From Chiloscyllium plagiosum (lineage: Eukaryota), in the NCBI RefSeq assembly GCF_004010195.1, contig NC_057719.1:32114315-32178277 (forward strand): a stretch of DNA of 63,963 nucleotides, written 5' to 3'. Below the pieces are notes generated by a model. The model saw nothing but the letters and a program-made list of their open reading frames with translations, ran no database searches and was not told the origin of the DNA. Positions 1 to 63,963 of the stretch are shown piece by piece; position 1 is the first letter of the stretch; the number at the start of each line of letters is the position of its first letter. Position numbers and translations under genes: made by a program.

Positions 1-275
1 CCCTCGAACTCAGCACCGCCTTCCTAACCTGCAATCTTCTTCCTGACCTCTCCGCCCCCACCCCAGTCTGACCTATCACCCTCATCTTGACCTCTTTCCA
101 CCTATCGCATTTCCAACGCCCCTCCCCCAAGTCCCTCCTCCCTACCTTTTATCTTAGCCTGCTGGACACACTTTCCTCATTCCTGAAGAAGGGCTTATGT
201 CTGAAACGTCGATTCTCCTGTTCCTTGGATGCTGCCTGACCTGCTGCGCTTTTCCAGCAACACATTTTCAGCTCT
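1..275 (+). mobile_element. Penelope-like element 3' tail (family A), truncated by the window start
   Basis: C-rich tract, then CTGAAGAAGGGCTTATGTCTGAAACGTCG and GGATGCTGCCTGACCTGCTG; near-identical to 23798-23972; a related tail follows the GIY-YIG-like remnant at 17586-18082. Confidence 0.75.
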
Positions 276-1194
276 ATTTCAGGAGATAGTTTATTTAAGG
301 TGAAGTTCAACAAGACAGCAAGAAAGTCATTGGATAACAGTCTCTGAAGTTGGCAATGGTGAATTATGTCTGGCTATGGCTGTGGTGGTCTCATTGGGTC
401 CAGTTGGCAGATTGAGTGGAGCTAAATTGCCCTAATCCACTGCATGATTCCTTGGCTCCTATAGCAGTAATTCATGGAGGTATGAACTAATCAGTAAGCT
501 GACATGATATACAAATTTTCAACCATTCCACCAGCTCCCCCTCCCTTCCCCTAATTACCTCCAAAACCAACTTTGCTCACTTGATACCATTCCTCATATG
601 GTGTGTCTTTTTCAGCTTGTGCAAATGTCTGGAATTTATTGCTCCAGGGAAAGATTAGATCTGTAATATTTGTGCAGGTCTGCACCTGTTTTCAAGATAT
701 GGAAGCCATTATTTTCAGATTTTACACTGTTGTTTAGTAAATATAATTAGATAAATTTATGGCCACTGAGCTGTAACAAAATACAAGTTGTAAATATGTC
801 AGCATTCATTAAAATGCACTCTAAATTTTATGACTTACTATGTTAGTGAAACTTGTTATTAATCAGGATTAAACAAGCATTAAGTTTTTTTTATCTGTAG
901 TGCTCAGCTCTTACATCTGTTTTTATCACTAAGTAAATATGAATGCACTCTTCCCAAACATTGGTTTTACGTACACAATACTAGATAATTTTTCATAATC
1001 TTCTCAAGCTGGATGGTTACAGGTCAAAGAATGGACTGAAATCTGTCATAGCCATGAGGAAATAAACAGCAGGGTAATTGGTAGTAGAGTACTTTAGTAT
1101 AGTGAGGCATTAGGAAGTGGTAGGTCTGTATTTTCCTCTTCTGTGATTTACTTCATTATGCAATTTTTACTCAGCTATTTCTTTTAGGTTATTT

Positions 1195-1405
1195 TTTCAT
1201 TTATTCTTTCTGGACTTTGCTGGCTATGTCTGCATTTGTCAGCCCTCCCTATCTGCTCTTGAACTGATTAGCACACTGGTCTACTTCAAAAGCCAGTTAA
1301 AAGTCAACCACTTTGCTGTAGGTGTGGAGACAGATGTAGACCATGCCAGGAAAGGATGGCAGATTTAATTCCTAAAGGACATGAGGGAACTAGATTGGTT
1401 TTATT
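1195..1405 (-). mobile_element. Old SINE/LINE-end fragment (Deu-domain/SacSINE1-like)
   Basis: GTTAAAAGTCAACCACTTTGCTGTAGG...GGATGGCAGATTT motif recurs at ~56540 and ~61720; family name from recall only. Confidence 0.4.
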
Positions 1406-1409
1406 CTGG

Positions 1410-1580
1410 AATCATAGAATCCCTTCAGTGTGGAAGGAGGCCATTCAGTCAATCAAGTCCATACCAACTCTCTGAAGTATCCCTGGATACTAGGGGCAAT
1501 TCAGCATGACCAATTCACCTAATCTGCACATCATTGAACTGTGGGAGGAAACCAGAACATCCAGAGGAAACCTACACTGA
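1410..1580 (-). mobile_element. HE1-type SINE, 3' part
   Basis: GGGCAATTCAGCATGACCAATTCACCTAATCTGCACATC...GGGAGGAAACC matches the other HE1 copies. Confidence 0.7.
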
Positions 1581-2000
1581 TATCCAAAAAGAGGGTGATT
1601 ATAGCAAAATCACCAAAAACCATGATATACATCTCTAATGGCTTTAACTCCTGGTCTAGTGGTATTTACCCAAAAAAAACTATAAGCATCTGCTTAGTGA
1701 CCAGATGTTTTTGTAGGTTTTTCCAGACTCTCATCCATTGAAGACATTTGCTGGATCGCTCCCTGGATTGCTTCACTTAATTGTCGTAAGTCTATATACA
1801 GACTGAGCTTAGCATTTGATTTGGGAACTGTTGCAAACCCTGAACACCAGCTAGCTATTTCTGTGATCAGTGATATTGCTCCTCTGTGTAGCATTATATC
1901 AATCCCTCCTTTACACTTCTCTAGCAACAGGTATGGTAACATCCTACAAATGTACAGTTAATGTTAGGGGGATGATCCCGGTTTCACTCATTTCAGTCTC

Positions 2001-2223
2001 AGGAGACAGTGAGGTCTGCAGATGCTGGAGATCAGAGTTGAGAGTGTGTTGCTGGAAAAGCTCTGCAGGCCAGGCAGCATCCGAGGACCAGGAAAATCGA
2101 AGTTTTGGCCAGAGCCCTTCATCTGCCATTCCTGATTAAGGGTTTCGGCTCTAAACGGTGATTTTCCTGCTCCTCGGATGCTGCCTGGCCTGCTGTGCTT
2201 TTCCAGCAACACACTCTCAACTC
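2001..2223. mobile_element. Palindromic (inverted dimer) PLE-tail element
   Basis: GAGTTGAGAGTGTGTTGCTGGAAAAGC...CCCTTCATC is mirrored by CTGATTAAGGG...GCTTTTCCAGCAACACACTCTCAACTC. Confidence 0.75.
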
Positions 2224-2251
2224 ACTTCATTCCCAACCTATCTATATCTTG

Positions 2252-4367
2252 TGTAGGGATTCTGGTTTGGATCAGTAATGTGCTGATTCTTAGGTAGTTT
2301 GAATTGCTCTCAGATCCTGGTTCTGATACTGGACTCAGTTAAGAATGTGAAATGAAGAAGGCACTAGTCAGGTGTTTCAGGGCAAAAGAATCTCTGCATT
2401 TATTAAAGGCAATAAAACAGTGAAATAGCACAATTATACAGAGGGCAGTAATTAAATACACTATTAAATTAAACTGATTAAATAATACTATAGAAATTTA
2501 CTTATTGATACTTATTGTCATGTGTACTTTTACATGAAAAGTACAATGAAAAGTTTTAAAAGTCACCATACCTATATATTAATGTCTATATTAATGACAG
2601 AAGTCATACATAATAATAAGAAAGTAAATTTAAGGTAAATGTTTGTCACAGTTCAGTTAACAGCTCCTGGGCTCAGTCCCTGGCGCGAACGCCATGCTGG
2701 GACTAAACTGCCACACTGAGTAATTGGGGAATGGGGCTGGAAGCTGACCACCACAACAGGCCAACATGACCTCCCCGGACCAGACCGCCAAGCCAGGCCA
2801 ACACCGCCAGGCCAACACCGCCAAGCCAGGCCAACACCGCCACCCTGAACCAGACCGCCACCCCAGGCCAACACCACCACATCAGGCCAAGACCGTCACA
2901 CCAGGCCAACACCGCCAAGCCAGCCAAGACCGCTGCCCCTGGACCAGACTGCCTGCTGGGCAGCCAGAACATTCAGGAGCCAATGCCGAAGAAAACCTCC
3001 ACACGGGAAGGGGACCTCCACTCCCAGACAAGACTGCCATGCCAGGAGACCACCCCGCTGGGCTGAGACCACCATGGCAGGGAAAAGACTGTCACTCTGG
3101 ATCGCCGGAAACCACCTTGTTCAGGAAAAGCCTTCAGCTGAAGCCATTAAAAGAAGATAAGATTCATCTTGGCAATATATATATAAAGCTGGAAGCATTA
3201 AAAAGTCAGAGGAAGAAAAAGAAAAATCTTTAAGTGAGTGGGGTAGATGAGCTCAGGGCTCCTCCCACACTGCATTGCTGCTCAGCTGCCACTAAATATT
3301 GGATCCTAAACAGACACTTTAATCAGGCTTCCTACCTTGGAGTTCCCTGCACTGTCAATATCTACCTTCCCCTTCCTGCTAGTTAGATTGGATATTTTGT
3401 GGAGTTTAAGATCACCACTTGGGATAAATACAGTTTTGTAGTACAGCTGGCCATTCCCGCTTGAACACCCGGTGCCTCGATGAAGACTTAGAATGGTGTA
3501 GGCCTTCATTCTGGGTTGAATCTGCTGATGTGATAGAACATGTTTGGATCTATCTGGTGAGTACTTGATTTCTCCTTACTTTCTGGTGGATTTTGCAAGC
3601 CAGTTTTCACCCTCAGGATGTGTCTGAGGCCTTGTGGTGTCAGTCAGATTGTGGTTTTCAGAAGTAGTCGATTCTTCGGTCTGCTGATCATTGTTGGTTG
3701 CCATTGGTTTCCCTTGTACAGATCAGGCCTGTGTCAGTAGGTTTCAGAATCACTGCCAGGATTGGCTTTCCAGAGATAGCTCTTGGAAATAGCCGCTGTG
3801 ATCAGCTGTTGAAATTCCTCCTCTGGGATTTCTGTTTGGAATGCCTCCTGGAGACTAGCTGCCAGGGGATTGGTCTCAGGGAGATAGCTGTTTAGGGTCC
3901 CACTTCTGGAGAAGACTGTGGGGCTAGCTCACAGGTCGATAGCTCCTTGGGATGAGATTGGCGCCTGCAATTATGCTGATTGGGGGCCTTTGTGTCAAGT
4001 CTGCACTTGCTATTGTGTTACTGGTGTTCCCTTTGAGGTCAATTGGCTTCCTGACAGTTAAACGTATGTGTGAATATACTTTGATGAAGTTGACTGCTTG
4101 ATATTTCTGCGAATAAATTTTGATTTAAGTTGAATGTCTTGTATCTGTAGAATTCCTATTCAGTCTATGCTAGGCGTGATTGATTGTTCTCTTACAGTGG
4201 AAGTGTAAATTGGAATTTTTGGGCTCAACAGGTTCCAGACAACCATCTCTGACTGTCTATTTTTCCCTCAGGTCATCTCAGCTGTACTCTTTCTTTTAAA
4301 AGTTTTTGAAAAGCCCAGGGTTTTGGTCCAGTATTTCAGAATATGGGGATTTTTGCTCAATCTTACA
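2252..4367 (-). mobile_element. Putative solo LTR interrupted by a nested insertion (~2510-3295)
   Basis: Termini TGTAGG...TCTTACA; flanks CTTG/CTCG (4-bp TSD with one CpG-type change); minus-strand AATAAA near 2400; internal short GAGATAGCT repeats. Confidence 0.4.
2755..2935. repeat. GC-rich degenerate tandem repeat (CCAGGCCAACACCG / CCAAG units, 14-19 bp)
   Basis: CCAGGCCAACACC recurs at least 5 times; accounts for the low-complexity ORFs at 2653-3233. Confidence 0.85.
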
Positions 4368-4474
4368 CTCGCCTTTGATTAATATCTGGTCTTTAGCATC
4401 TTCTAAGATTAAAGATTACAGTGTGATGCAGTCATTCTCTCCATTAATATTTAACCCAACTGCAGTGAAAACAT

Positions 4475-4890
4475 GAGAAGAACATGACTAAGAGAAGCAG
4501 AAATAGGCCAATCAAACCCTCAAGCTACCTTCAACATCCACTAAGATCATGATTAATAAAAGGAAGGGTGGCCTGAGCTGCTCTTTCTCTCTTGGCTCTC
4601 TCCCCCCATAACCCTTAACTTCTTTGTCAATCAGAAATCTCTCTAACTTGGCCTTGAATATGTCGATTGACCCAACTTCCATTCCTCCCTGGGGAAGAGA
4701 ATTCCAAGCACCAAAAACACGCAGAAGAAATTTCTACTATTTTTTGTCTTAAATGGGAAACTTTGTATTATTAAACTTCACTAACTAGTTTTGGAATCCC
4801 CAGCAATAAGAAATATCCTCTTGGTATTGGAAGTCCTCCAGAAACTTTCAGATTTCAATCAGATCACTGCTCACTCTTCCAGCAGAATGC
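4475..4890 (-). mobile_element. Old CR1/L2-group LINE 3' fragment
   Basis: Similar to 59700-60100 (AGAATTCCA, TCTTAAATGGGA, AGATCAC..CTCA..CTTC). Confidence 0.5.
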
Positions 4891-5639
4891 AGTGAGTATA
4901 CTCAAGGCACTCATCAATAAATGGTTGCCTTATGCCAGAGAAATTGTTACCTTCTTTTTCAATTAAAGGAATGGAAAAGTACATACAAATTCTACTCTTC
5001 CTGAGATAAGTTTGGATTTTGAGCTTCATTGATTGATATTCGAGATGGCTCCATTTGCATTGAAATTAGTAATATTCAGTTTCTGCATTGGTAAGAAGTC
5101 TGGTTTTAACATTGCAACATGGACATGATCGGATTCAAATCGATTTGTGAAGTTGCACAATTGATTGCATGTTCGCTCTTACCAGATCTGAAATTGACCA
5201 TCAGTCTCACCACAGCACTGCTATAACCTTGATTTCCTTTCTGATTGATCAACTGTATATTTTTTCGATACATTAGTCTTTCCAATGCAGGAGGAGAATA
5301 GATTGGAAATGACAGTTTATATTGAAACCTCTGCTGGAAGAAAGAGAAAAGAAAATGTGGATTTACATAGCATCTTTCACTATCCTGAGGCATCCCATAG
5401 CATGTATAAGCCAATGAAATATGAGTGAATTTGAGCTACAGTTACAATGAAGGGAAGCGTTGCAGCAAATTTGTGCACAATAAGATCCCACCTATAATTT
5501 AACCCTGAGAACTGAAAGATAAGAACATGCAGAGAATGGATAACAAGTTGTTAACAACTATCAGTTTAAGTAAAATAGTTTTCAGATTTTCTTTAGAATT
5601 CATATTAAAAGGAATAAGCTAGTATTTAAATAGTCCATC

Positions 5640-5899
5640 AGGTCTATTTAGAAGTACTAGCTTTCGGAGCGCTGCTCCTTCATCAGCAATCTAGGTTTGT
5701 TCAATATATCATTTTAATTGCATGACACGATGATCTTTTACTGTAAACTCTGTTTCTTATTATCCTGTCCCACTAGTTAGCTGATGAAGGAGCAGTGCTC
5801 TGAAAGTTAGTGCTTCCAAATAAACCTGTTGGACTATAACCTGGTGTTGTCTGATTTTTAACTTTGTCCACCCCTGTCCAACACCGGCACCTCCACATC
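5640..5899. mobile_element. PLE tail family B, inverted arrangement with two hammerhead-like cores
   Basis: Minus core ACTAGCTTTCGGAGCGCTGCTCCTTCATCAG (~5656-5686); plus core CTGATGAAGGAGCAGTGCTCTGAAAG (~5781); AATAAACCTGTTGGACTATAACCTGGTG tail. Confidence 0.7.
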
Positions 5900-6349
5900 A
5901 TAAATAGTTCATTTATGACCTGATCTGATTTATTCTTACCTATATTCTGGTTGGTCCAAGGAGACAAGAATTGCCCTGATCTAACACTTAAACAATGTTT
6001 GAATCCAAAACTTTCATTAGTTTTACTTAAGTGAACACTAATTGCAATATTGTTATATATTTTCCTGTGTGTGGCAAGGCATTTAAAAGATTCATGATAT
6101 GATATGCACAGTCACATTTTCAACAGTGTCCCACTTTCCCAGTTTTCTATCTGCAGCAGCTGTAAAATACTTTTGAAAATAAGATCATTTCTAGTTCCAA
6201 GCTGTAGCTGTCAGGATAACTGGTGAAGGTGAATCCCACACACGGAGGCAGATGGTTGGAAGATTTGTCATTGGAATGACCACTGTGTTTGGGCTTTGCT
6301 TCTAGTAGGATTTTTGTACTTGATGTGGCAATGCTAATGTTAGATCCTG

Positions 6350-6547
6350 GTTGAAACTTTATTGCTGGAACAGCACAGCAGGTCAGGGAGCATCCAGGGA
6401 ACAGGAGATTCGACGTTTCGGGCACAGGCCCTTCTTCAGAAACGTCAAATCTCCTGTTCCCTGGATGCTGCCTGACCTGCTGTGCTGTTCCAGCAATAAA
6501 GTTTCAACTTTGATCTCCAGGATCTGCAGACCTCACTTTCTCCTCCT
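6350..6547. mobile_element. Palindromic PLE-tail dimer with 15-bp TSD
   Basis: TAATGTTAGATCCTG at 6335-6349 and 6548-6562; the arms are near-perfect reverse complements. Confidence 0.85.
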
Positions 6548-9289
6548 TAATGTTAGATCCTGAAATGTAAGAGCTAGACCTGGTGACAAATATGAAACTG
6601 AGAGAATTTTAATTGAATTCATCCGTTCACAGTGGGGAGGGGATGTGGGCCATGGCTGATCAGGAGCCTGATCGTTACTGAGTTGGACTTGTCCATTCTT
6701 CAGCCACAACACTCAACATCCAGCTGTACAGTTTCTCGCCATTTGCATGTGATGGTAGTTTGCCATGGCTTGTCAAGGGGAGGATTTCCATTTTAAGAGA
6801 CCCTGGTGGGGACTTAGGAAGTCAAAAGTCTTTGAAGTGCACGCAGACAGGAGTGTGGCCCCAAGAACGTGGGCCTGTTGTGGTTAGCATGGATGAGTTG
6901 GACCAAAGGGTCTATTTCAGTGTTGTATGACTCTATGACTCTAAAAGAACACCACAATTGACTGTTCATTAACAACTTTCCATAATTTACTCTTTACAAT
7001 TTTCCATCAAGACTGAACTATGTAACATATAACATTTATCTTTTATTGGACTTGATTCTCATTTCTAAACTGTTAGTATATGTATTGTCTAATTTGTAAC
7101 TCATTCTTCTGTTAGCTCAAGATAATCTGGTTAAATAGACTCGTTTCACAAAATAGTTCATTGGTCTGGGAGAAAGGTATCCACAAGGGAGGGAATGCTT
7201 TGTAAATTAATCTTGTTGTGATCCACTGAGGAGGTGGGTGAATAAAGAAGGGGAGCCATTCATCCCTCTTCACCTTGGAACTGAAACAACTTGGGCAGTC
7301 TCATTCAGGATCCAGTCATTACAAGTTTAAGTCACTGGTGTTGAAATCTCCATTACCCTGCCATCTCCATTGCTGTGTCCCAAACTGCAAATGGACATTA
7401 ACTTTCAGGAGAATGGTGTTATTATGGTAGAGTATAAGCAAATCCTGTGAATGTAGTGGAAGGATTTATGACTACAGCACTGGAGCATCACGTCGCTTCG
7501 TTCATTCACTTTCACTCAGAGGCAAAAGCTCAAAGTGGATGGGATATTAGGTTTCTGATACACCAGAATTTTTTCTGGCATTTACACTCTTATCTGAACG
7601 CATATCTGCACTTACTTGGCAGTTGAAATTCTGCCCAAAATGTGTAGTGGCTGAGATTTAATTAGTATATCTAATATTTGTTCATTATTTTTGCATCCCA
7701 AAATAAAAAATTAGAATTCAGTGTAGAAAGTAACTTTATCAAAAACACCTGGTAGTGAAGGAATCTTACTTTCATCAAGCCAGTGGGTAAATAAATGTAT
7801 GGTCCCATGTGTACTTTGTAGCTGGCAAGGAAATGTATAGTGTTATTAACTTTTACGTTCTCGTTATTTTAAATGCAATACATATACCAGACATTGTTTG
7901 ATAGCAACATTTTTTCTCTTTGGACAAAGGTGGCATTAATCTTAATGCTGTTGCATGCTTGTAATTTTTCACCAGAATAGATGATGCAATTTTAGATGTT
8001 AACCAAGTGTTGTTAACTGCAACATTCCATTCGTAACAGTGAATCTTATAAATACTGGTGCAGTAACTCTACAGGCTCTGAAAACTTGCAGAGACCTTAA
8101 TCATCAACATCACAGCCTCAAGCAAAATAGAAATAAATGATATTCATCTATCACCTGTCAAATGTAAAGAAAGAATCAATTCAACAACATAATTGTGGAA
8201 CTTGCAACTCATGAAGCTGCAGTTGGTTAATTTAGGATATTGACATCATGTTTTCAGAACTTAGCACATTGATGAAAACTTGTTAAAGGTGCATTAATTA
8301 ACTTTGACAAAAAATTACAGTTTCTTGGTTTTTACTAGCAGATACAAAGAAGTGCTGTCAAGTTGGGACAACTGCTAAATCTAAAGTATTGATTACAATC
8401 AATCCAAAGGCAATTTATTTGAACCCATGAAAGCATATTTTTAGGATCTTGTTTTTTATAAACAAAATTAGACACGACTAGTCATTTTTAATATCCTAAG
8501 ACACTGGGAGAACAGTTAAATTGAGCATACATAGGCAGTGAAGTTATTCCTCCTCTTTTACAAACAACGATGAGTCAATTAGAAATGTCGGTGATTTAAT
8601 TAAAAACTGTTTAATACCTCATGGTACAGAGTGTACAACTCCTCACAGTGAACATGTGGTTCTTTAGTCACAGGTATTTTAATGGAAAAGGTGAGCTGAC
8701 CCTGTACAACACTTACTCAATTTTTGCCAAATGAATTGGTAAAGAGATGGGTGACTTTGTAATTAAAATGCACCATCCAATTCCCAGTATATTTTATGGG
8801 AATAATTGAAGGAAACATCTTTGTGGTGTAAAACATCACTTGCAGGTCTCAGTATCAAGTATATATCCGTTTACTTGTTGACAGTTACACTGGTGTCGGA
8901 GGAAGTTTAGAGGATTTAAATCTTGGAAATTCTGAGCTTGGATGAAATCAACATTTTAGGAAAATTCAGATTGTCTGAATATAAGCTTGGTTGGCTAAAT
9001 ATTTCTGTTGTCTGAACTGGCATGTTTCATTCATACAAGACCCTGTTCCAAAATGCCTCCATTCTACCCATTTTCTGATGTTGTTCTATGTCTGATATGG
9101 GCTGTAGAGTTGTGAGGAGCACAAATGTTGAGGGTAGGATGTGCAGAGTGGGAAGTTGAAAGAGGATGAAATGGCACCGAGTGTGGTTCAGCAATTGTTG
9201 GAGTGTGGAGGGAAGTGTGGTATGTAGTTCAACAGTCATGAGAGAGCACTGGATGTGAGGTGTAAGAGCTGTAGAGTGAAATTCTAGAT

Positions 9290-9730
9290 CCTCTGATGCT
9301 GCTCTAAATATAGCCAGTAGATCAGATTAAGAATACCTTGCTTCCACTGCACTTGGAGTGTTGGCTTGGATGGGGTGAATGAAAGCCCTCCAGTCAGCAC
9401 TTCCATAACATTGAGAAGAGGTTAATGTTGGCAGCTTACCCCTGAAGATATGACTGCAGTGCCAGAGAGGTTTAGTGACATCATTAGAGTTGTCAGGTTA
9501 AGAGTGTTAGCTCTCTCATGCATTACTCTTCCCTCACACGTGTACTACAGATTTACATTATTCTCCTATGATAGATACATTCTTAAAACACCTGAAGCTG
9601 GTCGCTAACTTCCTTCTTGCAGGAGAAGCTGGAGTAGAGCTCAGATGAATGATTGGGATTGGAGAAGGCCAGGCCTTTCCCCAGGTCATCATGAGCAGGG
9701 CAAAGCCATTGCCAGATGAGTGACAGTTCT
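9290..9730 (+). pseudogene. Decayed Harbinger/PIF Myb-SANT DNA-binding protein remnant
   Basis: Conceptual translation EEVNVGSLPLKI*LQCQ/RFSDIIRVVR, intron-like gap, then ttcttgcag|EKLE...; resembles the QCRKRFND...EK..HN..E...TGGG layout; stops and frameshifts present. Confidence 0.45.
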
Positions 9731-9854
9731 GGAGAAAATATTAGGCAAGATTTCATCATTATTTCATCTCCTTTGCCCTTTTAACTTTCAATTGTCCCAT
9801 AGATTTTGCAATTGTTTTCATCAATGACTCAGTTCTCTCTGCTCTCCTTATGGA

Positions 9855-10187
9855 ATTATTGAATCCATACAGTGCAGAAAGAGACCATACCAACCACCAA
9901 GTTTGCACCAACCCTTTGAAGATCATCCCACCCAGACCCAGCACCCTGCCTCATCCGCATAAGCCCACATTTACCTAGCCTGCACATTCCTGGGCATAAT
10001 AGACAATTTACCATGGCTAATCCACCTAACCTGCCCATCTTTGGAGTGTGGGAGCAAACTTTAACACCTGGCAAATGGACAGGGCACAGAGAGAAAGCAC
10101 AAACTCCACACAGACAGTAGCCCGAGACTGGAATTGAACCTGGGTCCCTGCTTCTGTGACGTAGAAATGCTAACCACTGAGCCAACT
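9855..10187 (-). mobile_element. HE1-type SINE
   Basis: Minus strand GGCTCAGTGGTTAGCA (A box) and GGTTCAATTCC (B box), TGTGTGGAGTTTG core, CR1-like tail. Confidence 0.85.
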
Positions 10188-12974
10188 GTCAGAGTAAGAT
10201 CACACCCTTATCTTTCTTTCTCATTTCAAATGCTGAAAATGACTGGAGATGCATTATCACTTGATTTGAATATAGATAACATCAGCTTAAATATTGGCAC
10301 TAGAAATATTTTAGTGGGTCCACTAAACAAAGGGTTTTCATGTGGTGAATTAACAGCTACAACTGTGCAGCAACTAAGGCAGAAGGATATGATGTCACAC
10401 GTGTGGGCATGCCTGTGAGCAAGGACAAACTAGCTCATGCAGAGAATACAGACACAAATTTCAATGCAGTCCTAAGAGCACTAGGTCTACATGGTATGCT
10501 GTCAGAGAGCTTGCACACAATGACATAGATGATCTGACTTCATATTATACTGGGGCTGGATTCAACACATTGAAACCTATATATTGAATGTGGAGTGAAT
10601 GGTCAACTCAATGTAAATAACAATTGCACCTATCTTGTTAAGGTCATTATGGGGAATGTTTAGAATGCTGTTCTTTTAGCTCTGGGAATCGTGATTCACA
10701 CAGTGTTATATCAGTCCACCCTGCTGTCTTGCAGCAGGACTGCCAAATCTCAGTCTTAGGAGAAAGATCTCATGTCCATGACAATGGGACCTTTCATCCT
10801 TTAACAGGAGGATGGCATTTCTGCATCACCCACCCATTTCACCTGTGTCCTGTTTAGGACACTACTGCTGGCTGGAGTGAATTGCATCAGTCCACATTGA
10901 GATCCCTCAGTCTGTAGCTGGGCCAAAAAGATTTGGATAATTGTTTGTGGGGACATAATTGACAGAGCTGTGGGCCAAAAGCAGAGGAGGATGATTAATT
11001 CGATTGCTAGTGCAGAGAGCGAACACTGACACAGTGGGTTGGATGTGTTGGAGCATTGTATGATTCTTTGGTTTTACTGTCATCACTTTCACTGTGTATA
11101 GAACTGTGATATAATATTAAACACTGGAATTCTGAAATCTGCTCTGCTGGATTCCTGCCCAGATACAGAAGTAAAACTTACCCATTTTATTTTTCTCTTT
11201 TAAACTGCCGGCGCATCTGTGCAGAATTCTATTTTGCTTTTAGTAATCTTTAATTATTGGTGTATCTTACTCATAACATTCTCAAGGCCAATGAAAAAAA
11301 ATTCCCTTACTAGTAATTCAGAAAAATTCTCCCTAATCTCATGATTTAGCAAGCACATGATGAGTACCCAGGGTACATAATCTAAAATCAAGCATCTAGA
11401 AGGATCAAACAAACTGTGCACTTCAGATTGTGGCCATTGTTTGATATAGTTAAAACAAAATGAGATACATTGTAGCAATAATCAAATAATTAATTTGTTG
11501 CATATTCCCCACTATTTGGACATATGATAAGAGCCCTGTTGCTTTATTCCATATCTGCTGCAGTATGATAAGAATTTTATATGTTACGATTATTCTCTGT
11601 GGGTCTGGAGCAATATTTAATCCACTTAGTAGTAAATCAGCAGTAATTGTAAATCCATTTATTGGGTGACAAAGGACCTACCTGCACTCACAAAACAAAC
11701 AGTATCGCTGGTATTCAGGTCTATTTTTCAGACATAGAGAGTGATTACCCTTGTGGGACAGGCCATTAATTACGAAAGACAAAATATGGAGAAACTCTGC
11801 TGCAGAAAACTGCCTTTAATGATTAACATGAATAAAGGAATTTGTTTTATTCTCTTATGAATCATAAATGGAAGAATCAGCAGCACCTCATTTTTCTAGT
11901 CAGGGAAAAGTGCTGTATGAACAAGTTGCATAAATCAAAGAGGTATGCATAAATGCTGAGCACTCTCTTTGCTCTTAAGTTGTTTATTCTCCTCAATTTT
12001 CTTAAGCCTGTATATATTACAGGAAACTGAGATCTAATGTCCTGAATTCTGTCTTACTTTGTTTGTGATTTCAGTCTAACTGAAGAAGCAACTTTCTTCC
12101 CTTTGCATTTCCAAAAACATATTTTGCAAAATTGAGGACAGTAATTGCAGTTATCATTTCTTCATGTAAAGAAAATTCTTACATTGTTTGATGTTTTCGA
12201 TGTGATGCAGCATGAATTTGTCTTTGAACTCATTGAGCTATGAGTATAATCAGTCCACAGAGTCAACACTTGGGAAATGTAGCAATAGTTCGCAGTGGGT
12301 GATAAGTGCAGTCACACTCTTTCATTCAAAGGTAGCAAAATGCCTTACTATAAACTCCCACCTGCAAAGTATTTAGTGTTTCTGAATTGATGATTTGACA
12401 ATGATACATTTATATTTCAAGTGGCAATATATTGTGTAGCTTCTGACTGAATTTAGCTCAGGAACTAAAGTTATTCACATTTTTATAACATTGTCTACTG
12501 CTTTATCAATTCTTGAAAAATATGAGCATGGAAATGGCATATGAATTCTTATATTATTTTAGTATGGGGTCACAGGAATAAGAATGGACTGTTTAGCTTC
12601 TCAAGCTTTTGCCACCATTTAACTCGATTACACCTGATCTATATAACTGTTATTTTATATATTTGCTTTTGTTCCATAACTTTTAATAATTTTGCCTTTT
12701 AAATACCTATTAATCTCCAGTTTGATGACAAGCAACAACTTTTTGGGAAGAGAAATCCAGATTTCTTTGGATATATACTGACTCCTGAATAGCATAGTTC
12801 TAGTTTGAAGATTATGCTCCCAATACTGAATACCCCAAAATAAAAGAATTAAATGGGCCAATATCACCGAGCTTGTATTTTGCATCTGCAAGGTCATTTT
12901 GAGGTCATCCAGAGACTTCATGTTGGAGACATTCTGGAAAAATGAATCTTTAGAATCTTGAGAACAGTTCCCTC

Positions 12975-13850
12975 CATCAGAAGGTCAGTGATGGGGATAT
13001 TTGCTAATGACTGCACAATGTTCACCATTCTCAGATACTGAAGCAATCCATGTGCAAATGCAACAGGACCTCAACAATATCTAGGCTTGGATTGATAAGT
13101 GGCCAAAAATATTTGCACGACACAAATGCCAGCAATGACCATCTCCAACTTGAGAGAATCTAATCATTGCACCTTGACAGTTAATAACATTACCATCACT
13201 GAATGCTCCACTTTCGATATCCTAGTGAGTTACCATTGACCACTGAACAGTTCTCACCATAAAAACACAATGGCTACAAGAGCTGGTCAAAGGCTAGGAA
13301 TGCTGCAGTGAATGACTCACCTCCTGACTCCCAAAAGCTTGTCCATTATCCACAAGGCACGGGTGAAGGAATGCTCCCCATGCGCCTAGATAGGTGCGAC
13401 TTCAACCACACTCAAGAAGCTGAATACCATGCAGGACAAAGCAACCTGTTTGATGGCATCACGTGCACAAAAGTCCATTTACTCCACTACTGACGGTCAG
13501 TAGCAACAGTGTGTATTCTGTATAAGATCCACTGCAGAAAATTCATCAAAGACAGCACATTCAAAATCCACAAGCAGTACCATCTGGAAGGACAAAGGCA
13601 TCAGATAGATGGGAACAATCCCACCTGCAAGCTCCCCTCCAAGCTATTCACCATCCTAACTTGGAAATATATCGCTGTTTCTTCAATGTCACTGGGTTAA
13701 AATCCTAAAATCCTCTCTGTGGTCGACTTCAGCACATGGACTGCAGTGGTTTAAAAAGGCAGCTCAAACCATTCTTCTCAAGGGCAACTATGGGCAGGCA
13801 ATAAAATGTTGGCATTGCCAATGATGCCTTTGGGCAGTGAGTGAATTAAT
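12975..13850 (+). mobile_element. Non-LTR retrotransposon (CR1/L2 group, second family): RT C-terminus plus 3' UTR
   Basis: Decayed translation IFANDCTMF...EAIHVQMQQDLNNI*AWIDKW...HKCQ; tail GGGCAACTA...AATAAAATGTTGGC; homologous to 24996-25375 and 45270-45680. Confidence 0.7.
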
Positions 13851-14022
13851 AATGAAGTCAAACATTCACTTTGAAATGCATTTAGAGGTGCAGGGACATT
13901 AGCATGGAGGAGATGGTTATGTTAGAATTTTGGAAAGCTGAAGTCACTATTACTTCTGGTGGAACAGAGTTAGCAAGATAGGAAGAGAAGTTTCCTGAAG
14001 GGACTGGATTCCTGCTAAGGGT

Positions 14023-14150
14023 TTCTGATGAAGGGCTTTTGTACGAAATGTCAATTTTCCTGCTCTTTGGATGCTGCCTGACCTGCTGTGCTTTTCCAGC
14101 AACACTCTGATCTAAGCTCTGGTTTCCAGCATCTGCATTCCTCACTTTTG
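14023..14150 (+). mobile_element. PLE tail family A monomer
   Basis: CTGATGAAGGGCTTTTGTACGAAATGTC core; flanks TGCTAAGGGTT/TGTTAAGGGTT look like a TSD. Confidence 0.75.
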
Positions 14151-14782
14151 TCATGTTAAGGGTTGAAATACTTGACAAAAGGAAGGCTGGACAAGGGTGT
14201 GAAGAAACATGGGATACGTGAGAGTGATGAGTTTGAGTTCAGTTGGGTAGCCAACAAGTAATAAAGGATATTAAATTAGTTTGTATAGTGAGGCTTACTA
14301 TATTCCAGGAAGCTTTGGATAAATTTGTACAGGGTGGAATTTGAGAAGGGCAATCGAGAATTCCATTCCTGAGGTAACAAATTTTTTTAGATTAGATTAG
14401 ATTTAGATTTTTTTTTAGATTTAAATGTGTGGATAAAGCTTTCAACAGCATCTTTGTGAAGCAAACATATTGTTTGAGATGGATGAGAAATGTGATTTGA
14501 TATTCAGGCTCCGGACCAATAGCGGAACTAAAATTGTGGAGAGAAAATTTTCAAATGAATGGTTTAAATGTCGAAATGTTATTTTCATTCAGAATAATTA
14601 CAAGGCCAGATTGTTTTTTCTTAGCCTTAATACATCAAATCTTTATCCCACTTCATTGGTTAATATTCTTATGCTTGAAAATTCCATCGCTAAAGGCATC
14701 AACAACTTTACACCATTTTGGCATTTCAATGTCTTCAATCCTTGATAAAGTACAAGTACTTTGAAGTGTGAAAGATATTTCG

Positions 14783-15077
14783 AAGTTCCTCGATGGTGAT
14801 GGCTAGCATGAAGGGACATAGCTTTAAATTGAGAGGTGATAGATATAGGACAGATGTCAGAGGTAGTTTCTTTACTCAGAGAGTAATAAGGGCATGGAAC
14901 GCACTGCCTACAACAACAGTAGACTTGCTAACTTTAAGTGCATTTAAATGGTCATTGGATAGACATATGGACAAAAATGGAATGGTGTAGGTTAGATGGG
15001 CTTTGGATTGATTTCACAGGTTGGTGCATCATCGAGGGCTGAAGGGCTTGTATTATGCTGTAATTTTCTATGTTCTA
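14783..15077 (+). mobile_element. CR1 LINE 3' end
   Basis: ORF GHSFKLRGDRYRTDVRGSFFTQRVIRAWNALP is the typical CR1 ORF2 C-terminus; GGGCTGAAGGGC hairpin tail. Confidence 0.85.
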
Positions 15078-16199
15078 AAAATAGTTATACACTACATAGA
15101 AATGCATAGAAACTGCATTATGAAAATAGGCCATTTGGCACAGCAAATCCGAGTTGACATTTGCTCTCCATAAGACCAAATAAGTCTAATTACATTTAGA
15201 ACCCTGTTTCCATTGACAACCAACCCTTTTCTTTCACTCATCTGCCCAGACTAAACTTGAATGTTGATTCAGGGTAGATTTTAATCCCACATTCCTGATG
15301 GAAATGGGTAAATTGCCTTTCATTCCAATATCCCACCCAGACACTCCACCATATTCAAATTTTATCAAATTTTCTGAGAGTATGGGCACACACCTGAAAC
15401 CACTGGATCCTTCAATATCATCATTGGGTACTAATTGTGATTTAATTGTAATCTAAGCAAATGAGCCTTCGTGCTGAGGTAATGTTGAGTGAGAAGGGGA
15501 TCGGAAGGTTCATTTGAACGGAAACTCTTTAACAGTAACTCTTGAAGACAGGAGAAGCCAAATGCTTTCCATAGCTGTGGGTAGACCAGGAGAAATAAGG
15601 ACAGTGACTTTGGTAACAATTTTCCCAGCTCTATACAGAAGGGCAAAGGTAATGCACCCAATGAAACACCACCCCCTCCTCCTACTTCCACTACAAGATA
15701 AACACTACCCATGGTTAAACATATGTCACAGATCCTTCATGTTCATTTCTTAAACTCTCTCCTCAACACTTTCAACACATGGACTACAACAGCTCATGAA
15801 AATGCAATGCCACTACTTTCCCAGACAACAATGGATCAGCAGTAAATGCTAGCCTTGCCAATGATGCCCATGTCTTGAATATAAGTTTTAAACAAAAACC
15901 CACAAAGGAAACTTAACACTCCGCTACCACAATAATCCCTGCCTCAGATTGTACAACACTGTAGGACCACCCAATCTTGCCATCTATCTGCCGTTGACAG
16001 CTGGCAGGTCATATAACTTTCCTAGACTTCCTGGCCGGAATAGATGAGAAGTTGGCCACAAAAATCTAACTGAGGCTAGGTCATCAAAATTGGCTGATAT
16101 CATCTCCACCATGAGCAAGTGAGATATACACACTAAGCATAGTCACTTTCTTTAAAGTCATTGGCAGTTAAAATCAGATTGTCACCACTAGTCAACCAA

Positions 16200-16930
16200 G
16201 AAGAGATTGGGTGACTGTTTTGGAGGACATCTATGTTCTGTTCGCAAAAGTGACCCGGAGCCTCCAGTTGCCTGCCGCTTCAACACGCCATCATGTTCCC
16301 TGGACAACATCTCTGCCTCAGGACTGCTGTTGTGCTCCAGAAAAGCTCAGTGCAAGCTGGAAGAACAGCATCTCATCTTTTCACTTGGGGACCCTGCAGC
16401 CCTCCAGACTCAATTTCAATAATTTTACGAACTGAGCTCCTTCTTCCTTGCCCTTACCCCAAACCCCACATACTAGATCTTATCATCACATGGGCTACAT
16501 CAGTAACCAACCCATTGTCAGCATCTACTGGTCACAATTAGGAGCTATTGATTATTGCAGACTAACCTTTACCCATTCTTTTGCCTGCTTAACTATTGTT
16601 CTGTATCTCTGGGCTCCATCTCCATCGATTGTTTACTTCTCTACCATCCCACCTCCAGTATATATACCAAACATTTCCAAGCTGCAATCAGTTCTGAAGA
16701 AGGGTCACTGGACACAAAACGTTAACTCTGCTTTCTCTCCAGAGATGCTGCCAGATCTGCTGAGATTTCCAGCAATTTTTGTTTGTCTTTGAGAAGAAAT
16801 TCCTGGCAGCTTCTGTGGAGAGAGAAAAACAGAGTTAACGTTTCAAATCCTAAACTCTTCTTCAGACTTGTGTTTCTCTGGCATTTTATGTTTTTATTTC
16901 AGATTTCTGGCATTTGCAGTATTTTGCTTT
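16200..16930 (+). mobile_element. Penelope-like retroelement: GIY-YIG endonuclease C-terminal remnant plus 3' tail with an inverted tail copy
   Basis: LGDCFGGHLCSVRKSDPEPPVACRFN...KLEEQHLIFSLG/TLQPSRLN is characteristic of vertebrate PLE ORF ends; CTGAAGAAGGGTC core at ~16694; reversed tail at ~16790-16865. Confidence 0.85.
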
Positions 16931-16967
16931 TATAAGAAAAGATTGTTTCCTGATGTAGCTTGTCTTG

Positions 16968-17585
16968 ATCATAGAGTCAGTCATAGAGAAGTACAGCATG
17001 GAAAAGACCTTTCAGTCCAACATGTCCATGCTGACCAGATAGCCTAGATAAATCTAGTCCCATTTGTCAGCATTTGGCCCATATCCCTCTAAACCTTTCT
17101 TATTCATATACCCATCCTGATGCCTTTTAAAAGTTTTAATTGTACCAGCCTCCACCACTTCCTCTGGCAGCTTATTTGATACATCCACCTCTGTCTGCAT
17201 GAAAATGTTGCCTCTTAGGTCCCTTTTAAATCTTTCTTCTTTCACATTAAACCTATGCCCTCTAAGTTTGGACTCTACCACGCCTTGTCTATTCACCCTA
17301 TCCATGCCGTTCATGATTTAATAAACCTCTATAAGGTCGTCCATCAGACTCTGATGCTCCAGGGAAAACAACCCCAGCCTATTCAGCTTCTACCTATAGC
17401 TTAAACTCTCCAACCCTGGCAACATCCTTGTAAATTTTTTAAAATCCCTTTTCAAGTTTCATACATCCTTCCTACAGCAGGGAAACCAGAATTGCACACA
17501 GTATTCCAAAAGTGGCCTAACCAATGTCCTGTACAGCTGCAACATGACCTCCCAACCCCTATACTAATAAAGGTTGACTAATAAA
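16968..17585 (-). mobile_element. CR1 LINE 3' portion
   Basis: ORF RGHRFNVKEERFKRDLRGNIF...LPEEVVEAGTIKTFKRHQDGYMNKKGLEGYGPNADKWD. Confidence 0.9.
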
Positions 17586-18082
17586 GTTGAAAAGTGTGTG
17601 TTAGAAAAGCACAGCAGGTCAGGCAGCATCTGAAGATCAGGAGAGTTTCATATACATTTCAGGTATAAGCCCTTCATCAGGAATATGGGGTGGGGTGGAG
17701 GGAAGGGGGCTGAGAGACGATTAGGTGGGTGGGTGTGAGGATTGAGGAAGGTAGGTGGGAAGGTTTAGGTGGGTGCAGGTGGGAATAATTGTGATAGGTC
17801 GATGGGTGGAGTGGAGAGGGTAGGTGGGAAGGAAGATAGACAAGTGGCACAGGTCAAGAGAGCAGTGCCAATTTGGAGGGTTGGATCCATGATGAGGTGG
17901 GGTTAGGGGAGATTTGGAAATTAGTGAAGTCAACATTGGTGCTGTGTGGTTAAAGGGTCCCAAGGATGAAGATTAGGCATTCTTCCTCCAGCCATGGGGT
18001 GGTTTGGATTTGGCAGTGGACCTACCTTGGGACCCATCAACCTCACAGCATCAATGTTGACTTCACTAGTTTTCAATCTCAT
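17586..18082 (-). mobile_element. Penelope-like remnant with inverted 5' duplication
   Basis: Minus translation LEEECLIFILGTL*PHSTNVDFTNF, then a C-rich tract and family A tail; 18025-18080 is an inverted copy of 17909-17965. Confidence 0.75.
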
Positions 18083-18489
18083 CTCTGACCAATAAAGGAT
18101 AGCATACCAAAAGCGTTCTTCAGTATCGTATCTACCTGGGACTCCACTTGCAAGGAACAATGAACTTGGTGCCCCCCCACATGTTTCAGGGTTTCTACTG
18201 TGAGCAAACCATTAGCATCAAGGAATATCTCAATGTGCATGAATTGTTTATAACACTTTCAGACATAATTTATCATACAACATTGTGAATGTGAGTTTTT
18301 TTAACATATAAATACACACCTACAGAAAACATGATTTATTATGATTACCAAATCATTTTATAAAGCAGCATGGATCACATTACAAGTACCATCGAGAATA
18401 TTCATCTTTTCTAGAAAGGAAAATAACTATGGCCTTTGATGAATAGACATAAAGAATTTCTGTAAAATACAAAAAGCTTATAGTATCAC

Positions 18490-19432
18490 AGAGTCTCAGA
18501 ATCATCAGGCACAGAAACAGACCCTTTGATTCAACTAATCCATGCCAAATTTCCAAACTCAACTAATCCTACTTGCCTGCACTTGACCCATGTCACTCCA
18601 AACCTTTCTTATTTATAGATTAATCCAAACATCTTTTAAATGTTATAATTTTATCTGTATCTATCTCTTCCTCTGGCAGTTCATTCCACACATGAACCAC
18701 TCTCTGTTAAAAATGTTGTCCCTCATGTCCATTCTAAATCTTTCTCCTCTCACCTTAAAAGTATGCCCCCTCATTTTGAAATCCCTCACACTAGGGAAAA
18801 GAGCCTTGCTATTCACCTTATCTCTGCCCCTCATGATTTTAAAGTCCCAGTCTATCCAGCCTATTTTTATAACTCAAACCCTCCATTCTCAGCAACATCC
18901 TGGCAAATCTCTTCTGAACCTTTCAAATGTTATAATATCCTTTCTACAGCAGGGTGACCAGAACTGCACACAGTGTTCCAGAAGAGGCCTCACAAATGTC
19001 CTGTACAACCTCAACATGACATCCTAACTCCTACACGCAAAGGTCTGAGCAAACAAGGCAAGTCTGCCAATCGCCTTCTTAACCATCCTTTTTACTTGTG
19101 ATGCAAATTTCAAAGAATTATGTGCCTGAACCCCTAGATCTCTCTGTTCTACAATACTATCCAGGACCCTATCATCAATTATATAAGTTCTGCCCTTGTT
19201 TGTTTTAACAAAATGCAATACCTTACATTTATCCAGATTAAACTCCATTTGCCACTCCTTAGCCCACTGACCCAATTGATCATGATCTCGATGTAATCCC
19301 AGATAATCTTCTTCACTGTCCACTATACCACCAATATTGGTGTCAGCCACAAACTTACTAGCATCTTTCCTAAATTTGCATCCAAATCATTTATTTGAAT
19401 GACAAACAAAAGTGGACCCAGTACTGGTCCCT
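18490..19432 (-). mobile_element. CR1 LINE (RT C-terminus plus 3' end)
   Basis: ADTNIGGIVDSEEDYLGL...WAKEWQMEFNLDKCKVLHF...EQRDLGVQ. Confidence 0.9.
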
Positions 19433-21334
19433 GAAGAAGGATAGTTTTCCTATGATTTTCCATTCATCAGCATATATTAGTTTCAGTAATTACTTTCCGG
19501 AGAAAATTCAATAGGTAAAGGTACAGCTTGCACATAAATGCCACACAACAGGATTTGTTCTGATAATTCTGAACATTTTAATCACGTTATACAGATAGAA
19601 TGTAGATTATTGGTTTTGATCTTCAAAATACAGTAGTAAATAAATTACAGATATCCTCAAAATGGAGTTGGATAAATGAGAATTTTAATGCGTTTTTGTA
19701 TAATGTCACATGGTCTGGATAAAGAAGACATTTCACCATTATGGTGTTTGTACTGTATTCAGACCACAACCACTATAGTTTTGTTGGCAGCAAGTTTGCT
19801 ATTTTCAAGATGGATAGCACAAATTTGGCAAAACCCAAACATGAACCACCGAAAAGAACAAGGGCATTTGATGCATGGAATTATCATCACTACCAAGTGC
19901 CAGCATATCTCAGACCATCATGATTTGCACAAATATCGCATTGTTTGATGATAGATTCAGAAGTATTTACAGACAATCCCCAGGTTCTGTTTCTGAGTAC
20001 ATTCGTAAGTTGATTTGCATGCAAGTTAGACACAATATAGTGCAATAGAAAATAGCTGTTCATAAATACAAACAAATATTTGTGTGTTGGATCCTTAAAA
20101 TTAATATTGATATGCAATCTTGTTTATAAGTATGCAGATTTGTAGGTCAGACGTTTGCAAATTAGGGACTGCTTGTATAGATAATGTTTACTTTATAATT
20201 GCAACAAATGGTGTTTTTAAAAGGGCAATTGCTACTGATAACGTACAAGTTTATATTATATGACAGTCTAGGAAATTACATAGAACATTATACATATAAC
20301 ATCTAAAAGTATCAGAGAAGATGCAAACAGACTGGTTTGTGGTCTCTTGTGACTTTAAAGATAATGATGGACTGCTGACCTTCTGGTCAACAGCAAGTCA
20401 CCAATGTGGATTAGATCCCAGTTACAGATATACTCCTCTTGTATAATCTTTGAAGAACACAAGGAAACAGGTTAAAGAGCCAGGTCGACTTGCACTGGGG
20501 TGGACTAATGGATTTCAATACTTAAGTATGTACCAGCCTGGGTTTGAACATTGCTAAAACAATAGAAGTCACAGTTGAACAACGATCTCCTAGTTACCCT
20601 TGTGTTGAGACAGCACAACAAACGATTCTCTCTTATCCTGAATGCTAGAATTCAATCACAGTCAAAAGGCATCAGAATGACAGAATCTCAAACAATCTAT
20701 GAAAACAGAAGATTGTGAAGCCGACTGTTCACCTATTAGTGTCAAAGTTACCAGAAACCTGTAATGTTACTGTCACAAGGCTCAACAATTCACTGTTTGT
20801 AAACAATCCAGATGTTAATCTGTAGATCTGTTCATAACTTTTATCTTTCTGAACTCATCACTCTGTTTAAATTGGCCCCTTTTAAAACATAAGTTATTAT
20901 GAATCTGGAGGAAAGGTATCCACAAGGAAAAACACCCTTTTAAAATTAACCTTGTCACAGTCAACCAAGGGAGTGAGTGAATAAGGAATGGGAACCAACT
21001 CATCAATCTTCACCCAGGTGCACAATAGTTTGAGGGTTATCCTGCCCGGAACCATCATGAACTGGGGAATCTTACTTTGAGTCTGGTTGTAATGTACATA
21101 TCATCATAATCCTTGGATCAAAGCTGTGGACATATGACTTAATGACACTGAACTACCCAGCCTCATCACACCAACTGCAGTGATTCAAGGAACTCATCAG
21201 CAAGCACACCCAGGGATGGCTAACAAACAGGGGACGGTCAGTGATGTGTATGTCCTGAAAATCAATTGACAAAAAGATACTGAACCAGTTTTTGGCAGGG
21301 GAGGTGGGATTTAAGAGACAGGTTTGTTTCTCGG

Positions 21335-21978
21335 TGTTACGACACGGTGGTAGACCCCTCTGTTAATTAAACTAAACACCCAGAAAAGCTCACCTTGCCT
21401 CATAATCTGTTAAAGTATGAGTGACAGATTAAATTTATCTATTTAAAGAAAATAATATCAATTAATTCCTTAACTCAAAAAGTAAAGATTAAACAATAAC
21501 TATTCACAACTCTAAGCCCCCCCTTTCTCTTAACTGATTATTATCTGCCTCAAACTCTATAACAATATGCTGTATTCATATATAACTATGTATGAAAAAG
21601 GTACTTTTGATAGTGAGTGTTTCGATCTCTCTCTCTCTCTCAATGGCAGTTACTTTGTCTGACTTTCAAACTGCCTGTTTTTAATACTCCAACATTGAAT
21701 TGTCTCATTGGTTCGATGTTGAGAAAAATAATAAATTTAAACTTAATTGGCTTTTAGTATCCTGGGACATAATTTAAACTTCTTGGTTAAATTCGAATTG
21801 TCAGCAAAGCAGCAAGCAACTCAGGAAACTATTTCAAAGCCAAATATTACATATTTTCAATTTTCCAGTATACTCTGGGACAGCTCGTTAGTCATAAGAC
21901 AGGTGCTTGGAAGCTCTCGGTGCAAAACAGCATTCACTCTCTCTTAATGATACAGTGCATGCCTTCAACTTCATAACA
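21335..21978 (-). mobile_element. 3' LTR of a Gypsy (Gmr1-like) retrotransposon
   Basis: Inverted termini TGTTACGA...TCATAACA; immediately preceded on the minus strand by the polypurine tract AAAGGGGGAGG (plus 21979-21989). Confidence 0.8.
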
Positions 21979-23045
21979 CCTCCCCCTTTAAGAAAAAAAT
22001 GAGCCATCATAATGAGAAGATGGCTTCTTCTTTTTCTAATTCTTAATCCTATTGCAATGAAATATACAGGACATTAATCTAAGTTCATATTAATTTCCAC
22101 ACACACATATATATAACATTGGAATCTCTTCAATCTTATCTATACTTTATCCTTTAAGTTCACAATAATGCATCTGCTATCACATTTTTGCAAACCACAA
22201 CATGTGTAATTTGTAAATTAAATGTCTGTAACGTAAGACTCCAGTGAAATAGCCTCATATTCTTGTCTTTAAATTGTTCAAAGAATGTAAGAGGATTGTG
22301 ATCCACATACACAACAGTCTCTGACACATTGTTTGTCACATAAACATTAAAATGTTGTAAGGCCAGTACCAAACTTAATTATTCCTTTTCGATGATAGAG
22401 TATTTTCTCTGTGGGTGTTGAGTTTCTTTGAAAAGTAGCCAATTGGCCATTCACTTCCATCATCATCTTCCTGTAGCAGTACAGCTCCAACTCCTTTATG
22501 GCTAGTATCAATTGCAACTTTGAAGAGTTTCAAAAACATTGGTGCAGCTAAAACTGGTGCGGTGGATAATACTGCTTTTAAATTGTCAAATGCCTCCTGG
22601 CATTGTTCTGCCCACTGAAATTTTGTGCTCTTCTTCAGTAAATCTGTTACTGTTGCCACTACATTGCTGAAGTTTGGAACAAACTTCTGGTAGAATCTGA
22701 TTAGTCCCACAAACTGAAGTACCCTTTTTTTGAGGATTGTCATGGAAATTCCTCAATGGCCTTTGTCTTTGTGTTCCTTGGGGTTAACATTCCATGACCA
22801 ACATTATGTCCCAAGAACGTCACATCTGCCTTTACAAATTCTGTTTTCTTTAGGTTTATTACCAGTTTTGCTTCTCTTAATCAATCAAAGAGCTCTGCCA
22901 ACTGTACCATGTGATCGTTCCATGACTCATTAAAGATCACTACATCATCCAGATAAACTGCACAGTCACATCACTGTTCATGAGTCTTTGGAATGTGGCT
23001 GTGCCTTCTTCATTCTAAACAGTATCACTTTGAATTGATATATGA
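21979..23045 (-). mobile_element. Gypsy pol remnant: RT and RNase H
   Basis: VYLDDVVIF-like motif near 22935-22960; QFVGLIRFYQKFVPNFS...FKVAIDTS..GVGAVLLQ...PIGYFSKKLN; VYVDHNPLTF...NVIADAL; frameshifts and stops. Confidence 0.9.
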
Positions 23046-23399
23046 TTTGGAGATGCCGGTGTTGGACTGAGGTGTACAAAGTTAAAAATCACACAGCACC
23101 AGGTTATAGTCCAACAGGTTTAATTGGAAGCACACTAGCTTTCGGAGCGACGCTCCTTCATCAGGTGATAGTGGAGAGCTCGATCGTAACACAGAATTTA
23201 TAGCAAAAATTTGCAGTGTGATGTAACTGAAATTATACATTGAAAAATTGATTGTCTGTTAAGCCTTTCATCTGTTAGAATACAGTGATAGTTTCACTTC
23301 TTTCATGTGTAAATCACAAAACCTTTTTTTAAAAGTTGCATTCCGGGTTAGCTGTTAACAATGGTGATAGCTAGACAAAATGTTGAAGGTGTTAGCCCC
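23046..23399 (-). mobile_element. Young PLE tail family B with intact hammerhead-like core
   Basis: Minus strand CACCTGATGAAGGAGCGTCGCTCCGAAAGCTAGTG; tail matches 5781-5899; CpGs retained. Confidence 0.8.
23133..23167 (-). ncRNA. Minimal type I hammerhead ribozyme-like motif
   Basis: CAC-CUGAUGA-A-GGAGC(GUC)GCUCC-GAAA-GC-UA-GUG: stem I CAC/GUG, 5-bp stem II, palindromic AGCU replacing stem III; the extra A after the core is non-canonical. Confidence 0.6.
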
Positions 23400-23797
23400 N
23401 NNNNNNNNNNNNNNNNNNNNNNNNNNNNNNNNNNNNNNNNNNNNNNNNNNNNNNNNNNNNNNNNNNNNNNNNNNNNNNNNNNNNNNNNNNNNNNNNNNNN
23501 NNNNNNNNNNNNNNNNNNNNNNNNNNNNNNNNNNNNNNNNNNNNNNNNNNNNNNNNNNNNNNNNNNNNNNNNNNNNNNNNNNNNNNNNNNNNNNNNNNNN
23601 NNNNNNNNNNNNNNNNNNNNNNNNNNNNNNNNNNNNNNNNNNNNNNNNNNNNNNNNNNNNNNNNNNNNNNNNNNNNNNNNNNNNNNNNNNNNNNNNNNNN
23701 NNNNNNNNNNNNNNNNNNNNNNNNNNNNNNNNNNNNNNNNNNNNNNNNNNNNNNNNNNNNNNNNNNNNNNNNNNNNNNNNNNNNNNNNNNNNNNNNC
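23400..23797. other. Assembly gap (398 N)
   Basis: Run of n. Confidence 1.
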
Positions 23798-23972
23798 CCT
23801 CCACCTATCGCATTTCCAACGCCCCTCCCCCAAGTCCCTCCTCCCTACCTTTTATCTTAGCCTGCTGGACACACTTTCCTCATTCCTGAAGAAGGGCTTA
23901 TGCCCGAAACGTCGATTCTCCTGTTCCTTGGATACTGCCTGACCTGCTGCGCTTTTCCAGCAACACATTTTC
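23798..23972 (+). mobile_element. PLE tail family A
   Basis: Near-identical to 1-275; CTGAAGAAGGGCTTATGCCCGAAACGTCGA at 23886. Confidence 0.8.
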
Positions 23973-24194
23973 ACCCATGTACAAAAGTCTAAATCATTCA
24001 TATACATCTGAAAGAGCAAGAAATGCAAACGGATTTTTGGGCCTCCACTCCAAATCTTCCTCTAACCTGAAAACTATCCATTAACCATTATTCTCTGTAT
24101 CTGTATTGCTATTGTCCTCTTTTATTCATGTGCTCTAACTGAGCCCATAATCTAATGTTTGGCACAATATCAGATATCTTTTGGCAGTCCATTT

Positions 24195-24537
24195 GAAATC
24201 ATACAATCCTGACAGTGTGGAAGCTGACTATTCAGCCCATTTTGTGTACACCAATCCTCTGGAGAGCATCCCACCCAAATTCACTCTCCTAATCTATCCC
24301 TATAAGACTACATTTCTCATGGTTAATCAACTTAGCCTGCACATTATAGGCAATTTAGCATTGCCAATTTATCTAACCTATTCATTTTTAGACTGTGGGA
24401 GCAAACTGGAGCATCCAGAGGAAACAAAGGGAAGAATATACAAACTCCACACAGACAGTCACCCAAGGGTGGAATTGAACCCAGGTCCCTCATGCTGTGA
24501 GCCAGCAGCGCTAACCACTGAGCCACTGTGCTGCCCT
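24195..24537 (-). mobile_element. HE1-type SINE nested in an older CR1-like fragment (~23975-24980)
   Basis: GGGCAGCACAGTGGCTCAGTGGTTAGC head and GGTTCAATTCC B box on the minus strand. Confidence 0.85.
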
Positions 24538-24995
24538 ATCACACCTCTCTGTTACATTTTCAAAACCTCCCGCAAGTTGGTTAAAAGTGATTTTCCCTTA
24601 ACAAATCCATGCTGACTCTGCTTAAATAATTCACATTTCTCCCTAATTAACACATATTTGTCCAATTCTATTCTAAATTATTGTTTATATATGCTTCCCC
24701 ACCACCAAAGTGAAATTGACCAGTTTGTAGTTGTTGATCTCATCCTTTCACCCTTAATTTTAATATGTGGGGCAATGTTTGAAATTCTTCAATCTTTTGG
24801 CAATGCCCTGAACATAAGGAAGGTTGGAAAATTTTGACCACTGCCTCTGCATTTACCACTCTCACTTCCTTTCATATCCTTGAAAGGATTTCATCTGGTC
24901 CCAGGGCTTTGTCAAATTTAAGTACAGAGTGTCTATCCAATTCCACCTTTTATCAATTTTAAATCCTTCTACTGACTGAAATTTAAAATAAAATT

Positions 24996-25375
24996 CACTC
25001 ATTGATGAGTGTCACTGGCTGGCCAGCATCTATTGCATTTGATTACATGATAGTGAGCTGCCTTCTTAAACTGCTGCAGTTGGTGTTCTGGAGGTAGACC
25101 CACAATGCTATTAGGGAGGGAATTCCAGGATTTTGATCCAGTGACAGTGAAAGAACAGTAATATATTTCCAAGTCAGAATTGTGAGGGGCTTGGAGAGGA
25201 ACTTGCAGGTGGTGGTGTTCCCACATATCATCTGCCGTTGTCCTTCTAGATGGAAGTATTTGTGTTTTTGGAAGGTACTGTCTTAGGATTTTTGGTGAAT
25301 TTCTGCAGTGCTTCTTGTAGAGAGTACACACTGCTGCTACTGAGTGTTGGTCATGAAGGCAGTGGATGTTTGTGG
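24996..25375 (-). mobile_element. 3' end of the second LINE family
   Basis: Reverse-complement match to 13480-13850. Confidence 0.7.
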
Positions 25376-25772
25376 GGGAAAAAGAGATGATTACCACACC
25401 TCAGTTGTAGGGAGAGTTTGAGAAAGCAAGTCTTGCATGTTAGTCTTAGCTGGAGCAGGAATTGAAGCCACGCTGTTCATATTACTTCAAAGTTTGTGAG
25501 AAGATTTGTTCATATTACTCTTCATTATAAACCAACCATCCAGCCAAGTGAGCTAACCAACCCCAATATCTTTTGCATTTGACCTGTGCAACATCAATTT
25601 TCTTGGTAAAGACAAGTGCAAAATAGTCATTTAATATCTCAGGCGAGTCTCCTGCTTCCGTGTGTAAGTATCCTTTTTGCTCCTGAATTGGGAGCATTAT
25701 TCCTGGCAATTTGACGGATGTCATAAGCCATTTTTCCCTCATTTAATTTAATTTCTATCTTCATTTTCATCG

Positions 25773-26620
25773 GGTCATACAGTACGGAAACAGACCCTTC
25801 GCTCCAACCAATCCATGCCGGACATCATTCCAAACTAAACTAGTCCCACCTGCATGCTCCTGGCTAACATTCTCTGCAAACCTTTCCTGTTTATGTATCT
25901 ATCCAAATGTCTTTTCAACATTGAAGTTGTACCCACATCCACCACTTTCTCAGGAAGCTCATTCCACACATGAACCACTCTCTGTGTATCAAATTTGCGT
26001 CCTGTGTCAATTTTAAATCTCTTGCCTCTCACCTTAAAAATACACCCTCTAGTCTTGAAATCCCCCATCCCAGGGAAAAGACAACTACCATTAACTCTAT
26101 CTGCACCTGTCATTATTTTATAAACTTCTGTCAGGTCGCCTTTCAACCTTCTATGCTTCAGTGAAAAAAGTCCCAGCCCATCGAGCCTTTCTTTATAACT
26201 TAAACCTTCCATTCCCAGCAATATCCTGATGAATCCCTTCTGAACCCTCTAAAGCTTAATAATGTCCTTCCTATAACAGAGTGACACAGCTGGACACAGA
26301 ATTCCAGAAGAGGTCTCATCAATGTCCCAAACAACCCAAACGTGACTTCCCAACTCCTACACTTAAAGGACTGAGCAATGAAAGCAAGCATGCCAAACAA
26401 TTTTTTAGCCATTTGTCTGTATGTGACACAAACTTCAAAGAACCATGTACCTGCAGCCCCACGTCCCTCTGTTCAACAACACTGCCCAGGGCCCCACCAT
26501 TAATTGTATAAACCCTACCTTTGTTTGTTTTACCAAGATGCAATACTTCACATTTATCCAAATTAAACTCCATCTGTCACTTCTTACCTGTTGACCCAAT
26601 TGATCAAGATCCACTTGTAC
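25773..26620 (-). mobile_element. CR1 LINE 3' portion
   Basis: MEFNLDKCEVLHLGKTN...; GLSYKERLDGLGLFSLKHRRLKGDLTEVYKIM. Confidence 0.9.
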
Positions 26621-27195
26621 CTTTGCACTCCACACCCCTGGCCCTTCATGAAATGGAGAAAGTGAGAACTGCAGATGCTGGAGATCAGAGCGGAGAGTGT
26701 GGTGCTGGAAAAATACAGCAGGTCAGGCAGCATCCGAGGAGCAGGAGATTCAACGTTTCGGGCATAAGCCTTTCATCAGTAATTTCTGATGAAGGATTTA
26801 TGCCCGAAACGTCGATTCTCCTGCTCCTCGGATGCTGTCTGACCTGCTGTGCTTTTCCAGCAGCACTCTCGACTCTTCATGACATGGGCTGCTTTCATCA
26901 CAGTCAACCCATTTTTACCTCCTCATGGCCCCTATTATCAGCTTTTTATTCTCTCTCGCTCACCACCATCCATCTCTTTGCCTGTCCAACAGCTGTGTTC
27001 TCTCTCTGGGTTCCAGCTCCAACCACCAGATACTGCTGGGCCTCCATGCCTGGATTCAGCATATATGCACAATATCTTCCTAGCGACTATCAGTTCTGAA
27101 AAAAGGTCACTGGGCTTGACATGTTACTTCTGCTTTCTTTCCACAAACGCTGCCAGACCTGAGATTCTCCAGCAATTTCTGTTTTTAGTTCAGAA
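26621..27195 (+). mobile_element. PLE tail containing a nested palindromic family A dimer (26654-26873)
   Basis: TSD-like CTTCATGAAATGG / CTTCATGACATGG around the dimer; outer tail resembles 16480-16790. Confidence 0.7.
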
Positions 27196-27199
27196 TCAC

Positions 27200-28105
27200 T
27201 CCTGAATTTGCTAACCCAGTATATTATGCAAAACCGTGTAAAATGCCTTGTTGAAGTCCAATGTCCACCATTCTGCCTTCATCGACACCTGTTCAGCTAA
27301 TTCAATCAAATAAGTGAGATGTGATTTCCAATGCAAAAAGGTGTGTTGACTGTCCCTAATCAGTCCTTGCCTTTCCAGATATATGTAAATCCTGTCCCTT
27401 AGAATGCCCTCGAACATTTTATCCACCACTGACATCAGGCTCACCAGTCTATCGTTCTTTGACTTTTCCTTACCATCTTTCTTAAATAATAGGACTACAT
27501 TAGCCACTCTCCAGTTTTCCTGCACCTCACCTGTGGCTATCAATGGTGCAAATATCTTAGCAAAGGGCCCAGCAATCACTTCCTGAGCTTCTCACGGAGT
27601 TCTAGGGTACATCTGATCAGGTGCTGGGGATTTATCCACTTCTACGCGTTTTAAGATGGCCAGCACCTCATCTTCTGTAATATGTTCATTCTTCAAGATA
27701 TCACTATTTATTTCCCCAAGTTCTCTTGCGTTCACATTCTTCTCCACAATAATTACTGTTGGGAAATACTTGCTTAGTATCTCACACATCTTCCATGGTT
27801 CCACACCTAGGCGGCCTTGATCTTTAAGAGGCCCTATTCTCTCCCTCGGTTACTTTTTTGTCCTTTAATGTATTTGTAGAATCATTTTGGATTCTCCTTA
27901 ATCCTACGTGCCAAAGTTACCTCATGTCCCCTTTTTGCACTCCTGATTTCCCTCTTGAATATACTCCTACTGCCCTTATACGCCTCGAGGGATTCACTCG
28001 ATCCCTGATGTCTGCACCTGACATATGTTTCCTTCTTTTTCTTGACCAGAGCCTCAATATCTCCAGTCACCCAGCATTCCCGACACCTACCAGCCTTCAC
28101 ACTTA
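27200..28105 (-). mobile_element. CR1 LINE ORF2 middle (probably contiguous with 25773-26620 before the PLE insertion)
   Basis: VDKSPAPDQMYPR; ATGEVQENWRVANVVLLFKK...LVSLMSVVDK...DFNKAF. Confidence 0.9.
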
Positions 28106-29664
28106 CAGGAGACACTGTGCAGCTTTATCTTATGTTAACTTTAATTCCTTCCTCTTTAGCATGGAAAACTTACAGCAAAAAGCTGTTGCTGTACATCTAT
28201 TGATTCTGAAATCTCACAGACACACTACTGGGTTTTCTTAAACTCTCTGAAAAGATAATTATCTCTAAGAGATAATTATTTGGACAGGCCAATTTTAGCA
28301 TTTTCCTCATGGACCTCTAATTGTGTACGTGGAGCAAGATTTGAATGAGCAGTCTTGATTGGGTTTCCATTGTTATGAAAGTGATAGATCAAGAAGCACC
28401 ATGCATTCAGTGGAGGTGGCAGGGTGAGTGAGGAGCATATCCCCAAGAGTCTGAAGATTCGGCGTGTAAGGTATTACAGAGCTAACAGCAAGAAAAGGAA
28501 AGCTCCATATTTCACATGGAGTGACACCGCAGACAGAATATTTGCAAACAATGTGGAGGATAATGGAACAGATAGTCAGTGCCAATTCTAATAGCCCATC
28601 AACAGCTATTATGTATTGTAAACATTTTCTATTGTGTCTGATTGAGAATTGAGAAGAGTGTTGCCGGAAGAAAGGATGACCTGACAAGCAACCTGGCTCC
28701 TCCAGAAAGACTTATCCCCATCTGAATCCCATGCCCAACCATGGAAATGTATTTATGCCACAGCGGATACACACACTTGTACCTGATCATTAAGGAGAAG
28801 GATCTGGAAAGTGGAGGAAATGACTGGTCTTCCTGGAGACAGGGTAGAATTGGTTGCCCTTGATTGTGGAATCCAATGACCAAAGTTATCAGTGGATCTT
28901 ATGTGCAGACAGTGGAGATAGTCTCGTCTCATATGATGACGAGATCCACAAACTCGTTAACTTTAGAATAATGCAGGAGTCTACAAATTCAGGACTCAGC
29001 GATGGCAGAGGCTGAGCAGTCCTGAGTGATTACATTGCCTTCATTAGCAATTGATATGCTAAATCAAGGAACAATCAAATGACATAGTAATTTTAAAATG
29101 GATGTCTGCTTTTGATTTGCTAAAACAAGCTGTTTCTCCCTGACAAGAGGAGATAATAGAACTTTTCTTCTTCAAAGCTGGTGCATTGAATTGCTGCTGA
29201 CTGATTTATTTTAAAAGCTTACTCTGAGCAGACAGCAAATATGCCTGGTTTAACAACAGCGTTGCCAAGCTCTGGAATAGAAAAACTAGATTAAAATGAG
29301 GATGCACAACAGCTCTGTCAGAATCTTCATTTAAGATCAGTTCCGTCACCACTTGGAAGACAACAGATTGTATGATTTCATCTCTGCAGGTTCAGATATT
29401 TTGTCAAGCAAGGAGCATTTACTATTGAAATTGCTTTGAAAATGGACATTGTAGTTGGTGGACAGTAACATCAAACATAAACTCTATTTCCAACATAAAC
29501 TCAATTTCAGGTGTACAGCATAAGAAATGATCTTCCGGGATAGTTCCACTATCCAGAATAGATAGAATATCATTTATTCTCATGTGTACCCAAGCACAGA
29601 AGTACAGGTGTACAGTGAAATGTTTTACAATGTTGTCTCTTATGGTTCATCTTAGGTCCAAGTA

Positions 29665-31746
29665 GAGTCATAGAGACCCTTCGGTTCAACCCATCCATGC
29701 TGACCAGATATCCTAACCCAGTCTAGTCCCACCTGCCAGCACCCGGCCCATATCCCTCTAAACCCTTCCTATTCATATACCCATCCAAATGCCTCTTAAA
29801 TGTTGCAATTGTACCAGCCTTCACCACATCCTCTGGCAGCTCATTCCATACATGTACCACCCTCTGTGTGAAAAAGTTGCCTCTTAGGTCTCTTTTATAT
29901 CTTTCCCCTCTCACCCTAAACCTATGCCCTCTAGTTCTGGACTCCCTGGTCCCATATCCCTCATTATTAACCCTATCCATATCCCTCATAATTTTGTAAA
30001 CCTCTATAAGGTCACCCCTCAGCCTCCGACGCTCCAGGGAAAACAGCCCCAGCCTGTTCAGCCTCTCCCCATAACTCAAATCCTCCAACCCTGGCAACAT
30101 CCTTGTAANNNNNNNNNNNNNNNNNNNNNNNNNNNNNNNNNNNNNNNNNNNNNNNNNNNNNNNNNNNNNNNNNNNNNNNNNNNNNNNNNNNNNNNNNNNN
30201 NNNNNNNNNNNNNNNNNNNNNNNNNNNNNNNNNNNNNNNNNNNNNNNNNNNNNNNNNNNNNNNNNNNNNNNNNNNNNGTTGTAATCTGAGGTAACCCTCT
30301 TTGCTGTCCACTACACCTCAAATTTTGGTGTATCTGCAACTTACTAACTGTACCTCTTATGCTCACATCCAAATCATTTATGTAAATGACAAAAAGTAGA
30401 GGACCCAGCACTGATCCTTGTGGCACTCCACTGGTCACAGGCCTCCAGTCTGAAAATCAACCCACCACCACCCTCTGTCTTCTACCTTTGAGCCAGTTCT
30501 GTATCCAAATGGTTAGTTCTCCCTGTATTCCGTGAGATCTAACCTTACTAATCCGTCTCCCATGGGGAACCTTGCTGAACGCCATACTGAAGTCCATATA
30601 GGTCACATCTACTGCTCTGTCCTTATCAATCCTCTTTGTTACTTCCTCAAAAAACTCTATCAAGTTTGTGAGACATGATTTCCCACGCACAAAGCCATGT
30701 TGACTATCCCTAATCAGTCCTTGCCTTTCCAAATACAACTTGCCCATCACCGAGGTCAGGCTCACTAGTCTATAGTTCCCTGGCTTGGCCTTACCACCTT
30801 TCTTAAACAGTGGCACCACGTTAGCCAACCTCCAGTCTTCCGGCACCTCACCTGTGACTATCGATGATACAAATATCTCAGCAAGAGGCCCAGCAATCAC
30901 TTCTCTTGCTTCCCATAGAGTTCTCGGGTACACCTGATCAGGTCCTGGGGATTTATCCATCTTTTTGCGTTTCAAGAAATCCAGCACTTTCTCCTCTGTA
31001 ATTTGGATATTTTGCAAGATGTCACCATCTATTTCCCTACAGTCTCTGTCTTCCATATCCTTTTCCACAGTAAATACTGATGCAAAATGCTCATTTCATA
31101 TCTCCCCCATTTTCTGTGGCTCCACACAAAGGCCGCTTTGCTGATCTTCTAAGGATCCTATTCTCTCCCTAGTTACCCTTTTGTCCTTAATGTATTTGTA
31201 AAAACTCTTTGAATTATCCTTAATTCTATTTGCCAAAGTTATCTCATGTTCCCTTTTTGCCCTCCTAATTTCCCTCTTAAGTATATTCCTACTTCCTTTA
31301 AACTCTTCTAAGGATTCACTCGATCTATCCTGTCTATACCTGATATATACTTCCTTTTTCTTAACCAAACCCTCAATTTCTTTAGTTGTCCAGCATTCCC
31401 TATATCTACCAGCCTTTCCTTTCACCCTAACAGGAATACTCTTTCTCTGGATTCTCATTATCTCATTTCTGAAGACTTCCCATTTTCCAGCCGGCCCTTT
31501 ACCTGCAAACATCTGCCCCCAATTAGTTTTTGAAAGTTCTTGCCTAATACCGTCATAATTGGCCTTTCTCCAATTTAGAACTTTAATTTTTTGATCTGGT
31601 CTATCCTTTTCCATTACTATTTTAAATCTAATAGAATTATGGTCGCTGGCCCCAAAGTGCTCCCCCACTGACACCTCAGTCACCTGCCCTGTCTTATTTC
31701 CCAAGAGTAGGTCAAGTTTTGCACCTTCTCTAGTAGGTACATCGTC
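29665..31746 (-). mobile_element. CR1 (HER1-like) LINE, 5'-truncated, ORF2 from endonuclease end to 3' UTR
   Basis: GEHFGASDHNSIRF (APE end), [56 protein letters not shown]1 C-terminus; frameshifted; spans a gap. Confidence 0.95.
30109..30277. other. Assembly gap (169 N)
   Basis: Run of n. Confidence 1.
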
Positions 31747-32179
31747 CTATTGATAGGATTCTTGGTAATCCAAGTTGGAGGACGGGAAAAATTTCTGGCT
31801 GTAACAGCTGCTCCTTTATTGAGATATTTTAATTGCTGGAGCTGATTTCCTCGAATTCCAGGAGCAGCAATTATTGTTTTGTACGCTGGTGCATTGCTTT
31901 GGAACTTTGGAAAAAAAAGTACTGGGATGCAAAAGAGGAATAAAAAAAGTAGTTGCATTACTTTGCAGTGTTTAAAGAATAAGTTAGAAATAAGACATAG
32001 TTAAAGGATTGACATTACAGTCAGACAAAAAAAGTGAAATAAACATGACATTGCAGCAGCTCAATGCCGGGGCTTCCCCATGTGGTCTAACTGCTCACAC
32101 CAGGCATCAGCATCCCTGCACTGATACAGTTCTCCAGTCTGCCTCCAGCTGGGATACACTCCCCATGCTGGAATCCAGC

Positions 32180-32812
32180 TAGGACCACTTCCCTCTCACA
32201 GGGTGCTGCTCCAGGATTGCTCCCCCCGCACTGATCTCCATCTGGGACTGCTTCCCTCTCACAGGGTGCTGCTCCAGGACTGCTTCCCCCTCGCTGATCG
32301 CCATCCAGGACTGCTCCCCCCTCGCTGGTCTCCATCAGGGACTGCTTCCTCCTCACTGGTCTCCATCCGGGACTGGTTCACCCTCACTGGTCTCCATCCA
32401 GACTGCTTCCCCCTCACTGGTCTCTATCCAGGACTGCTTCCCCCTCACTGGTCTCCATCCGGGACTGCTTCCCCCTCACTGGTCTCTATCCAGGACTGCT
32501 TCCCCCTCACTGGTCTCCATCCAGGACTGCTTCCCCCTCACTGGTCTCCATCCGGGACTGCTTCCCCCTCACTGGTCTCTATCCAGGACTGCTTCCCCCT
32601 CACTGGTCTCCATCCGGGACTGCTTCCCCCTCACTGGTCTCTATCCAGGACTGCTTCCCCCTCACTGGTCTCCATCCGGGACTGCTTCCACCTCACTGGT
32701 CTCTATCCAGGACTGCTTCCCCCTCACTGGTCTCCATCCAGGATTGCTCCCCGCTCACTGGTCTCCATCCGGACTGCTTCCCCCTCACTGGTCTCTATCC
32801 AGGACTGCTTCC
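32180..32812. repeat. 31-bp minisatellite, left block (RGGACTGCTTCCCCCTCACTGGTCTCYATCC)
   Basis: Units start at 32461, 32492, 32523 and onward; ~17-20 copies, very homogeneous near the insert. Confidence 0.95.
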
Positions 32813-32828
32813 AGTCGCCACAACCAAC

Positions 32829-33403
32829 GGGTCTGGCTTATAATCACTCTACATGTTACCGGAACTGGGAGCCGTCAGTTCTCGTAGAGCGGTTGCCAAC
32901 AACCCACGCTCGGCGGTTAAACGTAACCCCGGAGCAGACTCCCGGGTCTGGCTTATACTCACTCTACATGTTACCGGAACTGGGAGCCGTCAGTTCTCGT
33001 AGAGCGGTTGCCAACAACCCACGCTCGGCGGTTAACCGTAACCCCGGAGCAGACTCCCGGGTCTGGCTTATACTCACTCTACATGTTACCGGAACTGGGA
33101 GCCGTCAGTTCTCGTAGAGCGGTTGCCAACAACCCACGCTCGGCGGTTAAACGTAACCCTGGAGCAGACTCCCGGGTCTGGCTTATACTCACTCTACATG
33201 TTACCGGAACTGGGAGCCGTCAGTTCTCGTAGAGCGGTTGCCAACAACCCACGCTCGGCGGTTAAACGTAACCCTGGAGCAGACTCCCGGGTCTGGCTTA
33301 TACTCACTCTACATGTTACCGGAACTGGGAGCCGTCAGTTCTCGTAGAGCGGTTGCCAACAACCCACGCTCGGCGGTTAAACGTAACCCCGGTGCAGACT
33401 CAC
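32829..33403. repeat. Five tandem 115-bp units
   Basis: GGGTCTGGCTTA starts at 32829, 32944, 33059, 33174 and 33289; each copy differs from consensus by only 1-2 substitutions. Confidence 0.98.
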
Positions 33404-33695
33404 CGAACTGGAGACTTTTCCAGGTGATATACTCTTTTCCAGATATAAACATTCATGTGAACAGCAGAGCAAGGCTAAAAAACACATTCCATTCTGGTTA
33501 CATACAGATAAGAAGATTCACACGGGGAGGTGTGTAATAAGATTCACACGGGACTAAGCAACACCTCCATTCCGGTTAGATTCACACATGTATTGGGACA
33601 TAATTTTTAACCGTTTCACCACATTCCACTGCTTGGCCCAATACATGTGTTACATTATGATTCACACATGTATTGGGACATAATTTTACACCACA
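33404..33695. promoter_or_regulatory. Repeat-rich non-coding block (U3/enhancer-like or origin-like)
   Basis: GATTCACAC x4; 29-bp direct repeat at 33579 and 33659; 14-bp inverted copy at 33637-33650; CATTCC x3; TATA-like at 33426-33449. Confidence 0.4.
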
Positions 33696-34212
33696 CCCCC
33701 TCACTGGTCTCCATCCAGGATTGCTTCCCACTCGCTGATCTCCATCCGGGACTGCTTACCCTCACTGATCTCCATCTTGGATTGCTTCCCCCTCACTGGT
33801 CTCCATTCAGGAATAGTTTCCACCTCACTGGTCTCCATCCGGGACTGCTTTCCCCTCACTGGTCCCCATCCGGAACTGCTTCACTCTTGCTGGTCTCCAT
33901 CAGGGACTGCCTCCCCCTCACTGGTCTCCGTCCAGGACTAGTTTCCACCTCACTGATCTCCATCCGGGACTGCTTCACCTTCACTGGTCTCTATCCGGGA
34001 CTGCTTCCCCCTCATTGATTTCCATCTGGGCTGCTTCCCCCTCACTGATCTCCATCTGGGTCTGCTTCCCCCTCACTGGGCACCATCCGGGACTGCTTCC
34101 CCCTCACTGATCTCCATATGGGTCTGCATATGGGTCCCCCTCACTGCTCACCATCCGTGACTGCTTCCCCCTCACTGGTCTCCATCCGGGACTGCTTCCC
34201 CCTCCCTGGTCT
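33696..34212. repeat. 31-bp minisatellite, right block (more degenerate)
   Basis: Same consensus as the left block, ~16 copies. Confidence 0.95.
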
Positions 34213-34630
34213 ATTAATCTAGTCCTATTTGCCAGCACTTAGCCCATATCCCTCTAAAACCTTCCTAAGTCATATACCCATTCAGATGCCTTTTCAATGT
34301 TGTAATTGTACCAGCCTCCACCACTTCCTTTGACTGCTTATTCCACACACACACCACCCTCTGTGTGAAAAAGGGAGTGAAAAAGGATCCCTTTTAAATC
34401 TTGTCCTTCTCACCTTAAAACTCTGCCCTTTAGTTCTGGACTCCTCTACCCCAGGGAAAAGATTTTATCTGTTTCCCCTATCCATGCTCTTCATGATCTT
34501 ATAAATCTCTATGAGGTCACCCCTCAGCATCTGACACTCCATGGATAACAGACCCAACCTATTCAGCCCCTCCATATATCTCAGATCCTTGAAAATCTTT
34601 TCTAAACCCTTTCAAGTTTCACAACATCGT
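34213..34630 (-). mobile_element. CR1 LINE 3' fragment
   Basis: CTAGTCCTATTTGCCAGC...CCATATCCCTCTAAA matches the other CR1 3' ends. Confidence 0.85.
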
Positions 34631-35256
34631 TCAGGTGATTCTGTCTCTTTTGCTGTAGCTGTGTTAGAGTGCAATGGAAACCATATTTACAGTCTGGCAA
34701 TTCTAAAAAAGTCCTGAGTTTATAAATCTCTCATCTTGCTTTGACACCCATAACTTGCTCATTCACTTCTGTGAACATTGAACACTTGAAATAGGCATCA
34801 TTAAATCACAAGATGTCATAAAGACAGTTCTCTAAAACAACCCTGTAATTATGGGTCAGTTTAATATCCATTATCAATTTTCAATATTCACTATCTCAAG
34901 CAAAAATATGATAATTGAGATTCCATTAAGCACCAATCAATATAAAGTAAATCTTGTTATATAATTGCCTAATATCATAAAACATGAATACAATTATTGT
35001 AATAAATATTCAATATATTGCCAATTACTGACTTGCAGATTAATCTTCATGTTTGTTTTGCAGTATGTATGCAGCTATATAAAACATCTCCAGCTTCTTA
35101 AAAGCATTTGTTCTGAATCAATTAACAAGTTTCCATTTTACAGGTTTAATATTGTGGATGTGTTTGTTGTTCTTTTATTCAACATACCATGACCGTCTGT
35201 CATGCCAAATACTGACATATCAAACTACAAGTCATCAAAGCAATATTCTGAAAGCT

Positions 35257-36675
35257 GGTTGGGGTATCTTTGGTTTTGGCTTGAAGGCGGCGGAGGTTGA
35301 GTAATTTCCCATAGATTCTGTAAGTTAGCTCCACTCCAGTAGGGAGCTTGTTGGTGGTGAGGTGAAGGATTGCTACCAGGTAGATCAAGAACAATATTGG
35401 GGTGATAACATAGCCCTGCTTGACATTGGTGCAAATGGGGAATGGCTTATTCATCATGACCACGACTTCCATGTTGTCGTGGAGCAGGTGAAGGGTGGTG
35501 ACATACTTCATAGTGCGACCAAAGCAGAGAAGGATACTCCATAATGCTTCCCGATTGACAGTGTCAAAGGCTTTTGTCTGGTCGAAGGGGTAGATTCTTT
35601 TCTTCAGTGAGAAATTATTCAAACTCAGTCGCCTTCATGTCAAATCCAAAGGGACCCCAACCGGTGTCATCGAGTTGCAGTACGCAGATAATGCTTGTGT
35701 ATGTGCAATCTCAGAGGATGTACTCTGGGCTATCGACAGCACGTTTGTGGAATTGGATGAGAGCACGGGTCTCACTCTGAACATGCACAAGATGAAGGAT
35801 CTCCACTAACCTGGCCTGGTGTTGTGGAGCTAACTCCCAATCATCAAGGTCCACAGGGAGATGTTAGAGAACCACATTCAATACCTCTGGAGTGTCCTGA
35901 CATCCAAACCAGCTATTGATGAAGAGATCCAGTGTTTTAGCACAGCCTTTGGCTGCACGAGGAAAAGAGTGTTTGAGAACAACAACATCAGATCCGACAC
36001 CAAGATCAGGGTTTACAGAGCTGAGTTGGTTCCCGGCCTCCTATATGGCTCTGAGAGGTGGACTGTTTACAGCAGGCACCTTCAAAGTACTGGAGCAGTA
36101 CCACCAACACTGCCTGCACAAGATTCTGTGAATCTGTTGGGAAGAAAGACGCACCAACACCAGCATCCTCGACCAGGCAAACATCTCCTGCATCGAAGAA
36201 CTGACCACCCTTGATCATCTGCAATGGACTGGGCACGTTGTCTGCATGACCAACATGAGATTCCCCAAGCAGGTGCTCTACTCCCAGCTCCAGAACAACC
36301 GACGAGCACCAGGTGGACAGAGGAAGTGAGTCAGTGATACCCTCAAAGCTTCACTGGTGAAGTACCACATTCCCACACACAACTGGGAATCACTGACCTA
36401 AGACCATCCAGAGTGGAGGAGGAACATCCGGGATGTCGTTGAGCACCTCGAGACTTGCTGTCGGGAAAAAGCAGAAGCCAGGTTAAAACAGTGAAAGGAG
36501 TGCACTGCCACACCAATGCTCCATCCTCCCTTCTCACAACCACCTTCTATCCTAAGTGTAACAGAGCCTGCGGTAGCCACATCAGTCTGTACAGCCACCT
36601 ATGGACTCACCCTGAGAGTGGAAGAGAGTCAGCCTCATCTGTGGGGGATTACCAGTAATGATGATGATGATGATG
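35257..36675 (+). mobile_element. RTE-clade LINE with inverted 5' segment, (GAT)n tail and 12-bp TSD
   Basis: Minus 35257-35595: FDQTKAFDTVNREALW...VKQGYVITPILF; plus from ~35607: VIELQYADN...KIRVYRA...LLYGSERW; ATTCTGAAAGCT at 35245-35256 and 36676-36687. Confidence 0.9.
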
Positions 36676-37559
36676 ATTCTGAAAGCTACATTTCAAATGA
36701 CTGACAATCAAATGATCTCTGAGTATCGTGAGACTTCTTTCCTGGATTAAGAACCAATCTTATCTCTAAAAAGAACATTGTTTCTGAAGTAACTCTGGGG
36801 TCAGGCCAAAAGATAATCAAAGTCTATTTGACATCTTCAGTGAAATAAGTTGGTTCACCTTTCATCGCAAAGGCCTTTGGCTGACTGAACCTCAGGGCTG
36901 AGGAGCCATTAACTAGAAAGCAAATTGATTATGGTAACACCTTATTTGGGCACTTCCTGGGAGGTCACATGATAAGGCTTGCCTCTTTGCTCCTTGTTAA
37001 AAGAGATATTGGTAAAAGTTAAAGTGGCTTTTCAATAATTCCATCAGACAGAATATCTATCAAACCATGCAGTCAGCCAAGTAACTAACTGCAATGTCTG
37101 TTCAGTAGCATGGAATTGAGTATTCTGACAAGTCATGGATTGCTGACTTCACAGGCTCCTGTCTTGCCTGGGGCTGAGCAGGAGTTTGGTTTCTGGCAGT
37201 CCTCCAAATGCCAATGGCCTGGGTATTTCTCCCTGAGCCAGCAACAGAGCTTCTGCTTTCAGCAGCTCATGGTCCCAAATGTTAAACGTGTGTGACATTC
37301 CCAACGATATATCAGTATCGAAGCTAGAGGAGGATGAAGGGGACAGCTTTGTTGATGCTTCCTCTGAGACCTCGGAAGTCTGTTCTCCATCGGTCGGGGC
37401 AGTGGCTATCACACTGGCACCTACAATACATGAGAGATAGAAGGCATTGTGGCCAGTGGATAGGAATGGTGTACAATGGGTGACTCTGGCAGCGGGGTTA
37501 ATGTGGGGCTGGAATGAAGAATGCTGCTTACTCGGTTAGTGACACACAGATGTTTTTGC

Positions 37560-37760
37560 CTCCCTGTAGGAACAGTCCTGGATTTCTCCATCAATGGAGA
37601 GGGTTTTTCACTTGTGGTGGGTGAGGAGCCTAATGTCACCACCTGTCCACTTGTCCTAGCCTCTCTCTGTCCAGTAAAGGGCTGTTTTCTCCTGTAATAT
37701 GAGGAAGGAAAGGATAGAGTGAGGTGAAAGCAGCACAGCCACTGGTGCTGGTGTAGGTGG
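37560..37760 (-). pseudogene. Decayed Harbinger Myb/SANT protein C-terminal remnant
   Basis: cag|EKTALYWTER...TGGDIRLLTHHK*KTLSIDGE resembles EK.AHN.RER..TGGG...LT..EE....I.G. Confidence 0.4.
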
Positions 37761-38777
37761 TCAAAAAGCAGTGAGGCTTCCTGAGTGAGTGATGGGCAGA
37801 GCAGAGACTGGAATAGTGCTGTAGGAAGGTTTGGTGGGAAGGGCAAAAGCAACAAAGTGAGGGAAGATGTTGCATGCAACAGTGAGAGTGGCAGATCATG
37901 AGTTTTGGTGGGAGGTAGGTACGGAAATAGAGGTAGAACGATTGTGAGAATCATGCATGTCCTCAAACTACCTAGCAGGATCGATGAGCATGCAGGCACA
38001 AATGCAGGACAAGCATTCATCCACATCCTGGTCCCACTCAAAATATAAAATGCAATTTCAGGCTCAATACCTTTTATCTGTTGTTGCAGTGGAAATATGA
38101 CCTAACTTCTGTTGCATCTGCCATTCTCTGGAGAAAATGTTCTGAGCATTTTCTATCATTGTTTTTCAACTTTCACCCAGTTATTTAGCATGAAAATAGA
38201 TGTGAAGAAATAGCTGAGACATTATCAAATCTTTTTTAATCAAACCAACTGTAGAAGCAAGAGCTGAGAAAACCAGTGAATAAAATCTGACAGCACAATA
38301 CATTGGCCCGGATCTGAAATCATTGCATAGTGAATTGCTACTGCAAAAGGCAGCTAGATGGCATCATTTTCTTACGCTAGAGCATATTGAAAACCGAAAC
38401 AAAGGTTTAAGAATGTATTTGCTAATGGAGAGAGGATGGTGAGTACACCAAAATAAAATAATTATCTTCAAGGCTGTCTGCTGCTTCTTTGTGAAATTCT
38501 TGTTGCTTTCTGGGGATGGGTTCTTGGAGAATGGTTCAGCTAATGAGTTTGTGAAGGGTGAAGTTGGCTGACTGCACACGCGCTTTATATGCAATGCATG
38601 TGCATGCACACGTTCACTCTCAGAAAACCATGGATGAGTGCTCATTGGAGTTGCAGTGGGCAAAAAGACAAACAGCAATTATGTGTGGATAAGTGAAATT
38701 GAGAAAAGCAGACAAACAAGCCTCAGAACTTTACCATAAATACTTTTGCTGTTCATTTCAATGTATAAATAATTTAT

Positions 38778-39010
38778 TCTTTTTCACGCAGAGGGTGGTA
38801 CGTGTATGGAATGAGCTGCCAGAGGATGTGGTGGAGGTTGGTACAATTGCAACATTTAAGAGCATTTGGATGGGTATATGAATAGGAAGGGTTTGGAGGG
38901 ATATGGGCCGGGTGCTGGCCGGTGGGACTAGATTGGGTTGGGATATCTGGTTGGCATGGACGGGTTGGACCGAAGGGTCTGTTTCCATGCTGTACATCTC
39001 TATGACTCTA
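38778..39010 (+). mobile_element. Young CR1 3' end
   Basis: FFTQRVVRVWNELPEDVVEVGTIATFK; GGACCGAAGGGTCTGTTTCC...CTATGACTCTA tail. Confidence 0.9.
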
Positions 39011-39130
39011 AATATATCATTTGACTTCTAAACATTAAAAAAAAGCAAAAGCCAAACTGAGTCAGGGATGTAATAATGACAAATTACAGGTGAATCCTAC
39101 TTAACATGACTATTGGTTAGAATTCATCAC

Positions 39131-39446
39131 TCAGTGGCTCAGTGGTTAGCACTGCGGCCTCAGAGCGCCAGGGACCTGGGTTCAATTCCCGCCTCAGGCA
39201 ACAGTCTGTCTGGAGTTTGCACATTCTCCCAGCGTCTACATGGGTTTCCTCAGGGTGCTTTGGTTTCCTCCCATAGTCCAAAGATGTGCAGGGTAGGTGA
39301 ATTGGCCATGCTAAATTGCCCGTAGTGTTAGGTGCATTAGTCAGGAGTGAATATAGGGGAATGGGTCTGGGTGGGTTGCTCTTCGGAGGGTCGGTGTGGA
39401 CTTGTTGGGCCAAAGGCCCTGTTTCCACACTGTAGGGAATCTAATC
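39131..39446 (+). mobile_element. HE1-type SINE, near full length
   Basis: A box TGGCTCAGTGG, B box GGTTCAATTCC, core GGAGTTTGCACATTCTCC, CR1-derived tail. Confidence 0.9.
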
Positions 39447-40247
39447 CCAATATCCAAACATTAGTGAAATGTGAATTGTGTGCAATGAAACGTAATTTCC
39501 AAATTTACTCACAGGGATGAGCACGTTAAAAATATTGGGTAGCAGTTAGTTGCTTTATCTAAATCACATTAATAACTTTGGAAGTATCTGTACTTTAAAC
39601 TGTTGGTGTGATTAGGAATTAACAGCTAAAAATGTAAAAAAAGAAATCACACTTTAATTTCAATCACAATTACACAGCCCCAAAAGGAATAAGGTTTAGT
39701 TTCTCACTAGCCTTTGAAGTGTATTTTCTATTTCTAGAATTATAGGACCTTTTTCCTGAGGATTAGGAAAGGAAAAATAATGAGATTTTCTTTCGCTCCA
39801 GCTGCATGTTTTTGTACAATCCATTTATCCTGCTCAATCCACATGAGGTAATCCTCAAAATTTTGATTTCACCTCATTTTACGAAAGCTCTGAGAAGATT
39901 TGACCATCCATCATTGCATCCTAATAAAGGCTTACAAAAAGAAGTTATTTCTATATTTGCAAAACAATTCATCATGCAACTGGCTTAGTGAATCAACTAA
40001 AACATTTCATTTCTAATATTTGTAATGCTTCAGCGATTTGCCAGGAAATGATTTTCTTCAAGGCCAATTTTAGCTCAGTTATGAAATTACTTGGAATAAA
40101 TCATTCACACCATTGACAAGCATAGTCACTTTGTAACACATGACAAAGAATGGTTTTGCATGTTTAATTGGAACAATCGCAGAGGTCCATATTGTCTATT
40201 CCAATGTTTTTATTCTATTGATAATGGAAAATTTCGAGATTTCGGGA

Positions 40248-40380
40248 ATTCCTGAAAGAAGGGCTTATGCCCGAAACGTCGATTCTCCTGTTCCTTGGAT
40301 GCTGCCTGACCTGCTGCGCTTTTCCAGCAACACATTTTCAGCTCTGATCTCCAGCATCTGTAGTCCTCACTTTCTCCTCA
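40248..40380 (+). mobile_element. PLE tail family A monomer
   Basis: GGGCTTATGCCCGAAACGTCGATTCTCCTG... matching 23886 onward. Confidence 0.8.
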
Positions 40381-40536
40381 ATCTTTCATCTATGGCTTGT
40401 GAATGAGATGTGCCAGATTACCAAAGAATCAAGTTCCAATAGCTGCTCTACACAGCAATTTTGGAAGGAAAGTGGATATCCTTAACTAGTCTAGCCTATG
40501 TGTGACTTCATCCCCATCACAATGTAGTTTGTTTTT

Positions 40537-40812
40537 TTTAGATTACATTACAGTGTGGAAACAGGCCCTTCGGCCCAACAAGTCCACACCGACCCGCCGA
40601 AGTGCAACCCACCCATACCCCTACATTTAACCCTTACCTAACACTACGGGCAACTTAGCATGGCCAATTCACCTGACCTGCACATCTTTGGATTGTGGGA
40701 GGAAACCGGAGCACCCTGAGGAAACCCACGCAGACACGGGGAGAATGTGCAAACTCCACACAGATAGTCGCCTGAGGCGGGAATTGAACCTGGGTCTCAG
40801 GCGCTGTGAGGC
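40537..40812 (-). mobile_element. Young HE1-type SINE inserted in an older SINE fragment
   Basis: Near-identical to 48387-48677; CpG-rich. Confidence 0.9.
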
Positions 40813-42406
40813 CGCCCACAAAGTTGACTCTTGACTGCCTCTGAGCAATTAGAGATGGGCTAGAGATACTAGGCTCATATTTATTGATGTATTGCCTTGT
40901 CATTTAGGGAAAGCCAAGAAACTTGTCGTAGTTGTCGGCAGGCGTCAATCATTTCAAAGGAGATAGCCTTCAGTCAAAATCTCCTGGCATAGTAAACTAA
41001 GGCCTAGCCAGTGGCATCCACATCCCATGAATGAATAAAAAAAAATCAAATCACAAATAATCACCAAAATTGATGAATGTCAACACGTTAATTGATCAGA
41101 TAGGCTTTAATCTTGGAAATCCTAATGCTTGGGTTTCCTCTGGTGTTTTGATGGCTGAGCATGCATTGTTTTGCTTTAACCGGCTCCCTACCTGGAAGCT
41201 AAAGTGGTTGACAGGCTTGATTTCTTTTGAAGTGAGAATTGTGGAAAAGGCCACAGCTACAGCTGTCTACTCTGCTACTGGAGGATTGGAGCTAGCCTAG
41301 CCTCAAGCCCTAGATGCCAATTCGCAATGCATTTAGAGGGTCTCAAATAGCAGTGAGGCAATTACCTTCTTTCTAAAGCTGCCATCACTTCTGTTCAGCT
41401 GCTGCATTTCCTGGACCTGGCTAGGATTTTATGTCTATGACTGTATAATTGTGCAAAGCAGGCCAAACCAGTGATTGCCAGCCTTGTTAATCCATCTCCT
41501 GAGAATGTCTTGCCTTCTTTGGATTTGGGATTTTTAATGTTTTAAAATTGGCAGAGGTGTCTAGGCCTCTGCTATGCAGTCCAGGCAATGGTGTCATTCC
41601 TTCATGGTTACTGCATCTCTTCCATTATATATTTGGTGTCCTATTATTAGCCAGGTGTGGAGGGGATTTCCAGTGTTGCGTGGTAACCCAACTCACATCC
41701 TTCCTGGAGACCTTAGAACAACAAGAATAGCAGAGTACTTCACACAGGCTGAGGGCATTATAGCTGTTGTCAGTATTCTATTCACTGACACTGTAGACTG
41801 TGCATGTTTACACACAAGATTCACTGATGGAATTGTAGCTTGTGTGGTTCCTTTGCTTCTCCCTATTGTCTGAGTGACCTGCAGAGCCAATGATGCATGG
41901 TTGTTGGCTTCCTATGCTTTTGGAGTTCCCACTACCCAGCAAAGCCATACACCTTGTCATCCTTTTCTTTTGAGTGATTACACCATCATCTCAATCTGCT
42001 GTAATGGCACAGAGATAGCTAATCGAACCAAGTCAGCCTTTCTATATGTGTTTTTCAACACTGTAAAATGAAGACCTCCGATAATTACTCTAATGGTTTG
42101 AATAATCAATCTTACATATTGTGAAAAATCAATTCCAGGCATTGGTTTTATATCTTAATTAAAATACTTAACTATGTATTAAAAACATTAGAAGAGAAAG
42201 GATTAAATGACAAGGTAAGCTGATTAATGTCTATGCTTTAGATGGGAAATATTTATTTCCAGCCCTCATAAAAGGCAGACAAACAGGCAAACACTGTTAA
42301 AGGATAAACAAAAGAAACTAAGAAAACTGGCCAGATTACTTAAATGGTTTTCAGGATTTTTTTTTTAACAGGTATGAATGTGAACTCTTTGGTTGCTCTT
42401 CTGAAA

Positions 42407-42575
42407 TGTTAAAAATCACTCAGCACCAGGTTATAGTCCAACAGGTTTATTTGGATGTACTTCCTTTCAGAGCACTGCTCCTTTGTCAGGGAGCTAGTGT
42501 GGTAAGATCAGAAGACACAGAGTTTATAGCACGAGGTCTTAGTGTCATGCAAGTGATACAATATATTGAACAAAC
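42407..42575 (-). mobile_element. PLE tail family B, decayed
   Basis: CACCAGGTTATAGTCCAACAGGTTTATTTGGA matches 23097-23128. Confidence 0.7.
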
Positions 42576-43169
42576 CTACAACAAGCCAACATCTGGAATG
42601 TTGATCAGGGTCACCTTCTCAGTTCAATCAGGAAAAGGCAGCAATATGCCTAACTCGGCTTTCTCTTCTTTGAGCTTCAAGAAGCTGGGATCACAGGTCA
42701 GATAAGGAGCTTTCAAATCTTCACACTGTCTCAGCAACAATCAAGAAAACAACATTGAAAAAAACAACTTCATTTCTGGTTCTGCCCTATTAGACTGATT
42801 GCCTCTTCCTGAGGCCTTAATTACCATTCAACAACTGCCATCTGCTTATATATATGGTCTCCTCCAGACTTGCCAGAACCAATTCTCAGATACTAACTTT
42901 GTTAACAGTCAACTTCTGCTATCTGTTCAAACACAATACTCTTCCCAGAATTGTTGTGTCTGTTAGAATATTTTTAATTAATATTCAGCCAATGTTTAAC
43001 CTCCAGGCCTGACCTCACAAACAAATAAAACTGCTATATGCCTTTTGCCATAAATTGTCCCAAAGTCCACAACTCATTTCCAGCTTACAATTCCCAGTTA
43101 ACAACGGCAAACCCAAATCGATAGAAGAATAAAAATTAAACAAAAATGAAAATTCTGTGAGGGTTCTAA

Positions 43170-43330
43170 TAATGTATACAGTGACCCTGACCTCCAGATG
43201 CATTGACAGATGATTTGCTGATGGATAGGTCACCGGCTCACATCTGGAATGATCTGGCCATGCAGGAGTTTAATGCTGGATCATCAGTGTTAGTGCTGTT
43301 ATCACTTTGATGGGCTGTAGCTCACAGGGA
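43170..43330 (-). pseudogene. Harbinger (HARBI1-like) transposase N-terminal remnant
   Basis: Minus translation KVITAL...ARSFQM*AGDLSISKSSV resembles TALNF.A.GSFQ...GD..GISQSSV. Confidence 0.4.
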
Positions 43331-45269
43331 AAGAGGCAGCACACATCAGGTAACATTTCCTTGTTGAACTTTAAGCACTTGAAACATGGTGCATGAGTGA
43401 TGTGGAAGTAGGAGACTACACTCTCAAAGCATGTGACACAGGACCCTTCCCTTGCTGCTATTCAGAGGTCCCCCTCTCTGCAACCTCTGTTTCATCTTCC
43501 TGTCACCCTACTGCACTGACCTACTGCCCCGTGCCTGTGTACATTTAATGTGAACAGGTGACAAAGTCCTTTATCCTCCTTACAAAGATCACCCAAACAA
43601 TCTCCACAAAGACAACCTGCAGTATGTTCAAAAACTCTGTTATACCAGAAGTAGGTAAATAACACCCTAATTGCAAATTGGATAACAGGCTGTTTACATA
43701 GCCTGGGTCAAGGGGAGGGTCCTTCATGTTGGTGATTAGCACAGGCATTGATTGGATCTGTACGATCACAGTTACAAACGGTCACGTCAAACAGTTATAT
43801 TTGGTTGATTTAAGTCATGAATGGGGGACTCCTAATGCATTCACATCTCAGCATGCATCCCTGCCCTGGGTTTTGTGCTGGAAATGGCTGTCAGTGTACT
43901 ACACGATATTTTCTACCTTTGCAGCTTTTGTAGCTACAGCATCAGTAGCATTTTGGAGACTAATTTCAAACTAAAATGTTTGAAATTCATTGAAACATTT
44001 AACTTTCTAACAATACAAAATATGCATAGGTATTTGTAAGGGCAACTGATTTATGGTTTGTCTCAACATGAATCACTTATTCACTTCAGGGGTATAGAGG
44101 AGCATCATTAGAGAGAGTGTGGGATCCCTACCTCCCTAAAACTTTGCTTACTCCTCAAATATGCAAACATCCCCTCCATCATAACTTCTGATTTATCGTT
44201 TCATCTAATCTAGTCTCTTCAGCCTCTTGCTCCCATCTACCCTGCAGTTCCTGGCCTACTGCCAAATTCATTAACAGAAGAATGTCTGTGAAAATGGTGT
44301 TTTAACAGTTTGCAGTAACTAATTGCTTTTCCTCATTGTTCCTGATGAAAAAAAGTATTGAAGCAGTTTTTCCACTTACATGGGGAGCTGTTGTCTCCTT
44401 GCAGTAAATTACTGAGATGACTGAGCACAAAGTAGCCCCTTCATGGAGCATCCAGACCTGGAGTGTCTGAAGACAACTTGTCACAGGTTGCTTGAGAACT
44501 GCTAGTTTGACAGTTTCTTCATATATCGCACATCAGCGTTTCTGATTTATTCTTCAACATAGATAAATTAACTCAGCATCGAGACACAATTGAACTGGTT
44601 GGAGTGGATGAGCTGGGAAGTGCAAAAATAAAACATTTCAAACCTGATTCAAGCCCCCCTGGTCTGTCATACGCACCAACATCAGGTTCTCATGGAGGTC
44701 GATGGAATGGAGAGGCCAATCCATTTTCAGGAGATGAACCAGGTGGTCAAACCTCTTAAAGAGGCTGTCTGTCTCTATTTGACCAACCTTTTAGATCATA
44801 GCTCTTGTCAAATTGATTTCTTTGGTCTTGGGAAGTGGCAGCTAAAAGAATGGCAGCTTATGGGCCAGGAGGAAGAAAGGAATTTCCTTTTAGATAAACA
44901 AAGGCTCCCTGAAAAAAGGTTCTGCATTCTTACTGTTTTGCCCCACTGTCATTAAATACTGACAACTATCTCCAAACCCTCATGTCCCACCCACCTCTGA
45001 CTAACATCTCCCTCTTTTCTGGAGCTCCCCTATCTTGGCCATTAAAACCCCCTCAAACAATTGTTCATTGTTTCCTCCTCTGTTGCAGCCAGCTGCCCCA
45101 ATTTTCCCACCTAAACAGTCAGAAAACCCAGATTTCTGGGTTTCTAGATAATATCTTCTCCTCCTGATGTTGTGGTCCTATGAACATCTGTACGGTTTGT
45201 TCCTTTCAGAAAGGCTACATCTGACTTAGTTGGTTTAATGGCAACTATCTATAAGACACATGTTAGGAG

Positions 45270-45680
45270 TGTGATCCACTTGCTGGATGGGTGCAGTTCC
45301 AACAACATTGAAGAGGTTAGAGGTCATTCATGAAAAAGCAACCCATTTATTTGGTGCTCGCATCTAATACCTTTAACATTCATACTCTCCACTACTGTGG
45401 CAGCAGTGTGGGTCATCTACAAGATGCACTGCAACAATTCACCAAGGTTCTTTAGATAGTGCCTTCCAAATCTATCACCTCTACCTCTTAGAATGACAAG
45501 GACAGCAGACATATGGAACACCATTGCCTGCTGTGTCCCGTCCAAGTCACACACTATTCTGATTTGGAAATCCATCACAGTTCTTTCACTTTTGTTAAAA
45601 TCTCAGGGGTGTCCCTCCTCTTCAATGATCGCAGCAGTTGAAGAAAGCCGTTCATCACCACATTGTCCATGGCAATGAGT
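45270..45680 (+). mobile_element. Second LINE family, 3' fragment
   Basis: Homologous to 13370-13790. Confidence 0.65.
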
Positions 45681-46294
45681 AAAGAGAACTGAATGCTGAC
45701 TTGTGTGAATTGAAAACTAACGACTGCAAAATTATAGCTACTTTGAATGTTTAAAAATCTGTCCTTGGAATATATTTTGTTCAATCAGGTGTATTTTGTT
45801 TATTTGATACAATGGATAGTCATCATAACCTGCTAATGGGTTAGAAACTCGACTGAGATAATGACATTCCAGCTGTTGCACATAGTTTTAGGATGTTCTT
45901 TGAACTTCTTAATTTGCATTAAGGCTAGGTAAAGATATTTAATTACCATTCTCATTAATGATCTAAATTTTTTTCTCTGCTGTGTATTTAAGCGTTTTAG
46001 TTTTCCCTGTGGGCTGCTCTAATAGAAAACAATGGTTTAATCATTAATAGACACCTATTCTTTTGCTTAACTTGCTGATCAAAAATCTTTGCTATATGAA
46101 CTGATATTCTCAATTTTCTACTTAGTTTAAGCTAGCAACAGAAAATGAATCAGATTCTTATCTGATGCAAAAGGCTGCAATTAATTTTGGTACTATTTGA
46201 GACAAAGACAGAATGATTTAATAATCTTCCAATTACGGCATATTTCACTTCTAGTAGGAATGGTTTGAGCTAGATGGCAGAGTGAACTGCACAG

Positions 46295-46612
46295 TCAGAG
46301 ACACAAGCAATAAAGGTGCAGCTGTAATGATAGGTGACTTAAATCTGCATATAGATTGGGCAAATCAAGTCAATAATAGTATTGTAGAGGAGGAAACCCT
46401 GGAGTATGTATAAGATGCTTTCTGGATCAATACATTGAGGAACCAACTAGAGAACAGGCCATACTAAGGTGGGTATCATGTAATGAGAAATAATTAATTG
46501 GCAATCTAGCTGCGTAAGGCTGCTTGGAAAAGAGTGACCATGCTATGATAGACTTCTTCATTACAATGGAGAGTGACTCAGTTATTTCTGAGACTAAGAT
46601 CCTGAATCTGTA
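46295..46612 (+). mobile_element. CR1 endonuclease-domain fragment
   Basis: AVMIGDLNLHIDW...DQYIEEPTREQAIL...LGKSDHAMIDF. Confidence 0.8.
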
Positions 46613-48386
46613 TAAAGTGCTGTCTGGAGAAGTTTAAACTTGTTCAAAAGACGGATGAAACATAGAGCATTGATTCAATAAATGGTACGTGCATACATTA
46701 GTGAAGGAACCAAGGCAGAGGGAATTACGTCATGTTGCATTTCAAGGGAATAATGCAAGGTGATAGTAATGGTACCTAATTCCTCCCCTACATACTTGAG
46801 TATTAATCGGGCTTTTAAAGTATCTTCCACCTGAGAGGCAAGTGCAAATTATCTGTTTAATCCCTCCACCATTTCCTTGTTCCCATAATTATCTCCCCAG
46901 ATTTATTTTCTAAGGGCCATATGTTCATTTTGACTTTTCTCTTTAAAAGCCATTTTATACATTTAAAGAAGCTCTTATTTTTTATGTAAAGTAAGTACTT
47001 GGATATGTATTTGTAATGCCATAGCATTGAAGGTTATGTGTCAAGTGCTGGAAAGTGAGACCTAATGTATAATTAGAGTGGTATGGTTGTTATAGACTCA
47101 AAGGGCTGAAGGACCACTTCTATATTGTATGATTCTATGAAAGAAAATTATGACAATGTGGGGTGCATGCTGGCTATGATAAACTGGGAATGTTACTTCA
47201 AGCAATGACAATGGGTAGGTATTGGCAAATCTTTAAAGAGTGGAGAAGCTGTGACAATTGTTCATTCTGATCGAGCATAAAGGTGAAATGGGAAACGTGG
47301 TCCAATCATGTCTGACTCCTTCAAGATCCTGAGTTTCTCTCCCATCATTTGCAATGATATTATCATTATAGTTGGTGCTTCAGATACTCCTCAATATTAA
47401 ATCTTTTTGACCCTTACACCCTTATAAACCAGCACAGGAACCAGGAAATAATTTCACCTCTAATTTCTAAAGCAAACTCTGTTATCCTCCCACCCTGTAG
47501 AAAATTTCCATTTTGAAATGTGCTGCACAAACACAGCTTCTAACTTAACTGTACTTAATTTAGAAAGAAAACAAATGCTGAAACGTTTTCTATTTGATAT
47601 ACTGTAAAACTCTGCTTTCACAATGGAAGCCATAATTTCCACTGCATACATGCACTGCCATTTAGCAAAGTTCTAAATCCCTAGTCATTTCTAAATAAGA
47701 AATATTTTACATGCAGTCAGGATTGGTTTAAATTAGATGATTTATCATAATAGAACGGACGCAATTATGAGAAATGAGCCTCGCAGTTAACTAACAACAG
47801 CCTCCACCTTCTCCTCATTTACATCTTCAGAGGTTTTATTTTCTTTTACCTAAGGGATAAATTGATTTCTTTCTGAAGATGATTTTGCCTGTCACAGTGA
47901 CGAAACATAGCGAGTTTATTGTCTCTTTCAGTAAGTTGGCATGTGCCCGAGATTCTGATAACGGATGTATGTAGAGGTTACAGTAAAACAGCTTCCACAA
48001 TTAATACTCCTCCAGGGGTGTTTGAAGCTTTTGTTTTTAAACAAATATTTGGGACTGAGTTATTCATGAGTGTGTCATTTTAGTACAAGGCAAATTTTAG
48101 TACAAAGTGAAAAATAAACCGGAAGGCTCAGGCAATGAAAATGAGTACCAAGCAGGGTCAGATTTGGAATATTCACCACCTTGTTCAAAGGTGAACAGTG
48201 AGAGCCAAATTTTTTTGATATCTGACAGGAAACCAACAAACTCTTGGAAAACATGGCTTGGTCATTGCTTATTCATGAAGTATCTGTTTTTTGCCTTCAA
48301 CTTGCCAAAGAATATGATGGTCCGGGCTTAGAGTCAAAGGTGGGGATATGCTACATTGGCAATCCCTACTCAACGTAACAAATGTT

Positions 48387-48677
48387 TTTTAGATTTAGAT
48401 TACATTATAGTGTGGAAACAGGCCCTTCGGCCCAACAAGTCCACACTGACCCGCCGAAGCGCAACCCACCCATACCCCTACATTTACCCCTTACCTAACA
48501 CTACGGGCAATTTAGCATGGCCAATTTACCTGACCTGCACATCTTTGGATTGTGGGAGGAAACCGGAGCACCCGGAGGAAACCCACGCAGACACGGGGAG
48601 AACGTGCAAACTCCACACAGTCAGTCGCCTGAGGCGGGAACTGAACCCGGGTCTCAGGCGCTGTGAGGCAGCAGTGC
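48387..48677 (-). mobile_element. Young HE1-type SINE
   Basis: B box GGTTCAGTTCC, core and tail as in the other copies. Confidence 0.9.
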
Positions 48678-49911
48678 CAGTGCAGCCAGTGAAGTGTCTT
48701 GAACCCTGTGCCCTCTGCCCCACTAAAGAACCCTATCATTACATTTCCCTCAAACAATGCTTCTCTATCTGTCCCTTTGCTCATCAGGCTGAGGGCAGTG
48801 TCGCCAAGGTTAGGAATGCCAGGAATGCAGTTCTTCAATGGCCATCTCATCAATACTACTAGGACCAGGGATTGACGCAATGGACCACTAGGATTAGTTC
48901 CCAAGTTATTTCATGCCAATGGAAACAATATTGAATTGTCCAAGACTTATTACTTCTTACAGCTAAAATTGGGCTCACTATCTGGGCCTACAATGTGCAC
49001 AATTTCCCAGGATAGTGGCCTGCCCAAGATCTGTCTGTACATTTGGATCACTGTTAAATTAGTTTGGTCTGCACATCAACCTGAACTGAGTATAGGCCTG
49101 ATTTCACCACTAGAATGAGATTCCTGCCATCATTTCTGAATAAAATGTTTAAATTTCTTTGCCCTCCTCAGGGCTTATGTTTTGCCAGCATTTTTCTGTC
49201 AGTGTGGCCAGTCAGGTTGGGCTTATTGATGGTGTAGTTTGGTGCGGGCAACATTTTTGTGATGGATATTAATAAGTTGTACTCAACATCGCTTTATAAC
49301 CAGGAACGGTAAGAAAGGCTATCCTTCTGGAACCTTATAGATTCAGGAATGACTTGACATCACCATGACATAGCTCCTTCAATGTTCAGTATGTATTTCT
49401 TCATTAAAGGTATAATTAACTCATTTACTTCACAATGGAACCAACTATTATTGCTGGGGCACTTTGGTGTTTCCAAGAGGAGTGGTTGCCCAAATCCACT
49501 AGGAGGACACTGGGATTCACTTGTTTGACTCTCCTGTAGTTGAGAGCCTCGCTGCCATTGACAAAATCTTAGCATTAGTGTGAAGAGGCACTTCGGTGTC
49601 CACAAAAGTGGGGAGGAGGGCCATGCTCCATTTTGCCTGCTGACAGGAATAATGCCACAGCAGCGGAAAAGTCATGGGTACTCTTCAGATTGTTCAAACC
49701 TCGCCACACCACAGTCCTGTCCCACTCCTCATTAGATTCAGCCATCTGACTCCATGATGCTATCAGAACGCTTCACATTCCATGGTGCTGTCGTTGCGCT
49801 CCCCCACAATAACAACTAGTTGCTGGACTAATTCATTCTGGGGCCTAAAAATTAAGTTGGGGGGGCTTCCATCCATCACAATCAAATGATAAGGGGTCAG
49901 AACTAGTTTGC

Positions 49912-50030
49912 AGGGCACTTGTGGCACAATGGTAACATCCACATCTCTGGAACAGAATGCCTGGGTTTGAGCCCCACCTGCTCCAGAGGTATGTCATAAC
50001 ATCCTTGGACGCGTTGATTATAAATACCTA
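49912..50030 (+). mobile_element. Short tRNA-derived SINE head (not HE1)
   Basis: TGGCACAATGG (A box) and GGTTTGAGCCCC (B box) with tRNA-like spacing; no cloverleaf. Confidence 0.5.
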
Positions 50031-50249
50031 AGAGCTGGCTGATTTTGATGCCAGGGACACTGAGCATTATTGAAAGGACAGAAATTCAGAGTGGGAGATG
50101 TCCTAATGGGCTGAAAATACGGACAACAAAGGACAAAGGCATTTGGGTCCTGGTGGCAGCCAGAATGTGGAGGAAAACTGGTCTGAGAGGAAACACATTG
50201 TACAGTTTAATTTTTGTTTTCTTGATTCCTTGTTCCATCTTCAGATTGT

Positions 50250-50866
50250 TTTAGGGTCAGATATTGAACAAGTTTGAAGAGCAATGGATCATATCAAGGG
50301 TTTAAATGGATTAGGAGAAGGCTATAGATTCATGTCAGGGAAATCAAGTTAAGGGCTGATTGGATTGAAAAGGTGCATTGGGTTTATGTTTGTAGGGGGA
50401 ATGCAAACGGTTCAGAATCAGATTGAGAGGTCTTGTAACGGGAGGGAAGGGATATTAATGAAGAGGTATTGCTGGTTTTGGAAAGTGTACTTTATAAAGA
50501 AATGCAGGATAGGCTGGGACTTTCTTCACTGGAGCATAGGAAGTTGAGAGGTGACCTTATAAAAGTTTATAAAATGATGACTGGTAAAAATAGGGTTAAT
50601 GGTCGTTGTCTTTTCCCTAGGATGACAGATTTCAAGTCTAGGCGGCACATTTTTAAGATGAGAGGAGAAAGACTTAAAAAAAAGATGCAGGGCGTTTATT
50701 TTTACAGAGCATGGTTCATATATTGAATGAACTTCCTGAATGGAAGAAATGGTGGATGTAGGCACAAGTATAGTGTTTAAAAGGCATTTGAATAAGAACA
50801 TGTATAAGAAAGGTTTGATGTATAAGGGCCAGGAGCAGGTAGGTGGGACTAGTTCAGCTTGGGATT
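50250..50866 (+). mobile_element. CR1 LINE 3' portion
   Basis: DRLGLSSLEHRKLRGDLIKVYKMM. Confidence 0.85.
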
Positions 50867-50867
50867 A

Positions 50868-50970
50868 CAGTAGTCCACCGGTACCCATGGGGATACGTTC
50901 CAAGACCTACCATAGAAACCCGAAACCTCGGACAGTAGCGAGTCCATTCATTTAAATGGGAAGCATACAT
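50868..50970 (+). mobile_element. Tigger/pogo-type DNA transposon left end
   Basis: TA|CAGTAGTCC...GGGGATACGTTCCAAGACC...GAAACC resembles Tigger3/MER7-type termini; no right TIR seen. Confidence 0.6.
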
Positions 50971-51248
50971 CCTGGACCACTTATGGAAAAGTATTTAACA
51001 CCCAGCCCAGCCCTTCCTTGACTAGGAGAAAGAAATGAAAGGCTTATTATGCCCGAAATGACTCTCTCCTGCTCCTTGGATGCTGCCTCAAGGAAGGGCT
51101 GAAAGGTGTAGTGCTGGAAAAGAACAGCAGGTCAGGCAGCATCCAAGAGCAGGAGAGTTGACATTTTGGGCATAATAAGCCCTTTATTTCTTTTTCCAAG
51201 TTAAGGAAGGGCTGGGTGTTAAATATTTGTGCATATAAGGGGTCCAGG
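50971..51248. repeat. Fold-back: ~115-bp inverted repeat containing tail-to-tail PLE ends plus extra sequence
   Basis: CCTGGACCACTTATG..TATTTAACACCCAGC..TTATTATGCCCGAAATG is mirrored by CATTTTGGGCATAATAAG..GCTGGGTGTTAAATA..TAAGGGGTCCAGG. Confidence 0.8.
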
Positions 51249-51269
51249 AAAGGACAGAAAATGGGGAAG

Positions 51270-51820
51270 GATGACAATATTAAGGTGAGTATTGCAGCAC
51301 TGGATAAAGACAATGTCCCAGAGGAGTCAAGGACAGAATTAAATTGTCTAAGAGGTAAGGTGCACAGAAGATGCAATAACTCAGCTTGGTGTAGTTTATC
51401 GGCAATTAGGAAAGATATGGAGACACAAATTTGCAAGGAAATTATAGAGAGGTGCAAAAATTGTAGAGTTGTTATATTCAAAATCATGAGAGGTCTGGAC
51501 AGAGTAAAAGGAAGAAAATGCTTCCAATCATGAAAAGGTTGAGAACAAGAGGGCACAGATTTAATTTAAAAAAAAACAAAGCGAAATGTGGGAAAACAGT
51601 TTCTTGCAGCAAATGATTAGGAATGAACTAACTGAAAGTCTGGTGAAAGGAGGTTTAATCAAGGCATTCAAAAGGGATTTAGGTAGACATTTGAAAAGGA
51701 AGCATGTACAATGTTGTGTCGACAGGAGAATGGAACTAGGCAAGATGCTTGTTGGAAAGCCAGCACAGACACAAAGGGCTACATGCTGTCCTTCTGTGTG
51801 GAACAATTCAGTGATTCTGC
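51270..51820 (+). mobile_element. Internally deleted CR1 fragment (endonuclease piece fused to the 3' end)
   Basis: QICKEIIERCKNCRVVI joined directly to FKIMRGLDRV. Confidence 0.65.
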
Positions 51821-54385
51821 AATTTTGTATTTCTGTATCCGGGAAAGAAATTAGTTTGGGGACCAGGGCTGGGATGGGTTGGGTGTTTAAATGGAGTGGT
51901 GCATTTACCCACCCATTCCTCCTTGTTCCTCTCTTGCCAACCCTAATGGGAACTGAAGTAAATATAGATCAGTCTCCAAAGGCAGAACTGGGATATTTTA
52001 TATTTTTGATATTTTAACTGCAGGAGCAGTAGTGGCAAAATCTGCATGGAACAGGAACTGGGTTGTAGAAAACTGACAAGGTTATTAGTTTAAAGAAAAG
52101 GCATCATTGAGGACCAGGACTGTGCGACTGCTTGGGTAATGCATGCTGGCATGAACGACATTGTTGAATGAAGGGATTATTCAAGGCTGTCCTGAAACTT
52201 GTAATAGGCAATGAACAATAAGGTCAAGGCAGTTTGATTACTGCCTCAGCTTTCTGACAGGATAATGTGTGTGAGCTGACACTGAGAGATGAAATGCATT
52301 TAATAGCCTCTGATTGGCAGAACAGCTAAGTTGCCAAGTTTTGTTGCCAATCTGACAAAATAAAAATCTCTCTAGATAGCTTTAGGTCTGCTCAAACCTA
52401 CAGCCCCCCTCCATTCAGGTGAGAAATCATTCTGACTATAATTACTCTCCTGTTGAGAAATAGCTGGAGATTTCTTCCAATGAAAATTGCGTTTAAAGGT
52501 CTCCTGTTTCCAACATGAGTGACAGCTCATGCTCAAAAGCCTCTTGCAAGCTGCTATATGCCATGTAAGTTGTTGGCTAGTTCTTCAATTCAGACTCTAA
52601 TGTGTCAGAAGCATTTCTGGACTTTATCCAAACAAAAAAGAAGCACTTTTATGTATAAATATGAGGTACACTCACTTTGCTGGATTGTGCAAGGGAACAT
52701 GTTAGTTGTACACTGATCAAAATCCGTTTCTTTCAAGGATTAAAATCACCTTTTTTCTACTTGATTCTTATAATGGATTTGCCCCATGCTATTGCTGTCC
52801 CTTCAGCATTAGCTCTGGGCAGCCAGTTAGAAGACCTCACCCGCTCTCCACCTGATAGATTCAGTGTGAGGGCTGAGCCTTTTGGAACGCCAGGCTTCAT
52901 TTTAGCTGACAGATTGTAAATGAGAGCCCTGCAGCAGCTCATCAGCCCTGGGGATGTGGTGATATTTTCCAGCTGAGCCATCCCCATGGAGCGAGGAGAT
53001 GGGGAGATGGTTCATTTTGGGAAGAGAAGAAAACTACCCCATTAGATCCCGGCCCCTGATCAATGTTGTCAAACTTAATCTGTGAGCTCCACTTAGCTTG
53101 GACCTTCAGTTGATACTGTGTGTAGCATCGGAATCACAGAAACACTAGAATTGTTCCAGCTCAGATTTGAATGTTTGGCCCATCATGCCTGCTTCGGGTC
53201 TGATAACTTGTTCCACTCTGTATCTTTAAAGCTTTGCTCAGTCTTTCCTTCCAGATAATGATTCAATTCCTTCACTGGCCTCACCATACTCTCAGGAAAT
53301 GTACTCCAGATTTCAGCTACTTGCTGTATGAAAAATAGTATATGTCACCGTCACTGCTTTTGCTAATTACAATAAATCCTTTATACTGACTACCAGTACC
53401 CTTTTTGATCTTAAGGCCCACAACCAATGGGAATATTTTATTTTCCTATTTCTTCTGCATGACCTCCGTATGAATTTGAATATCCCTATTCAATCTCCTT
53501 TCAACACCCCTGTTTCAAATCCTCCCACTATCATTATCCTTATATAAGTAGTAGGATACCAATTTACGTATCGAAGAAATATATGAGAACATTTAGGCAA
53601 GCATTTCTTTTATCCAGCAACAGAACGATTACACCAGCAATAGCAGAAATAGGTGAAAACCATTCCTTTCCACTTCTGTACTGCTAACACTCCAATTCTC
53701 CAGAGTAAAATGCCTTCAAAATTCCCCCATGGTGTGAAACTGAGTTATATGATCTGACAACAGTGTTTTTGTCAACTATTGAAGAGATCACAAAGCCATT
53801 GACTCCAATATATCCTTGGGTTCAAAGCATATAAATTCACCATTGGCTGAAATACTCCCCAATTCAGATCACAGGAAGACCTGGCTGTCCGATGGAAATT
53901 TGCCTGATTAATACAAGCACAAATAAACAGGTTTGGAAAAAACCTTGAATTGTAAAAGCCAGCACTTTGTTAGACACAACATTATTGGAAGACTAGCAAT
54001 CTGTTGGCATTAAATTAGACACATCAGTTGGAAATAAAATAAAAGTGAAATAAAGAATAACAAGGATAAGAGAAAGGGAAAGCAAGGAGATAAAAGGCAA
54101 TTATGGCTGAGTATTTACACCTGTAATGAATGCACAACTGTCAGTATTTACTCCTTTGAAATAACAATGTTTGGAGTCTGCACAGCATAGTTGAATGAAT
54201 AAAAAATCAAATGTTGTGATCAGTGATTCCACTCTTACCCACAGGGAGCTCTGCTGAAGTCCCACCAGACTGCAAACAAACCAAAATCATTAAATGATGT
54301 ATCTATGCCCTTTTACACAACCCATCTAACTGTGAAAATCCTTGAAAATGTTATATCTTTTTGAATGAATGAAGTGTGTAGTGAT

Positions 54386-54895
54386 TGTGATGAGGTCAGC
54401 CAAGTGGACCTTATAGAATGTGAGTTCCCTGATGGGGGTTGTTAATCTAGTCAGACATCCTGTTCACTCTGAGAGCTGGCTCTGAGGGAGCTGGATCAGT
54501 GTCAAGTACTCTCCACGTGTAAATGAAGGGTGGTTTGGTGACAGATACCAGCCTCTGTAGAATTATTTCAGTGGCGATGAAAGAAAAAAAATACATTCCT
54601 GAAGAAATTTGCTTACAACAGTCGTCTATCAGTTTGGGGAATCATCTCTGGCATCAGGTCATTATTTGGGAAACTTGACTCATTTGATCCAGCTCAGTAC
54701 ATAGAAGGAATGGGTTTTTCTTTGGGCAAATGTTATTGTGGCAGATGAGAAACAAGTAATTCTCCTCACAGCTTGTAGACCCACAACTTTGTTTGGTTAT
54801 TAGGAGCTTAATGATTCCTGAGGCACCAGATACTAAAACCTTTTGGGAGTTGACAGATTTAATTAAGGGATATTACAACCCAAAGCCTCCTCTAA
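54386..54895 (+). mobile_element. Gypsy 5' LTR (54386-54570), PBS and gag N-terminal remnant
   Basis: TGTGATG...TATTTCA then GTGGCGATGA (PBS-like); decayed LFGKLDSFDPA...ANVIVADEKQVILLTAC...IRSL.IPEAPDTKTFWELTDLIKGYYNPKP. Confidence 0.75.
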
Positions 54896-55479
54896 TGCGC
54901 TCTTCTTGCCTATATACATCTCAGCCCAGGTGTGCTGTGCAGTTTTTTTGATGCTAAGAAGCACATACCAGTTTAAAGTGGATGTCAGTATGTCTCCGTT
55001 TTTATACTTCTTTAACATGTCATGTGGACTGACACTAGTACATCCTAGCAGATTGAAAATTTCAATTGGTTGTTTTGCTTCTCCTAAATTACATGGCTGC
55101 AGAGGTGAGTATACCTGTGAGGTGTTCAAGGTGAAATAAGATACATATGTAGACATGATGTTCCAGTCATCATAGCATGGAGGAACTGGGATTTTCCTAT
55201 TTGTCCACTCATATGTTCATGTGTGTTCTTTAAGTTTAGTGCTGGATTTTGTGTTGGATGAAGAAATGGTTACATTCTTGCTGATAGGAGGTTGTTGTTA
55301 ATAGAAATTTTCCTGCATGTGGAGAAGTGATTGGGCCCTCACTGATTATTGGCATTATGAATAATCTGAACATTGGTGTAAAATTATATGCAAGTGTAAG
55401 GCCTCAGATGAGATAAATAAATAAATGTCAGGAACATGATCAGAAAATTTACAGAAGATAGAAGAATTGACTGTGTGAT

Positions 55480-56060
55480 TGGTAATGAAGAAGAAAGCTG
55501 TGGACTCAGGAAACTGGTGATGGACAAGTCAGATGCTGCTGCATTGGAAACTCAGAGGAATGTGAGATAAAGGGTTTCAGGGAGGCTGGCAAGGCAAGGG
55601 AATACACAATGAATGAAAGGATATTGAGAAGTGCAGACAAAGAAAGGTGTACATATCTAGAGAGTGCTGCTATTAGCTGGCTAGGTAGATAATGTGGTCA
55701 ATTCTTGACTTCATTAGTTGGGAGGTCGTTCTGGATCTGTATAAAACACTAGGTTAGAGTTGGAGTACTATGTGCTGTCCTCAGCACCATGAGAGAACAT
55801 AGTGAGGATATTCCCTGGACTGGAGAGGCTTCTAGTTATGCGAAAAGATAGGTTAGGGGCATTTCTATCAGAACAAAGGGAGCTGAGAAGAAAGTGAATT
55901 AACACTAATTGAAGTGAAAATAATCATGAAAGATTGAGATAGAATGGATAGAAAATCCTTATTCCCCTGAGTACATACAAATATATGGCCATGCATGTGA
56001 GTAGATATCATTTCAAACATGTTGAGATCCATAATACAAACAAGAGACATTTGGGTAGCA
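55480..56060 (+). mobile_element. Highly decayed CR1 fragment
   Basis: LYKTL...LEY; FPGLE; LIEVKIIMKD*DRMDR-like motifs. Confidence 0.5.
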
Positions 56061-56489
56061 TCGGCAGAAAAGGAAACAGATTTAATGGTCTGGATTGTAT
56101 TAATCCTATAGGAATGTGTTGGGAATTGGGACATGAAGTGTGGGGGAAGGCTGGGGTTGGTTGCCTGTTGGTTTTGTTCTGCCATGGCATTTCATCCTTG
56201 GTGGGGAAGGCAGAGTGGGGGCCTTCTTCCTGGGGTAGAGGCCAGTTGAGCTACTGGGGACCTCCCTGTGGCTTAGATGTGCCCCTCTATTCAGGCACTC
56301 TGTAACCTATACAGGGATCTTTCCAATATCAATGGCTTCCCTCTGCTAATACATCAATACCATGAGTCTATGAAGGCATAAACTTTGAGCAGAATGATTT
56401 GAGATCTAACAAATGACAAAAAGATTCCAACTTGGTTCTGTGAAAATATTGTGGTGACCCATGCTGTGAGAAAAACCTATCCAGGCAGT

Positions 56490-56745
56490 CTCCATGTTGG
56501 GACAACATTGATAGCCCATCCCTAATTATCACACTGGGCTGTTAAGAGTCAACAACACACAGGTCAGACCAGTTAAGGACAGCAGATTTCCTTCCCTCCA
56601 AAACATTAGTGAATCAGATGGGTTTGTATAATAATTGCATAGAAAACATTGGGCCAGATTTTTATTTCTGATTTTTTAAAAATTAAAACTTCACCATCTG
56701 TCATGGTGGGATTTGAACGCACAACTCAGAGCATTAGCACCACCT
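56490..56745 (-). mobile_element. Old SINE (same family as 1195-1405)
   Basis: GTTAAGAGTCAAC...GGACAGCAGATTTCCTTCCC; B-box-like GTTCAAATCCC on the minus strand near 56710. Confidence 0.5.
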
Positions 56746-57182
56746 CCCTTTGAATTGGTTTGATTCAGTAAAATGTTTAAAAAGTGAAATCTTGTCTATC
56801 AGTTTTTTTTCCATTGGCTTTGTGAGGATGGATTTCTTTTAAAGGTGATAGACTATTTAGGGACAAGGTGACTTGAACACTGAAGTAATAAGCACAAGGA
56901 GGCCCTTTAAGGGTGAGGACAGTTGAGTGGTGGAAGAAAAGATAATAAAAGGGAGCCATGGTGAGGCAATGTAAATGGATGGTGTAAGAAAGGTTTGATA
57001 GAGAGCTGGTCTCCTCTTGCCCATCATTTCAATATGACACTGTCACTGTGTGATTGCTGTGCCTAATCTACACAACCAAAGTGAAAAAAATGTTTTGAAG
57101 GAGTTTGCATTTTGAACAAATACAAATTGAAAATTAGCCACTGTATATAAAACAAAGAGCTGTGTACATGGGAGATCTAGAC

Positions 57183-57349
57183 CAATGATAGAAATTGCAG
57201 GCAAAACTCAGCATCTGTGGGAAGAAAGCAGACTTAATGTTTTGAGACCATGCTGATGAAAAGTCACCAGACTTGAAATATTAACTTTGCTTTCTTCCCA
57301 CAGATGCTGCCAGACCTGCTGAGTTTTGCCAACAATTTCTACTTTCATT
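57183..57349. mobile_element. Palindromic PLE-tail dimer (family C)
   Basis: GCATCTGTGGGAAGAAAGCA mirrored by TGCTTTCTTCCCACAGATGC around CTGATGAAAAGTCACCAGACTTGAAA. Confidence 0.7.
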
Positions 57350-58039
57350 AAAAATAAGTAGGCACAACATTGAAAGAGTGTAGTATTGAAAGGGCTCATT
57401 TAAAACGATGTTAACCATATCAGTGCTGAGCTACATGGGGCAACTATTTCTGATCTCAAGCTGAACATTAACATATCTCAAGTATTAGCAAGGAGGTAAC
57501 CATAACAATATAGAAATAAATTACACCTTCAAGTCAAAAAATGAGCCTGGTCTCTGTTGTTTTTGTAAAAAAGATAAATCCCATTAATACTAATTTGTTG
57601 TAATTTTATTTACTCTCCATTCTGCTTCTGCCTGCAGCTATGAGGAAAACAGAGAAAAAACTGTATCTGCCCACCACAATAATTAATAGATTTTTTTTTA
57701 CATTAGGCTAATTGTAGTGGAAGTTATCTAATCAATTGATATAAATCTTTTCATAATTCAAATAATGAATGGAAATTGTAATCCCCAAGAATGGATGGGT
57801 GGGAGTTTATTAATTTTTTTTAAAAAAAGACAAATTCACTGGTAATCTATTAGCAACTTCCTTTTGATGGAGGTAGACTGGGGCTGGGTAATTGTGTGAG
57901 ATATTACTTAAATTTTTTAAGGAGGCAATGTGACTCTAATTGTATCCATATTCTCCATTAACACTGGCCAGCCTGTTTTCTTAGTTCTTGGAATATCTCA
58001 CAGCTAAAGGGAGTCAGTAAAGACAAGATGAAATGAGCT

Positions 58040-58995
58040 TATTTTATTCTTTCTTGACACGCGGGCATTGTGAGCAATATTGACATTTGTTGCACATCCT
58101 TAAATGCCCATGAGAAGGTGGTGGCGAGTTTCTTCCTTGAATCAGGGTAATCCATGTGGCATGCTTGCAACCTTTCTGTTCGCTGCCATTGTCCTTCTAG
58201 ATAGTAAGGTTGTGAGTTTGGAAAGCGTGGTAAAGAGGTTTGGTAAAGAAGCCTAGATGAATTTCTTGCAGTGAATCTTGTACATAGTTCATACTGCTGT
58301 GACTATGCAACTGTAGGTCAGTGATGGAAACTGAATACTAAAGTTGGTGGATGGGGTGCTAATCAAGCAGATTTCTTGGATCATATTGAGCTTCTTGAGC
58401 ATTATTGGAAGACAAGTGGAAAGAATTCCATCACACACCTGATTTGTGCCTTATTATTGGTGGACTTACAGCAAGTGACTTACTTGCTTCAGAACTCCCA
58501 ATCTCTGACCTGCTCTTGTAGCCACAAGATTTCTATGGCTGATTCAGTTCAGTTTCTGATCGTTGGTAATCCCCAGGACATTGAATGCCATGAGAAAATG
58601 GTTGCATTGTCTTTTGTTAAAGATAGTAATTGCATGACATTTGAGTGGTGCAAATGTTACTTACCATTTGTCAGTCCAAGCCTGGATGTTCTCCAAGTCA
58701 AGCTGCATATGGACAAAGACTGTTTCAGTTGCTGGTGAGTACTAAAAGTCATAACTTATCTGCAGACCCTCTCATTTCTAACCTTCTGATAGAGGGAAGG
58801 TCATTGATGGCTGGGGCTTAGGACACTGCCCTGATAAACACCTACAGTTATATCCTGGAACAGAGATGACTAACCTCCAATAACCAGTTATCTTCCTTTG
58901 TGCCAAGTATGGAGAGCTTTCCTCATCTTCAAGTTCATTTGAACTCCTTGAAGCCACACTTGGTCAAATGCTGCTTTGGTGTTGGGGCAATCAGT
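58040..58995 (-). mobile_element. Second LINE family fragment
   Basis: Reverse-complement similarity to 12975-13850; DFKGVQMN..AAFDQVW-like RT region near 58940-58990. Confidence 0.6.
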
Positions 58996-59699
58996 CTAAC
59001 CTTTTTTTGAGGACAATAGTTTTCTCATACTGGTTTTGGGTTAGAAGCAGCAGGGTGGCCAATGGCATACCTAGCTTAGCTGTACCTATCAGCCTGTCCC
59101 TTCCCCCATAACCCATGAGTGGATATCTTCTTGATATTCCCCAATCCCTTCCAGTATCTAACTTACTACTTTCCATTGTCTGCACTTCTAAATCTGACTT
59201 CCCTATCTTTGATTTTTGATATAGATCTCTCTGTCTCACACAGCTCCCAGTGACCGATTCCTCTTCTCAGTAACTGATGTTTGATTTATGTCTGATGCTC
59301 CCTGACCTCTAATGTGTAATTAACTCTGTTCACCTCCACCCTGGTGTCTGGCACGCCTCTGCTTCACTCCCTTGACACCTGCCTGACCATTAGTCTCACA
59401 ATCTGCTAGCTGCAGATGGGAAAGCAATTTGAAAAATATGACATGAGGACCTGCAGCTAAATGTGTCTTCCAGAATCAGTGACTTGAGCATTCGAAGATA
59501 GTGCAGGTGAATAAGTAGCAAAGCAAAAGGAGCACAAAGAAGACCAGAGTCAGAAATGTTTAGAGCACATCCAGAGAGATATTGCAATTCATTCATTCAT
59601 TTACTGCCCATCCCTACATGACCTTGAGAAGGCAATTGTGAGGTGCCTCTTGAACCTCTACAAACACCTTAATAAAGGGACACACATATAAAGCAATAA

Positions 59700-60943
59700 A
59701 ACATAGGAGAAGCATGAGGCCATTCAGCCCATCAAGTTTGTTCCTCCATTCAATGAGATCCATGCTGCTCTGAAAATCCTCAGCTCCACTTTCTTGCCTT
59801 TTCACCATTACTTTGATTCCCTTGCTGATTAAAAATCTATCCTAACTTTGAATATACTTTACAACCTTACTGCTACAGCCCTCTGCAGTAAAGAATTCCA
59901 CAGATTCACTACCCTCTGAATGAAGAAATTCCTCCTCATCTCTGGCTTAAATGTGTGACCCCCTTATTCTGAGATTATGCCCTCTGATCCTAGACTCTTC
60001 CAACAAGGGAAACAGCTGTTCTGCAACAATCCTGTCAAGCCCTTTAAGAATCATATATATATTAATAAGATCATCACTCATTCCTTCAAACTCCAATGAG
60101 TATAGACCAAATTTACACAATCTCTCCTTTTAAAATAATCCCTCCATACCTGGTATCAGTTAATAAATCTTGCCTGGACTGCCGCTAATGCAAATATACC
60201 TTTCCTTAGATAGGGGGCCCAAAAACTGTACACACGACTCTAGCTGTAATCTGACAATGCATTTACCAAAAAAAACCTCTTTGCTTTTATACTCCATCCC
60301 TTTGAAATAAAGGCCAACATTCCATTTGCCTGCTAAATGTGGATGCTAGTGTTTGGCGATTCATGGGCAAGGACTCCAAAATCCCTGTTGTGTGACTTTC
60401 TTGAGTCTTTCTCCATTTAAATAATATTCAACTCTTCTATTCTTCAAGCTGAAAAGGATAACTTCACGTTTTCCCACATTATGCTCCATCAGCCATGTTT
60501 TTGCCCACTCATTTTGTGTCATTCTCTTCATTTTCCTTCACACCTATTTTTGTGTATTTGCAAATTTGGCTGTAGGATATTCACTTTCTTCACCTAAGTC
60601 AATAATAAATATGGTAAATAATTGTTGCCCAGCACTGATCCCTGTGGTGTTCCCCAATCACAGATTGTTATCTTGAAAATGTCCATCCCCATTCCAATTC
60701 TGCCTTCTAACCTATCAGTTATGCACTCCTCCATCCATGCTAATATATTACCTCTAACACCATGGTTCATATCTTATTAAATAGCCTAATTTGTGGTACC
60801 TTATCAAATGCCTTCTCAAAATCCAAATTTATTACTTATTGCTCCCCTTTATCCTGCTTGTTTTGTTCTCGAAAAATTACAGTGAATTTATTAAGTACGA
60901 TGTTCCCTTTATTGAGCCATGCTGACTCTGCTTGTCCCATTTA
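59700..60943 (-). mobile_element. Old CR1/L2-group LINE RT plus 3' end
   Basis: Minus LDFEKAFDKVP; GEHHRDQCWA corresponds to a decayed GVPQGSVLG region. Confidence 0.7.
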
Positions 60944-61800
60944 GCACAGTGATAGTGCTACATAACATGATGGAGGGTATTCTCAATGTGAAGGTGGGAC
61001 TTTGTCTCGACAAGGACTATGCGGTGGTCACTCTTACCGATACTATCATAGACAGATGCATCTGCAGCCAGTGGATTGGTAAGGATGAGGTCAAATATGT
61101 TTTCCCGCTTGTTGTTTCCCTCACCACCTGCCACAGGTATAGTCTAGCACCTATGTCATTGTGCCAAACAGCACAGAAACAGACCCTTCGGTCTAACCAG
61201 TCCATGCCGAACATAGTCCCAAACAAAACTGGTCCCACTTGCCCATATCCTTCCAAACCTTTCGTATTCATGTCCTTTTCCAAGAGTTTTTTAAACGTCG
61301 TAATTGTGTCCACATCCACCACTTAGAGTCCTTTAGGATATGACCAGCTCAATCAGTAGTACTGCTGCCAAGCCATTCTTGGTGGTGGACATTAAAATTC
61401 TTTACCCAGAGTACATTCAGTGCCCATCTCATTGTCAGTGCTTCCTGATGCCACGTGACTTCATGGAGTTGAATAATGGGACATATCAGGGACATATAAG
61501 TATGACTATGTGAGGCTGTTGCTTGACTTAGCTGTAAGACAGGTCTCTTGTTTTTGGCACTAGCCCCCAGATGTTAATAAGGAGGACTTTGCAGTGTTGA
61601 CAAGGCTCAGTTTGCTTTGTCATTTCTGGTGCATTAGTGGATGGCAGGTGGTCTGTCTGGTTTGTTCTTTTTTTCTTTTTAGTGGTTGATACAATTGAGT
61701 GGCTTGCCATTTAAGAGGGTGGTTAAGAGTCAACCACATTGCCTTGGGTCCAGAGTCACATGTAGGCTATATTAGATAAGGACAACACTGTCCTTCTCTA
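60944..61800 (-). mobile_element. 5' region of the second LINE family, with a nested CR1 3' piece (~61165-61322)
   Basis: KVLLINIWGLVPK; TTSGKTYLTSSLP.. (PTRGKN.LDL-like); KSHLHIEN; CR1 piece TTFKKLLEKDMNTKGLEGYG. Confidence 0.6.
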
Positions 61801-61805
61801 AAGGT

Positions 61806-62007
61806 TGAGTAGGGTAGCATTGGAAAAGCACAGCAGGTCAGGCAACACCCAAGGGGCAGGACAATTGACATTTCAGGCATCAGGAAGGGCTGATGAAGGG
61901 CTTGTGCCCAAAAGATTGACTCTCCTGCTCCTCGAATGGTGCCTGACCTGCAGTGCTTTTCCATTGCCACCCTTTTTGACTCTAACTTTCCAGCATCTGA
62001 AGTCCTC
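61806..62007. mobile_element. Palindromic PLE-tail dimer with TSD
   Basis: TGTCCTTCTCTAAAGGT / TGTCCTTGTCTAAAAGGT flanks; CTGATGAAGGGCTTGTGCCCAAAA core. Confidence 0.75.
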
Positions 62008-63052
62008 ACTTTGTCCTTGTCTAAAAGGTGTCTGAGATCCCTAATAAAAAACCCTTGTAAATCAGATGGGTTTTTACAGCAATCTACAATGTTTCCACAT
62101 TAGAATTTAACTTCAGATTTTTAAAATTGAATTCCATCTGCCGTGGGATTCAAAGAACATTTCCTGCCTTGTTGGATTTCTCAAACATCAAGAATCCCAC
62201 TAAAGCCATCACCTCCTCTCGGTGTACTGCTGAAACAAAGAAGGATTGTTACTGAAACCAAGTATTCTGAAACTGATGCATAGGCAAATAGGTTTGGCAA
62301 GCACTCTCGGGCAATACAGGAAGTAGCAAAGTTTTGTCAGAGTTGCAGTTTGTTCAGGTTAAAGCACAACATGTCAGCAACTACAGCATTAGAATAATCA
62401 AGTCTGGGTGCAACAAAGACATGCTTTAGCACTTCAGTGACACAGGAGACCAAATAAGACAATTTCAGCAATACAGAAGTAGAAATAAATTGGGAAAGAA
62501 GTGGTGACAAAGATTAATGGTTTATAATTTAGCTCAGCAAGAGAACAAACCTTGCAATAGATGGCTATGAAAATGAGTCAGCTACTCAGCCTTGGAGTTT
62601 TGTACAAGAATTAAACTCATCAGTGTGGTGTTGAAGGAATTCTTGCTTGAATTCTTGACTTCAGTTAAATAATTTGAAAACACGACAGCGATCTAAGAAT
62701 TAAGGGCGGCCGTAAAGATCATGTTGCAAAATCTGTAAACTGACAACATTTCTGATGTGAGGGATTGGGGGAATAAACAGATCTCAGACAGAATTGTGGA
62801 AGTTGTTGTGCAACAGGAGTTGAATTGAAAAGAGTTTGACAGAAATGTTCACTCTAAGAGGCATGGTGCACAGTCACATAGCGATCAGAAGCTGCAGTAG
62901 GGAAAGAACCAACCATGCATCGGTAATGTTGCCTTAAAAATGCTTACCTGTGTTGGCTGCTTGTTAGTCAGAAGCAGTCAACACAAGTTGTACAACAAGT
63001 TGACCATGTACAGCAATCAGAAGTTCAAGAATTAATTGGTCAAAGGTGCAAG

Positions 63053-63915
63053 TCATAGAGTAATAGAGTCATACAGCATGGAAACAAATTTTCAGTCCAA
63101 CGAGTTTACACCGACCGTGTTGCTAACTAAGCTAGTCCCACCTGCCAAACCTTTCCTGGTCATGTGCTTATCCAAATGTCTTTTAAAAATTGTAATTAGA
63201 ATAGAATATCATAGAATAGAATCCCTACAGTGTGGAAACAGGCCCTTCGGCCCAACAAGTCTACACTGATCCTCCAAAGAGTATTCCACCCAACCTACAC
63301 ATCCCTGAACACTATGGGCAATGTAACATGGCCAACTCACCTAGCCTGCACATCTTTGGATTATGGGCAGAAACCTGAGAGACCCCACACAGACATGGGG
63401 AGAATGTGCAAACTCCACACAGACAGTTGCCCGAGGCTGGAATCAAACCCTGGGCTCTGGCACTGTGAGGCAGCAGTGCTGATCGCTAAGCCACCATGCC
63501 ACCCAATTGTACCCATATCCACCACTTCCTCTGGAAGTCCATTCCACACAGGAACCACTCCCTGGGCAAAAAAAAAAATACTCCTTTTGTCTTTTTTAAA
63601 ACTTTCTCCTGTCACCTTAAGAATATGTCCCTAATCTTGAAATACCCCACCCTTGGGAAAAGACACCTGATAATCACCTTATCTAAATTTCTCATGACTG
63701 TATAAACCTCTATAAGGCCACCCCTCAGCCTCCTATGTTCCAGTGAAAAATGTCCCAGCCCTATCTAGCCTCTCCTTATCATTCAAACTCTCCAGTCCTG
63801 GCGACATTCTGGCAAATTTCTTCTGGGTTCTCTCCAGCTTAATAATATCTTTTCTATAACCGGGTGACCAGAACTGGGCTTCAGAAGAGGGTTCATCAAC
63901 GTCCTGTACAACTTT
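63053..63915 (-). mobile_element. CR1 3' portion interrupted by an HE1 SINE
   Basis: FFAQGVVPVWNGLPEEVVDMGTI; CR1 tail at 63053-63190. Confidence 0.85.
63195..63504 (-). mobile_element. HE1-type SINE with 7-bp TSD
   Basis: AATTGTA at 63188-63194 and 63505-63511; GGGTGGCATGGTGGCTTAGC head. Confidence 0.85.
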
Positions 63916-63963
63916 CTAAGTTGTGGGTCAAACAGAGGAATTGAGTTGATGAAAGAATTGGGG

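What the first reader, a model, noticed from the sequence alone, without database searches (positions are those of the whole stretch)
32813..33695. Foreign-looking 883-bp bipartite element inserted mid-unit into a 31-bp minisatellite
Seen: the unit GGACTGCTT-CCCCC-TCACTGG is broken as GGACTGCTTCC|insert|CCCCCTCACTGG, so there is at most a 2-bp CC duplication. The insert has a 16-bp leader, five 115-bp tandem units and a ~290-bp repeat-rich block. It has no TIRs, poly(A), tRNA boxes or coding capacity, and I see no similar sequence elsewhere in the window. It keeps 10 CpGs per consensus unit in an otherwise CpG-depleted background, so it is very young, unmethylated or foreign. Inference: read on the minus strand it starts TGTGGTG, passes enhancer-like repeats and a TATA-like TATATC 22 nt before an Inr-like CCAGTT, then enters the hairpin-rich repeats. 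That layout fits an LTR with an amplified R-like region, or a promoter driving a multimeric structured RNA. The terminal CA and a 4-6 bp TSD are missing, so the LTR reading is incomplete.
Basis: partly seen in the sequence, partly recalled or inferred. Interest (0 to 1): 0.85.

Follow-up and report, generated by a model that had tools for sequence, protein, structure and literature searches.

The report
Retroviral LTR with fivefold-repeated R segment
The insert is a cut-off end repeat (LTR) of a young endogenous retrovirus family with over a thousand copies in this genome, and a 114-base piece that most copies carry once is repeated five times here, likely through slips during reverse transcription.

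Summary
It is a minus-strand, 3'-truncated solo LTR of a young ERV3/ERVL-like family with at least 1,070 LTRs in G000. Intact copies run TGT…ACA, and 46 of 60 sampled loci are solo LTRs with a perfect 5-bp TSD. Two-LTR relatives carry a tRNA-Ser PBS, and one encodes RT, RNase H, integrase and then dUTPase. This copy has lost 106 bp (AATAAA, U5, terminal CA) and 3 of the 5 left TSD bases; the right-hand CCCCC is the surviving TSD copy. The array is five 114-nt copies joined by single extra Gs. Three hints put the RNA start at the unit's first base (33401): TATATC at -30, marker switches concentrated there, and the extra G. The unit is therefore likely the 5' part of R, duplicated by a misplaced minus-strand transfer. 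The CpG richness reflects youth. No RNA family matched. The transcription start and this locus's junctions are unverified in reads.

The parts
32210..32812 (+). Left arm of the host 31-bp minisatellite (19.5 units), locus-specific
   Evidence: TRF; all 10 exact genome matches of a 25-nt unit pattern lie in this arm
32811..32812 (+). CC: likely remnant (2 of 5 bases) of the left TSD copy
   Evidence: Family TSD is 5 bp; right copy CCCCC is intact; that these are the remnant is inferred
32813..32813 (-). One base matching neither LTR nor flank, at the deletion join
   Evidence: Comparison with intact copies
32814..32827 (-). Stub of the LTR tail (15-bp-deleted variant), cut 9 nt before AATAAA; 106 bp including AATAAA, U5 and the terminal ACA are lost
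   Evidence: 130 exact matches of this variant; 30 of the 130 examined all keep AATAAA and U5; lost length
32828..33401 (-). Five 114-nt copies joined by four single extra Gs; likely the 5' part of R, with predicted +1 at 33401
   Evidence: single copy in 59 of 62 sampled LTRs; 222 exact junctions genome-wide
33426..33431 (-). TATATC, likely TATA box, first T at -30 from 33401
   Evidence: Spacing; canonical -30/-31 spacing is recalled, not from a call
33402..33623 (-). U3 core beginning at an inner TGTGGTG LTR start
   Evidence: Module map of related LTRs; many solo LTRs start at this position
33624..33658 (-). Duplicated copy of the internal sequence that precedes the 3' LTR (env end and PPT position)
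   Evidence: The same sequence precedes the 3' LTR in env-bearing copies L145-L158; 14-bp hairpin stem around it, z -1.67
33659..33695 (-). Outer LTR 5' end, TGTGGTGTAAAATT… (integrase att end)
   Evidence: Sharp shared boundary in related loci
33696..33700 (+). CCCCC, the surviving copy of the 5-bp target-site duplication
   Evidence: family TSD length
33696..34212 (+). Right arm of the 31-bp minisatellite (16.5 units, more diverged)

Best explanation
The insert is a 3'-truncated solo LTR of a young ERV3/ERVL-like retrovirus family, whose normally single 114-nt segment is repeated five times, likely because it is the start of R and was duplicated during reverse transcription. Shown: the family, its TGT…ACA ends, 5-bp TSDs, tRNA-Ser PBS, coding relatives and the loss of 106 bp here. 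Inferred, in order: (1) a short non-coding LTR-PBS-LTR element, moved in trans by a coding relative, integrated at CCCCC in the minisatellite; (2) LTR-LTR recombination left a solo LTR; (3) a later deletion removed AATAAA, U5 and 3 TSD bases. For the array: (4) minus-strand strong-stop DNA, carrying one C copied from the RNA cap, landed just downstream of the unit instead of in register, giving unit-G-unit once; (5) out-of-register transfers and/or unequal exchange in the genome then varied the number from 2 to at least 18. The array is probably a by-product with no host function.
For: Family: (1,070 exact boundary matches). TSD: 46 of 60 loci are solo LTRs with a perfect 5-bp TSD; 6 of 9 loci with both ends found. 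PBS matches the 3' end of a genomic tRNA-Ser(TGA). Coding relative L051: RVT_1 2.5e-28, RNase_H 1.2e-18, rve 2.8e-18, then dUTPase 8.1e-34; no CCHC or GPY/F motif. This fits the ERV3 column of Table 1 in PMC4299795. The window's U3 is 99.7-100% identical to several copies. The most similar solo LTRs match the marker type of the short elements' 3' LTRs, while env-bearing copies are mostly the other type. Unit as R: TATATC at -30; 8 distinct discordant haplotypes in the 18 nt from -2 to +16, i.e. 44 per 100 nt against 0-10 in nine other intervals, over 109 single-unit LTRs; one extra G at each junction. PMC3601003 says class III R regions are long. One shared junction sits in about 49 loci among the first 100 of 222 matches (my count from the listing), including TSD-flanked solo LTRs (L003, L004, L005, L014, L097), so the duplication passed through retrotransposition.
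Against: No RNA start data. A better TATA-like word (TATAAG 104, TATAAA 16) lies at each unit's 3' end, 33-53 nt before AATAAA in most copies, which would make the unit U3. Of the 8 discordant haplotypes, 3 are single-site changes, and the 5 clean switches may share ancestry. The extra G could also be a microhomology join plus a 1-nt loss. Cap copying by RT is recalled; one paper search found nothing. A CpG change shared by two adjacent units is private to this array, and two TSD-bounded elements have unequal unit counts in their two LTRs (L050, L142), so part of the growth may be DNA-level. The RT tree has no named ERV4, SnRV or foamy rows.
Confidence: 0.7

Rival explanations
1. Same solo LTR, but the unit is the promoter-proximal part of U3 (TATA at the unit's 3' end, short R), amplified at DNA level like ordinary U3 enhancer repeats.
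For: TATAAG/TATAAA ends every unit and lies 53 nt before AATAAA in undeleted copies. Variable U3 repeats are known in LTR12 (PMC11853044). Within-array differences average 1.54 against 2.17 between arrays.
Against: The marker-switch peak, the -30 spacing and the extra G all point to the unit's first base. At least six different deletion lengths are tolerated between TATAAG and AATAAA.
Confidence: 0.2
2. The LTR is real, but the five-unit count and/or the truncated left junction are assembly artefacts from collapsed or unrolled repeats.
For: The assembly has 101,977 contigs. Two of the longest arrays end at N gaps (L006, L019). No listed contig bridged this locus's junctions. Paired LTRs of short elements are oddly discordant.
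Against: The units carry distinct variants, one private to this array. Contigs from two independent runs cross the unit-unit junction with 32/28 and 26/32 letters a side, short of the tool's 31-letter bar on one side. Multi-unit LTRs with perfect TSDs exist.
Confidence: 0.07
3. A promoter driving a multimeric structured or self-cleaving RNA (retrozyme-like), as the first reader also suggested.
For: Units fold slightly better than shuffles (z -1.68 on the minus strand, -2.05 on the plus strand). If the unit is R, the repeats are transcribed.
Against: No Rfam match near a gathering score (7 weak hits, best E 0.22). Three other registers give z of -1.0 to -1.3. Most family members have one unit.
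Confidence: 0.03

Closest known systems
ERV3/ERVL-class endogenous retroviruses with dUTPase after integrase (e.g. CrocERV41, mammalian ERVL; PMC4299795)
   Same: 5-bp TSD, TGT…ACA ends, no zinc finger, no GPY/F, dUTPase downstream of integrase, env-like ORF; RT 48% identical to a dUTPase-bearing mouse cluster
   Different: Host is likely a shark (nearest named RT is from Carcharodon, 86% over half the query). Very young copies, short non-coding derivatives, and tandemly amplified R-like and PPT-spanning modules. Catalogue status in Dfam or Repbase could not be checked.
Human ERV9/LTR12 solo LTRs (PMC11853044)
   Same: Thousands of CpG-rich solo LTRs whose length varies through tandem repeats
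   Different: LTR12 is class I, with repeats in U3 (41 bp) and U5 (72 bp) and a short R; here the repeat likely starts at +1 of R
LTR-derived minisatellites and satellites (mouse Ms6-hm in MaLR, Ctenomys RPCS; listed in PMC6947457)
   Same: A tandem array seeded inside an LTR
   Different: Here one junction is dispersed over many loci by retrotransposition, and the arrays are mostly 2-6 units
Lokiretroviruses (PMC7947760)
   Same: gag-pol-env between LTRs in non-mammalian vertebrates
   Different: No PF00523 match for the env-like ORF at E<=0.1; RT groups with ERVL-like sequences

Membership tests
ERV3/ERVL class | 5-bp TSD | tested here: met
   46 of 60 loci are solo LTRs with a perfect 5-bp TSD, plus 2 two-LTR elements. 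The window copy keeps one full copy, CCCCC.
ERV3/ERVL class | LTR ends TGT…ACA | tested here: met
   Both ends scored in 54 of 60 loci. The window copy has TGT and has lost ACA by deletion.
ERV3/ERVL class | dUTPase in pol, downstream of integrase | tested here: met
   rve at aa 20-115, dUTPase at aa 190-317 of the same ORF piece of L051
ERV3/ERVL class | No gag zinc finger, no GPY/F motif | tested here: met
   Pattern search of one copy (L051): five ORF pieces and three gag frames, none found
ERV3/ERVL class | RT monophyletic with mammalian ERVL | tested here: inconclusive
   Quick tree of 41 rows (40 of 111 hits plus the query): groups with the mouse Gm52800 cluster at SH-aLRT 96. That this cluster is MuERV-L is my inference; no named outgroups were in the tree.
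ERV4 | dUTPase absent | tested here: not met
   dUTPase present; criterion from PMC4299795 Table 1
Lokiretrovirus | Env similar to fusion glycoprotein PF00523 | tested here: not met
   No such hit at E<=0.1 for the 570-aa env-like piece of one copy; its structure was not predicted
Lokiretrovirus | RT sister to all other retroviruses | not tested
Solo LTR | One LTR, no PBS or internal region, TSD on both sides | tested here: inconclusive
   No internal sequence in the window and the right TSD copy is intact, but the left end is deleted, so a 5' LTR with everything downstream deleted cannot be excluded
Retrozyme / ribozyme-bearing repeat | Self-cleaving ribozyme motif in the unit | tested here: not met
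   No Rfam ribozyme family among 7 weak hits at E<=10
Catalogued Dfam/Repbase family | Match to a library consensus | not testable with these tools

The most novel reading that the evidence does not exclude
This ERV3-like family makes its own minisatellites during reverse transcription. A cap-marked, misplaced minus-strand transfer duplicated the first 114 nt of R, and duplicated PPT junctions give alternative LTR starts, so each replication round can change repeat number. The short elements also end up with two unlike LTRs between one TSD, which would mean frequent intermolecular plus-strand transfer and would break LTR-LTR dating for this family.
Probability: 0.25. Interest if true: 0.6.

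Novelty: new variant of a known kind. Interest (0 to 1): 0.3.

Why it matters
The locus itself is ordinary: one damaged LTR among more than a thousand. The family is of modest interest. It is a very young ERV3-like invasion of a probable shark genome (nearest-neighbour LTR distance median 0.2%). If the unit is R and the junction G is cap-derived, it is a dated, countable case of a tandem repeat born from a reverse-transcription error and spread by retrotransposition. One 5' RACE experiment would test that.

Tried and rejected
Ribozyme or RNA family: none. Coding capacity: two stop-to-stop frames over the insert and 18 other window frames were scanned (20 of 54 listed). Only two RT fragments outside the insert matched Pfam, so no host gene context was found. 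Reads: the right junction was laid on X3, X5, X8, X9 and the left on X2, X5, X10, X16. No listed contig bridges either junction, and contigs read on as uninterrupted minisatellite units. These are short-read contigs, the listings are cut, and the units repeat, so this shows neither an artefact nor an empty allele. These contigs cannot show an RNA start. The env-like ORF had no real PDB match (best E 0.5), and no Atlas look-alikes were obtained. DNA transposon, Helitron and Penelope readings were dropped once TGT…ACA ends, 5-bp TSDs and a PBS were found. My earlier lean to 'unit = U3 promoter' (55/45) was reversed. Earlier scan findings: none. Paper searches with no result. The careful RT tree did not finish; the quick tree is reported.

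Full report
Observation. The sequence is as described: 31-bp arrays at 32210-32812 and 33696-34212 flank an 883-bp insert containing a 115-bp-period array at 32828-33401. CpG o/e is 1.04 in the units and 0.22 in the window, and no second copy lies in the window. The minisatellite is locus-specific: all 10 exact matches of a 25-nt unit pattern are in its left arm.

It is a multi-copy LTR. Searching G000 with the insert gave 1,592 candidates (40 scored), many at 97-99% identity. A 21-nt pattern at the U3/unit boundary has 1,070 exact matches, a lower bound. Related copies share the window's right boundary and extend about 110 bp beyond its left one. On the minus strand they read TGTGG…AATAAA…AAAACA. 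I fetched 60 of the first 100 listed places, in order along C1 and C2, skipping most loci already held; the last two were picked for paired hits. Of these, 46 are solo LTRs with both ends and a perfect 5-bp TSD, 4 have both ends without a perfect TSD, 2 are followed by a PBS, 2 are two-LTR elements with a TSD, and 6 were scored incomplete. Of 62 LTRs, 59 have one unit, 2 have two, and 1 was scored zero. The window's tail variant has 130 exact matches. In 30 of these examined, all keep AATAAA and U5, and 28 have one unit. So this copy has lost 106 bp plus 3 of 5 left TSD bases, with one unmatched base at the join, and CCCCC at 33696-33700 is the surviving TSD copy. The order of events is inferred.

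Parent elements. A leader search gave 67 candidates, 40 scored. Of 20 stretches fetched, most are short LTR-PBS-about 450 bp-LTR elements, and one (L051) has gag-, pol- and env-like frames interrupted by stops. The PBS form TGGCGCAGCGAGCAGGG matches the 3' end of a genomic tRNA-Ser(TGA). Five other PBS forms occur; that they match other Ser tRNAs is recalled, not tested. L051 has RT, RNase H, integrase and then dUTPase, with no CCHC or GPY/F. RT scores best against MLV-type, then foamy enzymes in PDB. It scores far higher against 111 proteins from killifish, amphibians, lungfish, birds, a ray and a shark, and against a dUTPase-bearing mouse cluster. A quick tree of 41 rows puts it beside the Carcharodon protein, inside a clade with the mouse cluster (SH-aLRT 96). 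These features match ERV3 as tabulated in PMC4299795. ERV4 fails on dUTPase, and lokiretrovirus on the env test. 'Env-like' rests on position, a hydrophobic start and a basic cleavage-like run, not on a family match. Of 84 solo or other LTRs, most are of the marker type of the short elements' 3' LTRs, while env-bearing copies are mostly the other type. The window copy therefore likely descends from the short non-coding lineage.

The 294-bp block. In env-bearing copies the 3' LTR begins right after …GGG(T/C)CAAGCAGTGGAA. The window's 33624-33658 is a copy of that junction lying between two LTR starts, with a 14-bp inverted repeat around it. Tandem runs of this module occur in many short elements, which likely explains the two alternative LTR starts.

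The array. It is five 114-nt copies joined by four single Gs that occur neither at the normal start nor at the normal end of the unit. The junction has 222 exact matches; the first 100 fall in about 49 loci by my count. These include TSD-flanked solo LTRs, so one duplication was spread by retrotransposition. Three hints place +1 at the unit's first base, 33401. First, TATATC starts at -30. Second, among 109 single-unit LTRs the interval -2 to +16 has 8 discordant haplotypes, 44 per 100 nt against 0-10 elsewhere, which is where U3 and R are joined from different LTRs. Third, an extra G is what copying of the cap would leave (recalled; the search found no paper). Against this: TATAAG/TATAAA ends every unit, 3 of the 8 haplotypes are single-site changes, and no RNA start data exist. 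Adjacent units share rare variants within arrays, including a CpG change private to the window, so later growth may be DNA-level, RT-level or both. CpG sites differ in 38 of 1,776 cells against 58 of 8,457 for other sites: the copies are young and decaying, not protected.

Artefact check. Contigs from two runs cross the unit-unit junction, with 32/28 and 26/32 letters a side, just under the tool's bar. This locus's own junctions were not bridged in the listings, which is inconclusive. The longest arrays beside N gaps may be overstated.

Side finding. In 8 two-LTR elements the paired LTRs differ at 1.6-5.6% of sites over the unit-to-end segment, 7 of them with indels. Solo-solo pairs average 2.4%, and nearest neighbours differ by a median 0.2%. 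Seven of the 8 show a TSD. Survivor bias, gene conversion, intermolecular transfer or mis-assembly could each explain this.

Literature seen. PMC4299795: passages including Table 1. PMC7947760: first quarter of the text and a term search. PMC4422223: first half. PMC3601003: passages and part 1 of section 8. Passages only: PMC2664473, PMC11853044, PMC6947457, PMC10435555, PMC6001957, PMC12440569 and bioRxiv 2024.03.25.586437. No supplements were read; the ERV lists in the supplements of PMC10435555 and PMC6001957 could already hold this family. Ten searches showed no paper describing it, which is weak evidence.

Verdict. A real but mostly ordinary damaged solo LTR (about 0.95 for LTR identity, about 0.7 for the full mechanism). 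The R-anchored amplification is a minor new variant. Interest 0.3.

Noticed in passing
L034, L035, L039, L040, L044, L046, L052 (short two-LTR elements): 5' and 3' LTRs of one element differ by 1.7-5.6% plus indels, as much as unrelated copies, although most are bounded by one perfect TSD
   Followed up: partly
L039:1955-4608, L041:1865-3757, L006: 80-bp and 63-bp units spanning the PPT/LTR start are amplified to about 20-30 copies in front of the 3' LTR core
   Followed up: partly
PBS of L033-L052, L062, L145: Six PBS forms, some looking like hybrids, suggesting priming by several tRNA-Ser types
   Followed up: partly
Internal region of the short elements, e.g. L040:1525-1990: Starts with the 5' end of gag, then a degenerate (GAATT/GAACT)n pentamer run in place of the rest of the genome
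   Followed up: no
L045, L062/L150, L145: A 3' LTR followed directly by another PBS: tandem elements sharing an LTR
   Followed up: no
window 30457-31095 and 35200-35634 (minus strand): RT fragments (Pfam RVT_1) flanking the locus, probably decayed LINEs
   Followed up: no
window 32397-32700: The left minisatellite arm next to the insert is nearly homogeneous with a two-unit alternation, unlike the right arm; likely recent local expansion
   Followed up: no
window 2757-2933: A separate GC-rich imperfect repeat with 14/19/33/56/70-bp periods
   Followed up: no
P0004 (Nothobranchius furzeri), P0007 (Tyto alba): RT relatives at 71% and 64% identity in a killifish and an owl, hinting at wide host switching in this lineage
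   Followed up: no
L010 and L018: Identical flanks and unit variants on C13 and C10: a segmental duplicate or an assembly duplicate
   Followed up: no
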